DNA from: Alphaproteobacteria bacterium
Lineage (GTDB): Bacteria > Pseudomonadota > Alphaproteobacteria > JAQWUY01
Direction of reading: 5' to 3'
DNA length: 64,000 bases
Assembly (NCBI GenBank): GCA_965276005.1
Contig: OZ254962.1
Location: 2,676,991-2,740,990 of the forward strand
Shown: piece after piece, positions 1-64,000 of the stretch
Layout of the letters: every line of letters begins with the position of its first letter
How positions within the stretch are numbered: position 1 is the stretch's first letter
Program-made: the position numbers and the translations under genes
The notes under the pieces: generated by a model
Databases searched by the model: none
Seen by the model: only the letters and a program-made list of their open reading frames with translations
Told to the model about the DNA's origin: nothing

Positions 1-497
1 AGACTGTTGTCGACAACCAGAACCCCGCCGATGGGCAAATGGGCGATGGCGTGTTCTACATAAAATGTATACGATTGTTTGTCCGCATCGATAAAGATGA
101 AGTCGAACTGTTGCTGTTGCATTTGCTCCAGCATGGTTTGTGTGGCGTCCCCTTGTACGATGGTGATGGTATTGGTACAGGGGTGGGCGTCAAATGAATC
201 TTTGGCAAGTTCCACATAGCGGCCGTCCCACTCCAAGCAAGTAACCGCTGCCTGTGGTGCCCCTTCGCACATGCACAGGGTGGCATAGCCGAAAAACATA
301 CCCACTTCGAGAATGTTTTTTGGTTGCTTTAAGGCGGTCAAAGTGCGTAAAAACCCACCGGACAGGCGATTTGAACTCATGTCCGCTTGCGGTGAAAATG
401 CCTGCGACATTTTCAGCACATTTTGTAAAAATGGACTCTCAAAAAATGTGTGGTTGTGGCAATATGTGTCGATAAGTGGGTCTGTAATGTTTGTCAT
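1..497 (-). CDS. O-methyltransferase (Methyltransf_3 / caffeoyl-CoA OMT-like), 3' part runs off the window
   Basis: Manual translation from ATG at 497: MTNITDPLIDTY...KNILEVGMFFGYATLCM...FDFIFIDADKQSY...GGVLVVDNS. Has the SAM motif EVGxxxGY and the FIDADK motif. Absent from the ORF track because the stop is outside the window. Confidence 0.85.
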   Translation of the reverse strand, partial: MTNITDPLIDTYCHNHTFFESPFLQNVLKMSQAFSPQADMSSNRLSGGFLRTLTALKQPKNILEVGMFFGYATLCMCEGAPQAAVTCLEWDGRYVELAKDSFDAHPCTNTITIVQGDATQTMLEQMQQQQFDFIFIDADKQSYTFYVEHAIAHLPIGGVLVVDNS

Positions 498-511
498 GTC
501 GATGTGTATAT

Positions 512-678
512 TGTACTGGTTGATTTTTGTTTGTGGCTTGTTTTGTGAATCTAGGGGGCTTTGCCCCCCGTGCGTTTAATGTGGATTTTACCATGCTTTG
601 CATGACAAAATACCACACGCACTTCCCCCCGATCGAGCACCACATCGGGCTTACGCCCTCAGCGGTTGCAACCGCTTT
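512..678. repeat. REP/MITE-like multi-hairpin element, copy 1
   Basis: ~165 bp shared with 4402-4828 and (inverted) 10305-10472. Contains GGGGGC-TTT-GCCCCC, CATGC-TTT-GCATG, CCCGAT..ATCGGG, GGGC-TTAC-GCCC and the palindrome AGCGGTTGCAACCGCT. Confidence 0.9.
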
Positions 679-764
679 CAGTATACTATACACATATTTT
701 GTTGGTGTTTCAATGGGAATATGCTATAAATATGCCTGTGTGATATAATGTGAAGAGGTGATAC

Positions 765-1655
765 ATGTCGACAACCTATACTCCAGTACCCACCGCTGTG
801 TTTCCCGTTGCGGGTTTAGGCACACGGTTTTTGCCCGCCTCGAAAGTGGTGCCAAAGGAGCTGTTTCCCCTACTCGACAAACCGCTGATCGAATATGCGG
901 TGGAGGAGGCACTGGCGGCGGGGGCAACGGATTTTATTTTTGTCATCTCCCCTACCAAAACCAGTATTGTCAAGCATTTCGAAGACGATCCAAATTTGCT
1001 GTATATGTTGGCAGAAAAACAACAACAGTATATTATCGATAAGGTAAAATGTAAAATCCCCGGTGCCATACACACGGTGGTACAATCCCAAGCCTTAGGC
1101 TTGGGACATGCCATATACTGTGCCAAAGACTTGGTCGGCGATCGCCCGTTTCATGTGCTGTTGCCGGATGATGTGGTGTTGTCTGATGTGGCGTGTCAAA
1201 AGCAGCTGGCAGATGTGTTTGATAAAACTCGATCGGGGGTGGTTGCGGTGGAATATGTGGCGTGGGAATCTGTACACAAATACGGGGTACTGGAGTGCCG
1301 AGATACGGACGATAGTGTCATACCTGTTAAGGGCTTTGTCGAAAAACCCGCCCGGGTAGATGCCCCCAGTAATCTGTCGATAATCGGGCGGTATATTTTT
1401 ACACCGCAGATTTTTACCCACTTGCAACAGGGAAAAACGGGGGCAGGGGGCGAAATACAAATCACCGATGCTATGGCGGATATGTTGGGCGAGCAAGATT
1501 TTTACGGGGTAAAGTTTCAAGGGCAGCGGTTCGACTGTGGATCAAAAGCAGGATTGTTAGAAGCCCAAATTGCCGCCGCCAGCAAAGATGCGGACTTACA
1601 GCATACCTTACCCGATATATTGGCAAAATACAGCAGTGGAAGAGGACACAGATGA
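765..1655 (+). CDS. galU: UTP--glucose-1-phosphate uridylyltransferase
   Basis: AVFPVAGLGTRFLPASKVVPKE, VEKP, GAGGEIQITDA and FDCGSK motifs. Confidence 0.95.
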   Translation: MSTTYTPVPTAVFPVAGLGTRFLPASKVVPKELFPLLDKPLIEYAVEEALAAGATDFIFVISPTKTSIVKHFEDDPNLLYMLAEKQQQYIIDKVKCKIPGAIHTVVQSQALGLGHAIYCAKDLVGDRPFHVLLPDDVVLSDVACQKQLADVFDKTRSGVVAVEYVAWESVHKYGVLECRDTDDSVIPVKGFVEKPARVDAPSNLSIIGRYIFTPQIFTHLQQGKTGAGGEIQITDAMADMLGEQDFYGVKFQGQRFDCGSKAGLLEAQIAAASKDADLQHTLPDILAKYSSGRGHR

Positions 1656-2968
1656 AAATTGCAATGATTGGTACTGGATATGTGGGTTTGGTGACGGGCG
1701 TGTGTTTGTCGCACTTGGGGCATACGGTAGCTTGTATCGATGCGGATGTGGCAAAAATCGACAATATCAAACGGGGTGTTATACCTATTTATGAAACCGG
1801 TCTAAATCGTTTGTTGCACCAATGTGTACAACAAGGGCGGTTGTCTTTCACAAACGATTTACAACAGGGTATCAAAGGCTGTGCCGCTGTGTTTATTTGC
1901 GTAGGCACCCCGTCCCGATCCGATGGCAGTGCCGATGTATCGGCGGTGTTTGCGGTTGCCGAACGCATCGCTTGCATTGCCGATGATACTATTGTCGTGG
2001 TCGATAAATCCACCGTGCCAGTGGGTACCGCCGATAAAGTCCGCACCCTTATGCAGCAGACAAACCCAGATTTAAAATTTTCTGTGGTGTCGAACCCAGA
2101 ATTTTTACGAGAGGGGGTTGCCATCGAGGATTTTCTCAATCCCGACCGTATTGTCATCGGGGCGGATGATGCACTGGGCAGTACGGTTATGCAGGAAGTA
2201 TATGCCCCGTTTACCCATCGAGATGTACCGTTAATGATGACGGATACCAAATCAGCGGAAATGATAAAATATGCCACCAATGCGTTTTTGGCAACGAAAA
2301 TTACTTTTGCCAATGACTTAGCGGATCTGTGTGAAAAAGTCGGCAGCAACATCACCGATGTGACCAAAGGGTTTGGTATGGATACCCGTATTGGCTACAA
2401 GTTTTTACACCCGGGACCCGGCTATGGGGGCAGTTGTTTCCCCAAAGACACTCGAGCGTTGGTGCATACTTCCAATACACACGGGGTCGACATGGACATT
2501 ATCCGCACGGTGGTAAAAGTCAATGAACACCGCAAAGCCCGCATGGCGGATAAGATTTTACAGCTGATGGGCTCTGATAACAAAAAAGCCACCATATTAG
2601 GTTTGACCTTTAAATCGAACACAGACGATATACGGGAATCGCCGTCTTTAACCATCATCCCCAAATTGTTACAGGCGGGGGTACACATATCCGCATACGA
2701 TCCAGAAGGCATGCACAATGCCAAACAAAACCTAGCGGACATCGATTTTTGTAACAGTGTCGAAGACGCTTGTACAAACACAGATGCGATGGTTATTTTG
2801 ACAGAATGGAGTGCTTTTTCTGTGTTAGATTTTGCTACACTGGCACGGGTAGTGCGGACAAAAACCATTATCGATTTACGCAATTTATACGATTTGGAGC
2901 GTATGCAACAGATTCACAACACACACGGCTTTACATACCACAGTATAGGACGGCAGTCGATTGTGTAA
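1652..2968 (+). CDS. ugd: UDP-glucose/GDP-mannose family 6-dehydrogenase
   Basis: GTGYVG Rossmann motif, KSTVPVG, SNPEFLREG, GYGGSCFPKD catalytic Cys; ATGA overlap with galU. Confidence 0.95.
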   Translation: MKIAMIGTGYVGLVTGVCLSHLGHTVACIDADVAKIDNIKRGVIPIYETGLNRLLHQCVQQGRLSFTNDLQQGIKGCAAVFICVGTPSRSDGSADVSAVFAVAERIACIADDTIVVVDKSTVPVGTADKVRTLMQQTNPDLKFSVVSNPEFLREGVAIEDFLNPDRIVIGADDALGSTVMQEVYAPFTHRDVPLMMTDTKSAEMIKYATNAFLATKITFANDLADLCEKVGSNITDVTKGFGMDTRIGYKFLHPGPGYGGSCFPKDTRALVHTSNTHGVDMDIIRTVVKVNEHRKARMADKILQLMGSDNKKATILGLTFKSNTDDIRESPSLTIIPKLLQAGVHISAYDPEGMHNAKQNLADIDFCNSVEDACTNTDAMVILTEWSAFSVLDFATLARVVRTKTIIDLRNLYDLERMQQIHNTHGFTYHSIGRQSIV

Positions 2969-2995
2969 AAAATACAGAAAGGGCACACCCATACC

Positions 2996-4393
2996 ATGAC
3001 ACCACCCCATTCCCATAGCTTTAATCCCACTATTTTACGACAATACGATATTCGTGGTATTGTGGGCGATACTTTACACGGAGCGGATGCGTACGCTATT
3101 GGCCGTTCATTAGCCACCATTGCTAGCGAACGGCACACCTCCATACGGGCGGTGGTGGGCTATGATGGGCGGGTGTCATCGCCGACACTTGCCAAATATC
3201 TGATAGACGGCTTTACCGATGCCGGCGTGGCGGTGGTCGATGTGGGCTTGTGTCCTACCCCGCTGTTGTATATGGCAGGCAAAGAGTTAAACGCCCCTAT
3301 TGCCGTCATGATAACCGGCAGCCATAACCCGTCCGCATACAATGGCTTTAAAATTATGCTGCAGGGGGCATCGTTTTTTGGTGAAGATATTCAAAAACTG
3401 GGCGATATTGCCAAACGGGGCGATTGGGTATGCCTGCAAAACCCCGCCCCCCCTGTGTACGAACAACAGGATTTTTCTGCATTTTATGTACAACGCATTT
3501 TACAAGATTATAACCCTAAAGCCGTATATACGGTGGTGTGGGATACGGGCAATGGGGCGATGGGGGCGGTGTTACGCCAGCTGACCGACAAAATGGCGGG
3601 GACGCATATTATCATTAACGAAGCCGTAGACGGCACCTTTCCCAACCACCACCCTGACCCAACGGTGGAGAGCAACCTTGAGCAGCTCAAAACCGCTGTA
3701 CAGCGGCACAAGGCGGATATGGGCATTGCTTTTGACGGCGATGGCGATAGGGTGGGGATTGTCGATGCTATGGGGCGGGTGCTGTGGGGGGATGAAATTT
3801 TATGCGTGTTGGTCGAGCCCGTGCTTGCCAAATATCCTAAGGCAAAAATATTGTCTGATGTAAAAGCATCCGATGTGTTGTTCGAACACATTGCTCGTAT
3901 GGGAGGGGTACCGGTGATGGTGGCAACGGGGCATTCGATTGTAAAATCTCGTATGATCGAAGAACAATCGCCATTAGCGGGGGAAATGAGTGCCCATATA
4001 TTCTTTGCCGATGGTTTTTATGGACATGACGATGCCCTGTATGCGGGGGTGCGGTTTATCAATGCCATTTATGCAGGCGGTATGTCTGTGGCACAGGCAA
4101 AAGACGCCTTGCCGCAAATGGTCAATACTCCAGAAATCCGTATCGACATCGATGAGGACAAAAAATTCCCGCTGATTAGGCAACTGGCACAGCACATGCA
4201 GGACACAGGCACAGAGTACTGCGACATCGACGGCGTACGGGTACGCACAGAAAATGGTTGGTGGCTGTGCCGGGCATCGAACACGCAAAACTGTATCACC
4301 ATGCGGTTTGAGGCAAACACGCAGCAAAATTTACAGGCTATGATACAATCCGTGCAAGATATACTGGCACAGTATGGGGTGAGTCGTTGGTGA
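2996..4393 (+). CDS. Phosphomannomutase/phosphoglucomutase
   Basis: YDIRG, TGSHNP phosphoserine loop, FDGDGDR metal loop, GEMSAH. Confidence 0.95.
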   Translation: MTPPHSHSFNPTILRQYDIRGIVGDTLHGADAYAIGRSLATIASERHTSIRAVVGYDGRVSSPTLAKYLIDGFTDAGVAVVDVGLCPTPLLYMAGKELNAPIAVMITGSHNPSAYNGFKIMLQGASFFGEDIQKLGDIAKRGDWVCLQNPAPPVYEQQDFSAFYVQRILQDYNPKAVYTVVWDTGNGAMGAVLRQLTDKMAGTHIIINEAVDGTFPNHHPDPTVESNLEQLKTAVQRHKADMGIAFDGDGDRVGIVDAMGRVLWGDEILCVLVEPVLAKYPKAKILSDVKASDVLFEHIARMGGVPVMVATGHSIVKSRMIEEQSPLAGEMSAHIFFADGFYGHDDALYAGVRFINAIYAGGMSVAQAKDALPQMVNTPEIRIDIDEDKKFPLIRQLAQHMQDTGTEYCDIDGVRVRTENGWWLCRASNTQNCITMRFEANTQQNLQAMIQSVQDILAQYGVSRW

Positions 4394-4401
4394 GATAGTG
4401 C

Positions 4402-4828
4402 TGTACTGGCTGATTTTTGTTTGTGGCAGGGTTTGTGAGTCTAGGGGGCTTCGCCCCCCGTGCGTTTAATGTGGATTTTACCGTGTTTCGCACGACAAAA
4501 TACCACACGCACTTCCCCCCCGCATCGAGCACCACATCGGGCTTACGCCCTCAGCGGTTGCAACCGGAGTCTAGGGGGCTTCGCCCCCGTGCGTTTAATG
4601 TGGATTTTACCGTGCTTCGCACGACAAAATACCACACGCACTTCCCCCCGCATCGAGCACCACATCGGGCTTACGCCCTCAGCGGTTGCAACCGGAGTCT
4701 AGGGGGCTTCGCCCCCCGTGCGTTTAATGTGGATTTTACCGTGCTTCGCACGACAAAATACCACACGCACTTCCCCCCCGCATCGAGCACCACATCGGGC
4801 TTACGCCCTCAGCGGTTGCAACCGCTTT
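4402..4828. repeat. REP/MITE-like element with its core tandemly triplicated
   Basis: Core GAGTCTAG...GCAACCG repeated at 4437-4566, 4567-4694 and 4695-4824; lies between convergent genes. Confidence 0.95.
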
Positions 4829-5860
4829 TTATACACATACGGTTTTTCCAGTGTGCATTGATGTTTCTATGGCTTGTATAACCCGCATGACTTTTAAACC
4901 GTCTGTAGCGGTGATTTTTGGTGGTGATGTGCCGGAAATCACATCGGAAAAGTGTTCCATTTGGGTGACCAAGCTGTCTTGATTGTGGGGTATGGTGAGG
5001 GTGTCCGTACTGATGGGGGTATACCAGTTTTTATCGCCTTTGTAATACCATATGCGGTTTTTTGGCAATTCTAGCGACGCCTCTGTTCCCCCGATCATGC
5101 AATATGCGTTTTGCGTGTTGGGATACACCACATTATCGCCGCTGGTCAGCTCCCAACTCCATGGGGCGGGGATGGTGTCGGATATATTTAAAGTCCCCAA
5201 CGCCCCACAGGCAAATGTACACAGCACAACCCCCGTATCGATGGCATCAAAATGGCGATTTTTGTTGCTGCCAATGGCGGTTACGCTGGTAATATCGCCG
5301 ATAAAATAGTGTAGTAAATCTATGTCATGGGGCAGGTTGATATGCAGCGGTCCCCCTTGCGATTGGGTACGCCATATGGCATCGAAATAGGCGTCTTGTT
5401 TGTGTACCCAAAAATGGCAATGCACGGATACAATTCGTCCCAATGCCCCCGCAGAAATACAGTCTTTGGCGGTGCTGACAAGGGGATTATAGCGGCGAAA
5501 ATATCCCGTTAAAACGGGGATATTGTATGTTTCAGATGCCTCGATAATCTGTGCACAATCGCTTATGTCAGGTGCCAACGGCTTTTCCACCAACACCGGC
5601 ACCCCATGCCGTATACACGCCACCGCCCCTTGCACATGCAGAGCGTTGGGCGTTGCCACCACCACCCCATCAGGCTTGACGGTCGTCAGCATGGTTGCCA
5701 CATCGGAAAACGCCGGTACATTATATTTTTCGGCAATACGGTTTATATCGGGTCGCACATCGACAACCGCACACAACACCGCATTGCTGGCACCGCTTAA
5801 CGCTCGCACATGCCAGCCCCCGACCAATCCAACACCAACAACAGCGATCTTACTGTGCAT
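4829..5860 (-). CDS. Gfo/Idh/MocA family oxidoreductase
   Basis: IAVVGVGLVG, VVATPNALH, VLVEKP, GGPLHINLPHDID. Confidence 0.9.
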   Translation of the reverse strand: MHSKIAVVGVGLVGGWHVRALSGASNAVLCAVVDVRPDINRIAEKYNVPAFSDVATMLTTVKPDGVVVATPNALHVQGAVACIRHGVPVLVEKPLAPDISDCAQIIEASETYNIPVLTGYFRRYNPLVSTAKDCISAGALGRIVSVHCHFWVHKQDAYFDAIWRTQSQGGPLHINLPHDIDLLHYFIGDITSVTAIGSNKNRHFDAIDTGVVLCTFACGALGTLNISDTIPAPWSWELTSGDNVVYPNTQNAYCMIGGTEASLELPKNRIWYYKGDKNWYTPISTDTLTIPHNQDSLVTQMEHFSDVISGTSPPKITATDGLKVMRVIQAIETSMHTGKTVCV

Positions 5861-5864
5861 TTTC

Positions 5865-7406
5865 TTAGCTATAATGTTTGTGATAGTCCATAGCGATACC
5901 GTAATCTGGATCGTCGTCCAGTACTTCGATAGCCGATCCGGATTTTTTTAACAGGTGGCGACAATCGTTCGACAAGTGCCGCAGCTTTAAGGTCTTGCCC
6001 GCCCGCTTGTAGCGGTCATACAAAGCATCGATAGCTTCGATGGCACTGTGGTCTGCGACACGGGAAAATTTAAAGTCTACAATCACCGTTTGCGGATCCT
6101 CAGACGGGGTGAAAATATCTCGAAACGGGGCAACGGAACCAAAGAACAACACGCCCCGTACCGCATATATTTTGTCCCCCCTGTCGTTTAGGGTGTACGA
6201 TGCCCATACGCTGCTGGCGGTTTTCCAAGCAAACGCTAGGGCGGAGACGATAACTCCGACAATAACCGCAATGGCAAGGTCGGTGGCAACGGTTACCACC
6301 GTTACAAGCACCACCACCAACGCATCGACCAATGGAATACGATGTAAAATCTTTAACGACGACCACGCAAAAGTTCCCACAACCACCATAAACATCACCC
6401 CGGTTAAGGCGGCAAGCGGTATCATCTCAATAAGTGGCGATGCCCACAAAATAAACGCTAGCAATATCAAAGCCGCACATATACCAGAAGCCCTGCCCCG
6501 CCCGCCGGATTGGATGTTAATCATCGATTGCCCAATCATCGCACAGCCCCCCATACCGCCAAACAAGCCAGTAACCGTGTTGGCAACCCCTTGACCGATA
6601 CACTCACGGGCGGTGTGTCCTTTGGTTTCGGTGATTTCGTCAATCAAAGACAAGGTCAGCATACTTTCAATCAAGCCGATTAAGGCAAGGATAACCGCAT
6701 AGGGTAAAATAATGCGAAAAGTGTCGAAACTAAACGGCACTACGGGAATATGCAGGGTAGGCAACCCCCCAGAAATAGACGCCATATCGCCAACCGTACG
6801 AACATCTAGCCCCAGTGCCAGTGCCACCGCAAAAGTTATCACAATCCCCATCAGCGGTGCTGGTAACGCTTTAGTGATTTTCGGAAACACAAAGATAATA
6901 CACATAGTTAGGGCGGTTAATCCAAGCATCGTATACATCTGTATACCCTGCATCCACACCCATGTGCCGTCTGCGGATTGTACTTTAAACTGTCCCAGTT
7001 GGGCAAGGAAAATCACGATCGCCAAGCCGTTTACAAAACCCAGCATCACCGGATGGGGCACAAGGCGGATAAATTTCCCCAGTTTAAACACGCCGGCAGC
7101 AATTTGTAAAACCCCCATTAACACCACCGCCGCAAACAGGTACTCGACTCCGTGTTCGGCAACAAGGCTGACCATGACCACCGCTAATGCCCCCGCCGCC
7201 CCGGAAATCATCCCCGGGCGACCGCCAATAGCAGCGGTGATAAGCCCCACCAAAAACGCCGCATACAATCCCACCAACGGATCGACCCCAGCAACAAAGG
7301 CAAAGGCAACCGCCTCAGGGACTAAGGCAAGGGCGACGGTCAATCCAGACAAAAAATCCAAGCGTAAATTGTGCGTCTGTGTTTTACTGATAATGGTTGT
7401 TAGCAT
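5865..7406 (-). CDS. SulP family inorganic anion transporter with C-terminal STAS domain
   Basis: DFLSGLTVALALVPEAVAFA, GMISGAAGA, GGMGGCAMIGQS, STAS-like VDFKFSRVADHSAIEA. Start moved to ATG 7406, which has an AAGGA RBS. Confidence 0.92.
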   Translation of the reverse strand: MLTTIISKTQTHNLRLDFLSGLTVALALVPEAVAFAFVAGVDPLVGLYAAFLVGLITAAIGGRPGMISGAAGALAVVMVSLVAEHGVEYLFAAVVLMGVLQIAAGVFKLGKFIRLVPHPVMLGFVNGLAIVIFLAQLGQFKVQSADGTWVWMQGIQMYTMLGLTALTMCIIFVFPKITKALPAPLMGIVITFAVALALGLDVRTVGDMASISGGLPTLHIPVVPFSFDTFRIILPYAVILALIGLIESMLTLSLIDEITETKGHTARECIGQGVANTVTGLFGGMGGCAMIGQSMINIQSGGRGRASGICAALILLAFILWASPLIEMIPLAALTGVMFMVVVGTFAWSSLKILHRIPLVDALVVVLVTVVTVATDLAIAVIVGVIVSALAFAWKTASSVWASYTLNDRGDKIYAVRGVLFFGSVAPFRDIFTPSEDPQTVIVDFKFSRVADHSAIEAIDALYDRYKRAGKTLKLRHLSNDCRHLLKKSGSAIEVLDDDPDYGIAMDYHKHYS

Positions 7407-7551
7407 GACATTTTCCTTAGTAAAAATTATTGTTAGGTGTTTCATTATAAGCGAAAATCTTGTATTTTGCAAGTATTCATATTGCTTTTTTCTGTAATGT
7501 ACGATACATATAGGGGGGTAATAAATCAAAACTAAGGAAAAAATAAAAATT

Positions 7552-9228
7552 ATGTCATATCAATTTGTATATGGAATGCACGGTTTAACCAAGACTTATC
7601 CGGGTGGTAAAACGGTGCTGAGTAATATTAACTTGCAATTTTTGCCAGGGGCAAAAATTGGCGTGTTGGGATATAATGGGGCGGGCAAGTCGACACTGTT
7701 AAAAATTATGGCGGGGCTAGACACGGAATATCAAGGCGAGGCTTGGGTTGCCGATGGTGTTAAGGTGGGGTACCTTGCCCAAGAGCCGCAACTAGATGCG
7801 ACCAAGACCGTTGCCGAAAATGTGATGGACGGTTTGGGCGAAATAAAGCAGGTTGTAGATGCTTTTAATGCTATTTCCACACAGCTAGCGGAAGTAACAG
7901 ACACCGATGAAATGATGGCGTTGATTGAAAAACAAGGGCAATATCAAGAAAAAATTGACGCTGCCGATGCGTGGGATTTAGACCGGGTTGTCGACATTGC
8001 TATGGACGCTTTGCGGTGTCCCGATGGCGATATGGCGGTTACCCATTTATCTGGGGGGGAAGTGCGGCGGGTGGCGTTGTGTCGCTTGTTGCTGAGCAAG
8101 CCGGATATGTTGTTGCTGGACGAACCGACCAACCATTTGGATGCCGAATCTGTGGCGTGGCTGCAGCGGTTTTTGGCGGATTATACGGGTACGGTGGTGA
8201 TGGTGACACACGACCGCTATTTTTTGGACAATGTGACTGGTTGGATTTTGGAACTCGATCGGGGACATGGTATTCCATATGAAGGCAATTATACAGCGTG
8301 GCTGGAGCAAAAATCTATCCGCTTGCAACAAGAGGGCAAAGCTGAAGACCAACGGGCAAAAACCATCGCCCAAGAAAAACAGTGGGTTGGGCAATCGCCA
8401 AAAGCCCGCCAAGCCAAAAACAAAGCCCGCATTCAAGCCTATGAACAATTGTTAAAACAACAAACAGAAGCCCGCACCGTTACCAGTACCCTTACTATTC
8501 CCGCCGGCGGCAGATTGGGCGATGTGGTGATTAAGGCGGATGCGGTGGCAAAATCGTTTGGCGATAAATTGTTGTATGACAACATGGCATTTAACTTGCC
8601 TCGTGGTGGCATTATCGGGGTTATCGGTGCCAATGGGGCGGGTAAAACCACTTTGTTTAAAATGATAACCGGCATTGAAACCCCCGATTCGGGACACTTT
8701 ACTGTAGGCGAAACTGTACACTTGGGATATGTGGATCAATCCCGGGATTCGCTAAGCGATACAAACACGGTATGGCAAGAAATTTCTGACGGTTTGGATA
8801 CGGTGGCACTGGGCAAACGGACATTGTCGTCCCGGGCGTATGTGGGGTCGTTTAACTTCAAAGGGGCGGATCAACAAAAGAAAGTGGGGCAGCTGTCAGG
8901 CGGTGAACGCAACCGAGTACACCTTGCCAAGATGTTAAAACAAGGGGCAAATGTGTTGCTGTTAGACGAACCCACCAATGATTTGGATGTGGATACCTTG
9001 CGGGCGTTAGAGGAAGCGTTGCTAAACTTTGCCGGCTGTGCGGTGATTATTTCCCACGACCGTTGGTTTCTCGACCGGGTGGCAACGCATATACTGGCGT
9101 TCGAGGGCAATTCACAAGTGGTGTGGTTCGAAGGCAATTACCAAGATTATGAAACCGACCGCAAACGGCGTTTGGGGGATACCGTTTTAAACCCCACCCG
9201 CATTAAATATAAACCTGTAACCCGATAA
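7552..9228 (+). CDS. ettA: Energy-dependent translational throttle protein (ABC-F)
   Basis: Two ABC domains ([21 protein letters not shown] twice), no transmembrane segments, conserved C-terminus PTRIKYKPV. Confidence 0.93.
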
Positions 9229-9238
9229 GGAGAACACT

Positions 9239-9529
9239 ATGCAATATACATCAGAAACAACACAACCAGAAAGCGAACAACACACCACTCCCGCATTGAC
9301 CCCAACTGGGCAAAGACTACGGGCGTATATCGACCGTATTGAGAGGCTGGAAGAAAGTAAAAAAGACATTATGGAAGATATTAAAGAAGTATACGCCGAA
9401 GCCAAAGGCGACGGGTTTGATAGTAAAGCCATGCGTAAAATTGTTGCCATTCGCAAAAAAGATTCTGCCGAAGTTGCCGAAGAAGAGGCGATTTTGGACA
9501 CTTACAAAGCGGCACTAGGCATGGCGTAA
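9239..9529 (+). CDS. gapR: GapR/DUF2312 nucleoid-associated DNA-binding protein
   Basis: [38 protein letters not shown]...[10 protein letters not shown] matches the family pattern. Confidence 0.88.
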
Positions 9530-9545
9530 CCGGAGGAGAAAAACC

Positions 9546-10277
9546 ATGACAAAAACCATATTTATTACAGGTGCCACAGGTGGTGTTGGCGGGGCAACCG
9601 CACAGCTGTTCGCATCACACGGATACCGTGTGGCGGTGGGGTACCATTCGAATGTCGATAAAGCCAACGCCCTTGTGCAAGACTTGCCCGGCGGTGGGCA
9701 TATGGCGGTACAGTGTACGGTTAATAAAACAGAAACCATCGAACAAGCCATTGCCCATATTACCCAAACTTTTGGCACATTGGATGTGTTGGTGAACAAT
9801 GGCGGTTCGACAAAATTTATTGCCCATGCGGATTTGGACGCTTTAACCGATGAAGTTATCGATGATATTTTTGCCATACATGTACGGGGAACATTGGCAT
9901 GTGTCCGCCATGCGGTACCGATTATGAACACAGACGGGGTGATTGTCAATATTTCGTCGATTGCCGCTGAATCGGGAATGGGCAGCAATATTGCGTACTG
10001 TGCGGCAAAAGCGGCAATCAATACGATTATTAAATCGTTGGCACGGTGTTTGGCACCGAAAATACGGGTTATTGGCGTCGCACCCGGGTTGTTAAATACC
10101 GGCTTTGTCAAAGGTGCCGGATCCGATGATTTCTTTATCGCACAGGCGGCAGCAACCCCCCTACAACGGCTTGGCACCGTCGAGGAGATAGCACAGGCGA
10201 TTTATGCGGGTGTCGAACACATGCCTTTTACCACAGGTAGAGTTCTTACCATAGATGGCGGACGGTTGTTGGTATAG
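9546..10277 (+). CDS. Short-chain dehydrogenase/reductase
   Basis: TGATGGVG, LVNNGG, NISS, YCAAK. Confidence 0.92.
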   Translation: MTKTIFITGATGGVGGATAQLFASHGYRVAVGYHSNVDKANALVQDLPGGGHMAVQCTVNKTETIEQAIAHITQTFGTLDVLVNNGGSTKFIAHADLDALTDEVIDDIFAIHVRGTLACVRHAVPIMNTDGVIVNISSIAAESGMGSNIAYCAAKAAINTIIKSLARCLAPKIRVIGVAPGLLNTGFVKGAGSDDFFIAQAAATPLQRLGTVEEIAQAIYAGVEHMPFTTGRVLTIDGGRLLV

Positions 10278-10304
10278 GAAAGTTAATGTTTATGGGGTGT
10301 ATAA

Positions 10305-10472
10305 AAAGCGGTTGCAACCGCTGAGGGCTTTAGCCCGATGTGGTGCTCGATCATGGGGGGAAGTGCGTGTGGTATTTTGTCATGCGAAGCATGGTAAAAT
10401 CCACATTAAACGCACGGGGGGCGAAGCCCTCTAGACTCATGCACAAGCCACAAACAAAAATCAACCCGTACA
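10305..10472. repeat. REP/MITE-like element, inverted copy
   Basis: Reverse complement of 512-678; lies between the convergent SDR and SnoaL-like genes. Confidence 0.9.
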
Positions 10473-10501
10473 ATATATTAAATCATTTTATGCAATTTTG
10501 G

Positions 10502-11647
10502 CTATAGTACATCTGGGTTTTTTCTTATGGCGTTTAGGTGAATTTGTTTCCATATGGCAAGTGTGTCGAACAGTATCCACTCTTCGCATATTCTGTTGTG
10601 TATCACTCGGAATTGTGATATGCCCATGATGTATAGGGGGGCTTGGGTGCCTGTGCCGAACATGTGGGCGGTTTCGTGGGTGGCGGTTATCGACCACCGC
10701 ACATGTACAAAGGTCTCGTTTTCGCCGGCGTTTGATGCGGTGGTTTGGCTGTGTTCGATGACTAAATCCGCATTCGACAACCCCCCATATATATCGGTTA
10801 AAAAAGTTTTCAAATGGCGACTGCCAATGATTTCTCGCCCGCCACAGCCGTGTACTTGCACATTATAGGTATAATAATCGTCGATAAGAGCAAAATACTT
10901 GTTACGCCACACATCGTTAAACATGTTGAGCACCAATGCGGCGGGGTTGTTATTTTCTGGACGACCGATGACGGGGGGTAGGGCAGATGGGGTGTCGATG
11001 CGATGGCTGGTTTCAGATTCCCACCAATGGGTAACATTGTTTTTATAATCGGCAACCGCCATATCCCATGCGACTTGTTTTATGTCCAGCCCCAATTGTT
11101 GCACATATGCCCCGTTATCCCGTACCAGCCACTCCTTGATGATAAGATTTTCTTTGCACAGGCAATCGGCAATGGTGTATATGTCGATACGGTTGCCCGA
11201 TGCGGGTCCGAAAGTGCTGTCTTGGCTGTTGGTCATCAGCGTGCGGATAAGGTGAGACGACAGATACCCATCGGTTGCGTTGCCGTCCCAAATAATGTTG
11301 ACGCTGTACAGCTCACGGTCGGGAAAGGCTTGTAAGGTTTGGGTGGTGTTTTCGATGACTCCCTGTACCCGTTCTGCATAGCCAAGCGGTGTGTAAATTT
11401 CCCCTTGTGCGGCATAGTGGGTGGCAATCATACCGACATTTTTGCGTTCCCAAATATCGTGCGTACAGCGTAAAATATAATCGACAATATTGCCATACTG
11501 TGGGTCGAACCCGTGCATCGGCATGTCCCTATCCCGTGTATGTCCGGCGTTTAAGTCCGCATATGTATAGTAGCGACCGTGTAATTCTCCAGCAGCGGAA
11601 ATATTGTCCGCCCGGGCGGGGTTATAGGGGGTTATTGTCATAGTCAT
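10502..11647 (-). CDS. SnoaL-like / ester cyclase (tandem NTF2-like domains)
   Basis: IVDYILRCTHDIWE; AFPDRELY; VHVRWSITATH...GISQFRVIHNRICEEWILFD. Confidence 0.7.
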   Translation of the reverse strand: MTMTITPYNPARADNISAAGELHGRYYTYADLNAGHTRDRDMPMHGFDPQYGNIVDYILRCTHDIWERKNVGMIATHYAAQGEIYTPLGYAERVQGVIENTTQTLQAFPDRELYSVNIIWDGNATDGYLSSHLIRTLMTNSQDSTFGPASGNRIDIYTIADCLCKENLIIKEWLVRDNGAYVQQLGLDIKQVAWDMAVADYKNNVTHWWESETSHRIDTPSALPPVIGRPENNNPAALVLNMFNDVWRNKYFALIDDYYTYNVQVHGCGGREIIGSRHLKTFLTDIYGGLSNADLVIEHSQTTASNAGENETFVHVRWSITATHETAHMFGTGTQAPLYIMGISQFRVIHNRICEEWILFDTLAIWKQIHLNAIRKNPDVL

Positions 11648-11656
11648 ACGGGCTCC

Positions 11657-12745
11657 TTACTGTTGTACATTTAACAATTTGTTCTTAAAAGCTATGTCCT
11701 CAGGGGTATTGGCGTGGTTTTTACGGGGCACATCTGGTATGGCGAACACCGTTTTATGATAAATTTTGTCGATCATATCGAACACATCGATCCCCAATTG
11801 GTAAAATATGTCGATCACATCCAGCAACACCCAATTTTGGGCGATACGACCATTTATCATATACCAAAAATCGGCGACTCGCATGTCGACCACTTTACCT
11901 GTGGGGGCAAGCCCTAACCACCCCGATCCCATATGGGTACCAATGACATTTTTCCACCCCACTATACAGGCGATGTTGTCTTTGCTGATTTGGGCGTGCC
12001 CAAAGCCATAATCCCGATCGGGAAAAGTATTCAAAAATGCTCGACGGTACATATCGAATCCATCTATGCCATAAAAAGTGCCAATACCCGATGGTCCATA
12101 CCATATCATATCGTCCGCCCAAATAGAGGTTTGCGTATCTGTGCGGGTGCTTCTGGCGTGTAGTAAATCGCTCAGCATGTGCATAACTCGTGTTTGTGTT
12201 TGGGCGGTTACATCTGGATTGGCGTCCCCATATAGCAACCCGTCTTGGTTGCGGGGACAGACCGTGTCGTCGTTACTGCCCATACTAGGGGGCAGGGGAC
12301 AGACGCCCGCCCGTATCATTAGCCCGATGTAATCCATCAATTTATATACCATAACGATTTTACCGTTTTCGATGTGGTAAAAATCCATAAACCGCACATG
12401 GTTTAAAGTGCGGGTGGCGGGAACGGTATATAAGGAATGTTCGAACTGTCCCTGATACATACCGCAAGCGGATACCCAGTATGTGTTTTCTAAGGCACAG
12501 ATACCGTCTATTTCCACGCCGGGGACTCGCTTTAAATTGGTAAATGCGGTTCGCAACGGCAGCCAAAATTTTTCTGCCAATTGTTCGACGGTGTTACATT
12601 TTTCTACCGGGCGAAATGCCAAACAGGTAAAGTTATCGGCAAAAAACGGCCGTATGGCATCGGCTAAGCTGTCGACAGGGGCGGTAAGGGCGGCGTGTAT
12701 ATAATTGTTTACCACCGCAAACTGTGTAGATTTTTGTATGTGCAT
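11657..12745 (-). CDS. SnoaL-like / ester cyclase (tandem NTF2-like domains)
   Basis: WYGPSGIGT, FLNTFPDR, GTHMGSGWLGLAPTGKVVDMRVADFW...IAQNWVLLD. Start set at 12745 with an AAAGGA RBS. Confidence 0.75.
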   Translation of the reverse strand: MHIQKSTQFAVVNNYIHAALTAPVDSLADAIRPFFADNFTCLAFRPVEKCNTVEQLAEKFWLPLRTAFTNLKRVPGVEIDGICALENTYWVSACGMYQGQFEHSLYTVPATRTLNHVRFMDFYHIENGKIVMVYKLMDYIGLMIRAGVCPLPPSMGSNDDTVCPRNQDGLLYGDANPDVTAQTQTRVMHMLSDLLHARSTRTDTQTSIWADDMIWYGPSGIGTFYGIDGFDMYRRAFLNTFPDRDYGFGHAQISKDNIACIVGWKNVIGTHMGSGWLGLAPTGKVVDMRVADFWYMINGRIAQNWVLLDVIDIFYQLGIDVFDMIDKIYHKTVFAIPDVPRKNHANTPEDIAFKNKLLNVQQ

Positions 12746-12749
12746 GGTT

Positions 12750-13583
12750 TTATCCTTTGATGGCTCCTTGCACCAATCCAGATACAAGGCGTTTTTGAAA
12801 TACTATGATTAAGACAATCAGCGGAACGGTAACCGATACCGCCCCGGCGATGCCTTGCATTAACTTGTTCAAATCGTCGTCCGCATTCATGTAATTCGAC
12901 AAAGCGGCGGTCATGGTCATCTTGTCCCCATTCATCAGTTGAGAGGCAATCAAGAAGTCGTTATACGCCAGCAAGATGGAAAATAATGCCGCTGTAATCA
13001 CGCCGGGCCACATGACCGGGACGATGACTTGGCGAAAGGTTTGAAACGGGGTACACCCGTCTACTTGTGCGGCTTCGTCCAGCTCTTGGGGAATGCCCAT
13101 AAAGAACGCTCGTAACATCCAAATCGTAAATGGCTGATTGATGGCAACCATGACAATAATCAAAGTCTCATAGCGGTTCCAAATGCCCAATTCCAAGAAC
13201 GCCGGTTGATAGGAAGTCAACAACACCACATGCGGCATGGCACGAAACACAAGGGCGATAATCAGCAACCAAAAGCCGATCGAACCTTTGTAGCGTGATA
13301 ACGCATACCCCGCCAAACAGGCAATGGTCATCGATATGGATACGGTGCCAATGGTAACAATCACCGTGTTTATAGCGTTTTTCCAAAACCCGTCGACAAC
13401 CCAAGTTTTATAGTAGTGTTCGAAAGTAAACGATGGAAACAGCTGTAACGGATTGGAAAACGCATCGACGGGCAAACGGAAGGAAATCAAAAACATCCAT
13501 AAAAATGGAAATACCGCCAACAACAGCCAGACAAATAAAAATACGGAAAACACCCTGCCTAGTATAGATTTTTGTTGTTGCAT
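12750..13583 (-). CDS. Carbohydrate ABC transporter permease (CUT1, MalG-like)
   Basis: Multiple TM segments, EAA loop IPQELDEAAQVDG. Confidence 0.92.
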   Translation of the reverse strand: MQQQKSILGRVFSVFLFVWLLLAVFPFLWMFLISFRLPVDAFSNPLQLFPSFTFEHYYKTWVVDGFWKNAINTVIVTIGTVSISMTIACLAGYALSRYKGSIGFWLLIIALVFRAMPHVVLLTSYQPAFLELGIWNRYETLIIVMVAINQPFTIWMLRAFFMGIPQELDEAAQVDGCTPFQTFRQVIVPVMWPGVITAALFSILLAYNDFLIASQLMNGDKMTMTAALSNYMNADDDLNKLMQGIAGAVSVTVPLIVLIIVFQKRLVSGLVQGAIKG

Positions 13584-13585
13584 GG

Positions 13586-14638
13586 TTATGTCCCCCGTTG
13601 CTCATGCCAAGTGCGGTGTAACACTGGTATCAGCAAGATGACAATGCCAACTACGGTGAGTAAAGCGGAGGCGGCGGCTTTGTTGTAATTGACTTCTTCG
13701 GAGATGATGTAATATGTCAGGTGCTGCAAGCTATCGGCAAACAGGGCGGAGCCAAACACTAAAATAGGCTCGAATATACGGTACGCATCCATGATGTGAA
13801 TAAGGGTGATAAACACAAACAACGGCATCAAGTGCGGAATCACCACAAAGCGGATTTTGTCCCACATACGGGCACCGTCAATATCAGCGGCTTCGAGGGC
13901 ATCTTGGGGGACGGATTGCAAGCCGGCAAACAACACCACAAAGGCAAACGGCAGCACATGCCAAATACCGTAAAATATAATGAGCGACCGAATAGTCCAC
14001 TTGTCCGACAGGAAATAAAACTGTCCAAACCCCAGCTGTTCCAGTAGGGCGGCAACGATGGCATCGTCCAAAAACAGCCAATAAATCGACAACGCTCCAA
14101 TAACCGGCGTGATAATAAACGGCAACAGCGATACAAACACCAACAGTCCCCTAATCCGTTGTAGTGAAGTATGCACATTCCACGCCACAATAAAACCAAA
14201 TATCAAGATAGCGGGCAGGGTGAGGAAGGTATACAGCAGGGTAAATTCCAACGCTCCCCAAAATTCAATTTTGGTAAAAGCACTGTAAAACACCGCTATT
14301 TTTTTGAAAAATCCATGCGTGGGATTGCCAAAAGCACTGTCCCAAGCTTGGGCAATTTTATCCGGTTCGATCAGGCTGATATAGTTCTTTACCCCCGCAT
14401 ATTTGTGATAGGTGTTCGGGTTGCCATCGGCATCCAATACGGGTTGCGAGATGATTTTTTCCGTCTTTCGGGTCTTACCGCCAAACATAGGGGTCTCGAC
14501 AATGGTTTTGACCAATTTTGTCTCCGTGCGTTCCTGATGCACAGACAACCACCCCGCCCCAATAAGAGGGGTAAATATAAACAGCACCATAACAACAAAA
14601 CTGGGGGCGACAAAGCGTGCAAAAGTGGCAAAATTCAT
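13586..14638 (-). CDS. Carbohydrate ABC transporter permease (CUT1, MalF-like)
   Basis: LQSVPQDALEAADIDGA EAA loop, multiple TM segments. Confidence 0.92.
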   Translation of the reverse strand: MNFATFARFVAPSFVVMVLFIFTPLIGAGWLSVHQERTETKLVKTIVETPMFGGKTRKTEKIISQPVLDADGNPNTYHKYAGVKNYISLIEPDKIAQAWDSAFGNPTHGFFKKIAVFYSAFTKIEFWGALEFTLLYTFLTLPAILIFGFIVAWNVHTSLQRIRGLLVFVSLLPFIITPVIGALSIYWLFLDDAIVAALLEQLGFGQFYFLSDKWTIRSLIIFYGIWHVLPFAFVVLFAGLQSVPQDALEAADIDGARMWDKIRFVVIPHLMPLFVFITLIHIMDAYRIFEPILVFGSALFADSLQHLTYYIISEEVNYNKAAASALLTVVGIVILLIPVLHRTWHEQRGT

Positions 14639-14690
14639 ACGGTGTATTCCTTAATATGCGTGTTTGTGTAAAGGGTTGTTACCGCCATAA

Positions 14691-14713
14691 GGTCGGTGGC
14701 ACCCCCACCGACC
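14691..14713. terminator. Intergenic stem-loop between SBP and permease (possible mRNA-stability or attenuating hairpin)
   Basis: GGTCGGTGG-CACCC-CCACCGACC. Confidence 0.5.
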
Positions 14714-14731
14714 CCATGCGGAGAATACGGC

Positions 14732-15973
14732 TTATAGGTAGCCTTTTTCCTTTGCAGTTTTGATGTATTCTGCCTCTGCATCTTGTAACGCTTGTGCGGG
14801 GGTTTTTTGACCGGACAACACTTCGCCCGCCTGTTTGCCCATAATGCCGTGAATAATCCCACTGTGTGCGGGGTTCATAGGCTGTGAGGGTGCCCCGGCA
14901 TAAAAGCTGTCGATAACACCGACCGCATAGGGCGTAGGCTTATACGAAGACCGTAGCCAAGTGGCAATATCGTTGTTTTTGGCAACGGTTGTATCGGAAA
15001 TGCCCTGCATTAATGCTCGAAAAGCTATGTCATCATTGCCGGCACTGTTTTTTGGTAAGTACACCCCGTCCCACCAAGTGGTCGTTGCCGCATTGCCGCC
15101 CGCAACCGCTGCAGGTGCCGCCGCAAAGCCGATTTTACCGACAACTGTACTGGTTTGTCGGTCGTCCATAGATTTTGCCCGGGATCCCCACAGCATCGCC
15201 ATAGCAATTTTGCCCTGTGCCATTTGTTGCGTTACTGCCCCCGTATCGAGGACTAAGGCATTTGGCGACATGTATTGTTTTAATTTTACCATCAGGTTTA
15301 GGGCATCGATACCGGCTTGGCTGTTAAACGCAGGTTGATTGGTGCCCGGTTTAAAGAATGACCCGCCGAAACCCAAGAACAGGTTGTTAAATTCTTGGCT
15401 GATGTTCCAGCCGGATTTAAACGCCGCCCCAAACGGATATTCGATAGACGGTTCGGATTTTAGTTTTTCCGCCGCTGCCAGTACTTCGTCATATGTTTTT
15501 GGCACCGCTATACCGTGTTTTGCAAACAGGTCTTTGCGGTACATAAAGTGCTGGGCATTGGCTTGGAATGCCACCGCCCAGATTTTGCCGTCGATGCGGA
15601 TTAACATACCGTCTTCGATGTTGTATGTGGTTTTGTACCTTGCCACCAAATCGTCCAGCGGGCGTAACAAGCCTTTGGCGAGTAACGGCGACAGCGTACC
15701 ATTAGACCCCACCACCGCATCATAGGGCGAAGTGCTGGCGGCTAAGGCTTGTTCGGCATCCGCTTTGTTGTCTTTTGTTTGTTTCCATACCACTTTGAAG
15801 CTGTTATCTTGGCAAGATTCCACCTCTGCTCGAATTTTGTCTAACACGGGAAAGGCGTTCGATTGTACGCTGATTTCCCCGTTGAGCCCACAGCCCGCAT
15901 AGGCGACCGTCCCCAACATAACAGCAACCGTCATAGCGATTATTTTTTTAACATAGTCTTTTAACATAGTCAT
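14732..15973 (-). CDS. Extracellular solute-binding protein (SBP_bac_1-like), paralog 1
   Basis: Signal peptide (..VAYA), LRPLDDLV, FMYRKDLF, PKTYDEVL; located in an ABC operon. Confidence 0.88.
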   Translation of the reverse strand: MTMLKDYVKKIIAMTVAVMLGTVAYAGCGLNGEISVQSNAFPVLDKIRAEVESCQDNSFKVVWKQTKDNKADAEQALAASTSPYDAVVGSNGTLSPLLAKGLLRPLDDLVARYKTTYNIEDGMLIRIDGKIWAVAFQANAQHFMYRKDLFAKHGIAVPKTYDEVLAAAEKLKSEPSIEYPFGAAFKSGWNISQEFNNLFLGFGGSFFKPGTNQPAFNSQAGIDALNLMVKLKQYMSPNALVLDTGAVTQQMAQGKIAMAMLWGSRAKSMDDRQTSTVVGKIGFAAAPAAVAGGNAATTTWWDGVYLPKNSAGNDDIAFRALMQGISDTTVAKNNDIATWLRSSYKPTPYAVGVIDSFYAGAPSQPMNPAHSGIIHGIMGKQAGEVLSGQKTPAQALQDAEAEYIKTAKEKGYL

Positions 15974-16054
15974 AGTATTCTCCTCACTGTTGTTTTAAAG
16001 TGGGGCTTGTGCCCCGTGTCCATAGATCGGAGGGCAAAATCCCCCCCAATCCGA

Positions 16055-17287
16055 TTATAAAATGCCGTTTTCTTTGGCAACTTTGGTATATTCTTTGCTG
16101 GCATTTTGCAATACCTCTGTAGCGGTTTTTTGCCCCGTCAAGTACTCGCCAATAAATTTGCCAATAGCGTTGTGTAAATAAGTGTATGCCGGTGTCATGG
16201 GAAATGGTGGGGCATTGTTTTCTACCGTTTCCACGACCCCTTTTGCGTATTTGCCAATTTTGTAATTATCCCGCAGCCAAATTGCCGCATCGTTGTTTTG
16301 GGCAACGATGTTACGGGAATACAAATACATCATAGTTTTAAAAGTGTTCTCGACATCGCCGGGGGCGTTTTTAGGAAGGACAAAGCCGTCCCAAAATACG
16401 GTGGCGGCGGCGTTGGAATCTGGCGATACTTTTGGGGCACTGACCAGTGCTATTTTGCCGACCACCGCACTTACATCTTTGTCGTCGACTGCCGCTGCCC
16501 GATTGCCCCACAACAATGCCATACCCAGTTTGCCATTTCGTAACATTTGTTGCACCACACCAGAGTCGATAACCAGTGCATTTGGCGACATATATTGCTT
16601 TAATTTCGCCATCAATTCTAGGGCTTTTATGCCGTTTGCGTTGACGATAGAGGCTTCGAATGTCCCCGCTTTAAAGTAGGTGCCGCCAAAGGCTTGGTAC
16701 AGGTTATTAAATTCTTGGGCGGCGTTCCACCCTGATTTATAGGCGGCACCAAAGGGAAAGGCAATGGTGTCGTCCTCTTTTAAGATTGCCGCCGCCGCCA
16801 GTACATCATCATATGTTTGTGGCACTGGGATATTGTGCTTTGCAAATAAATCCTTGCGGTACATAAGGTGCTGGGCGTTGACCATAAAGCCGATAGCGTA
16901 AATTTTACCGTCTATTCGTACCAACATGTTGTCTTGAATGTCGTACGAGTGGCGGTATTTTGCCACCAAATCGTCCAGCGGGCGTAACAAGCCCCGGGAT
17001 TGTACGGTACTGATCGAGCTGTTGGCAACAAATGCCGCATCATAAGGACCAACTTTGCCGGCAAAAGCGGATACCTGTTCGGTTTTGTGTTGCGGTGTTT
17101 TTTTCCACTGGTAGGAAAACTCCCCATCTTTACATTTGTTTAGGGCATTGGTAAAAATGTCGAAGGTTGGAAAAGAATTGGATAATATACTCACCTTTCC
17201 CGACAATCCACAGCCTGCATACGCAGTCCCCATAGATATGAGCGTTACCAGCGTTGCCAAGCCTATATATTTACATATTCTTATCAT
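16055..17287 (-). CDS. Extracellular solute-binding protein (SBP_bac_1-like), paralog 2
   Basis: Colinear with paralog 1 (LRPLDDLV, LMYRKDLF, YMSPNAL). Confidence 0.88.
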   Translation of the reverse strand: MIRICKYIGLATLVTLISMGTAYAGCGLSGKVSILSNSFPTFDIFTNALNKCKDGEFSYQWKKTPQHKTEQVSAFAGKVGPYDAAFVANSSISTVQSRGLLRPLDDLVAKYRHSYDIQDNMLVRIDGKIYAIGFMVNAQHLMYRKDLFAKHNIPVPQTYDDVLAAAAILKEDDTIAFPFGAAYKSGWNAAQEFNNLYQAFGGTYFKAGTFEASIVNANGIKALELMAKLKQYMSPNALVIDSGVVQQMLRNGKLGMALLWGNRAAAVDDKDVSAVVGKIALVSAPKVSPDSNAAATVFWDGFVLPKNAPGDVENTFKTMMYLYSRNIVAQNNDAAIWLRDNYKIGKYAKGVVETVENNAPPFPMTPAYTYLHNAIGKFIGEYLTGQKTATEVLQNASKEYTKVAKENGIL

Positions 17288-17312
17288 GTTCTCTCTCCTC
17301 GTTTAGATGATA

Positions 17313-18377
17313 TTATGTACTCCAGCCCGTGTAGTTTTGGGCTTGTGTGGTTTGTTGTGTACGATCCAGCACATCTACACCCTGCATATAGGCAAAGTGT
17401 AACATATCGATAAAAACCCAGTTTTCGGCGATTTTGTTATCGCATATGCGGTATATGTCGGCAACCCGCCATTCGGTGACTGTGTCATTGGCGGGCAACC
17501 CCATAAACCCCCCCGTAGGGATAGCCCGGAAATTGGGCCAGCCAAAAAAGCCGCCATAATTGCCTTCGGCAACCACTGCTATATGTCCGATATGGTTTTC
17601 AGGGCTGGTGTCAGGTATATCAAAATTCATTTGCCGTACTAACGGGTGGCGGTGTTGGGTTTGATAGCGGTGTTTGGTATAGGTCGCCCCAATGCCACAA
17701 GGGCCAAACCATATCATATCCTCATGCCACGCATCGCCTAGCCCGTCGAGGGACTTGTCTTGTCGCCCTTGCATAACATGGTATTTCATGCGGTCGATGA
17801 CTGTGTGGGTTTGGGCGGTTAGGGTGCTGTTGCCATCGGCAAACAACATGCCATCGTGGGTTTTGGGTCCCGGTTGTACAAAAAATGCCCCCGTTTGTGG
17901 CGGAAAAGGATCGACTCCTGCTTGTACCATCAGCATGGGAATATCGATGTGCAGGGTGGTTTCGACAATTTTATTATGTTGTACCCGGTGAAACTCCGCA
18001 TACCGTAAGAAAGCCATTTTACCCGTTGCGGCAATGCCCAACCAAGCGGTGTCGAACAACCCCATAAAGTGTCCCATTTGTACCACCCATGTGCTGGTAA
18101 AGCCATCGACTTTGTTTAAGCCGGCAAACAGTATATCCGCCCTGCGTTGTAGGGGATATAAAGATTTTTTTAACGGCTGCCAAAATTCTGTGGCAAGCCA
18201 GTGTGGGTCACAGCGTTCATGAAACGGATGCACACCCCGCCACAGGTAATCGTCGCCGATGTACGAATCCATAACCGCCAAAATATCCGCTTGCGATTGG
18301 GCGGCGTCCAGTGCTTGATAATAAGACAGAACAACAGATTTTGCCGATTGAAAACAGGTGCTAGGTAGGGGTGTCAT
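17313..18377 (-). CDS. SnoaL-like / ester cyclase (tandem NTF2-like domains)
   Basis: WLGIAATGKMAFLRYAEF; WFGPCGIGATY; WRVADIY..CDNKIAENWVFID; paralogous to 11657-12745. Confidence 0.75.
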   Translation of the reverse strand: MTPLPSTCFQSAKSVVLSYYQALDAAQSQADILAVMDSYIGDDYLWRGVHPFHERCDPHWLATEFWQPLKKSLYPLQRRADILFAGLNKVDGFTSTWVVQMGHFMGLFDTAWLGIAATGKMAFLRYAEFHRVQHNKIVETTLHIDIPMLMVQAGVDPFPPQTGAFFVQPGPKTHDGMLFADGNSTLTAQTHTVIDRMKYHVMQGRQDKSLDGLGDAWHEDMIWFGPCGIGATYTKHRYQTQHRHPLVRQMNFDIPDTSPENHIGHIAVVAEGNYGGFFGWPNFRAIPTGGFMGLPANDTVTEWRVADIYRICDNKIAENWVFIDMLHFAYMQGVDVLDRTQQTTQAQNYTGWST

Positions 18378-19435
18378 GAAAATAAAATCCGTTTTTCTGT
18401 TGCGTTATCGAACAAATAATAATTGTGGTTTGGCGATTTTAAATGTATGGTATCGCCCCGGTTGTAATAGGTATCCTTGGGGATTTTTGCCACAATGCGG
18501 TCTTGTTCAAATGCCAAAATCACCGTGTTACAATCGCCCAGCTGTTCAAAAGCGTATACTGTACCGCTGATTTCTGCACTGTCGGCGGTGGTGATGTGTA
18601 GATCTTCTGCACGAATGCCTAAGGTAACATTGTCTTGGTGCATACCGTCTTGTATGTTTATGGTAATACCATCGGTGATAAACCGTCCATGTTCGACCCG
18701 TCCCTTGACCAAGTTCATGGCGGGCGATCCGATAAAGCCCGCTACAAACAGGGTTGCCGGGTTGTCGTAAATGTGTTTGGGGGTGTCGATTTGCTGAATT
18801 TCGCCATGTTTCATCAAAGCGACTCTGTCGGCTAAGGTCATCGCTTCGACTTGGTCGTGGGTCACATAAACAGTGGTGATTTTTAGGGTTTGTTGCAACC
18901 GTTTAATTTCTGTGCGCATGGTGACTCGCAACTTGGCGTCGAGATTCGACAACGGTTCGTCCATCAAAAAACAATTCGGTGCTTTGCGAACGATTGCCCG
19001 TGCCAGTGCCACTCGTTGCCGTTGTCCGCCTGAGAGTTCCCGGGGGTATCGATCGAGCAGGGTGTCTAGTTCTACCATCGATGCGGCGGCGAGTGCTTGT
19101 CCTTTCCATTCGGATTTTGGCACCTTGCGGACTCGCAACGGAAAACAGATGTTTTCGTATACGGTCAAGTGGGCGTATAAAGCGTATGATTGAAACACCA
19201 TCGCCACGCTGCGGTCTTTTGGCGGGATATGGTTGACCACTTTGCCATCGATGAGAATGTCGCCACTGGTGGGGGTTTCCAGCCCGGCAATCATCCGCAT
19301 GGTGGTGGTTTTACCACACCCCGAAGGCCCTAACAACACAAGGAATTCTTGGTCTTGAATGTCGAGCGAAGTTTCCTTTACCGCTTGGAAATGCCCCCAA
19401 GTTTTGGTGATTTTGTCTAATTTTATCTGTGCCAT
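18374..19435 (-). CDS. Carbohydrate ABC transporter ATP-binding subunit (MalK/UgpC-like)
   Basis: GPSGCGKTT, LSGGQRQR, MDEPLSNLD, VTHDQVEA. Confidence 0.95.
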   Translation of the reverse strand: MAQIKLDKITKTWGHFQAVKETSLDIQDQEFLVLLGPSGCGKTTTMRMIAGLETPTSGDILIDGKVVNHIPPKDRSVAMVFQSYALYAHLTVYENICFPLRVRKVPKSEWKGQALAAASMVELDTLLDRYPRELSGGQRQRVALARAIVRKAPNCFLMDEPLSNLDAKLRVTMRTEIKRLQQTLKITTVYVTHDQVEAMTLADRVALMKHGEIQQIDTPKHIYDNPATLFVAGFIGSPAMNLVKGRVEHGRFITDGITINIQDGMHQDNVTLGIRAEDLHITTADSAEISGTVYAFEQLGDCNTVILAFEQDRIVAKIPKDTYYNRGDTIHLKSPNHNYYLFDNATEKRILFS

Positions 19436-19488
19436 GTCCTGTGCCTGTTATTGTGTGTGTCTCTCAAATGTATGATACCACCGCCGTA

Positions 19489-20625
19489 TTATATCATCGG
19501 ATTGGAATATTTAATCAAGCTATATAATGCCAAATACCCGCTTTTGTCCAGCCCATAGCCCGCATCGCACGCATTGTGTACTACCGCTGTGTCCCATTCG
19601 ATACGGTTGGGGGCATCGTTGCCATTGATCACCAACATATATACATCCGTATCGCCTACATTGGTAAATGTCCGCCATGCCCCCACAGGTACGGATATGA
19701 TGTCTTTTTTGTTGAGTGTGCTGGACACGGTATTGTGTTCGGGGCGATTTAGGGATATTTCGACCGTGCCGGCGTGGATTTTAAGCACTTGCGGGGCGTG
19801 GGTGCGGTGCAATTTGACTTGACTATCCACAGGGATTTTTAAGTATTCTACGGAAAACCCGTGCGGGTTGTAAATTTTTGGCGTGTGGTTGCGATCTTCG
19901 GTCATACCCCAGCCGATGACCGGTGCCATAGCACACGCCCCGCCATCGGTTTTGCCGCACAACAAAGCGTCATCGGACCAATTTAAATCTTTAAAGTGTA
20001 CCACTTGTTGTAGCATTTGTTCTGGTGTGGGTTGGCGAAGGGTTGCCATTTCTGCATCGCTGAGCGGGCTAATCATGTCTTGATCGGTGTCCGCATCTGG
20101 GTTGGCGATAGTGTCGATGACTTGGTTTTTGGCGGTTAGTAACAGCCCGTGTTGTTTGGCGTCCTGTAACACTTTTGGGTGCCAAATAATGCCGCCCGTG
20201 TCGTCGCCGCCAAGCACCGTAAACACAAACCCATCGTCCCGCCCTACATTGCGAAACCCCCTAAACAACCAAGTACGGGGCGAAAACACATCGCCTTCGG
20301 TAAGGGTATAGGTATGCTCCCCCGCATTGCCCCAACGGAACTCATAATCGCCAGAGTTCAGATAAAACACTTCGGCGGTAAAGTGAATGTGCAGGTTATT
20401 TACACACCCCTTCGGCATAGCCGCCGCCCCAATATTAAAACCGTGCGGCGTGGTGAGGTTTACAAATTGCTCAGAAGACTGTGATACGCCGGGACCGATC
20501 ATCGAATAATTTTCTTTTTTGTCCGATCCGGGGGTGCGGCAATCGATAAAGGCTTGGTTACACGACACAAAGTCTTTGGCGTATATGGTGTGGCGGTGTA
20601 GGGTGTGTTTGTCTATGACTGTCAT
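19489..20625 (-). CDS. Bicupin-domain protein of unknown substrate
   Basis: NNLHIHFTAEVF...LFRGFRN and LHRTHAPQVL...VPVGAWRTFTN cupin motifs. Confidence 0.75.
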   Translation of the reverse strand: MTVIDKHTLHRHTIYAKDFVSCNQAFIDCRTPGSDKKENYSMIGPGVSQSSEQFVNLTTPHGFNIGAAAMPKGCVNNLHIHFTAEVFYLNSGDYEFRWGNAGEHTYTLTEGDVFSPRTWLFRGFRNVGRDDGFVFTVLGGDDTGGIIWHPKVLQDAKQHGLLLTAKNQVIDTIANPDADTDQDMISPLSDAEMATLRQPTPEQMLQQVVHFKDLNWSDDALLCGKTDGGACAMAPVIGWGMTEDRNHTPKIYNPHGFSVEYLKIPVDSQVKLHRTHAPQVLKIHAGTVEISLNRPEHNTVSSTLNKKDIISVPVGAWRTFTNVGDTDVYMLVINGNDAPNRIEWDTAVVHNACDAGYGLDKSGYLALYSLIKYSNPMI

Positions 20626-20649
20626 AATGGTGTCCTATTTGTTAAAGTG

Positions 20650-21369
20650 TTAAGTGCGTAAAAATGCTGTTATATGGGTGTTTAATGCGGTTGGATTTTC
20701 CAAATTTATATAATGCCCGGTATTTTTTAAAGCAATATGCGTCCCCTTTGCTGCCAAGTCCGCCATAGTATCATGTAACGACGATGGGCACAAGGCGTCA
20801 TCGGTGCCACTGATAGCCAACAGCGGACAGGTGATGCGTTTTAAAGTCTCCAGAGAACACGGGCGGGATTTTAACATATCCACATGTTTATAAAACTGTG
20901 CAGGGGTGAAATCCATCGCCATACGGATAATTTTTTGCGTTATATCCGTATTGTTTTTGCGTTGGTTTGCCACATGGTGTATTAAAACTTGTTTGGCGTA
21001 GTTTTCGATGCCCTGTTCGGCAACAAACTGTTTTTGCGATTCGAAGTGCTGTTGTTTTGCCGCTGATACACCGTGTGGATTGCCGGCAATAAGGATAATC
21101 TTTTCCAATCGCTGCGATCGACCGTCCTTCATCAAGTGTCGCACCACCGCCAAAGCAATCGGCACTCCCGCAGACATGCCCATCACGATAAAAGTACTGG
21201 GGGCGTCTTGTAAAATCATTTCGGCAATAGCATCCACATTGTCCACACCCATAATGTCAGGCACAGAAAAAGTATACCCATCGGCTAGGTGTGATACCTG
21301 CTGGCACCACAAATCCGCCGTACACAAAGTGCCGCCTATACAGATAATATGCTTGTTTGTCGTTTTCAT
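20650..21369 (-). CDS. Alpha/beta fold hydrolase
   Basis: GGTLCT, GMSAG nucleophile elbow, SGTDDALC, TGHYINLE. Start uncertain (21369 or 21399). Confidence 0.8.
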   Translation of the reverse strand: MKTTNKHIICIGGTLCTADLWCQQVSHLADGYTFSVPDIMGVDNVDAIAEMILQDAPSTFIVMGMSAGVPIALAVVRHLMKDGRSQRLEKIILIAGNPHGVSAAKQQHFESQKQFVAEQGIENYAKQVLIHHVANQRKNNTDITQKIIRMAMDFTPAQFYKHVDMLKSRPCSLETLKRITCPLLAISGTDDALCPSSLHDTMADLAAKGTHIALKNTGHYINLENPTALNTHITAFLRT

Positions 21370-21602
21370 AAACCGTCCCATTACGATAGTGCTATGCACA
21401 TTGTATGTTTCATCTCATATATTATTAAAGCACATTTTTGCATATTAGACAACATACTTTTGCATAGCATAAAAATACAGAATTATACATAAAATACAAA
21501 GCATTAAAGCTACTTAAAAGGTTTGCAAAATATATTTTTTATGAAAAAATATTCAATTTAATTGAATAATACGATGGATGCCATACACCAAAATTATGCC
21601 AT

Positions 21603-21785
21603 TTGACAACGCAAATACTATTACAGGCAGACAACAAAAAAGGTGTCGAACAGCTACGATTCGATACTACAAAAGATATTCGGATTGCTATATACAAGAC
21701 AGCTGGTTTTACGATTACCAGCATTGTAACCTTGTTGACCATCATTCAAATTGTTATTGTGATATTGACACCGGTTGCGTCATAA
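21603..21785 (+). CDS. Small protein with a C-terminal hydrophobic anchor, possibly frameshifted at the 5' end
   Basis: ..DIRIAIYKTAGFTITSIVTLLTIIQIVIVIL; followed by a GC hairpin and T-run at ~21795-21820. An upstream ATG at 21574 is out of frame by one base. Confidence 0.4.
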   Translation: MTTQILLQADNKKGVEQLRFDTTKDIRIAIYKTAGFTITSIVTLLTIIQIVIVILTPVAS

Positions 21786-21920
21786 AAAATGAAAGATGCC
21801 TTGTGGCAGGGGCGTTTTTTTCGTGTTTTCATTTTCTTATTTTCTTTGGGGCATAGCTGTTTTATGGGTAGCATTAGCAAAAAAAGTGTATTCGGTATAC
21901 AATTTGTGTATCGAAAGTTG

Positions 21921-21949
21921 TTGTTTTTTTTTCGCAGGTATGGTATCAT
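21921..21949 (+). promoter_or_regulatory. Putative sigma70 promoter of TPS-like gene 1, containing a T9 tract
   Basis: TTGTTT-N17-TATCAT with an extended TG; homologous to the region at 57517-57547. Confidence 0.45.
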
Positions 21950-22037
21950 GCAGGTCGAAGCGTGCTGTACACGGCATTTAGTGCCTGTAAAATGGTGTTA
22001 AGCTTTGGTTAATTATAAATGCTCAAGGGAGAGGGAG

Positions 22038-25000
22038 ATGACGATGACTAAATCTGTAAAATTTGCTTTATTGGCGGTATCTGCGTTAGGTACTGGCGTA
22101 TTTGCTGGTGGCTTGCCACAAGGTGGCGTGGTACAGGAGGGCTCTGCTAGTATCACATATGCTGGGGGGGGGGGGGGGTATATTTCCCTCGATATAAATC
22201 AGCGATCGGATAAGGCGGTTATCGATTGGCATAGTTTTTCTGTAGGTAAGGGTAACACGGTAAACTTTAACCAACCCAGTAGCGACTCGGCAACTTTGAA
22301 TCGGGTTACGGGGGATTTTACTTCGGAAATTGCTGGACGGATTAACAGTAACGGCAGTGTGTTTTTGGTCAATCCCAATGGCATACGGATTACTGCGGAT
22401 GGTGTTATCGACACGGGCGGTTTTGTTGCCTCGACTCTCGACATCGACAATAATGATTTTTTGAATGGTGAGTATACATTTACGAAAAATGGTAATAGTG
22501 GCGTTGTTTCGAATCGGGGTAGTATTTCGGTCGATGATGGCGGTTTTGTGGCGTTGCTAGGTGGGGCGGTTAAAAACGATGGCATGGTTCGAGCTCTTGT
22601 GGGTAAAGTAGGCTTTGCTGGTGGTGAAAAAATTGTTATGTCGTTTGGCAACAGCGATTTTTTACGGGTCGAAGTGCCTACGGACAAATGGGATACCTTA
22701 ACCGATTCGCAAGGCAATAAAGTTGCGGCTACCCTTGATTTAGGCGGTACCATTGACTCACGGGGTGGATTTATCGATATAACCGTTGCCGATGCCTCCG
22801 ATATTTTGCGACAGACTATTTCGATCGATGGTATTGTATCAGCAAACACTGTGTCTTCCACAGACGGTGTTATATCCATTAGTGGCGGTACAGTGGGGAT
22901 TACCGGCAACGGGCGAATCACTGCTGATGCCGATTATGGCACCGCCGGCACTATTGCCATCGAAGCGGATACCATCGATAGTAGCGGCACGGTTTCGGCT
23001 GTAGCACAAAATGGCACTGGAGGGACGGTTAAAATATCGTTGCAACACGGGGCAAACCTAAACGCTAGTACCCGTTTTGATGTGTCCGGTGGCAACAAGG
23101 GCGGCAGTCTGTCGTTTATTGGTGGTTTAGGCAAACAGGGTACGAAAGTATTAGGTTCTGCGGACTTTAAAGCCGATAGTACGGACGGTAGCGGCGGATA
23201 TGTCGATATTAGTAACAAAGGTGGCTTGGTCGGGCTGTTGTCCGGTACCGTATCCGCATCGGGCAAAACGCAAGGCGGACGGATTCGTCTAGGCGGGGCG
23301 TTTCAAGGGGGCGGGTATGACCCGAAAACCAGCCCACTCGACAAACGCACCCAAGACCTATTTGTTACCCGTTGGGCGGATAATGGCTCCCTTGTTAGTG
23401 CCGGCAAAACTTCGTTAGGCACAGGTGTACGAGTCGATGTTTCATCCGCATCAGGTACAGGCGGCACAGCGATTGTATGGGCAGATCATACCACCAACAA
23501 TTATGCGGCTATCGATGCCACAGGTGCCACTGGGGGCGGAGCGGTGGAAATATCGGGCAAAAAACAGGTCGACAGTTTCGGTTTAAAACGGATTAAGGCA
23601 GGCAACGGGGTTATTTTGCTCGACCCGCAAAATCTGGTTATAGGCAACTGGGGATCCGCAGTGGCACAGGCAAAAAAGATTGCACATGGCGTTAGTGGTG
23701 TTTCATTGAATGATGGAGATGCCTTTGGTAGTAGTGTATCGTTAAGCAGTGATGGGACGAAGTTGGCTGTCGGGGCTGGAGGTGATGACGATGGGGGTAA
23801 AACCAGTAGTGGGGCGGTGTATCTGTACACTGTCGGCGGATCCTCGTGGGGCGAGATAGTAACGCAAGTGGCAAAACTTTCTAATAGCCATGCCAGTGTT
23901 TCTTTGGATAAGAGTGATTGGTTTGGTAGTGGTGGTGTATCGTTAAGCAGTGATGGGACGAAGTTAGCTGTCGGGGTTTACCTTGATGACGATGGAGGTA
24001 ATGGCAAAGGGGCGGTGTATCTGTACACTGTCGGCGGATCCTCGTGGGGCAAGACGGTAACGCAAGCGGCAAAACTTTCTGATAGCCATACCAGTGTTTC
24101 TTTGGATGAGAGTGATTGGTTTGGTAGTGGTGTATCGTTAAGCGGTGATGGGACGAAGTTAGCTGTCGGGGCTGAAGGCGATGACGATGGAGGTAATGGC
24201 AAAGGGGCGGTGTATCTGTACACTGTCGGCGGATTCTCGTGGGGCGAGACGGTAACGCAAGTGGTAAAACTTTCTGATAGCCATACCAGTGTTTCTTTGG
24301 ATAAGAGTGATTGGTTTGGTAGTAGTGTATCGTTAAACGGTGATGGGACGAAGTTAGCTGTCGGAGCTGATGGTGATGACAGTTACAAAGGGGCGGTGTA
24401 TCTGTACATTGTCGGCGGATCCTCGTGGGGCAGTGCGGTAACGCAAGCGGTAAAACTTTCTAATAGTCATGCCAGTGTTTCTTTGGGTAACAACGATTAT
24501 TTTGGTAGTAGTGTATCGTTAAGTGGTGATGGGACGAAGTTAGCTGTCGGGGCGGATGGCGATGACGATGGTGGTTTTAATCGAGGGGCGGTGTATCTGT
24601 ACATTGTCGGCGGTTCTGGTGCCACATGGGGCAGTACGGTAACGCAAGCGGCAAAACTTTCTCATAAACATGCCAGTGTTTCCTTGGATGATTCGGATTA
24701 TTTTGGTGTTGGTGTATCGCTAAGTGGTGATGGGACGAAGTTGGCTGTCGGAGCTAAGTGGGATGACGATAGGGGTAGTAACCAACATGCAAATCGAGGG
24801 GCGGTGTATCTGTACACTATTGGTACTGATGCAGACGATTACAAACAACAATTGCAGGATGGAGATGTAACCCTTGTTGCCAGCAACGATATTACTATAA
24901 ACAGGGCTATAAATGCAGATTCAGGCGGTGGCACATTAACCCTAATCGCCGGGCGGTCGATCAAAATTAACGCTGATGTAAAAGTAAATGGCGGGCTTGT

Positions 25001-26168
25001 ATTAAAAGCCAATGACGCCAGCGATAGTGATTTTATTTTAAGCGAACGGGACACAGGCAAAGCACACATTACCGTTGCCACAGGTAAAACCATATCCGGG
25101 GGCAATGGTAATTTACTTATCAAAATGCTCAAAGGCAGTAGCAGTGCCGCCGCCGAAAAAAAACAAACCGGCAAAATCACCGTGTGGAAAGCGGAGGGTA
25201 AACGGGTCAGCATTGTACATACAGGCATCTCTGATTCGGAAATTGTCATTCTGAGCGGTGGTCGAATCACTTCCAAAAGTACCAGCCTTGCACCGGGAGC
25301 CGTAGGTATCGAATTGGTGGCAGACACATTTACTAACAACTCAGACAGCAATGCTTTATCGGTAACAAGTGGTCGCTACTTGGTATGGACAAAAACCCAT
25401 GCGGATAACACTATGGGGGGCATAATACCACCCTTTAGCCAATATAACCTAGCGTACGACACAACCAAACCAAATTTTCATTCGACTGGTGTGAAAGATA
25501 CCCGATCTGGCTTTGTATACAGCAATGCCAAAAACAGTGGTGGTAATAATGGCGGCGGTAACAACGGCGGTAATAATGGCGATAACAAAGGCAATAATGG
25601 CAATGGCGGAGATTTAGATCTAGGCAACAGCGGTAGCGGCGGCGGCGGTGGCAGTAGCAGTGGCGGTGGTGCAGCGGTTGTCGCACTGGTGGGCACTGGT
25701 GTTGCCGTCAGCATCATGGGCGGTGGCGTAACCGCAGCTGGTGCTGCTGGTGCCGCAGGAGCTGGTGCTGCCGGTGCGGCGGGTGGGGCTGCTGGTGGAG
25801 CAAGCGGGGCTAGTGGTGTCATAGGTGTGCCGCTTGGTCGTATCGACACTATCTTTAACACCAACATATACGCCCAGTTAAATGGTATCGATATGCAGGC
25901 ACTATACCAACCATCGATACAAAAACCTTTTGCATCTGTATTTAATACACCGCAACAGGTTACATACAAAGCCAAATACAAAAGCCAAATACATCGCACA
26001 TACGATATGGCATTGTTGACACATAACATCAAGGCACAAAAAGCGGTACCCCTGTACGAACTGGACGCAGACCTGTACGAAACCTTGAAACGCATATTCG
26101 TACAACAATCGACAGTGACAGACAAAACCGCCCGTACGGATACACAAGCTGTATTATCCGAAACTTAA
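22038..26168 (+). CDS. Filamentous-hemagglutinin (TPS) N-terminal-domain protein with six FG-GAP-like repeats, paralog 1
   Basis: Signal peptide; DWHSFSV...TLNRV...INSNGSVFLVNPNG TPS domain; six FGSxVSLSxDGTKLAVGA repeats (~23700-24830); Gly/Asn linker and hydrophobic Gly/Ala tail. Start set at 22038 after GGGAG. Confidence 0.85.
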   Translation: MTMTKSVKFALLAVSALGTGVFAGGLPQGGVVQEGSASITYAGGGGGYISLDINQRSDKAVIDWHSFSVGKGNTVNFNQPSSDSATLNRVTGDFTSEIAGRINSNGSVFLVNPNGIRITADGVIDTGGFVASTLDIDNNDFLNGEYTFTKNGNSGVVSNRGSISVDDGGFVALLGGAVKNDGMVRALVGKVGFAGGEKIVMSFGNSDFLRVEVPTDKWDTLTDSQGNKVAATLDLGGTIDSRGGFIDITVADASDILRQTISIDGIVSANTVSSTDGVISISGGTVGITGNGRITADADYGTAGTIAIEADTIDSSGTVSAVAQNGTGGTVKISLQHGANLNASTRFDVSGGNKGGSLSFIGGLGKQGTKVLGSADFKADSTDGSGGYVDISNKGGLVGLLSGTVSASGKTQGGRIRLGGAFQGGGYDPKTSPLDKRTQDLFVTRWADNGSLVSAGKTSLGTGVRVDVSSASGTGGTAIVWADHTTNNYAAIDATGATGGGAVEISGKKQVDSFGLKRIKAGNGVILLDPQNLVIGNWGSAVAQAKKIAHGVSGVSLNDGDAFGSSVSLSSDGTKLAVGAGGDDDGGKTSSGAVYLYTVGGSSWGEIVTQVAKLSNSHASVSLDKSDWFGSGGVSLSSDGTKLAVGVYLDDDGGNGKGAVYLYTVGGSSWGKTVTQAAKLSDSHTSVSLDESDWFGSGVSLSGDGTKLAVGAEGDDDGGNGKGAVYLYTVGGFSWGETVTQVVKLSDSHTSVSLDKSDWFGSSVSLNGDGTKLAVGADGDDSYKGAVYLYIVGGSSWGSAVTQAVKLSNSHASVSLGNNDYFGSSVSLSGDGTKLAVGADGDDDGGFNRGAVYLYIVGGSGATWGSTVTQAAKLSHKHASVSLDDSDYFGVGVSLSGDGTKLAVGAKWDDDRGSNQHANRGAVYLYTIGTDADDYKQQLQDGDVTLVASNDITINRAINADSGGGTLTLIAGRSIKINADVKVNGGLVLKANDASDSDFILSERDTGKAHITVATGKTISGGNGNLLIKMLKGSSSAAAEKKQTGKITVWKAEGKRVSIVHTGISDSEIVILSGGRITSKSTSLAPGAVGIELVADTFTNNSDSNALSVTSGRYLVWTKTHADNTMGGIIPPFSQYNLAYDTTKPNFHSTGVKDTRSGFVYSNAKNSGGNNGGGNNGGNNGDNKGNNGNGGDLDLGNSGSGGGGGSSSGGGAAVVALVGTGVAVSIMGGGVTAAGAAGAAGAGAAGAAGGAAGGASGASGVIGVPLGRIDTIFNTNIYAQLNGIDMQALYQPSIQKPFASVFNTPQQVTYKAKYKSQIHRTYDMALLTHNIKAQKAVPLYELDADLYETLKRIFVQQSTVTDKTARTDTQAVLSET
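22164..22178 (+). repeat. G15 homopolymer inside the CDS (candidate phase-variation switch)
   Basis: GCT GGG GGG GGG GGG GGG TAT; currently in frame; absent from paralog 2. Confidence 0.8.
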
Positions 26169-26189
26169 AAAAATATGGGATAAAAGAGT

Positions 26190-26807
26190 CTATTGCACAG
26201 ATTTAATACGGACATTTTGAGCGTATGTGGGGATATATTGTAAACGGATCTTAAAGGCTGTGTGCTGTGCGGGGGGGAGGGCGATGGGTACCGTGTGCGT
26301 TTGGGTGCCAATCGGGGTGTCGTTATCGGTCAGAAATTCCAATACTATAGTAGCCGGCTTGTAATGGGTTTTGTTGCTGGTGTTATATATAATGCCATAT
26401 AGGGTGCTGTTTCGGTTGGCGATAAGCTGTGTTACATGCCCGATCAACGGTGTATTGGGATTGGGCGTATTGTCCGTGTCTTTAAACCATGCGTTCGCTT
26501 GGGTAATACCCAAAGTCTTATATACCAACCGCATTTCAGGTACATATGTTACGATGGTATTCTGTCCGTAAAATCCTATGGCACCTAATGCGACTATGGC
26601 GGTAGGGATGCAAAACATCAAGGTCTTGAAAAACGACCGCAGCATCGACACCGGCGGCGGCGTAAAAATCGGGCTATGGGTATCCGGCGGTGGTGGGGCA
26701 GTATGCACAGACTCGCCCGCCCCAGCCGTATCATCCATTGCCGGGGGAATAGGGGTGGGCTTTATCGTGCCTTTTTTGCGTTTTTTTGCCGTTTTTTCTG
26801 TGTGCAT
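26190..26807 (-). CDS. Single-pass membrane protein, DUF3426/FxLYD-like C-terminal domain
   Basis: Pro-rich linker, one TM segment, then LYGIIYNTS...LEFLTD; divergent from ftsE. Start at 26807 has an AGGA RBS. The longer ORF-track call is antisense overlap with ftsE. Confidence 0.6.
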   Translation of the reverse strand: MHTEKTAKKRKKGTIKPTPIPPAMDDTAGAGESVHTAPPPPDTHSPIFTPPPVSMLRSFFKTLMFCIPTAIVALGAIGFYGQNTIVTYVPEMRLVYKTLGITQANAWFKDTDNTPNPNTPLIGHVTQLIANRNSTLYGIIYNTSNKTHYKPATIVLEFLTDNDTPIGTQTHTVPIALPPAQHTAFKIRLQYIPTYAQNVRIKSVQ

Positions 26808-26891
26808 GTGTCCTGTTATCCCCGTTTTATGTGCCGATTCGTACATATTTTTATATGGACAGCACAGGGATTCCCATGTATATTTTACCTT

Positions 26892-27572
26892 ATGGATACA
26901 AAAAAAGCAATATTCGAATTCGACGAGGTGCGATTGTCTTATGATGGCACGCATGACATATTTTATAATTTGAATATGTGCATATATGCGGGGGGATTTT
27001 ATGTTATCACTGGACCCAGTGGGGCGGGTAAAACTTCGTTGTTGCGGGCGATGATGCTCGATGTGCTGCCTAGTGACGGCACTGTGTCGGTATTTGGCAA
27101 GCCCCACACCCAGTTTACGCACGAAAATGTCGTACAAGCCCGTCAACATATGGGGTTTGTATTTCAAGATTGTAAATTGTTACCGCACTTAAACGCCTAT
27201 GAAAATATCGCCGTTGCCCTGCATATCCGCCACCGACCTAGTCGACATATGCGTAGCAAAGTCGACCAAATTTTACAATGGGTAGGGCTGCAACACTACG
27301 CCGATGCCTATCCCCCGTCCCTATCGGGCGGACAGCAACAGCTGCTGGCACTAGCACGGGCGGTCGTAACCCGTCCTCAGGTTATTGTTGCCGATGAGCC
27401 GACTGGGTCGCTGGATGCCTATGCGGCACATCGTATCTTTCAGCTGTTTAAAATCTTGCATGCACAAGGCACAACCATTGTTATGGTTACCCACGATACG
27501 CAAATGATACAAGACATGCCCTATAACCGTATGCACATTCACGATAAAATTGTACAGGAATACCCCCTATGA
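26892..27572 (+). CDS. ftsE: Cell division ATP-binding protein FtsE
   Basis: GPSGAGKTS, VFQDCKLL, LSGGQQQ, ADEPTGSLD; directly upstream of an FtsX-like permease. Confidence 0.85.
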   Translation: MDTKKAIFEFDEVRLSYDGTHDIFYNLNMCIYAGGFYVITGPSGAGKTSLLRAMMLDVLPSDGTVSVFGKPHTQFTHENVVQARQHMGFVFQDCKLLPHLNAYENIAVALHIRHRPSRHMRSKVDQILQWVGLQHYADAYPPSLSGGQQQLLALARAVVTRPQVIVADEPTGSLDAYAAHRIFQLFKILHAQGTTIVMVTHDTQMIQDMPYNRMHIHDKIVQEYPL

Positions 27573-28489
27573 TACGCACATTTAGCCGCTATATTGTGCC
27601 ATTGCACAAGGGGGGATTCGACAGGGGACTGACGGCTATTATGGCATTTATGGTGGCACTTGCGGTGCTGTTTACTGCTGGGGCGATAACCCTTTCCGAT
27701 TTTATAAACGATTGGAGTAGGGGGATCGAAAACAGTATATCTGTATCCGCTTTATATCCGGACGATATGCGTACACAAACACAACAAAAAATCACCGATA
27801 AAATTAGCCGCATTCTCAACGATACAGAAGGGGTAAAATCCGCCAACATAGTACCCGATGCGGATAAACAGCAATTGCTCTCCCATTGGCTGGGCGATGC
27901 TATCGATAAAAATACTATCGACTTGCCGGTGTTATGGGATGTGACGGTAGACAATGGTTTTGATGTGTCCGCCGTAACAACCGCCATTCAAGCCATATAT
28001 GACGGTGCGGTTATCGACGATTATATGCACTGGAAAAACAGCTTGTTACAATTTGCCAGCGATATGATATTTATAGCTTATGCCTTTGCGGTTGTTGTTG
28101 TGTGTGTGCTGGTGGTGCTGATTTCTCTGTGTGTACGAATCCTTGTTGCCCTGCATATGGAGACACTGCAGGTGCTGACATTGTTGGGGGCATCGGATTC
28201 ATTTATCCTAAAAGATGTGGGGCGGTATGCGTTTTGGGTGGGTTTAAAATCGGCATTTTTCGGGGTGATAGTGTCTGTGGCAGGGGTTGTGATAGGGGGG
28301 CTGTGGTATACGGATATGACCTTTGCCATACTGTTGGACTTTGACAGGGATATGCTGCAACAGATATTTTTGGCAAATATGTTGCGGATATTTGGGCTGT
28401 GTGCTATTATCCTAGCGGTGGCACTGATCAGCCGATGGGGGGCTATTCGCAGTGCCAAAAAATGTATTCGGCAACACTATCGCATATAA
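27569..28489 (+). CDS. ftsX: Cell division permease FtsX
   Basis: TM-periplasmic domain-3TM layout, [16 protein letters not shown]; ATGA overlap with ftsE. Confidence 0.8.
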
Positions 28490-28517
28490 CATATGTACAG
28501 AAACAGACGGGATAACC

Positions 28518-29903
28518 ATGACAACAAATAAAATGTGGGGGGGCAGGTTTACACAGGAACCCTCAGCCATTATGCAACACATTAACGCATCGATCGATTT
28601 CGATAAACGGCTGTATGTACAGGATATAACCGCATCTATTGCCCATGCGACCATGCTGGCATCGGTGGGGGTTATTTCTGATGCGGACAAGGAGGCTATT
28701 GTCGATGGACTGCACCGCATTAAAGCAGAAATCGAGGGCGGTAGTTTTCCATTTTCCGCTGTATTAGAAGATATTCATATGAATATCGAGTCCCGTTTAA
28801 AAGACCTTATTGGCGATGCCGGTGGGCGGTTGCATACGGGGCGAAGTCGTAACGACCAAGTGGCAACGGACTTTCGCCTGTGGGTACGGGAACAGGCGGA
28901 TAGTACTATTGCCAGCTTGCGGCTGCTGATCGGGGCGTTGATCGACCAAGCCGAAACTTATGCGGATACGGTTATGCCCGGATACACCCATTTACAAACC
29001 GCCCAACCGGTAACCTTTGGGCATCACTTGTTGGCGTATGTGGAAATGTTGGGGCGGGATTTAAGCCGATTTAGCGATTGTCGCAACCGATTAAACGAAT
29101 GCCCATTGGGAGCCGCCGCACTGGCGGGCACTTCGTTTCCTATCGACCGCCAGCAAACAGCATCTGCACTGGGGTTTGACCGTCCGTCTGCCAATTCTAT
29201 GGATGCGGTGGCAAGCCGTGATTTTGTCCTAGAATTCTTGTCTTGTGCGTCTATTTGTGCGGTGCATTTGTCCCGTTTTGCCGAAGAGTGCGTGATTTGG
29301 TGTTCTGATCGGTTTCGTTTTATCGAATTGTCAGATGCTTACACCACCGGATCATCGATTATGCCGCAAAAGAAAAATCCCGATGCAGCGGAACTGATAC
29401 GGGCAAAACCGGGACGGATTATAGGGGCGTTGATGTCTTTATTGGTGGTGATGAAGGGGCTGCCTATGACATATGGCAAGGACATGCAAGAAGACAAACA
29501 AATGAGTTTCGATGCCGCCGATAGCCTTGCCCTTGCCCTTGTTGCCACCGCCGGCATGGTACAGGATTTAAAAGCCAATACCCATAATATGCGGGCTGCT
29601 TTAACGGACGGTTTTCCCACCGCCACCGACTTAGCCGATTACTTGGTGCGGGTGTTAAACATACCGTTTCGGGACGCCCATCATATCACCGGGGAAATTG
29701 TCGCCCTTGCGGATAGTAAACGGGTGGCATTATCAGATATGGCTTTGTCTGATATGCAATCCATCGAATCCCGTATAACGGACGATATTTACAGTGTGTT
29801 ATCGGTAGAGGCATCGGTAAAATCCCGCACTTCGTACGGGGGTAGTGCCCCGCAAAATGTCAAAAAAATGTGCCTATCCGCCCGGCAGAGGTTTGCCGTA
29901 TGA
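28518..29903 (+). CDS. argH: Argininosuccinate lyase
   Basis: [35 protein letters not shown]. Confidence 0.97.
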
Positions 29904-30043
29904 TGGGACGGATAAGCGGGGTTTTGTTGCTGGCTGTTATCTTGTCCGCATGCGGGCGGCAACCGGCGATGAGCGATTCGTTGCCCCACCAAGCCTCTAA
30001 ACAATGCCTAGACATCGTACAAGATGTTACCGATTGTATATGA
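29900..30043 (+). CDS. Small predicted lipoprotein (47 aa)
   Basis: [22 protein letters not shown]...; lipobox LSAC; ATGA overlaps with both argH and lysA; not in the ORF track. Confidence 0.7.
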
Positions 30044-31365
30044 GAACGGATACACCCATGCCCGCACCTGTGTTTGAACCTTTGACCGTTTTTACATATC
30101 AACGGGGTATGTTAAGCACCGGCGGTGTTGGTATCGCCGATGTGGCAGAGCAGTACGGTACTCCGTTGTTTGTGTATAATATGGATGATATTTTAAACCG
30201 CTACCACCGCTTTATGGAGGCTTTTAGGCGGGCAAAACAGAAATACAATTTTACCAATGCACACACGGTACACTTTGCGGTAAAAGCCAATTCGAATCAA
30301 GCGGTGTTGTCGGCACTTGGCAAGTGTGGATGCGGTATGGATGTGGTATCGGGGGGCGAATTAAAACGGGCGTTGGCTGCTGGAGTACCAGCGGATAAAA
30401 TTATTTTTTCTGGGGTGGCAAAATCCGATTGGGAGCTACAATACGCCCTGCAACAAGGGGTGTTACAAATCAATGTGGAATCATTGGCAGAGTTGCACCA
30501 ACTGCAAGCGGTTGCCGAAAATATCGATGTTGTCGCCCCTATAGGGCTGCGCATGAACCCCAATGTGGCGGGTGCCACCCACGCAAAAATCAGCACCGGC
30601 AAAAACACCGATAAATTTGGTATCGATGCAGATATTGTGCTGCAGGTATCGACAGACATTTTGTCGTTATCCCACATCGACTGTCAAAGTATCAGTGTGC
30701 ATATCGGATCACAGCTGATGTGTGCGGCACCGTTTGTGGCGTCTTATAAAAAACTGGCGGATGTTGCCACAAGGTTAATAGCACAAGGCTTGCCGTTAAA
30801 ACGACTGGATTTAGGCGGCGGCTTGGGCGTGTGCTATGCCCCCAATGGCGACACCCCACCGGACATTATCGAGTATGCACAAATGGTTATACAAACGGTC
30901 GCACATGTGGGGCTAGACATCCATTTTGAGCCGGGACGATGGCTGGTGGGCAATGCGGGGGCTTTAATTGGTACGGTGGAAAATATCAAAGTAAACGATG
31001 CCAAGACTTTTGTATTAACCGACATTGCCATGAACGATTTTATCCGCCCCACCCTATACGAAGCCTATCACCATGTGGTACCCGTACAACACTCCGCAAC
31101 CACCATGATCGCCGATGTGGTCGGTCCCGTATGCGAAAGTGGCGATTATATGGCAAAAAACCGTGAAATCGGTACCGTAAAACGGGGCGATTATATCGCT
31201 GTGCTATCCACAGGGGCGTATGGCATGGTACTGGCATCGAACTACAACACCCGCCCCACCCCCGCCGAAGTGGCAATATATAAAGGCAAAGCCCACATCA
31301 TCCGCCGCCGCCAAACCATCACAGACATAATACACATGGACACCGTCCCCGATATTTTTGTGTAG
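30040..31365 (+). CDS. lysA: Diaminopimelate decarboxylase
   Basis: FAVKANSN PLP lysine, SGGE, HIGSQ, EPGR, GPVCESGD, GAYG. Confidence 0.96.
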   Translation: MRTDTPMPAPVFEPLTVFTYQRGMLSTGGVGIADVAEQYGTPLFVYNMDDILNRYHRFMEAFRRAKQKYNFTNAHTVHFAVKANSNQAVLSALGKCGCGMDVVSGGELKRALAAGVPADKIIFSGVAKSDWELQYALQQGVLQINVESLAELHQLQAVAENIDVVAPIGLRMNPNVAGATHAKISTGKNTDKFGIDADIVLQVSTDILSLSHIDCQSISVHIGSQLMCAAPFVASYKKLADVATRLIAQGLPLKRLDLGGGLGVCYAPNGDTPPDIIEYAQMVIQTVAHVGLDIHFEPGRWLVGNAGALIGTVENIKVNDAKTFVLTDIAMNDFIRPTLYEAYHHVVPVQHSATTMIADVVGPVCESGDYMAKNREIGTVKRGDYIAVLSTGAYGMVLASNYNTRPTPAEVAIYKGKAHIIRRRQTITDIIHMDTVPDIFV

Positions 31366-31405
31366 GGTGTCATATGCGGACATAATGCCATATAGATGTA
31401 AACCG

Positions 31406-32674
31406 ATGCAAATAAACAATCGCACTATATTTAACAAGGACAACTTGGATATATTACAGGGTATAGATTCGGATACCATAGACCTTATATACCTTGACCC
31501 CCCGTTTAATAAGAAAAAACAGTTTATCGCCTCGATAGGCAGTAGTGCGGAGGGGGCGTCTTTTAATGACTTGTATCAATTACAAGATATTAAAGACGCA
31601 TGGGGTATATCCATAGAACAGGACACCCCGAAAGTACATGACTTTTTAATCGGCATAAAGAAAATAGACGGTAAACAATCGTATAACTATTGTTATATAG
31701 CCTATATGGCTATTCGTTTGATAGAGTGCCACCGCATATTAAAAAACACAGGCAGTTTGTATTTACATTGCGATCCGACAATGAGCCACTATTTAAAAAT
31801 ACTCTTAGACTGTATATTCGGGGATAACAATTTTATAAATGAAATTGTGTGGTGTTACCAAACGGGCGGTGCTGGGAAGCGATCATTTGCCAGAAAACAC
31901 GATATACTATTGTTTTACGGCAAATCAGAAAATTATGTTTTTCATGCGGACGCCGTACACATACCCCGTACCGATAAAGCTTTACAAAGGGCAAAAAATC
32001 CCAAAGGGGCAAGAATAAACTACACAGACACTACGAAAACAGCCAATGATTTTTTTGTCGATATACAGGCGTTAAACCCTATGGCAAAGGAACGCACAGG
32101 CTACCCGACCCAAAAGCCTTTACACCTCTTACGGCGGATTATCACAGCGTCCAGCAATGAGGGCGATATTGTCCTAGATCCATTTTGTGGCTGTGCGACC
32201 ACTTGTATTGCAGCGGAACAACTAAACCGTAAATGGATTGGTATCGACATATCTGTAAAAGCATATGACCTTGTGTGCGAGCGATTGGCAAAAGAAGTAT
32301 CAGACACCGGCGATATATTAAAATACAAAAATAAAGTGTATTTTCAAACGACCGTCCCCGCCCGTACAGATATGGGGGCGGATACCCCAGTACAAAAATG
32401 CGTATACATTATATCCAACCCAGCCTATCCAAACGATTACAAAGTAGGGGTTGCCAAGAATGTACATGCCCGATTAAACAGCTACCAAACCAGCGACCCC
32501 GATAGGGGCTACACATTGGAATACAGCCTATTAACCCCCTATTTTACCGAACTAGAAAAATATATACACGACATTTTACCCAATAAATATGAATGGATAC
32601 AGAATACAGATTTAGCAACCATAAAACAAAAAATAGACGATTTTATAGCTAGTAAAACACGGAGGCGTATGTGA
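31406..32674 (+). CDS. Beta-class amino-DNA methyltransferase fused to a T5orf172/GIY-YIG-like domain, copy 1
   Basis: YLDPPF (motif IV), variable segment, YPTQKP, LDPFCGCATT (motif I), then VYIISN..YKVG..ARL..ELEKYIH..YEWI. Confidence 0.88.
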   Translation: MQINNRTIFNKDNLDILQGIDSDTIDLIYLDPPFNKKKQFIASIGSSAEGASFNDLYQLQDIKDAWGISIEQDTPKVHDFLIGIKKIDGKQSYNYCYIAYMAIRLIECHRILKNTGSLYLHCDPTMSHYLKILLDCIFGDNNFINEIVWCYQTGGAGKRSFARKHDILLFYGKSENYVFHADAVHIPRTDKALQRAKNPKGARINYTDTTKTANDFFVDIQALNPMAKERTGYPTQKPLHLLRRIITASSNEGDIVLDPFCGCATTCIAAEQLNRKWIGIDISVKAYDLVCERLAKEVSDTGDILKYKNKVYFQTTVPARTDMGADTPVQKCVYIISNPAYPNDYKVGVAKNVHARLNSYQTSDPDRGYTLEYSLLTPYFTELEKYIHDILPNKYEWIQNTDLATIKQKIDDFIASKTRRRM

Positions 32675-32723
32675 TTAAGCCCCATGTGCAACGGATGCAT
32701 ACGCCATAAGGGACAATACGCTA

Positions 32724-32752
32724 TTGTATTTGTAGAGATAATGTACTACACT
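32724..32752 (+). promoter_or_regulatory. Putative sigma70 promoter of MTase copy 2
   Basis: TTGTAT-N17-TACACT within the duplicated 110-bp spacer. Confidence 0.5.
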
Positions 32753-32784
32753 ATGCTTTTATAACGCCATATGGATGTAACCCC

Positions 32785-34179
32785 ATGCAAATAAATAATC
32801 GCACTATATTTAACAAAGACAACTTGGATATATTACAAGGTATAGATTCGGATACTATAGACCTTATATACCTTGACCCCCCGTTTAACAAGAAAAAACA
32901 GTTTATCGCCCCGATGGGTAGTAGTGCGGAGGGGGCGTCTTTTAACGATTTGTATCGATTGCAAGATATTAAAGACGAATGGGTTATATCCATAGAACAG
33001 GACACTCCGAAATTACACGATTTTTTAATTGGCATAAAGAAAATAGATGGCAAGCAATCGTATAACTATTGTTATATAGCCTATATGGCTATTCGTTTGA
33101 TAGAATGCCACCGCATATTAAAACCAACGGGCAGCTTATATCTGCATTGTGACCCGACAATGAGCCACTATCTGAAAATACTCTTGGACTGTATATTTTG
33201 GGATAAAAACTTTGTAAATGAGATCGTGTGGCATTACAGAACATATCAAGGCAAGGTTTCAACATATTACCCTAAAAAACACGATATTATCTTTTGGTAT
33301 ACAAAAGATTCAAAATTATTTGAAAACAGACAAGTATTTAAACTTGCATATATGGATAATTATGAATATACAGTTGATTTTATGAGATGGAAAAAATTTT
33401 TTGCTATAGGAGATAATAAAATCAAATATGGAAATCATCCAGAAAGAGATAGTCGTTTTACCCAATACCTAGATAGGTGGATACATGATAAGGGAAGAAA
33501 ACCAACGATAGGGGAGATTGTTTATGAGTGTAAGGGATATGTTGTGGATGATGTGTGGGTAGATATTCAGGCAATAGATCCGAAAGACTCAAAAGAAAAA
33601 ACGGGCTACCCGACCCAAAAGCCCTTAGAGTTATTGCGGCGGATTATCACAGCGTCCAGCAATGAAGGTGATATTGTCCTAGATCCATTTTGTGGCTGTG
33701 CGACCACTTGTATTGCAGCGGAACAACTAAACCGTAAATGGATTGGTATCGACATATCTGTAAAAGCATATGACCTTGTGCGCGAGCGATTGGCAAAAGA
33801 AGTATCAGACACCGGCGATATATTAAAATACAAAAATAAAGTGTATTTTCAAACGACCGTCCCCGCCCGTACAGATATGGGGGCGGATACCCCAGTACAA
33901 AAATCCGTATACATTATATCCAACCCATCCTATCCAAACGATTACAAAGTAGGGGTTGCCAAGAATGTACATGCCCGATTAAACAGCTACCAAACCAGCG
34001 ACCCCGATAGGGGCTACAAACTGGAATACAGCGTATTAACCCCCTATTTTACCGAACTAGAAAAATATATACACGACATTTTACCCAATAAATATGAATG
34101 GATACAGAATACAGATTTAGCAACCATAAAACAAAAAATGGACGATTTTATAGCTAGTAAAACACGGAGGCGTATGTGA
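32785..34179 (+). CDS. Beta-class amino-DNA methyltransferase fused to a T5orf172/GIY-YIG-like domain, copy 2
   Basis: Same motifs as copy 1; unrelated AT-rich central segment of ~405 bp. Confidence 0.88.
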   Translation: MQINNRTIFNKDNLDILQGIDSDTIDLIYLDPPFNKKKQFIAPMGSSAEGASFNDLYRLQDIKDEWVISIEQDTPKLHDFLIGIKKIDGKQSYNYCYIAYMAIRLIECHRILKPTGSLYLHCDPTMSHYLKILLDCIFWDKNFVNEIVWHYRTYQGKVSTYYPKKHDIIFWYTKDSKLFENRQVFKLAYMDNYEYTVDFMRWKKFFAIGDNKIKYGNHPERDSRFTQYLDRWIHDKGRKPTIGEIVYECKGYVVDDVWVDIQAIDPKDSKEKTGYPTQKPLELLRRIITASSNEGDIVLDPFCGCATTCIAAEQLNRKWIGIDISVKAYDLVRERLAKEVSDTGDILKYKNKVYFQTTVPARTDMGADTPVQKSVYIISNPSYPNDYKVGVAKNVHARLNSYQTSDPDRGYKLEYSVLTPYFTELEKYIHDILPNKYEWIQNTDLATIKQKMDDFIASKTRRRM

Positions 34180-34228
34180 TTAAGCCCCATGTGCAACGGA
34201 TGCATACGCCATAAGGGACAATACGCTA

Positions 34229-34257
34229 TTGTATTCGTAAAGATAATGTACTACACT
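34229..34257 (+). promoter_or_regulatory. Putative sigma70 promoter of MTase copy 3
   Basis: TTGTAT-N17-TACACT, with both hexamers conserved between the two spacer copies. Confidence 0.5.
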
Positions 34258-34289
34258 ATGCTTTTATAACGCCATATGGATGTAACCCC

Positions 34290-35666
34290 ATGCAAATAAA
34301 TAATCGCACTATATTTAACAAAGACAACTTGGATATATTACAAGGTATAGATTCGGATACTATAGACCTTATATACCTTGACCCCCCGTTTAACAAGAAA
34401 AAACAGTTTATCGCCCCGATGGGTAGTAGTGCGGAGGGGGCGTCTTTTAACGATTTGTATCGATTGCAAGATATTAAAGACGAATGGGTTATATCCATAG
34501 AACAGGACACTCCGAAATTACATGACTTTTTAATTGGCATAAAGAAAATAGATGGCAAGCAATCGTATAACTATTGTTATATAGCCTATATGGCTATTCG
34601 TTTGATAGAATGTCACCGTATATTAAAACCAACGGGTAGCTTATATCTGCATTGTGACCCGACAATGAGTCATTACTTAAAAATCGCTCTTGATTGTATA
34701 TTCGGGGATAAGAATTTCATAAACGAGATTGCTTGGTGTTATAAAAAATTGCCGAATAACGCAAAAATGTTTCAGAGAAATAAAGATATTATTTTATTTT
34801 ATGCGAAATCTGAAAACTATATTTTTCATAAACAATATTCTCATCCTACTAAACAATCTTTAAAAACTTTTGAGACTGGGCGTAGGATAGGATATAATGC
34901 CAATCACTCTAAGAAAATGGTGACTGTTTTTGATTGGGATAAATATCAACAAGCAATAAAAAATAATAAAATCCCCAAAGATTTAAAACCTATAGAATTT
35001 AAAGATGGCAAACCTCTGATGCGAGATTATTGGGATGATATAAAAATACTTGGTGGAAGTAAGAACAAAGAACGCACAGGCTACCCGACCCAAAAGCCCT
35101 TAGAGTTATTGCGGCGGATTATCGCAGCGTCCAGCAATGAGGGCGATATTGTCCTAGATCCATTTTGTGGCTGTGCGACTACTTGTATTGCAGCGGAACA
35201 ACTAAATCGTAAATGGATTGGTATCGACATATCTGTAAAAGCATATGACCTTGTGCGCGAGCGATTGGCAAAAGAAGTATCAGACACCGGCGATATATTA
35301 AAATACAAAAATAAAGTGTATTTTCAAACGACCGTCCCCGCCCGTACAGATATGGGGGCGGATACCCCAATACAAAAATGCGTATACATTATATCCAACC
35401 CATCCTATCCAAACGATTACAAAGTAGGGGTTGCCAAGAATGTACATGCCCGGTTAAACAGCTATCAAACCAGCGACCCCGATAGGGGCTACAAACTAGA
35501 ATACAGTGTCTTAACCCCCTATTTTACCGAATTAGAAAAACACATACACGATATTTTACCCAACAAATACGAATGGATACAGAATACTGATTTAGCAACC
35601 ATAAAACAAAAAATAGACGATTTTATAGCCAATAAAACACGAGATTTATTTAGCCAAGCCCTGTGA
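34290..35666 (+). CDS. Beta-class amino-DNA methyltransferase fused to a T5orf172/GIY-YIG-like domain, copy 3
   Basis: Same motifs; a third distinct central segment of ~375 bp; altered last residues (NKTRDLFSQAL). Confidence 0.88.
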   Translation: MQINNRTIFNKDNLDILQGIDSDTIDLIYLDPPFNKKKQFIAPMGSSAEGASFNDLYRLQDIKDEWVISIEQDTPKLHDFLIGIKKIDGKQSYNYCYIAYMAIRLIECHRILKPTGSLYLHCDPTMSHYLKIALDCIFGDKNFINEIAWCYKKLPNNAKMFQRNKDIILFYAKSENYIFHKQYSHPTKQSLKTFETGRRIGYNANHSKKMVTVFDWDKYQQAIKNNKIPKDLKPIEFKDGKPLMRDYWDDIKILGGSKNKERTGYPTQKPLELLRRIIAASSNEGDIVLDPFCGCATTCIAAEQLNRKWIGIDISVKAYDLVRERLAKEVSDTGDILKYKNKVYFQTTVPARTDMGADTPIQKCVYIISNPSYPNDYKVGVAKNVHARLNSYQTSDPDRGYKLEYSVLTPYFTELEKHIHDILPNKYEWIQNTDLATIKQKIDDFIANKTRDLFSQAL

Positions 35667-35825
35667 TGTTCTCCAATACTCGCAAGCAAAGATATTGTTA
35701 TCTCCAGTGTCTTAAACCACAGCAAAAAGGAAATACAGGGTATTACAGCTATATATAATCGCAACGATCATTTAAATGCAATATTAGAATCACCTACATT
35801 ATGTATTAAATCTTGTTTAGGATAG
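35667..35825 (+). pseudogene. Remnant of a tyrosine-recombinase (integrase) C-terminus
   Basis: In the frame following the copy-3 stop: LASKDIVISSVLNHSKKEIQGITAIYNRNDHL, resembling the ..vLnH....gv.avYnr.dy catalytic His/Tyr region; no start codon. Confidence 0.55.
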
Positions 35826-36012
35826 TAAACGCTGCGAGTCATAATAGATCACAAACAAACATTTAGCATGCGAAAAATACCGTAAAGCCATATGGATTTT
35901 ACGGTGTATGGTAACCACTCCTTGACGCATGGCATTTGTGGGGTTTTTAGGGTGGTCTGCCCCGATTTCGTATTTCTCGTATTATAGGTACCTCCCGATA
36001 AAAACCGCAAAC

Positions 36013-36271
36013 AAAAAAGAGCCTCCTTGCGGAGGCTCTGAGTTTTGGAAGTATTTAAGTAGTCATATCTAATATTCATGTAGATACATAAACATTACAT
36101 ATAGCATTGGGAAAGAATCATAATATATTCAATCTCAAACACTTGTGATTGTAATATACCAAAATTTTTTATCTAATGGGTGTAAATTTCGCAAGTTTAT
36201 ACATTTTTTTACACATATACTATAATTTTGGTATTTCACGCTGATAAAAAATTCGATAATACCATTAACGA
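36013..36271 (-). ncRNA. Candidate sRNA unit A of a triplicated non-coding repeat
   Basis: Minus-strand terminator AGAGCCTCC-GCAA-GGAGGCTCT plus a U-run; ~60-nt core nearly invariant among the three copies. Confidence 0.5.
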
Positions 36272-36487
36272 AGTGTCTTTTTGTTGTGTGTAGTATCGCT
36301 GGTTTTTGGCGAAAACGGAAAAAATCTGCCCCTGTGGCGTTTTGTAATACTATATGTGGGTGCTATATTTGCTTGTTTTTACCCGTTTTTTGTATGCGTT
36401 GCTTGCCTGTGCTGCCGACGGTATATTTTTTGGTATATATTATACGCATACGGTTTATAAAAATACAACATTCGATAAAAATTGTAG

Positions 36488-36748
36488 AAAAAAAGAAGCC
36501 CCCTTGCGAAGGCTTTAAGTTTTGGAAGTATCTAAGTAATCATATCTAATATTCATGTGTATACATAAATATTACATACTACATTAGGAAAGAATATGTA
36601 TATACGCAATCCCAACGGCTTACAGTTGCAATATAGTAAATTTTTTTTACCCAATGGGTGTAAATTTCGCAAGTGTGTACATTTTTTACATGTACACTCT
36701 GTTTTAGTATTTCACGCTGATAAAAAATTCAAGAATACCATTCACGAA
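36488..36748 (-). ncRNA. Candidate sRNA unit B
   Basis: Terminator AAGCCTTC-GCAA-GGGGGCTT, whose two substitutions pair as G-U only on the minus strand. Confidence 0.5.
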
Positions 36749-36940
36749 GTATTTTCTTGTGTGAAATATTGCTGATTTTTCGTGAGTCGCCCCTGTGGCA
36801 CTTTGCAATGCTGTATATTGGTGTTGTATTTGCCCGTTTTTTGTATGCGTCATTTGCCCATACTGCTGATGGCATATTTTTTGGTGTGCCGTGTGTATAT
36901 ATACGGTTTATAAAAATGCAACACTCGGAGAAAATTGCAG

Positions 36941-37203
36941 AAAAAAAGAAGCCTCCTTGCGGAGGCTTGAAGTTTGGAAGTATCTAAGTAGTCATATCTA
37001 ATATTCATGTGTATACATAAACATTACATACTACATTAGGAAAGAAGATGTATGTATTCAATCCTAACGGCTTGCGGTTGTAATATACTAAATTTTTTTA
37101 TGTAATTGATGTAAACTTCGTAAGTGTATACATTTTTTACATGTATATTTTATGTTAGTATTTCACGCTGTTAAAAAAATTTGAAAATACCGTTCACGAA
37201 GTG
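36941..37203 (-). ncRNA. Candidate sRNA unit C
   Basis: Terminator AAGCCTCC-GCAA-GGAGGCTT plus a U7 run; same conserved core. Confidence 0.5.
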
Positions 37204-37392
37204 GATTTTCGGCTATTTTTGTTCACACTTCGTGAATGACATACGATTTTTTTGAAAAAAACATGTAGTGATATTGTATTATATTGTTAAAGTGCGAACA
37301 GAAATGTAAGTGTGATAACAGCAATATCTCATTGTTTTTTTGGATATGGCTTTTTTATTTGTGTTCTATTTCAGGGCGGAAACACACATTCT

Positions 37393-37434
37393 GTTTATCC
37401 CAATTCCCCTGCCGTTTACCCCAATTCCCCCGCC
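37393..37434. repeat. 21-bp tandem duplication of the lysS 3' end
   Basis: GTTTATCCCAATTCCCCTGCC / GTTTACCCCAATTCCCCCGCC. Confidence 0.8.
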
Positions 37435-39032
37435 AATGCTTTGTCGATTAAAGCGACGGTTTCGTCTATACCGAACAGCAAAATAAAACTGCCCATTCTA
37501 GGACCTTGTTTGACGCCTAGCAGTACACCGTAAATGGCGGCGAACCAGTCCCGTTTGTCTTCGTAATCAAATTCCCGTGCCACATCAAATACAGCGGTTT
37601 GCATTTCTGAGGGATCGGTACAGTCGTGCATGCTGTTGATAATGTCTTTAAATCGTATAAATTGGGGGCGTTCCGCATCGGTCATCGGGCGGTATACTTT
37701 TTGGGGTTTGACAAAGTCCCGGTAATAATTTAAGGCGTATGTTACCATGTCGTCCAGTTTCGGGTTTTTTTCTGCCGACGCATCGGGGGCATAGCGGCTG
37801 ATAAACCCCCATACTACCGATTTATCGTCGGTGTTTGCCACACTTACCAAGTTTAACAACAACGCAAACGATATGGGCGATTGGTTGTTGGGGACTTCGC
37901 CGCCGTGTATGTGGTGGGCGGGGTTATCGAGGCGGGCTTTTAGGTCTTGTGCGGGGTATTTGTCGACCCATGTCAAGTAGTCGTCCATAGCTTTTGGTAT
38001 CATCCCAAAGTACAATTTTTTGGCGGTTTTGGGTTTTTGGTACATAAACAGCGACAACGATTCTTGTGGGGCGTACTGCAACCATTGTTCGATAGCGAGT
38101 CCATTGCCTTTGGATTTTGATATTTTGGTACCGTGTTCGTCTAAAAACAGCTCGTATATCAGGTTCTCAGGCGGTGTTCCCCCAAGCGTACGAGTAATGC
38201 GACCGCTGATGTCGACGGTAGGTTTTAAGTCTTTCCCACACATTTCATAATCCACATCTAGGGCATACCACCGCATGGCAAAATCTGGCTTCCATTGTAA
38301 TTTACACGCCCCACCGGTAACAGCGGTGGTGATGTCCGCCCCGTCTTTACGGCGGTATGTGATGGTGCCATTTTGTGCATCGGTGGCGATGATAGGGACT
38401 TGCAACACCTGCCCGCTGTCTGGGCATATGGGCATAAAAGGGCTGTACGATTGCCGCCGTTCTTCACCTAATGTGGGCAGCATAATCGCTTGAATCTTAT
38501 CGTAATGGTGTAATACTTTTAACAACGCATGGTCAAAAGTACCGTCGGTATAGTATGCGGTACTGGAGGCAAATTGGTATTCGAAGCCAAATGCGTCGAG
38601 AAATTTTTGTAATTGCTGGTTGTTGTGATGCCCGAAACTGGGACAACAGCCAAAAGGGTCGCAGACTTTGGTCAGGGCTTTGTGCAAGTCGTTTGCTAGT
38701 GTGTGTTGGTTTGGCACATTGCTGGGGACTTTGCGAAACCCGTCCATATCATCGGAAAAGCACAACAGCTTAGTGGGAATTTTCCCTTCGGTCAATTGGC
38801 GAAACGCCTGTATAACCATAGTGGTACGGGCAATTTCACCAAAGGTACCAATATGCGGCAACCCTGAGGGACCATAGCCAGTCTCGAACAACACGAATCC
38901 TTTGTGCGGTGTGCGACCATCAATCCGTTTTAACACCTTGCGAGCCTCCTCGAAAGGCCAAGCTTTACTAGTGGTTGCCATGTGGGCAATATCACGGGGG
39001 GTATAAGATGTTGTGGTGTCCATATGTGCCAT
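37416..39032 (-). CDS. lysS: Lysine--tRNA ligase, class I
   Basis: ETGYGPSGLPHIGTFGE, SDDMDGFRKVP, KLQWKPDF, KISKSKGNG. Confidence 0.95.
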   Translation of the reverse strand: MAHMDTTTSYTPRDIAHMATTSKAWPFEEARKVLKRIDGRTPHKGFVLFETGYGPSGLPHIGTFGEIARTTMVIQAFRQLTEGKIPTKLLCFSDDMDGFRKVPSNVPNQHTLANDLHKALTKVCDPFGCCPSFGHHNNQQLQKFLDAFGFEYQFASSTAYYTDGTFDHALLKVLHHYDKIQAIMLPTLGEERRQSYSPFMPICPDSGQVLQVPIIATDAQNGTITYRRKDGADITTAVTGGACKLQWKPDFAMRWYALDVDYEMCGKDLKPTVDISGRITRTLGGTPPENLIYELFLDEHGTKISKSKGNGLAIEQWLQYAPQESLSLFMYQKPKTAKKLYFGMIPKAMDDYLTWVDKYPAQDLKARLDNPAHHIHGGEVPNNQSPISFALLLNLVSVANTDDKSVVWGFISRYAPDASAEKNPKLDDMVTYALNYYRDFVKPQKVYRPMTDAERPQFIRFKDIINSMHDCTDPSEMQTAVFDVAREFDYEDKRDWFAAIYGVLLGVKQGPRMGSFILLFGIDETVALIDKALAGELG

Positions 39033-39224
39033 AGGTATATGTCCTTAAATCGTGTTGTGTGTATGGGGGTAAAGTAGTCTGTTTTTACGGTTTCGTCAAT
39101 ACTTATTATCACCTATGTAAGCGGGGTAGAGGCATAGATAGAATCCTTAAATATCATATTTCAACCAAAGTGTGTGTTGTCTATTTATGTGTGAACCCAT
39201 ATGAGTTGACATATTCCAGATCCT

Positions 39225-40445
39225 TCATAAATAATCAATGGGAATGGCGGTCACTGTTTTGGTTATGGGACGATGGGTGTTTGCAAAACATAGTACGGCA
39301 CCTGATTTTATGTCTTTGCCAAATTTATTTAGTACCCGAAAGTGTTTTATATCATCCGTAGTTGGGTTACTCCTTTTCTTGATTTCTGTGGGGTATAACG
39401 CATTGTTTTGTTCTAATATGATGTCTATTTCCTTTTTGTCTTTATCCCGATAAAAAGATATATTGGGCTGCTTGCCATTGTGCCAGTATCCTTTGATAAT
39501 TTCGGATATGACAAAAGTTTCTAAGAATGCACCGTTCATTGCCCCTGTTTCCAAAACTTGTGGGGTTTTCCAGCCTGTTAAGTACGCCGCTAATCCCGTG
39601 TCCATAAAATAAATTTTTGGGGTTTTGATAACACGGGTTGTCATGTTATTCGAATAGGGGTATAACAAATAAATAATGCCCGAAATCTGCAATATGGACA
39701 CCCATGATTTTATAGTCGGTTGTGATACGCCGATATCCTTTGCCAAGTCCGCATAGTTTAACAACTGGGCTGTTCGTGCCGCTAGTGCTTGCATAAATTT
39801 TAGGAAATCCATCTCATTTGAAACATGGGTTAGGTTTTTGATGTCTTTCTCGATATAGGTCTGTACATACGATTCAAAAAATATGTCCCAATATGTATCA
39901 TCTGCGGTGTATAGCTTGGGGTATGCTCCTTGCCATATGCTGTGGAAAGTCTGTGTTATATTGCTCTGTTTTATATGGGGGGTTTGGTGTTGCAAAAAAT
40001 CTGTGCTTGGCAAAAAGGGCATAGTTGTTACGATGTGGTGTTTTTCTTGTTGTGATAAGCCTTGCAAGCGTAATATACCCACCCGACCTGCAAGGCTCTC
40101 AGATACATTTTGCATTAAATTAAACTGTTGCGACCCGGTAATCCAGAACATACCAGATGTATTTTTAGTATCCACAATGTCTTTGATATATGGAAACAAT
40201 TCGGGGGCATATTGAATTTCGTCAATCAACACCGGTGCAGGAAATCGTTGTAAAAACAGGGCGGGATCTTTTTGTGCCAGCTCCCTATTTTCCAATATGT
40301 CTAAGGATACATACAAACGGTTTTCCATATCCGTATTTTTTAACACTGTGGTTTTGCCCACCTGTCGGGGACCTGTAATCAACACCACCGGAAAAAAAGC
40401 ACTGGCATGTAGGATAGCTGTTTTAATGGTTCGTTGTATATACAT
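39225..40445 (-). CDS. AAA_14-type ATPase with DUF4143-like C-terminal domain
   Basis: GPRQVGKTT, IDEIQY, TGSQ, SESLAGR, PKIYFMDTGL, EIDIILE..PTEIK. Confidence 0.85.
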   Translation of the reverse strand: MYIQRTIKTAILHASAFFPVVLITGPRQVGKTTVLKNTDMENRLYVSLDILENRELAQKDPALFLQRFPAPVLIDEIQYAPELFPYIKDIVDTKNTSGMFWITGSQQFNLMQNVSESLAGRVGILRLQGLSQQEKHHIVTTMPFLPSTDFLQHQTPHIKQSNITQTFHSIWQGAYPKLYTADDTYWDIFFESYVQTYIEKDIKNLTHVSNEMDFLKFMQALAARTAQLLNYADLAKDIGVSQPTIKSWVSILQISGIIYLLYPYSNNMTTRVIKTPKIYFMDTGLAAYLTGWKTPQVLETGAMNGAFLETFVISEIIKGYWHNGKQPNISFYRDKDKKEIDIILEQNNALYPTEIKKRSNPTTDDIKHFRVLNKFGKDIKSGAVLCFANTHRPITKTVTAIPIDYL

Positions 40446-40638
40446 TTTTTCGTCCAATATAAAATATTATTTTAGATTAGCCGATTTTTTTTCATGTGTC
40501 AATATATAAAATGTTATTGTCACAAAAAACTGTACACTACACATAATTATATTGTGCTAGGGGAGGCTTTGGTGTATATTTTTTGTGTGATAGCATAGCG
40601 ATGGTGCTTGGGCATGAGACACTTAAAGGAGAAATTCA

Positions 40639-42210
40639 TTGAAAATTGGGGCGTTAAAAGAAACCGCACGGGGGGAAAATCGGGTGTCGATGACTCCTGA
40701 TAGTGCGGTACAATTGCAGAAATTGGGGCATAGCTGTTGTATACAAGCGGGTGCAGGTGTGGCGTCTGGTTTTAGTGATGATGCCTATACAGCGGTTGGG
40801 GTGGAAGTGTTTGGCACCGCCAAACAGCTGTGTACACGGGCGGACATTATTACCAAAGTTACGGTGCCTACTGCCAAACAGTTGGCTCGTATTCCAGCGA
40901 ATAAGACTTTTATTGCGTTTTTTAACCCGGCGGGCAATCCCGCATTGTTGGAACAAGCCAAAAATCAAGGTACTTGTGTTATCGCTATGGAAATGGTGCC
41001 ACGAATCAGTCGAGCCCAAAAGATGGATGCGTTGTCGTCGATGGCAAATATCGCCGGATACCGGGCGGTGATCGAGGCGGGCAACAACTTTGGGCGATTT
41101 TTCACCGGACAAGTGACCGCCGCCGGCAAGGTGCCACCGGCAAAAGTATTGGTTATTGGTGCCGGTGTGGCGGGGCTGGCGGCGATTGGTACCGCCACTT
41201 CGCTGGGGGCTATTGTGCGGGCGTTTGATGTGCGCCCAGAGGTAGCGGAACAAATCGAATCCATGGGGGCAGCGTTTTTATTTCTCGACTTCGACGATGG
41301 ACAAGACGGGGCGGCAACGGGCGGATATGCGGCACCCTCCAGTCCAGAATTTCGGGAAAAACAATTGCACTGCTTTCGGCAACAAGCCCCCGATGTCGAT
41401 ATAGTTATCACCACCGCTTTAATCCCCAATCGCCCCGCCCCTAAATTGTGGCTAGCCGATATGGTGGCATCGATGAAACCGGGGTCTGTGATTATCGATT
41501 TGGCGGCGGAGCGGGGCGGTAACTGTGAGGTGACTGTGGCGGACAAACGCATTGTAACCGATAACGGGGTGATTGTCATTGGATATACGGATTTTCCAAG
41601 CCGTATGGCGGCACAGAGTTCGACCTTGTACGCCACCAATATTCGCCATATGATCGCCGATTTAACCCCGGCAAAAGATGGGCAGGTTGTCCACGATATG
41701 CAAGACGATGTTATTCGTGGGGCAACGGTGGTATACGGGGGTGAAATAACTTTTCCACCGCCGCCGCCAAAGATACAGGCGATTGCCAGCACCGTTAATA
41801 AACAACAGCCGCAACCAGCAACCCCTGAACACATCAAAGCACAGGAACAGGCACAAAACGCCCGTATCACCAAACGCAGTTTTGCTATGATTGCTGTGGG
41901 TATTGTTGTCATGTTGGCACTGGGTACGGTTGCCCCCGTTAGTTTTATGCAGCATTTTGTGGTGTTTGTGTTGTCGTGTTTTGTCGGCTATCAAGTGATT
42001 TGGAATGTCAGCCACGCCTTGCACACGCCGTTAATGGCGGTGACCAACGCTATATCGGGCATAATAGTGATTGGGGCGGTGTTACAGCTGGGGACAAGTT
42101 CTGTGCTGATTACCGTACTGGCGTTTATTTCTGTGCTTATTGCGGCGATTAACATTTGTGGCGGGTTTTTGGTGACTCGCCGCATGCTTGCCATGTTCCA
42201 AAAATCGTAA
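40639..42210 (+). CDS. pntA: NAD(P) transhydrogenase alpha subunit
   Basis: [52 protein letters not shown]. Confidence 0.96.
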
Positions 42211-42229
42211 CAGAGGGAGGGGACACACC

Positions 42230-43666
42230 ATGTTTACAAATATGATTACAGCGTCTTATATTATCGCCCTTGTGTTGTTTATTTTGTCGCTTGGCGGTCT
42301 GTCGAACCAAGAAAGTGCCAAACGGGCGGTATGGTATGGTATTATCGGTATGGGTTTTGCCTTGTTTGCGGCGATTTTGGGTGTCAAGTCTGAGGCGTAC
42401 GGGTTGCTTGTCCCCGCCCTTGTTATTGGTGCGGTGGTTGGGTACTTTGTGGCAAAGCGGGTAGAGATGACCGAAATGCCGCAACTGGTGGCGATTTTGC
42501 ATTCGTTTGTCGGTTTGGCGGCGGTGTTTATCGGTATTAACGCCAGTCTGGATATATCCGCTGTATTTGGTTCTAACGATGTAGATCTTAGCACTTTGTC
42601 GAAGTTTGCCGATAAAATAGCCGGCAAAAATGAGGTGGAACTGCATATTTTACGCATCGAGATTATTCTAGGCGTGTTTATCGGGGCGGTAACATTTACC
42701 GGATCGGTGGTGGCTTTTGGCAAATTAGCCGGCAAAATCAATGGTAAAGCCATCAAATTACCCGGCGGGCATGTGTGGAATGTGGTGGCGTTGCTGTTGT
42801 CCATATGGTGCGGGTACCAGTATTTTACTACCGATGCCACTATGTGGTTGGTGTATGTATCGCTGTTGGCGGGTTTTATCGGTGTGCATTTGATTATGGG
42901 TATTGGCGGTGCGGATATGCCAGTGGTGGTGTCGATGTTAAACAGCTATTCGGGTTGGGCGGCGGCAGCCATAGGGTTTTCGCTGGAAAACGACTTGTTA
43001 ATTGTAACCGGGGCGTTGGTTGGGTCTTCGGGGGCGATTTTGTCTTATATTATGTGTAAAGCCATGAATCGGGCGTTTGTATCGGTGATATTAGGCGGGT
43101 TTGGCAACACTTCGGGGGCACAGCAACAGGTCGAAGGCGAACAAATCGCCATTGAAGCGGAAGGGGTCGCCGCCGCTTTACAACAGGCGGAGTCGGTGAT
43201 TATCGTGCCCGGTTACGGTATGGCGGTGGCACAAGCCCAACAATCCGTATCTGCATTGTGTAAACGGCTTATCGCACAGGGAAAAACCGTCCGTTTTGCT
43301 ATCCACCCTGTGGCGGGGCGGTTGCCGGGGCATATGAATGTGTTACTAGCGGAGGCAAAAGTGCCGTATGATATTGTCCTAGAAATGGATGAGATTAACG
43401 CCGATTTTGCCAATACAGATGTGGTGATCGTGATTGGGTCGAACGACACCGTCAACCCCGCCGCCCAAGACGACCCCACCAGCCCCATCGCCGGCATGCC
43501 GGTTGTCGAGGTATGGCACGCCAAACAAGTATTCGTCTGCAAACGGGGGGCAGGTGCCGGCTATTCGGGTATTGAAAACCCATTGTTTTACAAGGAAAAC
43601 ACCCGCATGTATTACGGCGATGCAAAAGCCACAATCAATACGCTTATATCTTTAATGTCCACTTAA
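42230..43666 (+). CDS. pntB: NAD(P) transhydrogenase beta subunit
   Basis: [47 protein letters not shown]. Confidence 0.96.
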
Positions 43667-43730
43667 CAAGAGGGCTGTGTAGGTTCCCGTTTGTGGGTGT
43701 GTTTTTATTTTGTTGAGATACAATACGCAT

Positions 43731-43756
43731 AAAAAGAATCGCCCATAAGGGCGATT
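43731..43756 (-). terminator. Intrinsic terminator downstream of the multicopper oxidase
   Basis: AATCGCCC-TTAT-GGGCGATT followed by CTTTTT on the minus strand. Confidence 0.6.
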
Positions 43757-43789
43757 ATAGTAAGTGACAACCTATAAAAATGTATTTTT

Positions 43790-45166
43790 TTATACCACTT
43801 CGACCCATGTCATCAGACCGGATACTTGGTGCCCCAACATGTGGCAATGTATCATCCACTTGCCGGGGTTGTCGAACAGGGTGGCGACTTTTACTTTTTG
43901 GTTGCGGGCGACAAAGATACTGTCTTGATAGGTGTCTGGGGTGCCTAACACTCTGGCATGGTGTCCGTGTAGGTGCATGACATGGTCGAACAAGGTGTCG
44001 TTTACCATGTTAAGTACGCCGGTTTCGCCCCGTTTAAAGCGATAATATGGGGTGGCGTCCATGCCGGATTTGCCATTGATTGCCCAGATGGATTCGGATA
44101 CATTGCCGCCGGTCATCATACGCATCATCGATCCCATCGCCCGGGTACTCATGGCACCGCCGCCGATGATGAAGTCCATTTTTTTACCGCTTTGTGCATT
44201 CGGTGCGGGTAAGTTGTGTGCCTCGATAGCGGCAATGGGAGCGGTGTTTTTTGCCACTTCCCCCTGTACGGGCAGGGTGCCAAGCCTTAACCCTTGCGTT
44301 AGGTTGGCAAAATCGACACCAAATTCGTTGCCGGTTATATCGGCAATAATATCGATGCGTTGGGCGGAGGCTAGGGTAAGAGTCCGCTGCGATACGGGCT
44401 TTTTGATTGCCATACCATCGAATGCCACTATTCGATATTTTGCCCCTTTGATCCGCAACTTGAAAGTGCGATCGGTCGATGGGTTAATAAATCTAAATCG
44501 CACCCGTTCGTTGCGTTTGAGCGGGGCGGGGTATTGGTCGGTCATAGTATCACGGAAAAACGCTTTTGCCGAATTGCCCAGCCTGCCATCGTGTGCCATT
44601 TGTACAATGTTGTCAAAACCGCCGGCAATTTGCCCTCGATTGTCCAGCAGCCAATCGTCGACAATGACAATAATATCCCTGTCGACTGCCGGCGGATTGT
44701 CTTCGAACACAATCAATGGACCATGCAGTCCCCGGGCTATTTGTTCCCAAGATTTATTGTGCGAATGGTACCAATATGTGCCGGCATCGGGGACGGTAAA
44801 GTCATAGTCGAAAAATTGCCCTTGCTTTACAAAAGGCTGGGTCAAACCGGGCACGCCGTCCATACTGTTTTTGATGCGGATGCCGTGCCAATGGATACTG
44901 GAGGCTTGTGGTATGGTGTTTTGAAACCGCACTTGTACCCGCCCGCCCCGATAGGCACGAATGGTCGGACCCGGCGTCATACCGTTATACCCCCAAGTGC
45001 GGGTGATAACATCATTGCCAAAAAACCTTGAATCGACCGACTGTGCGGTCAAAGTCATCGGCGGGCTGGCAGCGGCGGGTGTCGATTGTCCTAATACACC
45101 GTTAGGCAACAATAGCGATGCGGCGGCACAGCCCCCGGTTTTTAAAAAGTGTCGTCTCGTTATCAT
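43790..45166 (-). CDS. Tat-exported three-domain multicopper oxidase
   Basis: RRHFLK Tat motif; HWHG, YWYHSH, HVMHLHGH, HCHMLGHQVSGLM. Confidence 0.92.
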   Translation of the reverse strand: MITRRHFLKTGGCAAASLLLPNGVLGQSTPAAASPPMTLTAQSVDSRFFGNDVITRTWGYNGMTPGPTIRAYRGGRVQVRFQNTIPQASSIHWHGIRIKNSMDGVPGLTQPFVKQGQFFDYDFTVPDAGTYWYHSHNKSWEQIARGLHGPLIVFEDNPPAVDRDIIVIVDDWLLDNRGQIAGGFDNIVQMAHDGRLGNSAKAFFRDTMTDQYPAPLKRNERVRFRFINPSTDRTFKLRIKGAKYRIVAFDGMAIKKPVSQRTLTLASAQRIDIIADITGNEFGVDFANLTQGLRLGTLPVQGEVAKNTAPIAAIEAHNLPAPNAQSGKKMDFIIGGGAMSTRAMGSMMRMMTGGNVSESIWAINGKSGMDATPYYRFKRGETGVLNMVNDTLFDHVMHLHGHHARVLGTPDTYQDSIFVARNQKVKVATLFDNPGKWMIHCHMLGHQVSGLMTWVEVV

Positions 45167-45214
45167 GTGATCCTCCTTTATAGTATATTATACACTGGAT
45201 AACAGGCAAAAAAA

Positions 45215-45493
45215 TTATTCGTACTTTTTCAACAACTTGATGAGTTCGGCAATTTGTTGTTTTTGCATCTCCTCATCTGTTGCTGTGTCGACTTGGCAGG
45301 CTTTGTGTAAACACGATTGCATATGGGTTTCTAAGATAGCCAGTTCGACGCTTTTTAAGGCGTTGCGGACGGCTTTGACCTGCATCATGATGTCGACGCA
45401 GTATTTTTCTTCGTCGATCATGCGTTTGATGCCTTCGATCTGTCCGCTCACTCGATTCAGCTGACTCATATGGTGTTTGTGTGATGGGTTCAT
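45215..45493 (-). CDS. CsoR/RcnR family metal-sensing repressor
   Basis: LNRVSGQIEGIKRMIDEEKYCVDIMMQ...ETHMQSC (Cys-His-Cys fingerprint). Confidence 0.9.
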   Translation of the reverse strand: MNPSHKHHMSQLNRVSGQIEGIKRMIDEEKYCVDIMMQVKAVRNALKSVELAILETHMQSCLHKACQVDTATDEEMQKQQIAELIKLLKKYE

Positions 45494-45529
45494 AATGGTA
45501 TCTCCTTGCTAAGTATGTCCAGTATCGCC

Positions 45530-45558
45530 AATATACCAATAGGGGGTATAGGTGTCAA
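45530..45558 (-). promoter_or_regulatory. Sigma70 promoter with CsoR-type operator upstream of the repressor
   Basis: TTGACA-N17-TATATT overlapping TATACC-N7-GGTATA with a central G/C tract. Confidence 0.75.
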
Positions 45559-45561
45559 GGG

Positions 45562-46647
45562 TTAAGTAAAATAATTTATTATCAGCGACACCGCAACAAT
45601 CTGTGGCACGGTTATTAACGGTATAAACAGCGGCAATCGCCAACTTTTTGTGGTGTCTTTCAAGATCATAATTTCTGTATAATCTGTCGATACCCCTGCC
45701 ATCAAAAATGCAAAGCTGTTGCCGGGGGCGTTTGCCCGGGTCATAATATCAGCGGCAATCGGGGTCGATCCTTCGGAGCAGACTTCGATCACCGTTGCGG
45801 TTACAATAGTAATCAATAACCCAAGTGCGGTGGGGCCAAAGAAACTTTGGAATTGCTCTGGATTCATAATAACTCGAATTAAACCGGCAAGCAAAATGCC
45901 GAACATCAACCACCTTACAACTATTTTTGAGTCTCTAATACCTGTAAGTGCCATGTCTTTAAACAATGCCGGGGTGAATTGTGTCCGCTTTAAGCCGGCT
46001 TTGGTCTCCGCCCAAAAATCGAAGTTTTCCGGCATATCGACCGTATGCGGATTGCCAACCAGCACCCCACGGGCGACCAATTTATCAAAGATATAGCCGG
46101 TGATTAAACCGATTGCCATCGACAGCACAATAAACGCTACCGTCCACCCAAAGCCAATTAAAGCAATAAGAATCAAGGTCAGCGAAAAAGAATTCCACGG
46201 GCTGGCAAGCAAAAAAGCAATCACCTGTCCGGCACTGGCACCCCGTTGGTACAGTTTGACCGCTACCATTAAAATACCGTGTGAACACAAATCCAATAAC
46301 ACCCCCGCACCTGTCGCCCGTAGCAGCCCCGACATGGTACCGCCCTTGCCCAACATCGACATAACAAAGGTGGCGGGGACTTTCGATAAGATACCAATAA
46401 ATATCATACCAATCACTATCCCCCACCACAGCTCAAATACCATCTCGACAACTGTTTCTGCCATTGTCGATACAATATTATATTGGGCGATACTGTCGTC
46501 AAACCAATACCCCAATATAAACAACACCGTTACAGCGGGAAACGACCCCCACCACAAATAATCAATGCGTTTTTTGCCTTCAGCAATGTTCGTATGGCAA
46601 CAACTGGGTGCCTTTGCCACCGCTACATCGTTTTCAATTTTTGTCAT
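45562..46647 (-). CDS. DUF318-type predicted permease (metal/metalloid-related)
   Basis: Multiple TM segments, N-terminal SCCH, LDLCSHG and EVCSEG repeats, FLMAGVSTD. Confidence 0.75.
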   Translation of the reverse strand: MTKIENDVAVAKAPSCCHTNIAEGKKRIDYLWWGSFPAVTVLFILGYWFDDSIAQYNIVSTMAETVVEMVFELWWGIVIGMIFIGILSKVPATFVMSMLGKGGTMSGLLRATGAGVLLDLCSHGILMVAVKLYQRGASAGQVIAFLLASPWNSFSLTLILIALIGFGWTVAFIVLSMAIGLITGYIFDKLVARGVLVGNPHTVDMPENFDFWAETKAGLKRTQFTPALFKDMALTGIRDSKIVVRWLMFGILLAGLIRVIMNPEQFQSFFGPTALGLLITIVTATVIEVCSEGSTPIAADIMTRANAPGNSFAFLMAGVSTDYTEIMILKDTTKSWRLPLFIPLITVPQIVAVSLIINYFT

Positions 46648-46690
46648 AATATCCTCCTCGATTCAAAAAAATATATTCAACGATGCCTTT

Positions 46691-46719
46691 ACAATATACC
46701 CCCTATGGGTATATGTCAA
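46691..46719 (-). promoter_or_regulatory. Sigma70 promoter with CsoR-type operator upstream of the permease
   Basis: TTGACA-N17-TATTGT overlapping TATACC-N7-GGTATA. Confidence 0.75.
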
Positions 46720-46798
46720 GCTGTTTTTTTAAAAAAAATGAAAAAAATAGTATAGGCGGTGTTTGCATATGGGGGGGATATGGTGGTATGATGTATAT

Positions 46799-49525
46799 AT
46801 GAAGACATCGTTACAGCTCAATATCCCCGTGTTATTTTTGCATAATCGCCAGTGGGTTATGCTCGATACGGATGGCGTGGTTGCCTGTCATGACGGGGTG
46901 TCGGCACAACAGATTTTACAAAATGCCAGCGATCCGATTATTGTTTGTTATACGCCGTTTGTGTGTTCCAGATTAAAAGTGGATAATTTTCCCGCTTTGG
47001 ACATGCTGGAATTGTGGGCGTTTGTCAAGCCGGCGGTGCCGGTGGTACCGACCATTGCTGGTATACTGCACGCCTTGAATATGTATCCTGAGGATGACAG
47101 CTGTGAGGCGATGGCGGCGGCTGTGTGGCAAGCGATTCGGGTGTTGATTACCACCATTAGCCAAGAATCGGGTCGCCCCAGTACGGAAGACCTGTTGGTG
47201 TCGTTGGCGAAAAGCGGTTGGGGTTGGGCACCGCCGTTGTTGCAGGTTTTAAACTTGAATATGCAAGATTTTATCCATAAACCGCTTACCGAAGGGTTGG
47301 ACATTTGGCATCGCTTGCCCGAGTGGGAAAACAAAGCCCCACCGCCACAGGCAAACACCAAACCTATCAATAGCGATGAAGTTGGCGACCGCTTGCGAAC
47401 TTTTTTGGGCAGTGGTGCCGAACACCGTCCGCAACAAATTGCTTTGTGCCAATCCCTTGTGCCGGCGTTTCAGGCAAAAACCGATGACGCCCCTAATATC
47501 GTCATTGCCGAAGGCGGCACCGGGGTCGGCAAAACTTATGCGTATTTGGCACCCGCCACCGTGTGGGCGGAGAAAAACGATGCCCCCGTGTGGATCTCCA
47601 CATATACAAAAAACCTGCAACACCAAATTTACGAGCAAGTTACCGCTTTGTATCCAGATATACAACAACGCAAGCAGCGGGTGATACTGTGTAAGGGGCG
47701 GGAAAATTATCTGTGTTTGTCTCGGTTTGAAACTATGACGCAACAGGTATCGCAAAATGCCCGGATATTAAAAGCGATGGTGCTGCTTGCCCGCTGGGCG
47801 GAACACAGTATGGATGGCGATCTTAACGGCAAAGACTTTCCATCGTGGTTGGTGTCTGTCGTCGACATCGATGGCACGCTTTTGAACAGACTGACCTTGC
47901 AATACGATGTGGGCGAAACCCATGCGGGGTGTAGCCACGACAACTGTTTTGTCGATCTGGCAGCCAAAAAAGCCAAGTATGCGGACATTGTCATAACCAA
48001 CCACGCCTTTGTTTTACACCGTGCCATTCGCAATTATGAAAACGGCGAACAAGACACCATGCCGCACATCGTATTTGACGAAGCCCACCACTTGTTCGAA
48101 GCCTGTGACTCGGCATTTAGTACGGCGTTTTCTGCGTGGGATTCGTTTATGCTGCGGCGGTTTTTAATCAAAAAAGAAACCATCGACATGTGGCAAAGCG
48201 GCGGAACCTTGACCGCTTTGATAGACGCCGTGTACAAACAAGACGATACCATTACCGAACACCGTATTGCCTTGCAACAACAGGCAGAGTGCTTAACCGC
48301 CGACGAGTGGCAAAGCCGATTCGAACAGCACCGCCCCAGTGGCGATATGGAATCGTTGCTGTGTGATATATATGTATATATTTGTAATAATATCGATGAT
48401 TATGGCTATAATATGGAAATCCGTACGGATAATATGCCACAAAATATCCGCACCCTTGCCCAAGCGGTGATGGAACAGCTGCGAGATATGCTGCCCCCCG
48501 CCCATGCCATGTTACAACAGGCACAACAGACTTTTACTACTGAAAGCGACAGCCTGCACAAACACGAAAGGCTAGCGTTGCAAAATCTTATATCTGCCCT
48601 GACATGGCGGGTGATTCGCCCGGTTGAGTCGTGGTGTGATATACTTATATCATTAGCGGAAAATGCCCCGCAACAAACCTGCATCGACCGCTTGTTTGTC
48701 AACCGCTGGACGGATAATAACGATGTGCAAAGGTTAAGTAATGTGGGTTGTGTCCGCCACCAATTAGACCCGATGAAAGGGTTTTACGAAATCGTATTGC
48801 ACCCGAATCGAGGGGCGGTGATGACATCGGCAACCCTGTGCGACCAAAATGACGATTGGCTGCATATCCGTACGGGTACACAACACGCACAGCCCCCCCC
48901 CATTATCACCACCCATGCAAGCCCATTCGATTATCACAACAACAGTAAAATCCTGTGTGTAACTGATGTGCAGAAAAACGATACACACCAGCTGGCGGGG
49001 GCGTATACAGCATTGTTTACGGCGTCTGGTGGCGGGGCGTTGGGGGTATTTACCAACATTCGCCGCTTGCAAAAGGTGGGCAAAATAATTCGTCCGCACC
49101 TTGCCAAAAACGGTATCGACCTGTATGCCCAACACCTAAACCATATGACCATCACCACCCTTATCGACATCTTTAAACAGGACAAAAACAGCTGTTTACT
49201 AGGCACAGATGCCGTACGAGATGGAGTCGATGTACCGGGTGACAGCTTACGCCTGTTGGTACTGGAACGCATACCATGGGCAATGTCTAATATATTAAAT
49301 ACCACCCGGGATAAGCATTTTACTACGGTAGACTACAAACAAGCCCTAGTAAGGATGAAACTACAACAAGCATTCGGACGGTTGCTTCGCACCAAAACCG
49401 ATAGGGGCGTATGCGTGTGCTTACAAAAAATCCCGCAACGATTCACATCTGCATTCCCCGATGATACGGAAATTATCCACTGTACGCTAGCGGAAGCCTG
49501 CGATTTTATACGGGATATACTATAA
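46799..49525 (+). CDS. DinG/YoaA family ATP-dependent DNA helicase
   Basis: EGGTGVGKT, KGRENYLC, ITNHA, FDEAHH, TSATL, GVDVPG, QAFGRLLR. Confidence 0.92.
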   Translation: MKTSLQLNIPVLFLHNRQWVMLDTDGVVACHDGVSAQQILQNASDPIIVCYTPFVCSRLKVDNFPALDMLELWAFVKPAVPVVPTIAGILHALNMYPEDDSCEAMAAAVWQAIRVLITTISQESGRPSTEDLLVSLAKSGWGWAPPLLQVLNLNMQDFIHKPLTEGLDIWHRLPEWENKAPPPQANTKPINSDEVGDRLRTFLGSGAEHRPQQIALCQSLVPAFQAKTDDAPNIVIAEGGTGVGKTYAYLAPATVWAEKNDAPVWISTYTKNLQHQIYEQVTALYPDIQQRKQRVILCKGRENYLCLSRFETMTQQVSQNARILKAMVLLARWAEHSMDGDLNGKDFPSWLVSVVDIDGTLLNRLTLQYDVGETHAGCSHDNCFVDLAAKKAKYADIVITNHAFVLHRAIRNYENGEQDTMPHIVFDEAHHLFEACDSAFSTAFSAWDSFMLRRFLIKKETIDMWQSGGTLTALIDAVYKQDDTITEHRIALQQQAECLTADEWQSRFEQHRPSGDMESLLCDIYVYICNNIDDYGYNMEIRTDNMPQNIRTLAQAVMEQLRDMLPPAHAMLQQAQQTFTTESDSLHKHERLALQNLISALTWRVIRPVESWCDILISLAENAPQQTCIDRLFVNRWTDNNDVQRLSNVGCVRHQLDPMKGFYEIVLHPNRGAVMTSATLCDQNDDWLHIRTGTQHAQPPPIITTHASPFDYHNNSKILCVTDVQKNDTHQLAGAYTALFTASGGGALGVFTNIRRLQKVGKIIRPHLAKNGIDLYAQHLNHMTITTLIDIFKQDKNSCLLGTDAVRDGVDVPGDSLRLLVLERIPWAMSNILNTTRDKHFTTVDYKQALVRMKLQQAFGRLLRTKTDRGVCVCLQKIPQRFTSAFPDDTEIIHCTLAEACDFIRDIL

Positions 49526-49560
49526 TATACAATTTTTATACAAAAATTTTATATTTTCAC

Positions 49561-49592
49561 TTGACATATACTTCAAAAATACTTAATATAAT
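49561..49592 (+). promoter_or_regulatory. Putative sigma70 promoter of the hpa-like operon
   Basis: TTGACA-N17-TAATAT. Confidence 0.55.
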
Positions 49593-49624
49593 AATTAAAT
49601 ATAGGCACACTAAAGGAGTTATGT

Positions 49625-50485
49625 ATGAAATTTGCCACTTATACGACAGCGGATAAACAAACTTTTTATGGGGCGGTTGCGGATGCGGGTATGATTGCCC
49701 TGTCGCCACACTTTCCCCAGTGGGCAACGCTGAGGGATGTGATTGCCGATCGAGGGTTGTCTACTCTTGTCCAGCACGCACGGGGGCTGTCGGTTACCCA
49801 TGCACAGGGATCGTTTATATATGAAATTCCGCTGCCGAATGCGGAGAAGATTATTTGTGTTGGGGTCAATTTTCCCGCCCGTAACGCTGAATATAAAGAC
49901 GGACAAGCTGCCCCCGAAAACATGTCGTTGTTTCCCCGCTTTGCCGGTTCGTTTACCGGGCACAATCGCCCACTGATTCGTCCAAAAGTCTCCGATAAGC
50001 TGGATTATGAAGGCGAAATTGCCGTTGTCATTGGCACCGGTGGTCGCCATATCAAACAAGCGGATGCATATGATCATATCGCCGCTATATCGCTGTGCAA
50101 TGAAGGTACTTTGCGGGATTGGGTGCGACATGCAAAATTTAATGTTACACAAGGGAAAAATTTCGACAGCTCCGGTGCTATCGGTCCGTGGTTGGTACCG
50201 TTTACCGATGCCCGCCAACTGGATGATGTGCGATTGACCACCCATGTAAATGGCGAATTACGCCAAGACGACCGCACCGCCCGCATGCTGTTTCCCATTA
50301 AGCGGCAAATAGAATACATTTCCACTTTTACCACATTGGCAGCCGGCGATATTATTATCACCGGCACCCCCACAGGAGCGGGGGCAAGGTTCGACCCGCC
50401 TAAATTTTTAAAACCGGGCGATGTGGTTGAAGTTACTGCCGAAGGTATTGGCACTCTGGTAAACACTGTCGAGGATGAAGTATGA
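49625..50485 (+). CDS. Fumarylacetoacetate hydrolase family protein (HpaG/HpcE-like)
   Basis: CVGVNF, DYEGEIAV, NEGTLRD, GKNFD, TGTPTG. Confidence 0.88.
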   Translation: MKFATYTTADKQTFYGAVADAGMIALSPHFPQWATLRDVIADRGLSTLVQHARGLSVTHAQGSFIYEIPLPNAEKIICVGVNFPARNAEYKDGQAAPENMSLFPRFAGSFTGHNRPLIRPKVSDKLDYEGEIAVVIGTGGRHIKQADAYDHIAAISLCNEGTLRDWVRHAKFNVTQGKNFDSSGAIGPWLVPFTDARQLDDVRLTTHVNGELRQDDRTARMLFPIKRQIEYISTFTTLAAGDIIITGTPTGAGARFDPPKFLKPGDVVEVTAEGIGTLVNTVEDEV

Positions 50486-51285
50486 CTTTAACGCAAAACG
50501 CCTCTGACATTGCCAAACGGTTATTTGATGCGGATCGCAGCCGCAGGCAAATAGGCATTGTTAGCGAAGACAATCCGCATATGGACATGGACGATGCGTA
50601 TGTGGTGCAAGACGGGTTGGTACAGCATAAACTACAGGCGGGCTTGCAACATGTCGGCTGGAAGATTGGTTTAACCTCAAAAGCCATGCAATACGCCCTA
50701 AATATCGATATTCCTGATAGTGGTGTGTTGTTTGATGATATGCTGTTTGAAAATGGTTGCACTGTACCTGCAGAGCGGTTTATTCAGCCCCGTATCGAGG
50801 CAGAAATCGCCTTCGTGATGCAATCGGCGATAACGGGCGACACCATTAGCGAAGACGATATTTTAAATGCCACCGATTATATTGCCCCGTGTTTGGAAAT
50901 TCTCGACACCCGTATAGTGCGGCACAATCCCGCCACTGGTGCCCACCGTAAAATTTTTGATACTATTGCCGACAATGCGGCAAATGCAGGGGTTGTATTG
51001 GGGACGGAAAAGTTTTCTGCACACGCTATCGACATGCGGTGGGTGGGGGCGATTGTCAGCCGTGATGATGCGGTGGAAGAAACTGGACTAGGGGCGGGGG
51101 TATTAAACAATCCGGTCACTTCGGTGGTATGGCTTGCCAACCGTTTGGCGGCATATGGCAAGCATATTCGGGCGGGGGATATTGTCCTGTCCGGGTCGTT
51201 TATCCGCCCTGTCGAAGCCCCCAGCGGTAGCCGATTTTATGCGGATTTTGGCGACTTTGGGTCGGTGTGTTGTGATTTTGCCTAA
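50482..51285 (+). CDS. hpaH: 2-oxo-hept-4-ene-1,7-dioate hydratase
   Basis: GWKIGLTSKAMQ, PRIEAEIAF, DTIADNAANAG, LSGSFIRPV. Confidence 0.88.
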   Translation: MTLTQNASDIAKRLFDADRSRRQIGIVSEDNPHMDMDDAYVVQDGLVQHKLQAGLQHVGWKIGLTSKAMQYALNIDIPDSGVLFDDMLFENGCTVPAERFIQPRIEAEIAFVMQSAITGDTISEDDILNATDYIAPCLEILDTRIVRHNPATGAHRKIFDTIADNAANAGVVLGTEKFSAHAIDMRWVGAIVSRDDAVEETGLGAGVLNNPVTSVVWLANRLAAYGKHIRAGDIVLSGSFIRPVEAPSGSRFYADFGDFGSVCCDFA

Positions 51286-51297
51286 GGAAAGAAAACT

Positions 51298-52128
51298 ATG
51301 TCAGCACCTATGAATATATTTAAACACCGCTTAAAACAAGGCACGCCACAAATGGGGTGTTGGGCGGGTATGGGCGATGGGTATGCAACGGAAATCACCA
51401 GTACAGCGGGTTTTGATTGGTTGTTGATAGACGGGGAACACGCCCCTAATGACCTGCGAACCATTATGCAGCAATTGCAAATTGTCGAAAAATCGGCTAG
51501 CGAACCGGTGGTACGGTTGCCTGTGGGCGATCGGACTCTGATAAAACAAGTGCTTGATGTGGGGGCACAAACCCTGCTTATTCCTATGGTCGAGAGTGCC
51601 GAACAGGCACGGCAATTGGTGCAGTATATCCACTATCCACCCTTTGGCAAGCGGGGCGTGGGGGCATCGCTTGCTCGAGCGTCAGCGTTTTCAAAAATTC
51701 CTGTGGCGGCGTATCTACAAACCGCCGGCGATGAAATATGTTTGCTGGTGCAAATTGAAAGCAGAGCGGCACTCGATGCTTTGGACGACATTTTGACGGT
51801 GCAGGGCATCGATGGGGTGTTTGTCGGTCCCTCAGATTTGGCGGCGGATATGGGTTACATTGGCAATCCGTCCGTCCCCGAAGTACAACAGGCGGTGGTT
51901 ACCGCCCTAAACAAAATTATACACACCGATAAAGCGGCGGGGATTTTGACCACCGATTTAGACTTGGCACAGCAGTATATCCACATGGGGGCAACCTTTG
52001 TGGCAACGGGGGTTGATGTGATCGCATTTGCCACCGCTGTTCGCAGTCTTGCGGCAAAATCGCAAGCCCTTGTGGGGCGAACGGACGGTACAGACCCCAC
52101 AGATACACCGCCTTGTTCTGGATACTAA
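51298..52128 (+). CDS. hpaI: HpcH/HpaI family aldolase
   Basis: DWLLIDGEHAPND, VQIES, FVGPSDLAA. Confidence 0.88.
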   Translation: MSAPMNIFKHRLKQGTPQMGCWAGMGDGYATEITSTAGFDWLLIDGEHAPNDLRTIMQQLQIVEKSASEPVVRLPVGDRTLIKQVLDVGAQTLLIPMVESAEQARQLVQYIHYPPFGKRGVGASLARASAFSKIPVAAYLQTAGDEICLLVQIESRAALDALDDILTVQGIDGVFVGPSDLAADMGYIGNPSVPEVQQAVVTALNKIIHTDKAAGILTTDLDLAQQYIHMGATFVATGVDVIAFATAVRSLAAKSQALVGRTDGTDPTDTPPCSGY

Positions 52129-52147
52129 TAGACGGGTAGGGGGAATT

Positions 52148-52531
52148 ATGCCACATTTTATCGCCGAATATTCACCAAACATAGCCGATATTATCGATTT
52201 CGATGGGTTGTTTACAGCGGTTATCGACACGATGCAACAAACGGGTATATTTCCATTGGCAGGCATTCGCTGTCGGGCGTCTGCCGCCAGCCACTACCGC
52301 ATCGCCAACGGCGATAAAAAGTTTGGCTATATCCATATGACCTTAAAAATTGGGGCGGGACGGGACAGTGCCAGCCAAAAAACGGCAAGCGACAAAATAT
52401 TTGCCACTATAACCGCCCAATTACAGCCCCTATACGATACGCATTTGGTGGCTATATCGTTCGAAGTGATCGAGCTACCCCCCATATTAAATTACAAGAA
52501 AAATAACATTCATAAATATCTGGAATCTTAA
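52148..52531 (+). CDS. hpaF: 5-carboxymethyl-2-hydroxymuconate delta-isomerase
   Basis: MPHFIAEYS (Pro2 tautomerase fold), FPLAGIRCR, KIGAGR, KKNNIH. Start moved to 52148. Confidence 0.88.
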   Translation: MPHFIAEYSPNIADIIDFDGLFTAVIDTMQQTGIFPLAGIRCRASAASHYRIANGDKKFGYIHMTLKIGAGRDSASQKTASDKIFATITAQLQPLYDTHLVAISFEVIELPPILNYKKNNIHKYLES

Positions 52532-52543
52532 CTCCCCCCGTTC

Positions 52544-52569
52544 CCCCACCCTTAGTAAAAAGGGTGGGG
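52544..52569. terminator. Hairpin between convergent hpaF and a small ORF
   Basis: CCCCACCCTT-AGTAAA-AAGGGTGGGG. Confidence 0.65.
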
Positions 52570-52579
52570 TAATAGGGAT

Positions 52580-52777
52580 TTAGGTTAAGGTAACTGGTGT
52601 ATGTAAAACATGTTTTACAATATGTTCTGTATCGTGTCTGTTGTTTGCTGTTCCTGAGAACTGGCTCGTGCTAGGGGATACAATGCTGCTAATAGATATA
52701 GTTCGGCGGAGAACGCTGGCATAAGACACAGCCAACAGTGCAAACCTAATGCTATTTTGTCGAAACGCCTTATTCAT
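52580..52777 (-). CDS. Hypothetical 65-aa ORF with an N-terminus resembling the TPS-protein leaders
   Basis: SIRFALLAVS versus SVKFALLAVS (22038) and SIKFALLAIS (57639). Confidence 0.35.
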   Translation of the reverse strand: MNKAFRQNSIRFALLAVSYASVLRRTISISSIVSPSTSQFSGTANNRHDTEHIVKHVLHTPVTLT

Positions 52778-52808
52778 AACTTTTCATCTTGCAACTACAT
52801 CACTTAAC

Positions 52809-53002
52809 CATCGCCCCCCATTCAGGGCTTGTTCAAATTACACATACATCGCCCGCTTATCCGGGCTTGCCTAAATTTACCTGCACACTGCCCACACACT
52901 CGGGGCTCTCCTAAACTATTCTCGCACCACCCACATATTTAGAGTTTTTCTAAACTGTCCCTGCATCGCCTAGTCCTTTGGGGTTGCCCAGTTTCTTGGG
53001 GC
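52809..53002. repeat. Five degenerate 38-39-bp tandem units, non-coding
   Basis: Units start at 52809, 52847, 52886, 52925 and 52964; consensus CAYYRCCC-N7/8-GGGCT..CYAAA; no frame stays open across the array. Confidence 0.65.
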
Positions 53003-53079
53003 TTGTGCGAACCTATGTGTGACATTGTAGCATGTATGGATATTTTGTGCAAGCGGTTTTTTTATGAAACAATCAGCTG

Positions 53080-53445
53080 TTATTTTATGGTATTTCGCTT
53101 GCTGGGGGCAAAGCACAAATACAACCACAACACAACATTTATCCCCCCCACCAACAACAGCAACGCCCACCATGGGCTGTGTTGCAAATCCCGTAATCGC
53201 TTACTGGAAATAATAAGCAGATAAAAAATACCAGCTGCGTATATGGCGATGACCACAAATACCATAATGTCGATACGGGGCAATGTGGGTATGGCACTTG
53301 GGGGGGTATATGTAAACCCCATATGCGGCAATTGTATCATAGCATTGCTTATAGCAAAGTACCATAAAAATACTATCACTGCGATGCATACCAGTGCATG
53401 TAAAATATATTGTAGACGGTTTAGCTTTCCTGCGAATAAAGACAT
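53080..53445 (-). CDS. DUF805-like membrane protein
   Basis: GKLNRLQY, SKRLRDLQHSPWWALL; start at 53445 after GGGGGG. Confidence 0.75.
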   Translation of the reverse strand: MSLFAGKLNRLQYILHALVCIAVIVFLWYFAISNAMIQLPHMGFTYTPPSAIPTLPRIDIMVFVVIAIYAAGIFYLLIISSKRLRDLQHSPWWALLLLVGGINVVLWLYLCFAPSKRNTIK

Positions 53446-53712
53446 GGTATTCCCCCCTTTTGCGATTTCCCTTCGGGATAAACAACACATTTTGTATGAA
53501 GCGGTTGTATTGTATAAAGATGTAACAATTTTGTTAAACACATGAACCTGTGCAGTGTACCATAAATTGGGATAAAGCACAATAATATTTTCTGTAATAT
53601 TTTCTGTTATTATAGAGCGGATAATAAAATATCTTTTGTATTGTCATGTATACATTTTGTTGTTATACTGCACTTTAAATTTTGTTTAGGGTATAGTAAT
53701 AGGATTATATTT

Positions 53713-54876
53713 ATGTTGTATCGTGTGTTGGTGGTTATATTTTTGTCGTGTACGACTGTGGTATACGCAAACCAGAGACAAGCGGATTTGTTGGAATCTG
53801 GGTACCAAATGCACAATTCGGGGGATTTTCAAGGGGCGATAAAAGTGTTTACCGTTTTGGCGGAACAGGGCAATGCGGAGGCACAGTTTTCTTTGGGAAT
53901 TATGTATGTAGACGGTCAAGGGGTTGCCCGGGATTACATCAAAGGTATATACTGGTGGCAAAAATCTGCTTCGCAGGGCTTTGCCGAAGCCCAGTACAAC
54001 TTGGGTGTATTGTACGAAGTGGGCAAAGGTGTAGACCAAGACTTTGCCAAAGCCGTACACTGGTGGCGAAAGGCAGGGGAACAGGGATTGCCACATGCAC
54101 AGTATAACTTAGGCGTGTTTTACGAAACGGGCAAAGGCGTTGCACAAGACTATGCACAGGCAAAATATTGGTGGGAAAAAGCCGCCAAAAATGGCTTGGT
54201 ACAGGCGGAGTATAGTTTGGGGTCGATGTACTATTTCGGTGCTGGCACCAAACAAGATTACAGCAAAGCCGCATACTGGTACACCAAAGTAGCCACCAAA
54301 GGATATGTGGAGGCTCAGTACCGATTGGGCGTGTTATATGCTATGGGGCTGGGGGTTAAAAAAGACTATAAAACCACTGTACATTGGTGGCAAAATGCCG
54401 CTAAGCAAGGATACGCCCCCGCACAGGGGGATTTAGGGTCGATGTATTATTATGGGCATGGGGTCGGTAAAAACTATGAACAAGCTGTATATTGGTACTA
54501 TCAGGCGGCGGAACAAGGCAACGCCAAAGCCCAATACAGTCTAGGCGATATGTATGCCAACGGATACGGGGTAAGCAAAGACTCTAAACACGCTATGTAT
54601 TGGTATATCAAAGCGGCAGAACAAGGCGACCCGCAAATGCAATATAACTTAGCCACCATATATTATTATGGCAATGGGGTACCCCAAAATTATAAAAATG
54701 CCGCCTACTGGTTTTTTCAGTCGGCAAAACAAGGACATGCGGAGGCTCAGTACAATTTGGGCTTGATGTATTATCACGGATACGGGGTGGCAGAAAACCC
54801 AGAAAAAGCAAGAGCATGGTGGAAAAAAGCCGCCGCACAAGGACACAAAGACGCCCAGTATAATTTAGGGGTGTAA
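53713..54876 (+). CDS. Secreted Sel1-like repeat protein
   Basis: Signal peptide; nine complete 36-aa AQYxLGxxYxxGxGVxxDYxxAxxWxxxAAxQG repeats plus a partial tenth. Confidence 0.92.
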   Translation: MLYRVLVVIFLSCTTVVYANQRQADLLESGYQMHNSGDFQGAIKVFTVLAEQGNAEAQFSLGIMYVDGQGVARDYIKGIYWWQKSASQGFAEAQYNLGVLYEVGKGVDQDFAKAVHWWRKAGEQGLPHAQYNLGVFYETGKGVAQDYAQAKYWWEKAAKNGLVQAEYSLGSMYYFGAGTKQDYSKAAYWYTKVATKGYVEAQYRLGVLYAMGLGVKKDYKTTVHWWQNAAKQGYAPAQGDLGSMYYYGHGVGKNYEQAVYWYYQAAEQGNAKAQYSLGDMYANGYGVSKDSKHAMYWYIKAAEQGDPQMQYNLATIYYYGNGVPQNYKNAAYWFFQSAKQGHAEAQYNLGLMYYHGYGVAENPEKARAWWKKAAAQGHKDAQYNLGV

Positions 54877-54970
54877 CGGTGCAGTGGGTGTCGAGATGCG
54901 GAGGTATTGTGGCAAATCTTTCCTTAATTTTAAACACCCGTATAACCAAACTTAAAAATTGGTAAACCAT

Positions 54971-55579
54971 ATGAAATACACTGTATATGCTATCACCGAC
55001 AGCCGTTGGGACTTGTCGACTATGTTGGACAAAGTCTCGCAAGCGGTGCAGGGGGGAATCGATGTGTTGCAATATCGCCCCAAAAATATGGACACCCTCG
55101 ATATGGTAAAACAAGCACAGGCGTTACAACAGATTTTGACACCTGCGGGGGTGCCGTTAATTATCAATGATTTTTGCGATGTTGCCAAAGTGGTCGATGC
55201 GGACGGTGTGCATTTGGGACAAAGCGATATGCCCCCCGCATCCGCACGGGCGTATTTGGGGGATGGTAAAATTATCGGTTTGTCTGTGGGCAGTGATTTA
55301 GAGCTTAGAAACTTAGATGTATCGGTGGTCGATTATGTGGGCATTGGGGCTGTTTATGCTACTGCCACCAAAACCGATGCAGGCGATGCCATTGGGGTTG
55401 CAGGATTTAAACGGTTGCGGGATAACATCCTTATTCCCTGTGTGGGTATTGGGGGGATAACCGTACAAAATGCAAAACCGGTTTTCGATGCCGGTGCTGA
55501 TGGCGTAGCGGTTATAAGCGGCTTATTCGATAGCCAAAACATCGCCAAAACCGCTCGACATTTTCGTCGATGCGTATAA
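54971..55579 (+). CDS. thiE: Thiamine-phosphate synthase
   Basis: VLQYRPK, LIIND, GVHLGQSD, ATATKTDA, GIGGI, AVISG. Confidence 0.93.
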   Translation: MKYTVYAITDSRWDLSTMLDKVSQAVQGGIDVLQYRPKNMDTLDMVKQAQALQQILTPAGVPLIINDFCDVAKVVDADGVHLGQSDMPPASARAYLGDGKIIGLSVGSDLELRNLDVSVVDYVGIGAVYATATKTDAGDAIGVAGFKRLRDNILIPCVGIGGITVQNAKPVFDAGADGVAVISGLFDSQNIAKTARHFRRCV

Positions 55580-55582
55580 ACA

Positions 55583-56746
55583 TTATTTTTTACCTATGTT
55601 TGGAAAATACCGCAAGTATGCGTATACGGCAAACATAACCACCCCGCCGACAATATAAGGGGTCTTGGCTGTCCACAGGGTCATCAGTGCCGTTGCCACC
55701 GCAGGTCCAAGAATGCGGGCAAAAGCGTTAATCGATTGTAACAATGCCCCCATCCGTCCTCGATATGCAGGCGGGGCGATTTTCGAGGCGTAACTTTGCA
55801 GCGATGGGGTGTATAATCCATAGGCAATAGACATTAAAATCATCGGCACATACACGCCAAATATGTCGATACGGATTAACGACACCAAGCATGCAAACAA
55901 CATCACCACCCCCAATCGCACGGTGTGTAATTCGCCGATTTTGCCGACTGTGTAACCGACACATTTTCCCTGTACCAAGATGTTAAATATGCCGGCAAAG
56001 ATAAGAATAATCGCCACATCACGGGCGGAGGATCCGAATTGTTTGTACAGGTAAATGGCAAACGATCCCTCGACCATAGTAAATACAACTCCCATCACCA
56101 ACGCCAAGCCAATTATCGGGTGAAACTGTGGTTCTTGGAACAATTTTTTTAACGGGGTCTTGTCGCTGAGTACCAGTTTTTCTGGTTCCCACACGGCAAC
56201 AATAACGGTCATAGTCGACAACAACGCCAGTATGGATGAGGCAAAAAATGCCAATACAAACACATCTTCTCGAAATGCCAGTAATGCCCCTATCATCGGA
56301 CCGACAACGAAACCGACCGCAAAAAACGCCCCGATCATACCCATGCCTTTTGCCCGTTCTTGTTTGTTGGTAACATCGGCAATGTAGCCAAATGCGGCAA
56401 TGATAAAGCCCGCCATAATGCCCGCCACCGCCCGGGCGGCGTATATTTGCCACAGCGAATCGGCTACCGTCAACCACGCATAGGAAAAAGTGGTGCCGAT
56501 GGCACTGATACTGAGGACGAATTTTCGCCCTTTGGCATCGCAAATTTTACCCCAGAAAAAACTCGATACAAAGGCAAACAACGAGTAAGTAGAAAAAACC
56601 AACGGTGCCAGCGATTCGGACGCCCCCAGCGACAAGGCAAAGTGCGTCATAAGGGGAATAATTGTACCCACCGATAATCCCTGAAATAAAGTGGCTAAGC
56701 TTAACGCCCCAAGGCGTTGTTGTAGAGTCATATTCATAATGCACAT
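55583..56746 (-). CDS. MFS transporter (DHA1/TetA-like)
   Basis: GKICDAKGRK motif A, YIADVTNKQERAKGMG, GPMIG. Confidence 0.9.
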   Translation of the reverse strand: MCIMNMTLQQRLGALSLATLFQGLSVGTIIPLMTHFALSLGASESLAPLVFSTYSLFAFVSSFFWGKICDAKGRKFVLSISAIGTTFSYAWLTVADSLWQIYAARAVAGIMAGFIIAAFGYIADVTNKQERAKGMGMIGAFFAVGFVVGPMIGALLAFREDVFVLAFFASSILALLSTMTVIVAVWEPEKLVLSDKTPLKKLFQEPQFHPIIGLALVMGVVFTMVEGSFAIYLYKQFGSSARDVAIILIFAGIFNILVQGKCVGYTVGKIGELHTVRLGVVMLFACLVSLIRIDIFGVYVPMILMSIAYGLYTPSLQSYASKIAPPAYRGRMGALLQSINAFARILGPAVATALMTLWTAKTPYIVGGVVMFAVYAYLRYFPNIGKK

Positions 56747-56800
56747 AGTATAAGGGTTTTAATTTGAGTTGTCATTAGTTTTTTGTGGTAAAAAAAACAT

Positions 56801-56898
56801 CTTGACACCCTCCTCATTATTCCTTAATTATGGTGTCATTAAAAAACTGATTCATTTTTTACTTGACACCCTTCCCATTATCCCTTATTATGGCGTCA
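56801..56898 (+). promoter_or_regulatory. Tandemly duplicated ~38-bp promoter cassette, each copy bracketed by an inverted repeat
   Basis: CTTGACACCC...TTATGGYGTCAT at 56801 and 56862; TGACACC-N22-GGTGTCA and TGACACC-N21-GGCGTCA; copy 2 reads TTGACA-N17-TATTAT with ATG 6 nt after the -10. Confidence 0.65.
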
Positions 56899-57158
56899 TG
56901 GACAGCGTAGCACAGAAATTTATCGTCAGTATTATCGTTTTTGTAGGCGGTATTGTGGGGGCTGTTGGTACGGCGGTTTTAACTGATTGGGCGATGCATG
57001 TGTTTAGGAAGTCGAAAATCACGCATGATGAGCCGATGTTGGTTACAAAGTATATAGATGGCGATGAGACGCAGTGGGTAGAGTTTCGCCCTGTTTCGAA
57101 TCCGAATGTTTTGTGTATTGTGCTTCCGAAAGGGCAAATGCAGTGTGTAAAAGATTAA
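56898..57158 (+). CDS. Hypothetical 86-aa protein with an N-terminal TM segment
   Basis: FIVSIIVFVGGIVGAVGTAVL; probably leaderless start. Confidence 0.55.
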   Translation: MDSVAQKFIVSIIVFVGGIVGAVGTAVLTDWAMHVFRKSKITHDEPMLVTKYIDGDETQWVEFRPVSNPNVLCIVLPKGQMQCVKD

Positions 57159-57171
57159 AGGAGTATATGTT

Positions 57172-57279
57172 ATGATGGGATTGTATGTGGGATTAGCTAT
57201 GGCTATCACTGGGGCGGCTATGATGTCGTGGGGTATTATTACCTTGATTGATATGTATAAACGGGATGCGGATCGATAG
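57172..57279 (+). CDS. 35-aa single-TM peptide
   Basis: AAGGAG RBS 8 nt upstream; MMGLYVGLAMAITGAAMMSWGIITLIDMYKRDADR; not in the ORF track. Confidence 0.6.
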   Translation: MMGLYVGLAMAITGAAMMSWGIITLIDMYKRDADR

Positions 57280-57516
57280 GTGCATGCCCTAGTTGGGGGG
57301 AGACTCTAGTTGGGTGTGTGTCCGCATCGGTGTATGTACTAAATCTGAAAAAATGTTTCTTAGCAGGGGCATTTTTTTCGTTTTCTCGTCTTTTTATTTT
57401 CTTACGATATAGCCCTTTTATGGGCACCATTAACAAAAAAGTTGTATTTAAAATACACAATATCAACTAAAAATTGTTTTTTACGCAAAAAAAACGAAAA
57501 TATTTCAAGAATCTGG

Positions 57517-57547
57517 TTTTTTTTTTTTTTCGCAATTATGGTAACAT
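57517..57547 (+). promoter_or_regulatory. Putative promoter of TPS-like gene 2 with a T14 tract
   Basis: T14 (57517-57530) followed by CGCAATTATGGTAACAT, homologous to T9-CGCAGGTATGGTATCAT of gene 1. Confidence 0.45.
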
Positions 57548-57638
57548 GCGAATCGAAGCGTGCTGTACATGGCATTCGGTGCCTATAAAACAGCATTAAG
57601 TTCTTGTTAATTGTAAATGCGTAAAGGAATAGAAAACG

Positions 57639-60600
57639 ATGACGACGAAATCTATAAAATTTGCCTTGTTGGCAATATCTGCACTGGGTGCTGGTGGCAC
57701 TGTGTTTGCGAATACTTTACCACAGGGCGGTGTGGTGCAACAGGGGGCGGCTGGTATCCAGTATAGCGGCGACACCCTGAACATAAATCAGCAATCGGAT
57801 AAAGCGATTATCGATTGGAAAGATTTTTCTGTGGGTAGGGATAACACGGTAAACTTTAACCAACCCAGTAGCGATTCGGCAACCTTAAATCGGGTTACGG
57901 GCGATTTTACTTCGGAAATTGCTGGGCGGATTAACAGTAACGGCAGTGTGTTTTTGGTCAATCCCAATGGCATACGGATTACTGCGGACGGTGTTATCGA
58001 CACGGGCGGTTTTGTCGCCTCGACCCTAGACATAGACAACAACGATTTTTTGAATGGCGATTATACATTTACAAAAAGTGGTAGCAATGGCGTTGTTTCG
58101 AATCGGGGTAGTATTTCGGTCGATGATGGCGGTTTTGTGGCGTTGCTTGGTGGGGCGGTTAAAAACGATGGCACGGTTCGAGCCCTTGTGGGTAAAGTAG
58201 GCTTTGGCGGCGGCGAAAAGATTGTTATGTCATTTGGCAACAACGATTTTTTACGGGTCGAAGTGCCAACGGACACATGGGATAAACTCACCGATTCGCA
58301 AGGCAACAAAGTTTCGGCTACTGTCGATTTAGGCGGTACCATCGACTCACGGGGTGGATTTATCGATATAACCGTTGCCGATGCGTCCGATATTTTACGA
58401 CAAACGATTTCGATCGATGGTGTTGTATCCGCCAATACCGTATCTTCGACAGACGGGGTTATATCTATTAGTGGTGGTACGGTGGGGATTACCAGTAGTG
58501 GGCGAATCACTGCCGATGCGGATTATGGCGACGCCGGCACTATCGCCATCGAGGCGGATTCCATCGATAGCAGCGGTACAGTTTCGGCTGTGGCACAAAA
58601 TGGTATTGGAGGAAAAATTAAAATATCGTTACAACAGGGGGCGAACCTAAACGCTAGTACCCGTTTTGATGTGTCCGGTGGCACCAAAGGCGGCAGCTTG
58701 TCTTTTATTGGCGGATTGTCTGGTAAGGGCGGTACAAAAGTATTAGGCTCTGCAGATTTTAAAGCCGACAGTGCGGGCGGCAACGGCGGTACTATCGACA
58801 TCAGCACCAAAGGCGGCTTGGTGGGGCTGTTGTCCGGTACCGTATCTGCATCGGGCAAAACGCAAGGCGGACGGATTCGTCTAGGTGGGGCGTTTCAAGG
58901 GGGCGGGTATGACCCGAAAATCAGCCAGCTAGATAAACGCACCCAAAATTTATTTGTAACCCGTTGGCGGGATAATAATTCCCTTGTTAGTGCCGGCAAA
59001 ACTTCGTTAGGTACGGGCGTAAGAATCGATGTTTCGTCCCAATCGGGTACAGGCGGTACAGCGATTTTATGGGCGGATCATACCACAAACAATTATGCGG
59101 CTATCGATGCAACCGGTGCCACCGGCGGCGGAGCGGTGGAAATATCGGGCAAAAAACGGGTCGATAGTTTCGGTTTAAACCGTGTTACAGCAGGCAATGG
59201 GGTAATTTTACTCGACCCGAAAAATGTTGTTGTAGGCAAATGGGCATCCCCATTGGGACAAATAAAGAAGATTTCTAACGGTGCTTCTAGTGCTTCTAAT
59301 ATTAATGTTTCATTGAATAAGGATGATTTTTTTGGCAGCAGTATATCATTAAGCGATGATGGGTCGAAGATGGCTGTCGGGGCAGGGGGTACTGATGGCA
59401 ACAAGGGGGCGATATACCTGTATGAAGTTAGCGGATCCACATGGGGCGGTACGATAGTACAAAACAAAAAGATTGCCAATGATACTTCAATCACTGGATA
59501 TGATGGTAAGAATAAAAATCTTGTATTGAAGGCGGGTGAGGGGTTTAGTTTTAGTGTATCGTTAAGTGAAGATGGATCGAAGTTGGCTGTTGGTGCATAT
59601 GTTTATGGTATCAACAAAGGTGCGGTATATCTGTTTACTGTTGGCGGTGCCAAATGGGGAGATACGATAACGGAAAGTAAAGAGATTCTTAAGGATGGTG
59701 CCAATATTATTGTCAATAATAGTAATACTACACTTTCGTTGAGTGATTACGATAATTTTGGTTCGGGCGTATCTTTAAGCGGTGATGGGAATAAGTTGGC
59801 TGTTGGAGCAATGAGACCTGGCAAAGAAGGTAGGGTATATCTGTTTACTATTGGCGGTGTCAAATGGGGCGATACGATAACACAAAAGAAAAATTTTACA
59901 CATGGTAAAAGCGGTGATAATTTTGGTAACAGTGTATCCCTAAGCGATAATGGTGAAAAATTGGCTGTTGGGGCAACTATCTATGAGGATGAAGGGGGAG
60001 GTGCTGATCCTAAGCGTAGAGGTGCCGTGTATCTGTTTACTGTCGACTGGAGTAATGGTAACACAGCAGAAAAACTAAAAATTTCTAATGACCTTCCGGG
60101 TGTTTCGTTGAGTGAGAATGATAATTTTGGTTTTGGCGTATCGTTAAGCAATGATGGAAAAATGTTGGCTGTTGGTGCTATTAACGATGACGCAGGTGAT
60201 TCGGATGTAAATGCAAACAAGGGTGCAGTGTATCTGTATACTGTTACTTGGGGGAATAGTTCTGCAACAATATTGCCAGTAAAAAAGATTACGAACAGCG
60301 ATATTACATTGAAAAAACTTGATACCTTTGGTTCCGCTGTATCTTTAAGTGCCTATGGGACAAAATTAGCTGTGGGGGCGTATGGCGATGATGGTGTTAT
60401 AGGTGATAGTAGTGATGATGATGCGGGGGCTGTGTACTTGATAAATGTACGCCTTGATGTAGACGATTATAAACAACAATTGGAACAAGGTGCACAAGGT
60501 ACACATGTAACCCTTTTTGCCAGCAACGATATTACTATAAACAATGCTATAAATGCAACAAAAGGTAAATTAACCTTAATCGCTGGGCGATCGATCGACA

Positions 60601-61712
60601 TTAACGCCGATGTAAAAGTAAATGGCGGGCTTGTAATAAAAGCCAACGACGCCAGCTCCGATAATACGGGCTTTGTTTTAAACGATCGGGACAATGGCAA
60701 AGCACACATCACCGTTGCCACAGGTAAAACCATATCCGGGGGCAATGATGATTTAATTATCAAAATGCTCAAAGGCAGTAACAGTGCCGCCGACAATAAA
60801 AAACAAACAGGCAAAATCACCGTGTGGAAAGCGGACGGTAAACGGGTCAGCATTGTACATGCAGGCACCACAAAGACGGGCGACACCCCATCCGATTCGG
60901 AAATTGTTATTCGTAGCAATGGCGAAATAAAAGCCACAGGCGACCTAAACAAGGGCGATATAGCCATCGAATTAGCGGCGGACAAATTTACCAACAACTC
61001 AGATAAAGACGCTTTGAGTATCACCGATGATGGTAATACGGACGATAATAAAGGACGGTTCCTAATATGGACAAAAAGTGCTGATGACAATACTTTAAGA
61101 GGTATAACCTCCGATTTTACCCAATACAAAACACATAACAATACCCAGTTTTATTCGAATGATGGTACCAATGATGATCAAAAATATAAATCTGGTTTCC
61201 TATACAGACCCGTATCAAGTGGCGATAGTGGTGGCGGCGGCGGTGGCGGCGGCGGTGCGGCTATCGTATTGATAGGTGCCGGCGTTGCTGTTGTAGCCAT
61301 GGGCGGTATTGGTGGCGGTGCCGCTGCAACAGGTGCCGCAGCAGGTGCCGCCGGTGCTGGAGCAGGCGGAGCAAGTGGTGGATTAGCTGCCCCCGTTGGC
61401 AGTATCGACACCCTGTTTACCACCGGTATATACGCCTATTTAAACGGTATCGATATGCAGGCGATATATCAACCGCCCACACAACCCTCCGTATTTAACA
61501 CCCCCCATAAGGTAACCTACAAAGCCAAAATACATCGCACATACGACATGATCCTGTTGGCACACAACATCAAAGCCCAAAAAGCGGTACCCCTGTACGA
61601 ACTAGACGAACAGCTATACGAAACCTTGAGACGCATATTCGTACAGCAATCGACAACAACAGACAAAACCGCCCGTATGGACAGGCAAAACCAACCGTCC
61701 GAAACTTTGTAG
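57639..61712 (+). CDS. Filamentous-hemagglutinin (TPS) N-terminal-domain protein with six FG-GAP-like repeats, paralog 2
   Basis: N-terminal ~520 aa and C-terminal ~90 aa very similar to paralog 1; six more divergent propeller repeats. Confidence 0.85.
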   Translation: MTTKSIKFALLAISALGAGGTVFANTLPQGGVVQQGAAGIQYSGDTLNINQQSDKAIIDWKDFSVGRDNTVNFNQPSSDSATLNRVTGDFTSEIAGRINSNGSVFLVNPNGIRITADGVIDTGGFVASTLDIDNNDFLNGDYTFTKSGSNGVVSNRGSISVDDGGFVALLGGAVKNDGTVRALVGKVGFGGGEKIVMSFGNNDFLRVEVPTDTWDKLTDSQGNKVSATVDLGGTIDSRGGFIDITVADASDILRQTISIDGVVSANTVSSTDGVISISGGTVGITSSGRITADADYGDAGTIAIEADSIDSSGTVSAVAQNGIGGKIKISLQQGANLNASTRFDVSGGTKGGSLSFIGGLSGKGGTKVLGSADFKADSAGGNGGTIDISTKGGLVGLLSGTVSASGKTQGGRIRLGGAFQGGGYDPKISQLDKRTQNLFVTRWRDNNSLVSAGKTSLGTGVRIDVSSQSGTGGTAILWADHTTNNYAAIDATGATGGGAVEISGKKRVDSFGLNRVTAGNGVILLDPKNVVVGKWASPLGQIKKISNGASSASNINVSLNKDDFFGSSISLSDDGSKMAVGAGGTDGNKGAIYLYEVSGSTWGGTIVQNKKIANDTSITGYDGKNKNLVLKAGEGFSFSVSLSEDGSKLAVGAYVYGINKGAVYLFTVGGAKWGDTITESKEILKDGANIIVNNSNTTLSLSDYDNFGSGVSLSGDGNKLAVGAMRPGKEGRVYLFTIGGVKWGDTITQKKNFTHGKSGDNFGNSVSLSDNGEKLAVGATIYEDEGGGADPKRRGAVYLFTVDWSNGNTAEKLKISNDLPGVSLSENDNFGFGVSLSNDGKMLAVGAINDDAGDSDVNANKGAVYLYTVTWGNSSATILPVKKITNSDITLKKLDTFGSAVSLSAYGTKLAVGAYGDDGVIGDSSDDDAGAVYLINVRLDVDDYKQQLEQGAQGTHVTLFASNDITINNAINATKGKLTLIAGRSIDINADVKVNGGLVIKANDASSDNTGFVLNDRDNGKAHITVATGKTISGGNDDLIIKMLKGSNSAADNKKQTGKITVWKADGKRVSIVHAGTTKTGDTPSDSEIVIRSNGEIKATGDLNKGDIAIELAADKFTNNSDKDALSITDDGNTDDNKGRFLIWTKSADDNTLRGITSDFTQYKTHNNTQFYSNDGTNDDQKYKSGFLYRPVSSGDSGGGGGGGGGAAIVLIGAGVAVVAMGGIGGGAAATGAAAGAAGAGAGGASGGLAAPVGSIDTLFTTGIYAYLNGIDMQAIYQPPTQPSVFNTPHKVTYKAKIHRTYDMILLAHNIKAQKAVPLYELDEQLYETLRRIFVQQSTTTDKTARMDRQNQPSETL

Positions 61713-61729
61713 GGTGTGTACCATTTAAA

Positions 61730-61759
61730 GCAAAACCCCCGCCGGGGGTTTTGTTTTTT
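61730..61759 (+). terminator. Intrinsic terminator
   Basis: CAAAACCCCC-GCC-GGGGGTTTTG followed by TTTTTT. Confidence 0.75.
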
Positions 61760-61872
61760 GCGGTAAAAAAATCGCTTGCGGTTAAAGATGTGCACATTTC
61801 GTATTGACAACGGACATCGTAATACTACATAATGCCTATAATGAACAGATATACAAAAGAGAAAGCGGTGTT

Positions 61873-62769
61873 GTGTCAGAGAAAAATAATTTATTAGGGT
61901 TTCGCTATCAGCTTAAATCTATATCGTTGTTGTTGGCTATGCAAGTATTTGTAAAAATCTTGGTTGCCGATTACCCGTTGGTCGAGGTGATGTTTTATCG
62001 ATCTTTTATGGGGTTGCCATTGTTGTTTGTGTATTTATATTGTACGGGCAATTTGCAAAACTTGGCGGTGAGCCGCCCTGTGGTGCATGTGTTGCGGGTG
62101 ATAGTCGGGGGGTTGGGTATGTATGCGGCGTTTAGTGCCTATCGTTACTTACCCTTAGCGGAGGCGATGACGATTTTAAATTTTGCCCCGATTTTTATTA
62201 CGGTGTTGGGGGTTGTATTTTTGGGCGAACGGATTCACGCCCACCGTACCATAGCCTTAATACTAGGGTTTATCGGTATGTTGGTGATTGTCCGCCCCAG
62301 TGTGGATTTTAACTGGTATTATGTATACCCGTTGTTTGCGGCTTTGATGTTTGCGGTGTCGACGATTATTTCCCACAGTTTGACAAAAACTGACCACCCT
62401 ACCAGTATCACTGTGTCGTTTAGCTTGTCGATTGCTATTATTACCGGTGGTATCAGCTTATACTATGGGTTTCGCCTGCCTTTTGACAGCAAAGCCCTAT
62501 GGTTTGCTATCATTATGGGCAATTTGGGGACTGTTGGACAGATTTATAACATCTATGCCATAAAACACAGCCACGCCAGTTTTTACGCCGCCGGGCGATA
62601 TATGCGATTGTTCGGGGCGGCCATTTTGGGATTGGTGGTATTTGCCGAAGCCATAACCGCCCGTATTGTACTGGGCATGGTGATTATAGCGTGTGCCGGC
62701 ATATACATATCGTGGCGGGAGCGGGTCAAAAATAAACAAAAACCACAGCACGAAAGTATAGGATTATGA
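61873..62769 (+). CDS. DMT/EamA family transporter, paralog 1
   Basis: About ten TM segments, PLAEA, FLGERI; GTG start inferred from the paralog (SEKNNLLG versus NEKNNLLG). Confidence 0.85.
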   Translation: MSEKNNLLGFRYQLKSISLLLAMQVFVKILVADYPLVEVMFYRSFMGLPLLFVYLYCTGNLQNLAVSRPVVHVLRVIVGGLGMYAAFSAYRYLPLAEAMTILNFAPIFITVLGVVFLGERIHAHRTIALILGFIGMLVIVRPSVDFNWYYVYPLFAALMFAVSTIISHSLTKTDHPTSITVSFSLSIAIITGGISLYYGFRLPFDSKALWFAIIMGNLGTVGQIYNIYAIKHSHASFYAAGRYMRLFGAAILGLVVFAEAITARIVLGMVIIACAGIYISWRERVKNKQKPQHESIGL

Positions 62770-63662
62770 ACGAAAAAAACAACCTACTAGGGTTTGGCTT
62801 TCAAATATCGGCAACTTGTTTGTTTTTGCTGATGGATGTGTGTGTAAAGGTATTGGTTGCAGACTATCCGTTAGCGGAAATTATGTTTTATCGCAGTGTG
62901 ATGGGGCTACCGTTTTTATTCGTGTACTTAAAGGTCACCGGACACATGGACAATTTACGCATTACCCGCCCAGTGATGCACTTGTGGCGGGCGGTTATTG
63001 GCGGTACGGCGATGTTTGCGTTTTTTAATGCCTACAAGTATTTACCGTTAGCGGAAGCGGCGGCTATTTTGTATATTGCCCCGATTTTTATCACCATTTT
63101 AAGCATTATATTTTTGGGCGAAAAGATTTATTTTCATCGCACATTTGCGTTGATATTGGGGTTTGTGGGGACGCTGGTTATCGTCCGTCCCAGTATGGAT
63201 TTTAATTGGTATTATGTGTATCCCATGTTGGGGGCGTTGTGCTTTGCAGTGGTAACGATTATCGCCCACAAGCTGACCAAAATCGACCACCCAACCAGTA
63301 TCACTGTCAGCTTTAGCGTATTCTTGACGGTTATCACCGGCGGCATAACACTGTATAATGGATTTAGTCCCATGCTAAATAGCACTGTGATTATTTATGC
63401 GGTTGTGATGGGCAATGCGGGGACGATTGCCCAGATCTTAAATATGCAGGCGATTAAAAACTGTCATGCGAATTTTTATGCGGTTACCAAGTATATAGGA
63501 TTGTTCGGATCGGCGGCAGTGGGGGTATTGATATTTAGCGAACCGCTGACCTTTAATGTGGGGTTGGGTATGGTTATTATTGCTGTGTCGGGCATATACA
63601 TATCGTGGCGGGAGCATGTGAAAAACAAAAAAGAACGCATGCGGCTACGGGTGCGGGGGTAG
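62766..63662 (+). CDS. DMT/EamA family transporter, paralog 2
   Basis: Colinear tandem paralog; ATGA overlap. Confidence 0.88.
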   Translation: MNEKNNLLGFGFQISATCLFLLMDVCVKVLVADYPLAEIMFYRSVMGLPFLFVYLKVTGHMDNLRITRPVMHLWRAVIGGTAMFAFFNAYKYLPLAEAAAILYIAPIFITILSIIFLGEKIYFHRTFALILGFVGTLVIVRPSMDFNWYYVYPMLGALCFAVVTIIAHKLTKIDHPTSITVSFSVFLTVITGGITLYNGFSPMLNSTVIIYAVVMGNAGTIAQILNMQAIKNCHANFYAVTKYIGLFGSAAVGVLIFSEPLTFNVGLGMVIIAVSGIYISWREHVKNKKERMRLRVRG

Positions 63663-63962
63663 CTGCGAAAACAGGTGTGCGATGATATAGAGACGGTACT
63701 GTCCGAGTTGATACGGGCAATAGCAAGTTGTTTTTTGCCCATAAGCCTCGCCAGCTGCGTTTATGAAAGCCCTTGTTGTTTGCGTAACTGTACAATGGCG
63801 TAGTACTGCCATTTGCGGAAGCACTTTGGCGTAGTCCCGTTTATACTCCGCTGCAACGATGTTTTTCCATAACAGAGTCAAGCGTCTGTTACCAGCATAA
63901 AACAAGGGGGACAAAAGCCCCCTATTGTATATATGAATCTGTGTGGATTTAAGAACCATCAC
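63645..63962 (-). CDS. Hypothetical protein
   Basis: Only the ORF length (105 aa) in an otherwise empty region; no recognisable motif. Confidence 0.3.
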   Translation of the reverse strand: MMVLKSTQIHIYNRGLLSPLFYAGNRRLTLLWKNIVAAEYKRDYAKVLPQMAVLRHCTVTQTTRAFINAAGEAYGQKTTCYCPYQLGQYRLYIIAHLFSQLPPHP

Positions 63963-64000
63963 TTATTTTAATATACACATTGATTAGGGTTGGAGTGACT

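Follow-up and report, generated by a model that had tools for sequence, protein, structure and literature searches.

Copies of the repeat in the window

The window, a 64,000-nucleotide stretch of an alphaproteobacterial genome (OZ254962.1:2676991-2740990), carries an intergenic, hairpin-rich repeat at three loci within its first 10.5 kb, and their sequences read as originally described (Table 1). The first copy lies between an O-methyltransferase gene (start codon at 497, minus strand) and an NTP-transferase gene (765). BLAST alignment with a complete copy covers 507-678, and the orthologous spacer of a sister genome has no element, with flank homology restarting at ~687. The second copy sits between convergent genes for a phosphoglucomutase (end at 4393) and a GFO/IDH/MocA oxidoreductase (stop codon 4829-4831, minus strand), and its tail, TTTTTATACAC, overlaps the final codons of the oxidoreductase gene. 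In its second core unit, the helices fall at 4574-4588 (H1), 4589-4641 (long hairpin), 4667-4678 (H4) and 4683-4694 (truncated H5). The third copy is complete, with TA on either side (10505-10506 and 10273-10274). Two convergent genes, an SDR gene (9546-10277, plus strand) and a SnoaL-like gene (10502-11647, minus strand), take their stop codons from its terminal CTA (10275-10277, which reads TAG on the plus strand) and TAG (10502-10504, minus strand). Across 10273-10506, the complete element exactly fills the gap between these genes, an arrangement that suggests either insertion into a TA at or beside stop codons, or selection in favour of copies that leave the gene ends intact.

Table 1. Copies of the element in the window and their parts (positions counted from the first nucleotide of the window)
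Feature	Start	End	Strand	Description
Copy 1	507	686	+	Single-unit copy: head, one core and H5 palindrome; without recognisable outer inverted repeats
Copy 1, core unit	547	673	+	H1, long O/M/H2 hairpin, H4 and start of H5; DNA fold -31.3 kcal/mol, z -6.1
Copy 2	4397	4836	+	Head (4402-4436), three tandem core units and tail; without recognisable outer repeats
Copy 2, core unit 1	4437	4565	+	From Tandem Repeats Finder and unit alignment
Copy 2, core unit 2	4566	4694	+	From dot-bracket folds
Copy 2, core unit 3	4695	4823	+	Continues into the complete terminal palindrome
Complete 16-bp palindrome	4811	4831	+	AGCGGTTGCAACCGCT followed by TTTTT; intrinsic-terminator-like (terminator scan)
Copy 3	10275	10504	-	Complete 230-bp element; begins TAGCCAAAATTGCATAAAATGATT, ends CTA
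Copy 3, core unit	10310	10438	-	From unit alignment
Copy 3, left terminal repeat	10481	10504	-	Homologous to the terminus of the sister-genome copies and to the IS630-like remnant end

The original prediction had placed an element of ~165 bp at these loci. Its positions and sequence stand, but its ends were drawn too narrowly, the 165 bp being the inner part of a longer element. We found the true ends by aligning copies together with their flanks, whereupon conservation extended past the earlier limits. A complete copy measures ~230 bp, with TAG...CTA inverted termini and TA flanks (for example, window 10275-10504), and comprises four parts. The left terminus and a head of ~75 bp, homologous to the transposase-distal end of the parent insertion sequence (IS) with its last codons included, are followed by one to five copies of a 127-129-bp core with five hairpins, by the palindrome AGCGGTTGCAACCGCT with a T-run, and by a right terminus that repeats the left one in inverted orientation. 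The predicted lack of a coding region was borne out: there is no open reading frame of significance, and a 154-aa frame at 4417-4881 merely reads through the repeats. Elsewhere in the window, a tandem repeat of 195-bp period (23724-24782) lies inside a giant gene for a TPS-domain/FG-GAP exoprotein; at least 20 paralogues of the TPS N-terminal domain occur in the genome, where they dominate the self-similarity map.

Copy number and distribution

The genome holding the window (G000) is a single contig of 2,965,790 bp with 45.4% G+C. A genome-wide BLASTN search, with a 167-bp query, returned 105 segments representing ~64 loci and ~100 core units, the many copies foreseen for a non-autonomous mobile element. 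Full-length core units number 74 and occupy 48 loci, of which 32 are single, 9 double, 5 triple, 1 quadruple and 1 quintuple. In public DNA runs with this genome, the depth of the repeat, summed over contigs, is ~50-100 times that of unique flanks, in agreement with the BLAST copy count. The sister genome (G001), an uncultured alphaproteobacterial MAG of the same genus (OZ246977.1, 2,630,883 bp), has ~70 loci, nearly all with a single unit. It was the sole carrier among 40 relatives examined, the 39 others being without the element. When a degenerate core pattern was run against one genome per species from 185,579 species, it matched the sister genome only; a pattern built on the G000 core was too specific and gave no match in the same collection. 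Contigs of an older, unrelated sample from 2018 (run X5, organism B), compared with window positions 3900-5400, carry related copies with different flanks, for example after GTATAAAATGATTGTGTACGC, and a third lineage with this element family therefore probably exists.

Shorter and longer variants were seen alongside the standard form. Short forms in G000 have head and tail joined directly through repeated CCCCCCG or GGGC motifs and lie at 542436-542522, 543605-543704, 608093-608178, 666020-666108, 1888486-1888541 and 2744912-2744984; they may be either deletion derivatives or an ancestral coreless form. Many G001 cores carry an 18-bp insert, AGCTTCTCTGTACATTCT, after hairpin 1 (units at 80925, 132573 and 1638465, for example), and many also have one or two additional CACCCCnnnTTGCACCCC repeats, so that the core itself is modular in the sister species.

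Termini and insertion at TA

In G000, the element starts with TAG(Y)C...ATAAAATGATTG, and the same sequence is found inverted at the far end. The outer ATAAAATGATTG motifs were also considered as promoters and set aside for their poor hexamer fit. The terminal inverted repeats of G001 copies read TAGTCAAT...ATTGACTA, and the youngest of these copies, 98-100% identical to one another, read TA/TAGTCAATCCnGTATAAAATGATTCACC ... GCAACCGCATT TAGTCAATCAAATTAAATTTAATTGACTA/TA. A TA directly precedes 68 of 76 left ends in G001 and 16 of 20 ends in G000, against a genome-wide TA dinucleotide frequency of 0.078. Comparison of the two genomes yielded a filled and an empty version of the same site. The filled site (G001:1338498-1338756) reads gttaaaata(TA)TAGTCAATT...ATTGACTA(TA)ttttgtatac and the empty one (G000, ~497786) gttaaaata(TA)ttttgtatac, a base-exact duplication of TA. 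In a second pair, a three-unit G001 array set against G000:1694104, the duplication is at most ATATA and is compatible with TA. Only the first pair is exact to the base because spacers elsewhere have diverged too far.

Both flanks of 24 loci in G000 and 14 in G001 could be mapped onto the other genome. At all 38, the element is present in one species and the orthologous site is empty in the other; not one insertion site is shared, and the element has therefore moved since the two species split. It inserted by cut-and-paste into TA dinucleotides, with duplication of the TA. Members of the IS630 family duplicate TA on insertion, and the IS630/Tc1-mariner family is recognised by inverted termini together with TA duplication (PMC2170065). 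Small size (<300-500 bp), absence of coding capacity, multiple copies, terminal inverted repeats, TA duplication and paired filled and empty sites, all of them seen here, are together the profile of a miniature inverted-repeat transposable element (MITE).

Many copies, the first two of the window among them, are without one or both outer repeats. About ten 'headless' loci have the first bases of the core as their exact start, and a class of G001 copies ends in GCAACCGCATTA/TA without the inverted right end. Some G001 copies have long direct target duplications in place of a plain TA, with one canonical terminus missing; the duplications measure 22 bp (ATATATAAAAATTGGTATAAAA), 14 bp (ATTATACAACAATA) and ~7 bp, and the copies lie at 1563081-1563331 (L132), 2627526-2627727 (L185) and 1612052-1612253 (L134). 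In vitro, an IS630-family transposase yields one-ended insertions more often than any other product (PMC2170065). We conjecture that copies with long duplications, or with no inverted right end, are repaired one-ended or otherwise aberrant insertions.

Remnants of a probable parent insertion sequence

A profile search for DDE_3 (IS630-type) transposases gave one match, in G001 only. Positions 1469315-1469542 encode the last 76 aa of such an enzyme (PF13358, 51 bits, E 1.9e-13), the upstream part having been removed by the insertion of an IS3-family element. That interrupting element (G001:1467959-1469273, L127) has ~10 copies that are 99.7-100% identical, and it appears to be the currently active IS of the sister genome.

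Read inward, the outer end of the transposase remnant is TA/TAGTCAAATAAAAATAAAATGATTCAATATAAACAG... (shorter stretch, TA/TAGTCAAATAAAAATAAAATGATTCA...), and the left end of the MITE is TA/TAGTCAATCCTGTATAAAATGATTCACCATAATTATAC... (shorter stretch, TA/TAGTCAATCCTGTATAAAATGATTCA...). The remnant end (G001:1469315-1469548) and the MITE terminus agree in all nine terminal bases and then in a 13-base identical block, with gapped similarity continuing for ~70 nt inward beyond the terminus. A second, more decayed remnant at ~492950-493100 of G001 has the same kind of end. The match indicates that the MITE head is the 3′ end of an old transposase gene together with its terminal repeat, and the element's descent from an IS630-family IS is well supported.

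Neither genome has an intact cognate transposase: G001 retains the two truncated remnants, and G000 has no DDE_3 match. A metagenome search for an intact parent enzyme found only distant IS630 relatives, the best of them 53-54% identical to the remnant, and pairs of terminal repeats 0.3-5 kb apart, sought as signs of an autonomous copy, proved to be pairs of MITEs only. For this reason, we infer from knowledge of the family that an IS630-type DDE transposase, supplied in trans, would have inserted the element at TA. With the transposase surviving only as two remnants in G001 and absent from G000, the family is probably immobile, or nearly so, today. In G001, 22 units have a twin of ≥98% identity elsewhere in the genome, which suggests that the enzyme was lost recently there.

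Other mobile elements of the two genomes were set aside as mobilisers. IS5-type elements of G000 and G001 end in CTAGGCGGTAG... or GGAACATCTG..., unlike the MITE termini, and the GGGGCTG... ends of an IS1595/IS1016-like element are likewise unlike them. The latter is a compact element of ~720 bp with GGGGCTGGCATAGATAACTAAC terminal repeats, found at G000:1925956-1926680 and in about five more copies, and is unrelated to the MITE. An IS110-family or bridge-RNA-bearing element was rejected as well: PF01548 (IS110) gave no match in G001 and, in G000, only two weak fragments that are not linked to the repeats.

Core hairpins and compensatory change

Each unit folds into four separate structures, namely H1, a long imperfect hairpin, H4 and the terminal palindrome H5; the fold contains five helices, matching the predicted count of about five stems. 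H1 is GGGGGC-TTC-GCCCCC. The long hairpin is built from an outer GTGCG/CGCAC stem, a middle TGTGGATTTT/AAAAT(A)CCACA stem and, at its apex, the stem CGTGC-TTC-GCACG (H2); H4 is GGGC-TTAC-GCCC. Folded as DNA or RNA and on either strand, the unit gave z-scores of -3.5 to -6.1, and none of 200 shuffled sequences folded as well.

The stems are maintained by compensatory change. The difference between CATGC/GCATG and CGTGC/GCACG in H2, noticed at the outset, is truly compensatory and is joined by a third allele, CGCAC/GTGCG, and in G001 by TGCAC/GTGCA. At the outer pair of H1, G000 has G-C where G001 has A-T, and a G-C of the middle stem has become T-A in a G001 subfamily. H4 in G001 is unrelated in sequence (GCCAC-TGC-GTGGC or GCGAC-TGC-GTCGC), with the hairpin retained. 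Loops vary while the stem holds, again as predicted: that of GGGC-TTAC-GCCC is also found as TAAA, TATC, TACC and others. The opposite strand does carry GCGAAGC twice per unit (GGGGGCGAAGCCCCC, GTGCGAAGCAC) and the GTAA loop, in the hairpin GGGC-GTAA-GCCC. However, the hairpin loops vary freely (GAA, GGA, AAA and longer), and the GCGAAGC motif itself is therefore not conserved.

We counted pairs in 60 distinct units from both genomes, with helices set by hand since register shifts in H4 had left RNAalifold, run on the two-species alignment, with only part of the structure. Standard pairs made up 97.2% of cells as against 91.9% after shuffling, and 7 of 26 pairs showed change on both sides, with 106 compensatory cells as against 33; none of 500 shuffles reached either value, in a control that ignores the relatedness of units. 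Shifting the partner by 1-3 columns lowered pairing to 30-63%. Among 67 units of G000, 1975 of 2006 cells were Watson-Crick, with 6 G.T and 10 A.C. The compensatory changes mark subfamilies, and the independent events behind them are therefore few.

A strand that acts as RNA usually shows an excess of wobble pairs, and no such excess was present on either strand. Compensatory upkeep is equal on both, so a constraint at the DNA level, or one on both transcripts, fits better than a single functional RNA. One fixed feature is asymmetric and does favour the bottom strand: there, an internal loop conserved as A.C/C.A is read as G.T/T.G, and a 12-bp stem runs without interruption beneath the GAA loop. 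Element propagation, host tolerance and hairpin-templated repair are candidate causes of the upkeep.

Gene context

The elements are intergenic. Taken by element orientation, convergent genes flank 14 loci in G000 and 12 in G001, and divergent genes flank 13 and 8, placing 21 loci together in promoter regions. Tandem genes are co-oriented with the element at 8 and 13 loci (21 together) and opposed to it at 13 and 24 (37 together). A terminator scan flagged H5 with its T-run at 4811-4826 and at 10322-10307, and we found no preferential placement for terminating an upstream gene. Orientation to neighbouring genes is near random, and thus no terminator or RNA function is shown. Several copies touch or run into the ends of genes, and at G000:399830 an array gives the neighbouring gene its last codons and its stop codon. 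The public runs that contain the window behave as low-coverage DNA.

These data bear on the alternative in which the core is a structured module kept by the host, as a terminator, a protector of mRNA 3′ ends or a small RNA, with the transposon a mere vehicle and the compensatory changes a product of selection. Strong covariation of five helices in two species, including a wholly replaced H4 that is still a hairpin, is what this alternative would lead one to expect. The terminator-like score of H5, the enrichment between convergent genes (14 of 48 loci, compared with 15% of spacers), the 12-bp stem made by bottom-strand G.T pairs and the lean of tandem-gene contexts towards bottom-strand sense (37 versus 21) point the same way. 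Against it, divergent promoter regions are occupied as frequently as convergent spacers (13 versus 14), and variable pairs show no wobble asymmetry (6 G.T versus 10 A.C). Rfam cmscan of window positions 1-12000 at E≤1 returned no match, and hence none to the terminators and riboswitches that the original prediction had set against a mobile element. The retention of none of 38 copies at orthologous positions is also unexpected for a regulatory site under host selection. On balance, we regard a host-kept module as unlikely.

Tandem arrays

The reported triplication of a ~130-bp core at 4437-4824 was confirmed by Tandem Repeats Finder, which gave a period of 129, 3.0 copies and 98% matches. The junctions lie where they had been placed, inside the right arm of the 16-bp palindrome, each internal one following GCAACC in AGCGGTTGCAACCGCT. 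The same holds genome-wide: 25 of 26 junctions at 15 G000 loci read GCAACC[A/G][G/A]AGT[C/T]TAGGGGG, and the single array junction in G001, GCAACCATAGTTTAAGGGG, is of the same type. Median identity between units is 97.3% within arrays and 90.6% between loci, and there are multi-unit copies with complete heads and tails. At locus 503918-504553, the head is joined directly to the palindrome, after which come five cores, and in G001 second elements abut GCAACCA. The palindrome AGCGGTTGCAACCGCT is confined to element loci (56 of 56 in G000). As it occurs inside elements only, a stand-alone genomic motif, such as a binding site or uptake sequence, was rejected.

A single ancestral dimer appears to underlie all arrays, given that nearly all have the same junction. 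Under the proposed sequence of events, one such dimer would have formed, it would then have spread by transposition, and units would have been gained or lost locally, by slippage during replication or by unequal exchange. Because the core is a self-contained fold, gain or loss of a unit leaves the ends undisturbed. Such slippage or exchange of an inner module that folds independently is the most likely origin of the arrays, and the boxB module of pneumococcal BOX elements behaves likewise (PMC3049150).

The fixed junction could also mean that the 127-bp core is separately mobile, a site-specific enzyme inserting it after the GCAACC of the palindrome and the element thereby targeting itself. 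The recurrence of the junction in 25 of 26 cases across 15 loci, and in both species, would fit such an enzyme, as would the ~10 loci beginning exactly at the core, the head-palindrome fusion followed by five cores, and the second elements abutting GCAACCA. But no candidate enzyme was found, the IS110 search having yielded two weak G000 fragments and nothing in G001, and no Y1 HUH gene being present in either genome. Multi-unit copies with complete ends show that arrays can spread by ordinary transposition, and the greater identity within arrays than between loci is what local amplification predicts. Nor was a solo core seen in a palindrome outside an element, as the palindrome is absent outside elements. 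We therefore give separate mobility of the core little credence.

A related proposal, which we likewise consider improbable, is that the core is a selected, strand-symmetric DNA-structure module (cruciform or hairpin) that also propagates itself into the GCAACC arm of its own palindrome. If true, the module would aid excision or integration, or recruit a host protein; it would account for the invariant junction in two species, for loci that start at the core and for copies without transposon ends, and it would add a second, hairpin-directed layer of mobility to a DDE-type MITE.

Proposed mobilisation by HUH enzymes

The original prediction took the element for a REP-like repeat mobilised by an HUH/Y1 transposase (RAYT, IS200/IS605 or IS91). 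The profile for Y1 HUH enzymes (PF01797; RAYT/IS200) matched nothing in G000 or G001, nor in two further genomes from the same family (G002 and G003) that were included in the transposase searches, and controls responded in 6 of 14 genomes. A RAYT/TnpA-Y1 gene bounded by the element is thus not present in these four genomes, and by the rule that the prediction itself had laid down, which named the lack of a cognate HUH enzyme among its refuting conditions, the HUH claim fails. PF04986 (IS91 Y2) also gave no match, but its positive control was silent and this search is therefore uninformative. That a Y1 or Y2 transposase of REP/REPIN or IS200/IS605 type reads GCGAAGC-type single-stranded hairpins, moves the element and builds the arrays is, although the hairpins are real and very stable, the bottom strand of each unit does carry two GCGAAGC motifs, the junctions occupy one fixed position within the palindrome and many copies are without inverted ends, largely refuted and in our estimation very improbable: the Y1 enzyme is missing, the motif is not conserved, the terminus shares homology with a DDE_3 IS end, and complete copies have inverted termini with an exact TA duplication, which to our knowledge HUH elements do not make.

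Comparison with known elements

Taking the evidence as a whole, we consider it likely that the repeat is an IS630/Tc1-mariner-derived MITE that inserted by TA cut-and-paste and whose hairpin core was amplified locally in tandem. An element of this kind, a MITE and bacterial junk-like mobile DNA, is already known; the family itself is lineage-restricted.

The precedent for an IS630-related MITE is RUP, the repeat unit of pneumococcus (PMC2229807), which is small, non-coding and intergenic, has ~100 copies and IS630-family-like terminal repeats, and inserts at TA with TA duplication (PMC2229807, PMC3049150). The assignment here follows the same logic, from similarity of terminal inverted repeats together with TA, and the likeness is one of architecture and not of membership in the RUP sequence family. 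RUP, a relative of IS630-Spn1, is a plain unit of 107 bp that lacks an amplified inner module, and the genomes with RUP also carry its parent IS intact; the present element measures ~230 bp, has a 127-bp five-hairpin core repeated up to fivefold, and has parent remnants in the sister genome only.

BOX elements of Streptococcus have the structure boxA-boxB(n)-boxC, in which the inner module folds on its own and varies in tandem number without disturbing the rest (PMC3049150). The two share a modular design, with end modules around a tandem inner module, and this is an analogy of working and not of membership. They differ in that boxB is ~45 nt, whereas the core here is 127-129 nt with five stems, in that the ends of BOX resemble ISSpn2 and not IS630, and in host phylum.

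The Correia/NEMIS elements of Neisseria show TA duplication, TATAG termini, internal length variants, locations near gene ends and highly base-paired transcripts (PMC2229807). Our element resembles them in TA duplication, in termini beginning TATAG, in internal length variants and in its frequent placement at gene ends. However, the 24-26-bp Correia terminal repeat is unrelated to it in sequence, and Correia elements, which occur in Neisseria only, lack both a tandem inner module and an identified parent IS.

With REP/BIME and REPIN repeats, the element has in common that it is palindromic, intergenic and clustered, with stems kept by compensatory change. REPs are single palindromes of 20-40 bp, mobilised as inverted doublets by a REP-flanked Y1 RAYT gene. 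Here, in contrast, the HUH enzyme was sought and is absent while inverted termini and TA duplication are present, and the element is for these reasons not of REP/REPIN or IS200/IS605 type.

Significance

Bacterial MITEs rarely have an identifiable parent IS, and RUP has long been cited as the exception. The element described here is another MITE whose parent IS can be named, and an otherwise enigmatic-looking structured repeat thereby gets an identity. The family makes up ~0.5% of two uncultured alphaproteobacterial genomes, short-read assemblies break at each copy, and the arrays are likely to be length-variable markers between strains. Neighbouring genes also take stop codons and C-terminal codons from the element. 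The strand-symmetric upkeep of its stems bears on what constrains hairpins in selfish DNA. In combining RUP-like ends with BOX-like modularity, the family indicates that an IS630-type element can bear a large self-folding module amplified in tandem.

Follow-up and report, generated by a model that had tools for sequence, protein, structure and literature searches.

The 64-kb stretch of DNA analyzed here (the window) carries two similar genes, P1 and P2, which an initial annotation had described as an unusual architecture shared by two paralogs with no adjacent TpsB. Most of the described domain content was upheld (Table 1). PF05860 detects a TPS domain in both ORFs, with TIGR01901 in agreement and the NPNGI motif retained, and exactly six FG-GAP_2 stretches were detected in each (PF14312; E 2e-43 for P1 and 1e-34 for P2). 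Scores for both domain types exceed the curated cut-offs. Both share the order signal peptide, TPS domain, stalk, six blades, ~250-aa beta-rich domain, Gly-rich linker, ~20-aa hydrophobic Gly/Ala segment (aa 1212-1231 in P1 and 1207-1225 in P2; 19-residue Kyte-Doolittle window, customary threshold 1.6), Gly/Ala spacer and ~105-aa tail, and neither C-terminus has an autotransporter beta-barrel signature. Two details required correction: the Gly/Asn linker is found in P1, where it is Asn-rich, but P2 has only a Ser/Gly stretch, and the DNA repeat of P1 is real but has a period of 195 bp rather than 183 bp. No tandem DNA repeat of this type was found in P2. The observation that the ends are similar while the propellers differ was confirmed, with P1/P2 identity falling from ~90% over aa 1-540 to 40-60% within the propeller and standing at ~80% both at aa 956-1050 and in the tail. 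For P1, ATG 22044 is likely the true start (1374 aa), based on Shine-Dalgarno spacing and on agreement with P2 and with a 1374-aa database protein.

Table 1. Features of P1 and P2, in window coordinates
Feature	Position	Strand	Basis or remark
P1 upstream element, with P2 counterpart	21924..22037	+	Alignment of P1/P2 upstream regions
P1 upstream T9 tract, start of element	21924-21932	+	
P1 promoter-like TGTACA-16-TAAAAT	21966-21993	+	Promoter scan, weak consensus match only
P1 GGGAG ribosome-binding site	within 21924..22037	+	
P1 tail-bearing TpsA gene	22038..26168	+	1376 aa from ATG 22038
P1 predicted Sec signal peptide, MTMTKSVKFALLAVSALGTGVFA/GG	22038..22106	+	Translation; conserved across paralogs
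P1 TPS domain with NPNGI motif	22113..22907	+	PF05860 E 2e-30, TIGR01901 E 2e-20
P1 G15 homopolymer, Gly43-47	22164..22178	+	In frame (ON); candidate phase switch by slipped-strand mispairing
P1 N-terminal stalk extension, presumed beta-helix	22908..23645	+	Conserved in paralogs; ~90% identity to P2; omega 0.17
P1 six-bladed FG-GAP_2 beta-propeller	23646..24824	+	PF14312, AlphaFold
P1 tandem DNA repeat, period 195 bp	23724-24782	+	5.4 copies, 85% matches
P1 post-propeller beta-rich domain	24825..25523	+	Lineage-specific; pLDDT 75-94; no Pfam family
P1 Gly/Asn/Ser low-complexity linker, 49 aa	25524..25670	+	pLDDT below 30
P1 hydrophobic Gly/Ala/Val segment AAVVALVGTGVAVSIMGGGV	25671..25730	+	Conserved; Kyte-Doolittle 1.96, Hessa-scale sum +2.3
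P1 Gly/Ala spacer, 32 aa	25731..25826	+	
P1 conserved C-terminal tail, 113 aa	25827..26165	+	Genus-restricted
A8 tract near P2 upstream element	57487-57494	+	
P2 upstream element, homologous to that of P1	57517..57638	+	Upstream alignment
P2 upstream T14 tract, start of element	57517-57530	+	
P2 tail-bearing TpsA gene	57639..61712	+	1357 aa
P2 signal peptide	57639-57710	+	
P2 TPS domain	57717-58496	+	PF05860 E 7e-33
P2 stalk	58497-59237	+	
P2 six-bladed FG-GAP_2 propeller	59238..60449	+	Diverged blades
P2 post-propeller domain	60450..61208	+	
P2 Ser/Gly linker, 16 aa	61209-61256	+	
P2 hydrophobic segment AAIVLIGAGVAVVAMGGIG	61257-61313	+	Kyte-Doolittle 2.26
P2 Gly/Ala spacer	61314-61388	+	
P2 conserved C-terminal tail, 107 aa	61389..61709	+	

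The notion of two paralogs did not survive a genome-wide search, which placed P1 and P2 among ~50 tail-bearing TpsA genes in the 2.97-Mb genome (52 TPS hits; tail in 49 ORFs; 127,749 aa combined, equal to 12.9% of the genome). First-look TPS candidates number 53 here versus at most 16 in 400 genomes of the class. A sister genome holds two tail-family copies, from one of whose lineages the ~48 copies here arose, and the family, as far as sequence searches reach, is restricted to the genus of this uncultured alphaproteobacterium. The pairing of TPS and FG-GAP_2 domains is itself not unusual, since such proteins are present in Sinorhizobium medicae, Sphingomonas, Rhodoferax and Nitrospirae MAGs; what is specific to this lineage is limited to the post-propeller domain together with the hydrophobic segment and tail.

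A repetitive family in a metagenome-assembled single contig, with five poly-G paralogs frameshifted and two or three family genes split, might consist mostly of assembly artefacts or pseudogenizing duplicates with no current function. We consider this very improbable, as 47 ORFs (1273-4541 aa) run unbroken from TPS domain to tail, the P2 locus is reproduced with the same flanks in an independent metagenome assembly, and paralog dS of ~0.5-1.0 with omega of 0.15-0.42 implies that the paralogs did not arise through collapse or duplication during assembly. Purifying selection acts on all modules, with omega of 0.15 for the secretion end, 0.17 for the stalk, 0.29 for the tail (at a substantial tail dS of 0.59) and 0.42 for the propeller, where dS is twofold higher. 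These values bear out the initial description of the proteins as modular: the ends are conserved and the propeller evolves faster.

The absence of a TpsB gene, as initially noted, holds for the window, where no ShlB, POTRA_2 or additional Omp85 gene was found, but not for the genome: one TpsB is encoded 420 kb away, and since it is the only one, its distance explains why none lies near P1 or P2. This FhaC/ShlB-type Omp85 transporter, in a conserved gntR-tpsB-sapC-orf operon, and one BamA make up the complete Omp85 set. TPS domains are 76-98% identical over 37 paralogs, the one linked to TpsB among them; this conservation, together with their low omega, fits one shared transporter. TpsBs serving more than one TpsA have been recorded (PMC5422565). 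Following Sec export through an ordinary signal peptide, the family is apparently exported through this single TpsB (type Vb, two-partner secretion), which would recognize the TPS domain and thread the chain to the cell surface, where it would fold into a stalk, presumably a beta-helix as in other TpsA proteins.

This stalk would bear the propeller. Blade counts across paralogs are only 6, 12, 18, 24, 30 or 36, and since all are multiples of six, the unit is a six-bladed propeller, of which P1 and P2 have one and other members up to six. The proposed structure prediction, run on P1 (aa ~527-1376), confidently yielded 24 strands in six four-stranded blades, with an N-terminal strand closing the last blade. 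P1 blades 1-5 are 68-85% identical among themselves, and those of P2 31-50%. The post-propeller domain was also modeled confidently in P1; it matched no Pfam family, and its homologues are confined to this lineage. The top PDB matches of the propeller are integrin alpha propellers (best Foldseek match 4wk4_A, E 9e-13), with which it shares FG-GAP sequence repeats and DDDG-type loops. However, the integrin alpha propeller has seven blades, superposition with P1 is poor (TM ~0.49 on target, rmsd 8 A), the Ca2+-loop consensus is kept only in part, and a beta-subunit partner is absent. From fold class, we infer an adhesin or lectin function, with the propeller as a variable ligand-binding head that is probably multivalent and Ca2+-dependent.

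The initial annotation regarded the C-terminus as an uncharacterized anchor or membrane-inserting domain. The tail is indeed conserved, being the element common to the 49 ORFs, and uncharacterized, with no Pfam, NCBIfam or PDB match, and sequence searches found it in this genus only. AlphaFold gave the tail no confident fold, with pLDDT of 22-37 in the P1 context, and a mean of 50 with pTM 0.19 for the tail alone. The order of hydrophobic segment, spacer and tail is the same in all paralogs and the sister species, while spacer length varies from 0 to ~70 aa. This unit, together with the Gly-rich linker, is most likely a retention device holding the passenger on the cell. It would act like the small C-terminal domain that serves HMW1 and HxuA as a periplasmic anchor (PMC5422565), though without homology to it. 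In our preferred topology, the linker and hydrophobic segment would sit inside the TpsB barrel or next to it, and the tail, by analogy with those anchors, would act as a periplasmic 'stopper'. Several points tell against this arrangement: a hydrophobic helix does not obviously suit a water-filled barrel, P1 and P2 have no Cys and lack the defining disulfide loop of the HMW1/HxuA anchor, and a segment of ~2.0-2.3 on the Kyte-Doolittle scale could stop transfer in SecYEG, in the inner membrane. Moreover, if every exported TpsA remained plugged in its transporter, the single TpsB would become a bottleneck.

The hydrophobic segment could instead be a Sec stop-transfer sequence leaving the tail in the cytoplasm, making these type I inner-membrane proteins whose N-terminal part would pass through TpsB, so that each forms an envelope-spanning tether that may be freed later by intramembrane proteolysis. 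All 49 ORFs that bear the tail have the segment, as does the sister genome, its 19-residue Kyte-Doolittle mean across paralogs is 1.3-2.4 (median 1.96, above 1.6 in 48/49), and the tail has a mildly basic character (median pI 8.9, net charge of +2), all of which fit this reading. Gly/Ala-rich transmembrane segments are also typical rhomboid substrates. In contrast, the Hessa-scale sum is marginal (family median +1.8 kcal/mol), and the segment has no flanking Lys/Arg cluster, being followed by an uncharged Gly/Ala spacer of 5-70 aa. Closely spaced Cys pairs right after the segment in 3-4 members hint that the region sees an oxidizing compartment. Finally, the P2 linker is long enough for a barrel but too short for the periplasm, and could not bridge periplasm and outer membrane unless the folded post-propeller domain were unfolded. 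We regard an inner-membrane anchor as unlikely.

Similarly improbable, in our estimation, is that the whole chain passes through TpsB and is released, with segment and tail acting outside the cell by inserting into host or target membranes, as cytolysins do, or by self-associating into a coat or matrix. Many TpsA proteins are released, and those of the ShlA/ExlA type insert into membranes (PMC5422565). The Cys-poor character of the family (0.07%, mostly closely spaced pairs in mature regions) continues past the hydrophobic segment, and Gly/Ala-rich hydrophobic stretches may resemble glycine-zipper or aggregation-prone segments. However, release would imply fifty membrane-attack modules, each with a different head and no nearby immunity or protection gene, there is no similarity to ShlA/ExlA C-terminal regions or pore-former models, and the tail appears, with low confidence, to have no amphipathic beta signature of membrane inserters.

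The effector role initially suggested is likewise not favored. A large TpsA with a distinct C-terminal domain, in many copies without a linked transporter, superficially resembles orphan cdiA-CT modules, in which case the tail would be the toxin delivered by a CdiA-like (CDI) or other polymorphic system. Here the tail is conserved and the head variable, opposite to the pattern of CDI proteins; VENN and (Q/E)LYN motifs are absent from every family member, no toxin family was matched, and paralog homology, which reaches 150-250 nt 5' of the genes, ends at the stop codon, with no conserved downstream immunity ORF. A toxin is therefore most unlikely.

The suggestion that modules are exchanged between paralogs was supported. 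The first 2.9 kb of P2 is nearest to paralog C1:2395989 and nt ~3000-3840 to C1:923538 (91-99% identity), the switch at nt ~2900-3000 of the ORF coinciding with the propeller/post-propeller boundary, and P1 is nearest to C1:2655000 up to ~aa 440 and to other donors beyond. By nearest-paralog comparison, P1 and P2 are recombination mosaics of different paralogs. The strain comparison that had been proposed points the same way: P2 matches its positional orthologue in another strain unevenly along its length (80-100%), against 97-99% identity in the flanks. The repertoire would be diversified by paralog recombination and blade amplification. Homopolymer tracts probably also turn individual genes on and off, the candidates being the 5' coding G tract in P1 and the T tract at the upstream element in P2. 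Nine paralogs have G12-G17 at the poly-G codon of P1, 4/9 in frame and 5/9 frameshifted, although the frameshifted states may be homopolymer assembly errors; the two available strains do not differ in the length of the P2 T14 tract at this locus.

Collectively, these data suggest that the ~50-member family is a switchable, recombining repertoire of adhesins. The full reading, that P1 and P2 are TpsB-exported, retained and individually switchable adhesins or lectins of this genus-specific family, is one we hold with a confidence slightly above even.

Among systems already described, the Haemophilus influenzae proteins HMW1 and HxuA, surface-retained adhesin or binding proteins, are similar in being TpsA passengers with a small C-terminal domain beyond the functional region, presumed to remain periplasmic and to lock the protein in its TpsB pore (PMC5422565). 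In contrast, their anchor spans 20-66 aa and requires its disulfide loop, whereas here a hydrophobic Gly/Ala segment and spacer precede a longer tail of unrelated sequence; HMW1 also has linked HMW1B and HMW1C, whereas in this genome a single TpsB would be shared by ~50 passengers. FhaB/FHA of Bordetella shares the Sec signal peptide, TPS domain and beta-helical shaft, and a C-terminal region held inside the cell during secretion that determines what becomes of the mature protein; its partner FhaC also serves a second TpsA (PMC5422565). The FhaB prodomain, however, is ~1200 aa, degraded and without a hydrophobic segment, and FHA has no propeller head and a classical linked operon. The TPS plus FG-GAP_2 (and YDG/MBG) proteins of other bacteria, annotated as 'filamentous hemagglutinin N-terminal domain-containing' or 'YDG domain-containing', likewise place propeller repeats after the TPS domain (35-40% propeller identity), and YDG-like repeats also occur in the TpsB-linked paralog here and in a sister-genome copy. 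Those examined lack the hydrophobic segment (19-residue Kyte-Doolittle maximum below 1.6), post-propeller domain and tail, and the first-look counts for the class show no comparable expansion. Neisseria Opa, Helicobacter Hop/SabA and the HMW1/2 promoter repeats exemplify recombining multigene adhesins with simple-repeat tracts in 5' coding or promoter regions. Relative to these phase-variable repertoires, the family here, in which switching is predicted from the tracts, consists of type Vb passengers with propeller arrays and is far larger in scale.

The two paralogous genes P1 and P2 encode TpsA proteins, that is, passengers of two-partner (type Vb) secretion, and the architecture proposed in the initial annotation, in which a TPS secretion domain is followed by six FG-GAP blades, a linker, a hydrophobic segment and a conserved tail, was borne out by Pfam and NCBIfam searches together with the translations. 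Inspection of the translations predicted a signal peptide in both proteins, with Lys in the n-region, a hydrophobic core and an end in VFA followed by G or N, and this predicted signal peptide is kept across paralogs. The TPS domain (PF05860) scored 106.9 bits in P1 (E 2e-30) and 115.1 bits in P2 (E 7e-33) against a cut-off of 33.5, the NPNGI motif is present in both, and TIGR01901 (haemagglutinin N-terminal domain; 72 bits, cut-off 29.1) was the only NCBIfam match to either. Six stretches of each protein matched FG-GAP_2 (PF14312; E 2e-43 for P1 and 1e-34 for P2), and the last ~450 residues had no Pfam match. Downstream of FG-GAP_2, both proteins carry a Gly-rich linker, a ~20-aa hydrophobic Gly/Ala segment and, after a Gly/Ala spacer, a conserved ~105-aa tail. 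The Gly/Asn linker initially assigned to both was found in P1 but not in P2, the Asn-rich linker being specific to P1, while the P1 DNA repeat, first given as ~183 bp, recurs every 195 bp (5.4 copies, 85% matches), with no tandem DNA repeat of this type in P2. P1 and P2 share ~90% identity over aa 1-540 and ~80% both over aa 956-1050 and in the tail, the propeller being 40-60% identical.

Positions of the features discussed (unprefixed, within the window; C1, single contig of the source genome; L017, sister genome of the same genus; L020, metagenome contig of a second strain)
Feature	Position	Strand	Remarks
P1 ORF	22038-26168	+	1376 aa
Probable true P1 start (ATG)	22044		
P1 G15 tract	22164-22178		codons 43-47, in frame
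T9 tract, P1 upstream	21924-21932		
P2 ORF	57639-61712	+	1357 aa
T14 tract, P2 upstream	57517-57530		
ORF without family match	26190-27167	-	325 aa
ftsE-like ABC ATPase ORF	26676-27572	+	
ftsX-like gene	27569-28489		
tpsB	C1:2277994-2279742		582 aa; POTRA_2 + ShlB
gntR-tpsB-sapC-orf224 cluster	C1:2276514-2280547; sister L017:6461-10617		conserved in both species of the genus
tpsB-linked tpsA	C1:2271469-2276343		
TPS protein without family tail	C1:980154-1005071		8305 aa; 18 blades
Tail fragments and split family genes	C1:754437-754781, 2372872-2373165, 2409488-2419520, 2913227-2923915		
Ankyrin-repeat genes, sister genome	L017:13486-15974		
IAT_beta gene, second strain	L020:7597-9267		

Structure prediction agreed with the six blades counted from sequence: AlphaFold returned a confident six-bladed propeller for P1 (aa ~527-1376 modelled), in which 24 strands form six blades of four strands each and an N-terminal strand closes the structure; pLDDT was 75-96 over the propeller and the ~230-aa beta-rich domain that comes after it. 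The best PDB matches of the propeller were integrin alpha propellers, with which it has FG-GAP repeats in common, but the superposition was poor (E 9e-13, TM 0.49, rmsd 8 A), as expected when six blades are compared with the seven of integrins. GDDDGG-type loops are found in five of the six P1 blades, with the last Asp of the DxDxDGxxD Ca2+-loop consensus absent. Iterative searching of the family, which comprises ~50 TpsA paralogs in this genome, with a blade HMM made from P1 gave 6, 12, 18, 24, 30 or 36 blades per protein, and the rare counts of 7 or 37 reflect an N-terminal closing strand scored as an extra blade. Blades 1-5 of P1 are 68-85% identical to one another, compared to 31-50% for the blades of P2, indicating that the P1 head was recently amplified or homogenised. 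By analogy with multivalent propeller lectins, near-identical blades may provide repeated equivalent sites, and strictly six-blade propeller units, some of them freshly amplified, could be useful for understanding propeller evolution and for multivalent lectin design.

Genes for a TpsA and for its outer-membrane transporter, TpsB, usually, if not obligatorily, share an operon, and the usual picture of two-partner secretion is of one transporter paired with a single linked passenger, or with a few. The earlier observation that no TpsB is encoded nearby is true of the window (2,676,991-2,740,990 of the contig), but a scan of the 2.97-Mb single contig located one elsewhere, the sole ShlB-type protein genome-wide; the only other Omp85 member is a single BamA. 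P1 and P2 lie ~420 kb and ~455 kb from tpsB, i.e., outside its operon. The tpsB neighbourhood consists of a GntR-type regulator, tpsB, a SapC-family gene, an ORF for a 224-aa secreted or lipoprotein-like product and one tail-bearing tpsA, the only such gene in the cluster, and the corresponding gntR-tpsB-sapC-orf unit of the sister genome has no attached tpsA. Both the SapC-family protein and the 224-aa product could act as accessory factors in this secretion system. A few kb from the sister tpsB are three tandem ankyrin-repeat genes with signal peptides, and these eukaryote-like proteins suggest a host-associated lifestyle. Across 37 assessable paralogs, the tpsB-linked one included, the TPS domains are 76-98% identical, as required for one transporter shared by all, and TpsBs that export several TpsAs have been documented (PMC5422565). 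On sequence grounds, one TpsB appears to serve ~50 dispersed passengers, which would be an extreme case with a bearing on how TpsB specificity and capacity work.

The genome contains 52 TPS-domain matches and 49 ORFs with a P1-type tail, 47 of which run uninterrupted from TPS domain to tail. In total, 53 family ORFs amount to 127,749 aa (12.9% of the genome), and 45 of them are co-oriented with replication, the origin being put at ~1.9 Mb and the terminus at ~0.45 Mb by cumulative GC skew. The possibility that the family is an assembly artefact was considered and rejected. Tail fragments and split genes, the latter with their TPS and tail parts in different ORFs, probably represent family members that are frameshifted or decaying, or else miscalled homopolymers. 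One very long TPS protein lacks the family tail and has a C-x5-C pair ~290 aa before its C-terminus. A TPS domain was present in 91 of 400 genomes sampled evenly from the same class, and every other genome in this sample had at most 16 TPS candidates, compared to 53 here; domain hits were counted up to six per genome, and copy number was therefore compared on first-look candidates.

The pairing of TPS with FG-GAP_2, one part of the architecture initially regarded as unusual, also occurs in Sinorhizobium, Sphingomonas, Rhodoferax, Nitrospirae and others; both the hydrophobic segment and the tail were absent from those of these proteins that were examined. Homologues of the post-propeller domain were confined to this genome and a few ENA metagenome contigs, and its only Pfam match at E up to 10 was DUF7305 (E 0.009, below its cut-off). 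Searching 1.84 billion representative proteins with a profile of 37 tails returned 19 matches, 18 of them from this genome or ENA contigs; a fish phosphatase (E 3e-4) was dismissed as spurious. Among 61 genomes (this one and 60 relatives), the tail matched 52 times here, twice in one same-genus genome and nowhere else. The sister genome encodes one TpsB and, unlinked to it, two TPS proteins that both have the tail and retain the order of poly-Gly, hydrophobic segment, Gly/Ala spacer and tail. A maximum-likelihood tree built on the N-terminal 500 aa grouped the tpsB-linked paralog with the 1967-aa sister protein (support 95/98) and placed the 6366-aa sister protein outside a clade of all other paralogs here (support 96/100), implying that a burst in one lineage turned two ancestral genes into ~50. 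ENA metagenome proteins each pair with one particular paralog, indicating that this burst is older than the divergence of those strains. The literature on TPS/FG-GAP proteins, symbiont hemagglutinins, six-bladed FG-GAP propellers and phase-variable TpsA paralogs yielded no description of the family, and four of its features appear to be undescribed in the literature searched, namely a C-terminal module restricted to the genus, strict quantisation in units of six blades, a ~50:1 passenger-to-transporter ratio and the scale of the family. Of the initial interpretation, the modular, exchangeable heads and the uncharacterised tail were retained; what it lacked was that P1 and P2 belong to one large family with a distal TpsB, and that the TPS and FG-GAP combination as such is not unique.

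All modules of these proteins evolve under constraint, and the paralogs are not recent copies.

Substitution rates by module among 11 single-propeller paralogs
Module	dN/dS	dS
TPS domain	0.15	0.52
N-terminal stalk	0.17	0.48
Propeller	0.42	1.03
Post-propeller domain	0.39	0.78
Hydrophobic segment + spacer	0.17	0.79
Tail	0.29	0.59

A sliding-window nearest-paralog scan showed both genes to be mosaics. The nearest paralog of P2 was C1:2395989 over nt 1-2900 (80-97%), C1:923538 over nt 3000-3840 (91-99%) and C1:720176 in the last window, whereas that of P1 was C1:2655000 over nt 1-1320 (93-98%) with other donors thereafter, its blades being closest to those of long multi-propeller paralogs. In an independent metagenome assembly, P2 has a positional orthologue with the same EamA neighbours, for which the flanks are 97-99% identical and the gene itself is made up of discrete patches with identities from 100% down to 80%; donor assignments for these strain-differing patches were suggestive, but not clean. 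Both the mosaic composition of P1 and P2 from different paralogs and the patchy divergence between strains support the modular, exchangeable heads envisaged initially. An inverse-autotransporter gene lies ~2 kb downstream of the P2 orthologue and encodes a further type V surface protein of the lineage.

Homology between paralogs stops at the stop codon and reaches 150-250 nt upstream, implying that the duplicated unit is a promoter and gene without an accessory or immunity gene. That these proteins are polymorphic toxins of the CDI (CdiA) type is very unlikely, given that the C-terminus is conserved, that no family member has a VENN or (Q/E)LYN motif, and that no immunity gene is present, the downstream genes differing between P1 (ftsE-like ABC ATPase) and P2 (EamA gene). 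The ORF without family match downstream of P1 overlaps the 5' part of the ftsE-like ORF, and an ftsX-like gene follows the latter; translation probably does not cover the long N-terminal extension of the ATPase ORF, so that one of the two overlapping ORF calls is spurious.

Tracts of G12-G17 occur at the same codon in nine paralogs, four in frame (G12 and three G15, as in P1) and five that put the signal peptide and the protein body in different frames (G13, three G16 and G17), and about one third of the genome's G/C tracts of at least 12 nt are at the 5' ends of this family. P1 and P2 also have in common an upstream element of ~115-120 nt whose exact 5' edge is a T tract; T13-T15 is found at about -105 to -150 in many other paralogs, and the T14 of P2 is unchanged in length in the second strain. 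Scans for promoters and terminators returned weak consensus matches only, at about the shuffled-background rate. These patterns of G and T tracts match classical contingency loci, making them candidate switches, and it may also be that the off-frame G-tract states are homopolymer miscalls. Taken with mosaic recombination, the tracts constitute a candidate contingency-locus system in an uncultured, probably host-associated alphaproteobacterium, which, if true, would extend the logic of pathogen-style antigenic and adhesive variation to such symbionts.

The tail, already marked as uncharacterised in the initial annotation, had no credible match in Pfam, NCBIfam or PDB sequences; Tap-RNA_bind on 10 of 37 tails (best E 0.0056) and a dephospho-CoA kinase (E 0.08) were treated as chance matches. 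It is mildly basic; 12 of its positions are invariant and 18 nearly so, with many aromatic residues among them. AlphaFold gave it no confident fold (pLDDT 22-37 in context; mean 50 alone with 37 sequences), the models suggesting a beta-hairpin and then two helices, with a polar, disordered end. The hydrophobic segment has a median Kyte-Doolittle value of 1.96, a marginal Hessa-scale sum (median +1.8) and no flanking basic cluster, and by rough estimate it is improbable that it acts as an inner-membrane stop-transfer anchor. LPXTG, PEP-CTERM and GlyGly-CTERM signals were rejected, since a spacer and a ~105-aa domain follow the segment and the basic cluster is missing, as was an autotransporter barrel (type Va/Vc), for which there was no barrel family match, the tail ending in its polar stretch where such a barrel would end in an aromatic residue. 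Cys accounts for 0.07% of family residues and in mature regions occurs mostly as close pairs (C-x2-C to C-x6-C), a pattern tolerated by type V passengers; a pair directly after the hydrophobic segment (C-x4-C or C-x6-C) is found in 3-4 members only. The 16-aa linker of P2 is long enough for the barrel, but not for the periplasm. Secretion of the whole protein, with an extracellular role for the C-terminus, also seems a poor prospect on our rough reckoning.

We propose, as a speculative model to which we give a low probability, that linker, helix, spacer and tail make up an undescribed type Vb anchor through which one transporter displays ~50 switchable heads. TpsB is an Omp85 protein with a lateral seam, and it might hold the small-residue Gly/Ala helix inside its barrel or free it sideways into the outer membrane. 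Within this model, the tail would serve as a periplasmic stopper. With a common anchor and a near-identical TPS domain, any of ~50 integrin-like six-bladed heads could then pass through one transporter, to be turned on or off by homopolymer tracts and reshuffled by inter-paralog recombination. If true, the outcome would be a programmable system of surface variation taking up 13% of a symbiont-sized genome, and the genus-restricted segment and tail may be a new answer to how TpsA proteins stay on the cell. The properties of the segment, the Cys pairs and the P2 linker, together with the precedent of HMW1 and HxuA, which have a small C-terminal periplasmic anchor (PMC5422565), lead us to favor a retention module whose tail would sit in the periplasm; as a periplasmic stopper, the tail has somewhat less than even chances by rough estimate. 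The HMW1/HxuA anchor has a disulfide loop formed by two conserved Cys, whereas mature P1 and P2 contain no Cys; what the systems have in common is a small C-terminal domain after the passenger, which here would be the ~105-aa tail after a flexible linker.

What the first reader, a model, noticed from the sequence alone, without database searches (positions are those of the whole stretch)
31406..35666. Tandem array of three MTase-GIY-YIG(T5orf172) fusion genes with swappable target-recognition cassettes
Seen: three head-to-tail genes with near-identical N-terminal (DPPF) and C-terminal (YPTQKP, FxGxG) regions. Their central segments are unrelated, with lengths of 279, 405 and 375 bp (about 31820-32098, 33199-33603, 34704-35078), all in frame; those of copies 2 and 3 are strongly AT-rich. 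The right junction is sharp at GGCTACCCGACCCAAAAGCC. Copy 3 is mosaic there: it matches copy 1 on the left (GAACGCACA) and copy 2 on the right (CCCTTAGAGTTATTG). Copies 2 and 3 each carry their own promoter-like TTGTAT-N17-TACACT. Established: in beta-class amino-MTases the TRD lies between motif IV and motif I, and TRD exchange by recombination at conserved flanks is known for Type III mod genes. Every copy ends in a ~90-aa domain with the T5orf172/MUG113 pattern (VY..KVG..R..E..H..EW). No separate REase gene is adjacent. Inference: a single-chain modification/nuclease system, or an epigenetic regulator set, whose specificity repertoire is diversified by TRD capture and gene conversion.
Basis: partly seen in the sequence, partly recalled or inferred. 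Interest (0 to 1): 0.88.

Follow-up and report, generated by a model that had tools for sequence, protein, structure and literature searches.

The report
Tandem methylase-nuclease genes with swapped recognition cassettes
Three neighbouring genes each fuse a DNA adenine-type methylase to a small nuclease domain and differ only in the segment that reads DNA; they belong to a large, apparently unstudied family from sponge-associated bacteria that most likely works as one-protein restriction-modification enzymes.

Summary
Three intact head-to-tail genes (31406-32674, 32785-34179, 34290-35666) each encode a beta-class N6/N4 DNA methyltransferase fused to a C-terminal T5orf172 (GIY-YIG-superfamily) domain. 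Their arms are 93-97% identical as protein. Their central recognition segments (TRDs) are unrelated.

An independent 2018 metagenome holds a ~92%-identical copy of the whole lysA-array-lysK locus, with all three TRDs and the tandem joint. The array is therefore neither an artefact nor recent.

TRDs are inherited vertically, whereas paralogous arms are closer within a genome than to their orthologues. That shows gene conversion confined to the arms.

The family is large and found almost only in sponge-symbiont MAGs of more than 10 phyla. It forms similar arrays of up to at least 9 genes.

It is modular at two junctions. The same TRD types occur on diverged scaffolds. The tail after a conserved PxRTD linker is T5orf172, HNH or Mrr-type.

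Some members sit inside IS1595-type transposons.

Best reading (inferred, untested): an array of three one-protein restriction-modification enzymes with different specificities. The "own promoter" claim is not supported, and motif I reads FCGCA, not FxGxG.

The parts
31406..32674 (+). Gene 1: beta-class DNA methyltransferase fused to T5orf172, 422 aa
   Evidence: ORF. Pfam N6_N4_Mtase residues 25-289, E 3.8e-48; T5orf172 residues 332-396, 36.1 bits. AlphaFold2 pLDDT 87, pTM 0.85. Best PDB folds are CcrM, M.BceJIV and M.RsrI.
31820..32098 (+). TRD cassette 1 (variable segment, 279 bp, GC 40.9%)
   Evidence: Unrelated to the other two copies. 60-65% identical to TRDs on T5orf172-, HNH- and Mrr-tailed scaffolds elsewhere. 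Aligns through to M.BceJIV/M.RsrI/MboIIA. The orthologue in sample X5 differs by 4.7-8.7%.
32399..32593 (+). T5orf172 (GIY-YIG-superfamily) domain of gene 1
   Evidence: Pfam. Y334, K346, G348, E384, H388, E396 and W397 are invariant and R356, Y360 nearly so over 107 relatives. The tail model has a beta-beta-alpha-beta-alpha-alpha fold, and its best PDB hits are Slx1, BH0048 and HIGLE, all GIY-YIG proteins, with weak E-values.
32099..33198 (+). Repeat R1: C-arm of gene 1 + 110-bp spacer (32675-32784) + N-arm of gene 2
   Evidence: About 98% identical to R2 over its core; the differences cluster at the TRD borders.
32785..34179 (+). Gene 2: methyltransferase-T5orf172 fusion, 464 aa
   Evidence: ORF. 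Pfam N6_N4_Mtase E 2.1e-46; T5orf172 residues 375-438 (nt 33907-34098), 35.9 bits.
33199..33603 (+). TRD cassette 2 (405 bp, GC 31.6%, GC3 25.9%)
   Evidence: 56-61% identical to the TRDs of P0004/P0005/P0011/P0013 (T5orf172 tails) and P0034 (HNH tail). The X5 orthologue differs by 4.5%.
33604..34703 (+). Repeat R2: C-arm of gene 2 + spacer (34180-34289) + N-arm of gene 3
   Evidence: The X5 contig of 1042 nt spans this joint into TRD3.
34290..35666 (+). Gene 3: methyltransferase-T5orf172 fusion, 458 aa, with its own C-terminal ending (NKTRDLFSQAL)
   Evidence: ORF. Pfam N6_N4_Mtase E 2.6e-48; T5orf172 residues 364-428 (nt 35379-35573), 37.5 bits.
34704..35078 (+). TRD cassette 3 (375 bp, GC 29.6%, GC3 24.8%)
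   Evidence: 86-87% aa and 83-88% nt identical to the TRD of P0019/L002 in a different alphaproteobacterial MAG, whose arms are 55-83% nt identical. The same TRD type occurs with HNH tails, Mrr_cat tails and no tail. The X5 orthologue differs by 7.9%.

Best explanation
The locus is a chromosomal tandem array of three paralogous one-polypeptide enzymes.

Each enzyme joins three parts:
- a beta-class amino-methyltransferase; the DPPF motif points to N6-adenine;
- an exchangeable target-recognition cassette;
- a C-terminal T5orf172 (GIY-YIG-type) nuclease module, attached through a conserved PxRTD linker.

Most likely each protein is a self-contained restriction-modification enzyme. Its TRD selects one DNA motif, the methylase marks that motif in the host genome, and the tethered nuclease cuts DNA that carries the motif unmarked. 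Beta-class methylases usually act as dimers, which would bring two nuclease domains together. The array would then give three specificities from one locus.

Shown here:
- the architecture and the intact catalytic-type residues;
- TRD and tail modularity across the family;
- inheritance of the array from an ancestor shared with a ~92%-identical relative;
- homogenisation of the arms, but not the TRDs, by gene conversion;
- carriage of some family members as passengers of IS1595-type transposons.

Inferred: methylation of three different motifs, nuclease activity, and defence.
For: Architecture and residues:
- Domains and motifs.
- The fold resembles dimeric beta-class m6A methylases.
- The tail has a GIY-YIG-like fold, with Tyr, Lys/Gly, Arg, Tyr and Glu conserved.
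- T5orf172 nuclease activity that depends on the conserved Glu has been shown for ICP1 Gp88/Odn (PMC8263062, PMC10448857).

The tail position holds nucleases of unrelated folds:
- 65 of 67 more distant members carry HNH with conserved catalytic residues.
- Others carry Mrr_cat.
- Homology between a T5orf172-tailed and an HNH-tailed protein stops exactly after PxRTD.

No conserved partner gene lies within 4 kb across 80 loci; the only recurring neighbour is an IS1595 transposase.

Selection and stability:
- Synonymous changes outnumber non-synonymous ones in the N-arms: 26:7, 30:8 and 13:1.
- The array and all three TRDs are retained in an independent relative.

The same array design (arms 89-99% identical, TRDs about 30%) recurs in Spirochaetia, Flammeovirgaceae, Bacteroidia and others.
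- On an arms tree every array is one clade: 8 label changes, the minimum, against 26.8 after shuffling.
- On a TRD tree the label is as good as random: 25 changes against 26.7.
Against: - No activity of any member is known to me, or was found in four literature searches.
- The Foldseek support for a GIY-YIG fold is weak (best E 0.25, probability 0.87).
- The Arg at the catalytic position is replaced in 2 of 29 aligned tails.
- All well-studied combined R-M enzymes have a different build: N-terminal PD-(D/E)XK plus a gamma-class methylase (PMC4081073).
- Forms of the same TRD types with the methylase alone also exist.
- The neighbours are housekeeping genes, not a defence island.
- No expression data were found.
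Confidence: 0.55

Rival explanations
1. Selfish or homing-type element. The nuclease tail mainly serves the gene's own spread or maintenance, for example by cutting unmarked or empty alleles, by post-segregational killing that stabilises the gene or its IS1595 carrier, or by making breaks that drive gene conversion between array members. The methylase shields the carrier genome. Defence would be a by-product. This overlaps with the main reading rather than excluding it.
For: - T5orf172, HNH and GIY-YIG modules are typical of homing endonucleases (PMC10448857).
- Members sit inside IS1595-type transposons with terminal inverted repeats in at least five loci from different phyla.
- The genes are inserted among housekeeping genes with foreign base composition.
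- The arms undergo repeated gene conversion.
- The family is spread over more than 10 phyla that share one habitat.
Against: - The array has stayed at the same site with the same three TRDs over about 7-8% divergence.
- No transposase or IS1595-type inverted repeat lies in or beside this array.
- A DDE transposase already explains mobility where it is present.
Confidence: 0.2
2. Solitary methyltransferases without restriction. The three enzymes only methylate, for gene regulation or to protect DNA against restriction enzymes of neighbouring microbes or phages. The tail would be a DNA-binding or regulatory module that no longer cuts, comparable to the non-catalytic C-terminal domain that CcrM needs for DNA binding.
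For: - CcrM and M.BceJIV, the best fold matches, are solitary methylases.
- Methylase-only relatives with the same TRD types exist.
- No Res or REase partner is present.
- T5orf172 was first described as a DNA-binding-type domain (my own knowledge).
Against: - Catalytic-type residues of the tail are conserved over 107 sequences.
- The same position is filled by HNH (conserved DH...N...N and Cys4) or by Mrr_cat. That is hard to explain unless cutting matters.
- There is no phase-variation tract.
- At least 10 paralogues in a 2.97-Mb genome is many for regulation.
Confidence: 0.15
3. Assembly artefact: the triplication or the gene order results from mis-assembly of repeats or from a mixture of strains.
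For: The arms are 1.1-kb repeats at about 98% identity, which short-read assemblies break.
Against: - All three unique TRDs are present at about single-copy depth and the arms at 2-3x in four runs.
- An independent sample from another year and study has contigs that join lysA to N-arm 1 and C-arm/spacer/N-arm to TRD3.
Confidence: 0.02

Closest known systems
Type IIC / IIG combined restriction-modification enzymes (MmeI, BpuSI, Eco57I; exception BtgZI) as defined in PMC4081073
   Same: One polypeptide carries a methyltransferase, one specificity module and one nuclease active site. No separate endonuclease gene is needed. Specificity can be changed by changing the recognition part.
   Different: Known members have an N-terminal PD-(D/E)XK nuclease and a gamma-class methylase (BtgZI: alpha-class methylase with a C-terminal PD-(D/E)XK). 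They are 900-1000 aa or longer. Here the proteins are 420-460 aa, with a beta-class methylase, a C-terminal GIY-YIG-type (elsewhere HNH or Mrr) nuclease, and tandem arrays. Activity is untested.
Type III Mod methyltransferases and domain movement of TRDs (Furuta and Kobayashi; PMC3467074, PMC3575425, PMC3983042)
   Same: Beta-class order of motifs, with the TRD between the motif IV side and motif X/I. TRD alleles move between non-orthologous genes by recombination at conserved flanks.
   Different: No Res subunit, no repeat tract for phase variation, much shorter proteins, a fused nuclease, and several alleles kept side by side as complete genes rather than as alleles at one locus.
Solitary and Type II beta-class m6A methyltransferases CcrM, M.BceJIV, M.RsrI, M.MboIIA, M1.HpyAVI
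   Same: These are the best structural and sequence matches of the methylase part. CcrM also has an extra C-terminal domain of about 80 aa.
   Different: None of them carries a nuclease-fold tail. About 20% identity.
ICP1 Gp88/Odn and T5orf172-type homing endonucleases (PMC8263062, PMC10448857)
   Same: A T5orf172 nuclease module is fused to a borrowed sequence-specific DNA-binding module, and specificity is changed by swapping that module.
   Different: There the targeting module is a replication-initiator or zinc-finger DNA-binding domain in a phage. Here it is a complete, apparently active methyltransferase in bacterial chromosomes.
IS1595-family insertion sequences with passenger genes
   Same: In relatives (L003, L036, L048, L051, L085), a DDE_Tnp_IS1595 transposase and the methylase-nuclease gene lie together between terminal inverted repeats that share the core GGGAATTAT.
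   Different: The window's array has no transposase and no such repeats. I found no published record of this passenger.

Membership tests
Beta-class N6/N4 DNA methyltransferase (Pfam N6_N4_Mtase) | Profile match above the curated cut-off | tested here: met
   159-165 bits against a cut-off of 26.7 in all three genes.
Beta-class N6/N4 DNA methyltransferase (Pfam N6_N4_Mtase) | Motif order IV (DPPF/Y) ... TRD ... X ... I, with the catalytic and AdoMet motifs intact | tested here: met
   DPPF at residues 31-34, YPTQKP, then DPFCGCATT. All are invariant over 107 relatives. Motif I is FCGCA rather than FxGxG.
Beta-class N6/N4 DNA methyltransferase (Pfam N6_N4_Mtase) | Fold like solved beta-class enzymes | tested here: met
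   Foldseek E 1e-18 to 1e-15 to CcrM, M.BceJIV, M.RsrI and MboIIA.
Beta-class N6/N4 DNA methyltransferase (Pfam N6_N4_Mtase) | Methyl transfer to a defined DNA motif | not testable with these tools
   Needs a methylome or an enzyme assay.
T5orf172 / GIY-YIG nuclease superfamily | Profile match above the curated cut-off | tested here: met
   T5orf172 scores 35.9-37.5 bits against a cut-off of 20. MUG113 falls just below its cut-off.
T5orf172 / GIY-YIG nuclease superfamily | Beta-beta-alpha-beta-alpha core fold | tested here: inconclusive
   The AlphaFold2 model (pLDDT 86) has this topology. The best PDB hits are the GIY-YIG proteins Slx1, BH0048 and HIGLE, but with E 0.25-2. A profile search of PDB sequences found nothing.
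T5orf172 / GIY-YIG nuclease superfamily | Conserved Tyr (strand 1), Arg and Tyr/His (helix 1), Glu (helix 2) | tested here: met
   Y334, R356, Y360 and E384 are present in all three genes. Y334 and E384 are invariant over 107 relatives; Y360 is invariant in the 29 aligned tails and at least 90% conserved over the 107. Arg is at least 90% conserved.
T5orf172 / GIY-YIG nuclease superfamily | Metal-dependent DNA cleavage | not testable with these tools
   Needs biochemistry.
Type IIC/IIG combined R-M enzyme | Endonuclease and methyltransferase domains in one polypeptide sharing one specificity module | tested here: met
   Met for architecture only.
Type IIC/IIG combined R-M enzyme | Usual build: N-terminal PD-(D/E)XK nuclease plus gamma-class (NPPY/F/W) methylase | tested here: not met
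   Beta-class DPPF methylase with a C-terminal GIY-YIG-type tail. Definition taken from PMC4081073.
Type IIC/IIG combined R-M enzyme | Sequence-specific cleavage of unmodified DNA, blocked by the enzyme's own methylation | not testable with these tools
   Needs an assay.
Type III R-M / phase-variable Mod (phasevarion) | Adjacent res (helicase-nuclease) gene | tested here: not met
   The flanks are lysA, non-coding repeats and lysyl-tRNA synthetase.
Type III R-M / phase-variable Mod (phasevarion) | Simple repeat tract that switches expression | tested here: not met
   No tandem repeat and no homopolymer of 8 A or T or longer in the genes.
IS1595-family transposon with passenger gene | DDE_Tnp_IS1595 transposase next to the gene, with both enclosed by terminal inverted repeats | tested here: not met
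   Not met in the window. Met in relatives L003, L036, L048, L051 and L085.
Invertible/shufflon-type specificity switch (as in Type I hsdS loci) | Inverted repeats between specificity cassettes and a site-specific recombinase | tested here: not met
   All copies are direct. There are only short chance inverted repeats and no recombinase. The supposed integrase remnant at 35667-35822 has no Pfam or phage match.

The most novel reading that the evidence does not exclude
These genes represent an unrecognised class of minimal (about 420-460 aa) one-protein restriction-modification enzymes, built from three interchangeable parts: a beta-class methylase scaffold, a TRD cassette, and a plug-in nuclease (T5orf172, HNH or Mrr). 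The class would be spread among sponge symbionts of many phyla, partly as cargo of IS1595-type transposons. It would be stacked into tandem arrays whose scaffolds are kept alike by gene conversion while the TRDs stay different, giving compact multi-specificity immune loci. A further, more speculative step is that the enzymes' own nuclease triggers the conversion, or that paralogous subunits pair to give combined specificities.
Probability: 0.4. Interest if true: 0.85.

Novelty: new variant of a known kind. Interest (0 to 1): 0.66.

Why it matters
If the proteins both mark and cut, they would be the smallest known type of combined restriction-modification enzyme, with a domain order not seen among characterised ones. 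Their natural library of exchangeable recognition cassettes and nuclease modules would be useful for enzyme discovery and engineering.

The arrays give a clean natural example of concerted evolution that stops at a functional cassette border. The sharing of one cassette pool by bacteria of more than ten phyla in sponges bears on how dense symbiont communities partition gene flow and resist the heavy phage load of a filter feeder.

The claim is directly testable with three clones and a methylome run.

Tried and rejected
Tools that were closed or returned nothing:
The rest of the window's genome could therefore not be searched. The other paralogues, IS1595 copies and any separate endonuclease remain unexamined.
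- Exact look-ups of the same-genome paralogues P0008, P0016 and P0079 found no record.
- Cluster look-up gave no names.

Searches that found nothing relevant:
- PADLOC sees only 'Type II/III MTase' and has no model for the fusion.
- NCBIfam hits are all far below their cut-offs.
- A PDB sequence search with the tail profile found nothing meaningful.
- Cultured phages and plasmids hold only the methylase part.
- None of the 80 best IMG/VR loci carries this T5orf172 tail.
- Rfam found nothing in or beside the array.
- No RNA run was found.

Ideas tested and rejected:
- The promoter idea is not supported.
- The neighbouring note's 'integrase remnant' is not supported by Pfam or tblastn.
- The downstream non-coding units are not decayed methylase copies.
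- The lysA and lysK homologues next to arrays L001 and L005 are only 31% and 23% identical to the window's, so that is coincidence and not a shared block.

Other:
- The tail-profile search of 1.84 billion representatives gave 339 hits at E 1e-10 or better, mostly C-terminal tails or fragments. It added little.

Full report
**Observation**

The region holds three intact, co-oriented ORFs: 31406-32674, 32785-34179 and 34290-35666. Their products are 83% identical overall. The identity lies in an N-terminal arm (residues 1 to about 150) and a C-terminal arm that starts at ERTGYPTQKP. The segment between the arms does not align.

At the DNA level, the word GGCTACCCGACCCAAAAGCC marks a sharp right border at 32099, 33604 and 35079. 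The left border decays gradually.

The unit "C-arm + 110-bp spacer + N-arm" occurs twice, at 32099-33198 and 33604-34703. The two copies are about 98% identical, and their differences cluster at the cassette borders. N-arm 1 is about 91% identical to N-arms 2 and 3.

Two details are not. Motif I reads FCGCA. The TTGTAT-N17-TACACT site is a 7-of-12 match that the promoter scan does not call, in a region where such sites are not above chance.

**What the genes encode**

- Pfam gives N6_N4_Mtase (E about 1e-48) and T5orf172 (36-37.5 bits against a cut-off of 20) in each protein. PADLOC recognises only a Type II/III methylase.
- An AlphaFold2 model of gene 1 is confident (pLDDT 87, pTM 0.85). Its methylase part matches the beta-class m6A enzymes CcrM, M.BceJIV, M.RsrI and MboIIA (sequence level).
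- The tail, modelled alone (pLDDT 86), has the beta-beta-alpha-beta-alpha-alpha order of GIY-YIG nucleases. Its best PDB neighbours are Slx1, BH0048 and HIGLE, all GIY-YIG proteins, though with weak statistics (best E 0.25).
- Over 107 relatives, DPPF, YPTQKP and DPFCGxA are invariant. In the tail, Y334, K346, G348, E384, H388, E396 and W397 are invariant, and R356 and Y360 are at least 90% conserved (Y360 is invariant in the 29 tails).
- T5orf172 nuclease activity that depends on the equivalent Glu has been shown for phage ICP1 Gp88/Odn (PMC8263062, PMC10448857).

**The family**

- A word-seeded search hit its ceiling of 8000 relatives. Nearly all of the best 120 have the same two-domain build.
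- Seven further paralogues (P0008, P0010, P0015, P0016, P0020, P0049, P0079) are recorded on a contig of exactly the length of the window's contig (2,965,790 bp). I infer that this genome has at least ten such genes.
- A scan of one genome per species found more than 570 relatives. The best 80 are almost all MAGs whose names mark them as sponge symbionts: Poribacteria, Poriferihabitaceae, Dehalococcoidia, Latescibacterota, Binatia, Arenicellales, Flammeovirgaceae, Spirochaetia, Acidobacteriota and others.
- Cultured phages, plasmids and the best IMG/VR loci hold only the methylase part.

**Two module junctions**

First, the TRD:
- The copy-3 TRD is 86-87% identical to that of P0019, in another alphaproteobacterial MAG whose arms are 71-77% identical. 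It is 71% identical to that of P0126, whose N-arm is 44% identical and whose tail is HNH.
- At the DNA level, the copy-3 TRD is 83-88% identical to the L002 gene, against 55-83% in the arms.
- TRD1 and TRD2 behave likewise.
- TRD2 and TRD3 have a GC3 of 25%, the arms about 42%, and lysA 52%.

Second, the tail:
- 65 of 67 more distant members carry HNH. Others carry Mrr_cat.
- The alignment of gene 2 with the HNH-tailed P0034 runs at 62% identity up to the conserved P-x-R-T-D and stops there.

Three unrelated nuclease folds at one position argue that cutting is the tail's job.

**Arrays and concerted evolution**

Tandem arrays recur:
- at least 9 genes in L001;
- 7 in L082, from a contig that carries near-identical copies of this genome's paralogues;
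- 6 in L006, 4 in L069 and 3 in L019 (both HNH type), and 3 in L005.

Within arrays the arms are 89-99% identical and the TRDs about 30%. On a tree of the arms, each of nine arrays is one clade: 8 label changes, the minimum, against 26.8 after shuffling. On a tree of the TRDs the array label is as good as random: 25 changes against 26.7.

For the window itself, an independent sample of 2018 (run X5) holds a relative of the whole locus.

| Segment | Difference between window and X5 |
|---|---|
| lysA | 7.5-8% |
| lysyl-tRNA synthetase | 6.5% |
| TRD1 | 4.7-8.7% |
| TRD2 | 4.5% |
| TRD3 | 7.9% |
| C-arm | about 9% |
| N-arm 3 | 11.8% |

Contigs in X5 join lysA to N-arm 1 and C-arm/spacer/N-arm to TRD3. 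Within the window, the inner arms differ by only 1-4%.

The three-gene array therefore predates the split of the two organisms. Its TRDs have been inherited vertically, and its arms have been homogenised by gene conversion since. At this locus the TRD set has been stable rather than in flux. Synonymous changes dominate in the N-arms (26:7, 30:8, 13:1), so the genes are under purifying selection.

**Mobility**

A survey of ORFs within 4 kb of the gene in 80 loci found no conserved partner apart from one family, an IS1595-type DDE transposase. In about ten loci from different phyla it lies directly upstream and co-oriented.

In the following loci, transposase and methylase-nuclease gene are enclosed together by terminal inverted repeats with a common core GGGAATTAT:
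- L036: 41 nt, 95% complementary;
- L051: 38 nt;
- L048: 23 nt;
- L003: 35 nt, 94%, T5orf172 type;
- L085: 26 nt, 96%.

Part of the family therefore travels as transposon cargo. The window's array has no transposase and no such repeats.

**Mechanism**

Most likely (about 0.55) each gene is a self-contained restriction-modification enzyme. One TRD serves both the methylase and the tethered nuclease, and the array gives three specificities.

Rivals:
- A mainly selfish or homing role of the nuclease (0.2). This overlaps with the main reading.
- Methylation only, with a non-cutting tail (0.15).
- Artefact (0.02).

There is no phase-variation tract, no Res partner and no recombinase. The Type III, phasevarion and shufflon models therefore fail their defining tests.

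**Comparison and novelty**

The closest known kind is the Type IIC/IIG combined enzyme (PMC4081073). Those enzymes have an N-terminal PD-(D/E)XK nuclease and a gamma-class methylase, and they are twice as long. TRD movement is known from Helicobacter (PMC3467074, PMC3983042).

I found no paper on this fusion family, its arrays or its IS1595 carriage. Earlier notes of this scan had reached the same general reading for single genes of the family. I treated them as leads. New here are the array analysis, the orthologue comparison, the tree test and the transposon link.

**Limits**

- No activity, expression or methylome data exist for any member.
- The run X5 data are short-read contigs, which may collapse repeats.
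- Organism names come only from record titles.

Noticed in passing
window 35850-37420: There are three non-coding units of about 475 bp, roughly 80% identical to each other. Each ends on the minus strand in a GC hairpin with a GCAA loop followed by a T run. The independent relative (run X5) has only two units (it skips 474 bp, 36359-36834). The units are not decayed methylase genes and have no Rfam match. Their number does not track the number of methylase genes.
   Followed up: partly
L003 8921-11729; L036 8549-11506; L051 8927-11407; L048 8995-11205; L085 4921-7721: These are compact transposons of about 2.2-3 kb. Each consists of an IS1595-type DDE transposase plus one methylase-nuclease gene (HNH or T5orf172 tail) between terminal inverted repeats that share GGGAATTAT. 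They occur in MAGs of Arenicellales, Rhodobacter, Dehalococcoidia and Halioglobus and on one IMG/VR contig.
   Followed up: partly
L020 11938-13821 (-): A 628-aa open frame combines a Type I specificity (Methylase_S) domain with an IS1595 DDE transposase domain, next to a methylase-HNH gene. It is either a transposase with a borrowed DNA-recognition domain or two genes read through in a stop-to-stop frame.
   Followed up: no
L083 3275-7933 (-) and 10001-11368 (+): P0004, one of the closest relatives of TRD2 (60% identical), lies 2 kb from a Cas12a (Cpf1)-type gene. That member therefore sits in a defence neighbourhood, unlike the window's array.
   Followed up: no
L082 6110-15121: A seven-gene array has 17-nt overlaps between successive genes, which suggests translational coupling. 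Its products are near-identical to paralogues recorded on the window's own contig. This genome therefore probably has a second, larger array elsewhere, whose arms are only about 60% identical to those in the window.
   Followed up: partly
window 35667-35822: The frame of gene 3 continues past its stop with ...VLNHSKKEIQGITAIYNRNDHL..., which another note read as an integrase C-terminal remnant. It has no Pfam hit at E up to 10 and no tblastn match in phages at E up to 1.
   Followed up: partly

Follow-up and report, generated by a model that had tools for sequence, protein, structure and literature searches.

Three sibling genes of a candidate small regulatory RNA family beside a DNA methylase array in a marine alphaproteobacterial genome

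The window analysed here is a 64,000-nucleotide stretch of an alphaproteobacterial genome (contig OZ254962.1, positions 2,676,991 to 2,740,990). It contains three tandem N6/N4 DNA methylase-T5orf172 (GIY-YIG-like) fusion genes (31358-35666, plus strand; proteins 76-78% identical), which form a low-GC insert (~38% versus 46.6% for the window) between lysA and an array of candidate small-RNA genes. The array lies in a 1.75-kb gap from the stop codon of methylase 3 (35666, plus strand) to that of lysS (37416, minus strand), where an ORF listing of both strands gave no credible open reading frame. The G+C content of the RNA array is 32%, and the methylases and RNAs share one low-GC segment at 31.4-37.4 kb.

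Three head-to-tail units extend across 36005-37215. The repeat search returned direct-repeat families in three copies across 36001-37212 at start-to-start spacings of 476-477 and 451-453 bp, and MAFFT and nhmmer (E = 5e-87 to 4e-92 for the window units) placed the units approximately at 37215 to 36936 (unit C), 36765 to 36483 (unit B), and 36290 to 36005 (unit A) on the minus strand, bearing out the original prediction of three tandem minus-strand units. Tandem Repeats Finder misses the three units because the copies differ by indels. The units had been described as ~460 bp in length; three units do recur, but the full ~460-bp period is common to units A and B only, and unit C, the first on the minus strand, lacks the ~190-bp spacer and begins with the control region only. 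The spacers, one from the C terminator to the control region of B (36751-36940, minus strand) and the other from the B terminator to the control region of A (36275-36487, minus strand), are homologous, being ~190 bp long and 77% identical with 10-12-nt indels; the former contains no conserved frame and has no family match. The RNA parts of the three units are 79-91% identical, and the triplication is therefore not recent.

On the minus strand, each unit is composed of a control region (~120 nt), a TATATT box, hairpin 1, hairpin 2, a single-stranded stretch, a GC-rich stem with a GCAA loop, and a U-run, corresponding to a predicted RNA of ~140 nt, or up to ~165 nt with the upstream candidate promoter. 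sRNA gene C (36941-37081; fold z = -5.4; 158 bits with covariance model R1) is the copy nearest the orthologues and consists of hairpin 1 (37069-37034), hairpin 2 (37031-36994), the conserved single-stranded stretch (36993-36969), and the terminator stem (36968-36949) followed by the U-run. The corresponding parts of gene B (36488-36629; z = -3.2; 158 bits) are located at 36617-36582, 36579-36542, 36541-36516, and 36515-36496, the terminator stem containing two U-G pairs. Gene A (36013-36152; z = -6.4; 149 bits) has diverged the most and shows 79-84% identity to B and C, with hairpin 2 at 36103-36064, the conserved stretch, in which UUAAAU replaces UUAGAU, at 36063-36040, and the terminator stem at 36039-36018. 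Each window RNA folds much better than its shuffles (z = -3.2 to -6.4). The terminator scan found five terminator-like sites in the region against 1.3 expected, including the three GCAA-loop stems with U-runs, one per unit, that the original prediction had placed on the minus strand.

The earlier argument for the functional strand also holds, as the two U-G pairs of the unit B terminator (GCCUUC/GGGGGC) would be C-A mismatches on the plus strand. Hairpin 1 is GUURGG/CCYAAU, and hairpin 2 comprises 16 bp formed by UAUGUAAUGUUUAUGU, a loop, and ACAUGAAUAUUAGAUAUG. The second stem of the original prediction varies as described, with TTAGGA/TCCTAA in unit C, TTGGGA/TCCTAA with one G-U pair in unit B, and TTGAGA/TCCCAA with one A-C mismatch in unit A; counting the outer pair, unit A has two mismatches rather than the one stated. 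With its hairpin 1 weakened by two mismatches, unit A may be decaying.

So far, the family comprises five copies in three genomes. The class I LysRS encoded by lysS is 84, 82, and 78% identical to its counterparts in the nearest assembled genomes; the next matches (~60%) come from Alphaproteobacteria of the Curvivirga, Kiloniellales, and Rhodospirillales kind, and each of the relatives examined has a different segment downstream of lysS. One copy lies in a 2.58-Mb genome (L002; LysRS 82% identical) at 16670-16837 (nhmmer E = 1.8e-25); it shares the strand of lysS, is located 5 kb downstream of that gene, and is flanked by an EamA gene and alanine dehydrogenase. The blastn homology of unit C to this locus spans 36973 to 37254. 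The other copy is found at 1973-1824 in OZ246977.1 (L004; 'MAG: Alphaproteobacteria bacterium', 2.63 Mb, LysRS 84% identical), just downstream of pyruvate carboxylase and with Band-7 as the other neighbour, the control region of the RNA beginning 86 nt from the stop codon of pyruvate carboxylase. Among 185,579 species genomes, L004 was the sole locus matching a 23-nt seed pattern, with exactly one match in its genome; a first 33-mer pattern, which was too strict, gave no match in the genome collection. More than one copy is known only in the window genome. In each of the three genomes, the RNA and the gene that follows it are convergent; in L002, the RNA and the gene before it are divergent.

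Searches with nhmmer and covariance model R1 gave no further copies downstream of lysS in L001, L003, and L005-L007 or downstream of pyruvate carboxylase in L008-L010. Neither the plasmid and phage collections (blastn, distant mode) nor the viral contigs (seed pattern) nor the metagenome contigs (two pattern scans) contained a match. As far as could be searched, the family is limited to a narrow clade of marine Alphaproteobacteria, which is probably host-associated. In L002, a very AT-rich stretch of ~550 bp with no called gene (15970-16520) lies upstream of the single-copy RNA, and no repeat of the unit was detected in it.

All five copies fold independently into one layout of three hairpins and a single-stranded stretch. 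In the model-guided alignment of the five copies, standard pairs occupy 92% of the pair cells, compared with 40-58% after a shift of the partners by 1-3 columns. In helix 2, pairing is complete (100%) in every copy even though 9 of its 16 pairs vary. Almost all of these changes are in the 3' arm, mostly from U-A to U-G or from G-U to G-C, so that most of them are one-sided wobble changes and not full compensatory swaps. Five pairs of the terminator have changed on both sides, and the terminators of L002 and L004 have almost no sequence in common with those of the window copies while the stem and the U-run are kept. The structure is thus retained among the homologues in L002 and L004 through pair-preserving changes. 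The pairing is also strand-specific: helix 2 is 100% paired in the minus-strand RNA versus 81% on the opposite strand, because many of its pairs are G-U, and the minimum free energy is better on the RNA strand by 7.5-14.6 kcal/mol in each of the five copies. With five sequences from three genomes, this amounts to good support, not statistical proof, for what appears to be a conserved, strand-specific structured RNA gene family triplicated in the window genome.

The almost invariant core of the original prediction was confirmed. Its 34-nt pattern occurs exactly three times against 0.00 expected from shuffles, and the core is kept in all five copies. The conserved stretch UUAGAUAUGAYUACUUARAUACUUCCAAA, in which the five copies differ only at the Y and R positions, is mostly unpaired in the folds, with GAYUACUUARAUACUUCCAAA as the single-stranded part of ~25 nt. 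Apart from one change in unit B, the five copies have a single sequence, UAAUGUUUAUGU, in the 5' arm of hairpin 2, whereas the 3' arm drifts. We also observed that the core (36969-37009 in unit C, with equivalents in A, B, L002, and L004) contains UUAGAUA twice, 11 nt apart, the first at the base of hairpin 2 and the second in the single-stranded part.

Conservation extends upstream of the RNA. In the upstream alignment, four blocks are kept at fixed distances in all five copies, namely ACTTCGTGAAyrGTATT, yATGTAAAAA (always ~55 nt before TATATT), TTrCGrAA (~35 nt before TATATT), and the TATATT box. The control region of unit C (37082-37236, minus strand) contains the TATATT box (37087-37082), a CGAAG motif ~35 nt and ATGTAAAAA ~55 nt upstream of it, box 1 ACTTCGTGAACGGTATT (37202-37186), and an inverted TTCACGAAG (37236-37228). 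The control region of unit B (36630-36750, minus strand) has TATATT at 36635-36630 and box 1 ACTTCGTGAATGGTATT at 36750-36734, and that of unit A (36153-36274, minus strand) has TATATT at 36158-36153 and box 1 with one change, ACTTCGTTAATGGTATT, at 36274-36258. The inverted TTCACGAAG further upstream is shared by unit C and L002, and a motif search of the window and L001-L004 found TTCACGAAG/CTTCGTGAA only upstream of the family RNAs.

The TATATT box noted in the original prediction is present in all three window units, directly preceding the ~140-nt RNA part. When the preceding base is included, unit B reads CTATAT, which is the -10 consensus of Alphaproteobacteria (PMC8844928), and the remaining four copies read GTATAT. 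No acceptable -35 box was found 17 nt before TATATT, and an alternative candidate promoter, TTGCGA-17 nt-TAAAAA, would start the RNA ~20-25 nt earlier. Because the two candidate promoters lie ~25 nt apart, the 5' end is uncertain by ~25 nt. The predicted promoter might be activator-dependent or might use an alternative sigma factor, and ACTTCGTGAAyrGTATT in the control region could mark the regulon of a transcription factor.

We compared the RNAs with known families. The whole window gave no match at the gathering thresholds of Rfam 15, including AbcR/alpha-r15, alpha-r14, CcsR, and C4/P4 CI RNA, and the E-value mode returned only sub-threshold, terminator-driven matches at chance level (Phe_leader, suhB/MmgR, isrD, and others). 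The only recurrent weak match, found with all five copies, was RF00519 suhB/MmgR (alpha-r8), with 19.1-20.3 bits for the window copies, 18.8 for L004, and 11.2 for L002 against a gathering score of 41. This alignment rests essentially on the terminator; the UUUCCUCCCU stretch of the model falls opposite gaps or mismatches, and in cmscan the C-rich single-stranded motif (consensus GUUUcCUCCCU) has gaps opposite CUCCCU, the local sequence being AUACUUCCAAA. MmgR/SuhB RNA is likewise alphaproteobacterial and has a hairpin, a conserved single-stranded stretch, and then a terminator. We rejected membership in RF00519, as the scores are far under 41 bits and the C-rich motif is absent. Judged from their sequences, the array RNAs belong to no described family, and neither Rfam nor the literature searched contained a regulatory RNA for this clade.

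AbcR1 and AbcR2 (alpha-r15) of the Rhizobiales resemble the array as tandem homologous sRNAs in an alphaproteobacterial host. They are two homologous sRNAs of ~115-120 nt placed in tandem in one intergenic region, with their own promoters and differential regulation (LsrB/VtlR, RpoH1), and they bind Hfq and carry single-stranded anti-Shine-Dalgarno motifs inside an ultraconserved stretch (PMC8844928). These motifs might be a parallel to the action proposed below for CUUCC. The array RNAs have no sequence or Rfam relationship with AbcR1/AbcR2, however, and there are three copies instead of two; CUUCC, within a stretch rich in A and U, takes the place of CUCCUCCC or UUCCCCUC, and no LysR-type regulator gene was seen adjoining the array. 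Tandem paralogous sRNA genes with their own regulated promoters and terminators, conserved seeds, and a drifting remainder are also represented by OmrA/OmrB of E. coli, PrrF1/PrrF2 of Pseudomonas, and LhrC1-4 of Listeria. The likeness to these consists in tandem sibling sRNA genes with a conserved seed, the sequences and hosts being unrelated. OmrA/B have been named as siblings (PMC13473878).

We consider it likely that the array comprises three sibling genes of a new family of trans-acting base-pairing sRNAs on the minus strand, each with its own predicted promoter region and terminator. This reading agrees with the small-RNA array of the original prediction, which the homologues in two genomes support by keeping the structure, terminator, core, and TATATT. 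Several generic features of base-pairing sRNAs are seen, namely a stand-alone gene, a Rho-independent terminator with a U-tail in all five copies, a conserved single-stranded seed, and a structure retained through pair-preserving changes. Hfq-dependent base-pairing sRNAs have the layout seen here, in which a structured 5' portion is followed by a long, invariant and unpaired stretch and then by a terminator hairpin with a U-tail, and the family is probably of the Hfq type.

Each RNA might be transcribed independently from its own activator-dependent promoter, there being no good -35 box, and could pair with its targets in trans by means of the invariant single-stranded stretch. The CUUCC in this stretch could cover GGAAG, or GGAGG with one wobble, at a ribosome-binding site, and translational repression at such sites would for this reason be the most likely action. 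The terminator hairpin and U-tail could serve as the Hfq-binding module. As with other sibling sRNAs, the three diverged copies might raise the dosage or differ slightly in the targets or signals for which they are specific. A duplex scan of the seed against the translation-start region of every ORF in the window and in ten loci (~200 kb) gave nothing above shuffled seeds, the best duplex reaching -19.3 kcal/mol against -16 to -24 for the shuffled seeds.

The main alternative to mRNA pairing is a protein-binding role, in which the RNAs are real and bind or sponge a protein or another RNA, with the UUAGAUA copies and the 5' arm of hairpin 2 as the sites. The near-invariance of UAAUGUUUAUGU opposite a 3' arm that changes freely suggests sequence-specific recognition in addition to pairing, two copies of UUAGAUA fall within the invariant 30 nt, and the ~200 kb searched gave no mRNA target. 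That search covered ~200 kb only, however, and a single-stranded invariant stretch directly before the terminator is the usual layout of a seed and an Hfq module. The known protein sponges (CsrB/RsmZ, 6S) have many repeated motifs or a very different architecture and are built differently from these RNAs. We regard a binding or sponging role as unlikely.

The array could also be a DNA-level repeat conserved without a stable RNA, for example a duplication of terminator and regulatory DNA, or the remnants of a mobile element on the margin of the low-GC island. Its G+C content (32% against 46.6% in the window) and its position next to the tandem methylase array and a possible integrase remnant would fit this, and so would the outcome of the run searches, which found no RNA runs. 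The ten runs with window or L004 copies are long-contig assemblies, all DNA: X1-X4 (window) and X7-X10 (L004) were assembled from DNA, and X5 is a marine metagenome that covers a close strain at low depth. The runs holding the window sequence derive from one sample labelled as another organism and from a marine metagenome. A repeat at the DNA level would not account for the G-U and U-G pairs that hold the stems on one strand only, or for terminators whose sequence has been replaced with the structure kept in both orthologues. Both orthologues sit between core genes, the plasmid and phage collections contain no match, and the seed pattern is absent from the viral contigs. This explanation appears improbable to us.

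Two further readings relate the RNAs to the methylases. In the first, which we consider improbable, the RNAs and the methylase-GIY-YIG array would both be cargo of a low-GC island gained by horizontal transfer, and the extra RNA copies would have been recruited there to regulate functions of the island or of defence, or to reprogramme mRNAs of the host; if true, the RNAs would be regulatory RNAs amplified on an island and not plain chromosomal siblings. A direct coupling, one RNA for each methylase-GIY-YIG gene as an antisense regulator, antitoxin, or guide, had been raised in the original prediction because of the equal copy number, three and three, and the adjacency and common low-GC segment (31.4-37.4 kb) point in the same direction. 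Tblastn with the three methylases found no homologue in the L002 and L004 loci, so that the suggested co-occurrence of the two arrays in other genomes is absent there, and both orthologous RNAs are single-copy. The seed has no near-perfect complement in the methylase genes or elsewhere in the window, and the orientation of the RNAs is convergent with the methylase array, without overlap. On this comparative evidence the coupling seems already largely refuted and very improbable. As the homologues are single-copy with no methylase nearby, the equal numbers are best read as coincidence or shared island history, or as independent tandem amplification of both arrays within a single low-GC segment prone to recombination.

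A decayed protein-coding repeat, considered in the original prediction, does not describe the units, since no reading frame is conserved on either strand among the window units, L002, and L004. We rejected the sense frame through the core (MNIRYDYL...), which differs in phase from copy to copy and in L004 lacks a start codon. On the antisense strand, the frame that closes with WKYLSSHI-stop is only a reverse reading of the invariant seed, with the preceding residues coming from different frames. Hydrophobic plus-strand ORFs of 59-87 aa occur in the two spacers; we rejected them as genes because the frames of A and B differ through the 10-12-nt indels and unit C lacks them. None of the coding candidates has a Pfam or NCBIfam match, and the homology shared with the L002 and L004 loci ends outside the spacers.

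The array resembles the LDR and Sib/Ibs loci of E. coli in being tandem repeats of a few hundred base pairs with small RNA genes and terminators, and it differs from them in having no conserved toxin ORF or antisense partner and in having orthologues that are single stand-alone RNA genes, so the likeness noted in the original prediction is architectural only. A type I toxin-antitoxin system of this kind, with a hydrophobic spacer peptide on the plus strand and the minus-strand RNA as antitoxin, is suggested by the tandem repetition and the hydrophobic ORFs in both spacers, but seems hardly credible and already refuted by the comparative data, as these ORFs are inconsistent in frame, absent from unit C, and without family match, the homology to both orthologous loci stops short of the spacers, the 86 nt before the control region in L004 leave no room for a partner gene, and the WKYLSSHI-stop frame is the seed backwards with its upstream part out of frame among the copies.

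The sibling sRNA genes add a well-supported candidate family to a clade of uncultured marine Alphaproteobacteria known from assembled genomes only. Their anatomy is unusually clear, with control motifs, seed, and terminator, and the natural comparison of one versus three copies among close relatives provides a convenient case for the origin and divergence of sibling sRNAs. This is a new candidate regulatory-RNA family of a familiar kind, which changes no general principle.

Several features of the surrounding locus were observed. Directly behind methylase 3, a frame at 35667-35825 (plus strand) reads ...VLNHSKKEIQGITAIYNRNDHL...; its interpretation as a C-terminal remnant of a P4-type integrase was rejected for want of Pfam, NCBIfam, or phage tblastn support. 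At 37393-37434, a 21-bp unit, GTTTAYCCCAATTCCCCYGCC, is tandemly and exactly duplicated across the lysS stop codon (37416-37418, minus strand), so that the last codons and the stop are repeated just downstream. A DUF4143/AAA_14 ATPase gene (39225-40457, minus strand) lies in a low-GC stretch (37-40%) between lysS and pntA. Because pntA directly adjoins lysS in the relatives L001 and L002, this gene looks like a second small insertion at the lysS locus. L001, a relative with the common pntAB-lysS neighbourhood, carries at 1-4270 a different N6/N4 methylase and a ResIII/RE_endonuc restriction gene, ~6 kb to the other side of lysS; in this clade, restriction-modification genes seem to be drawn to the region around lysS.
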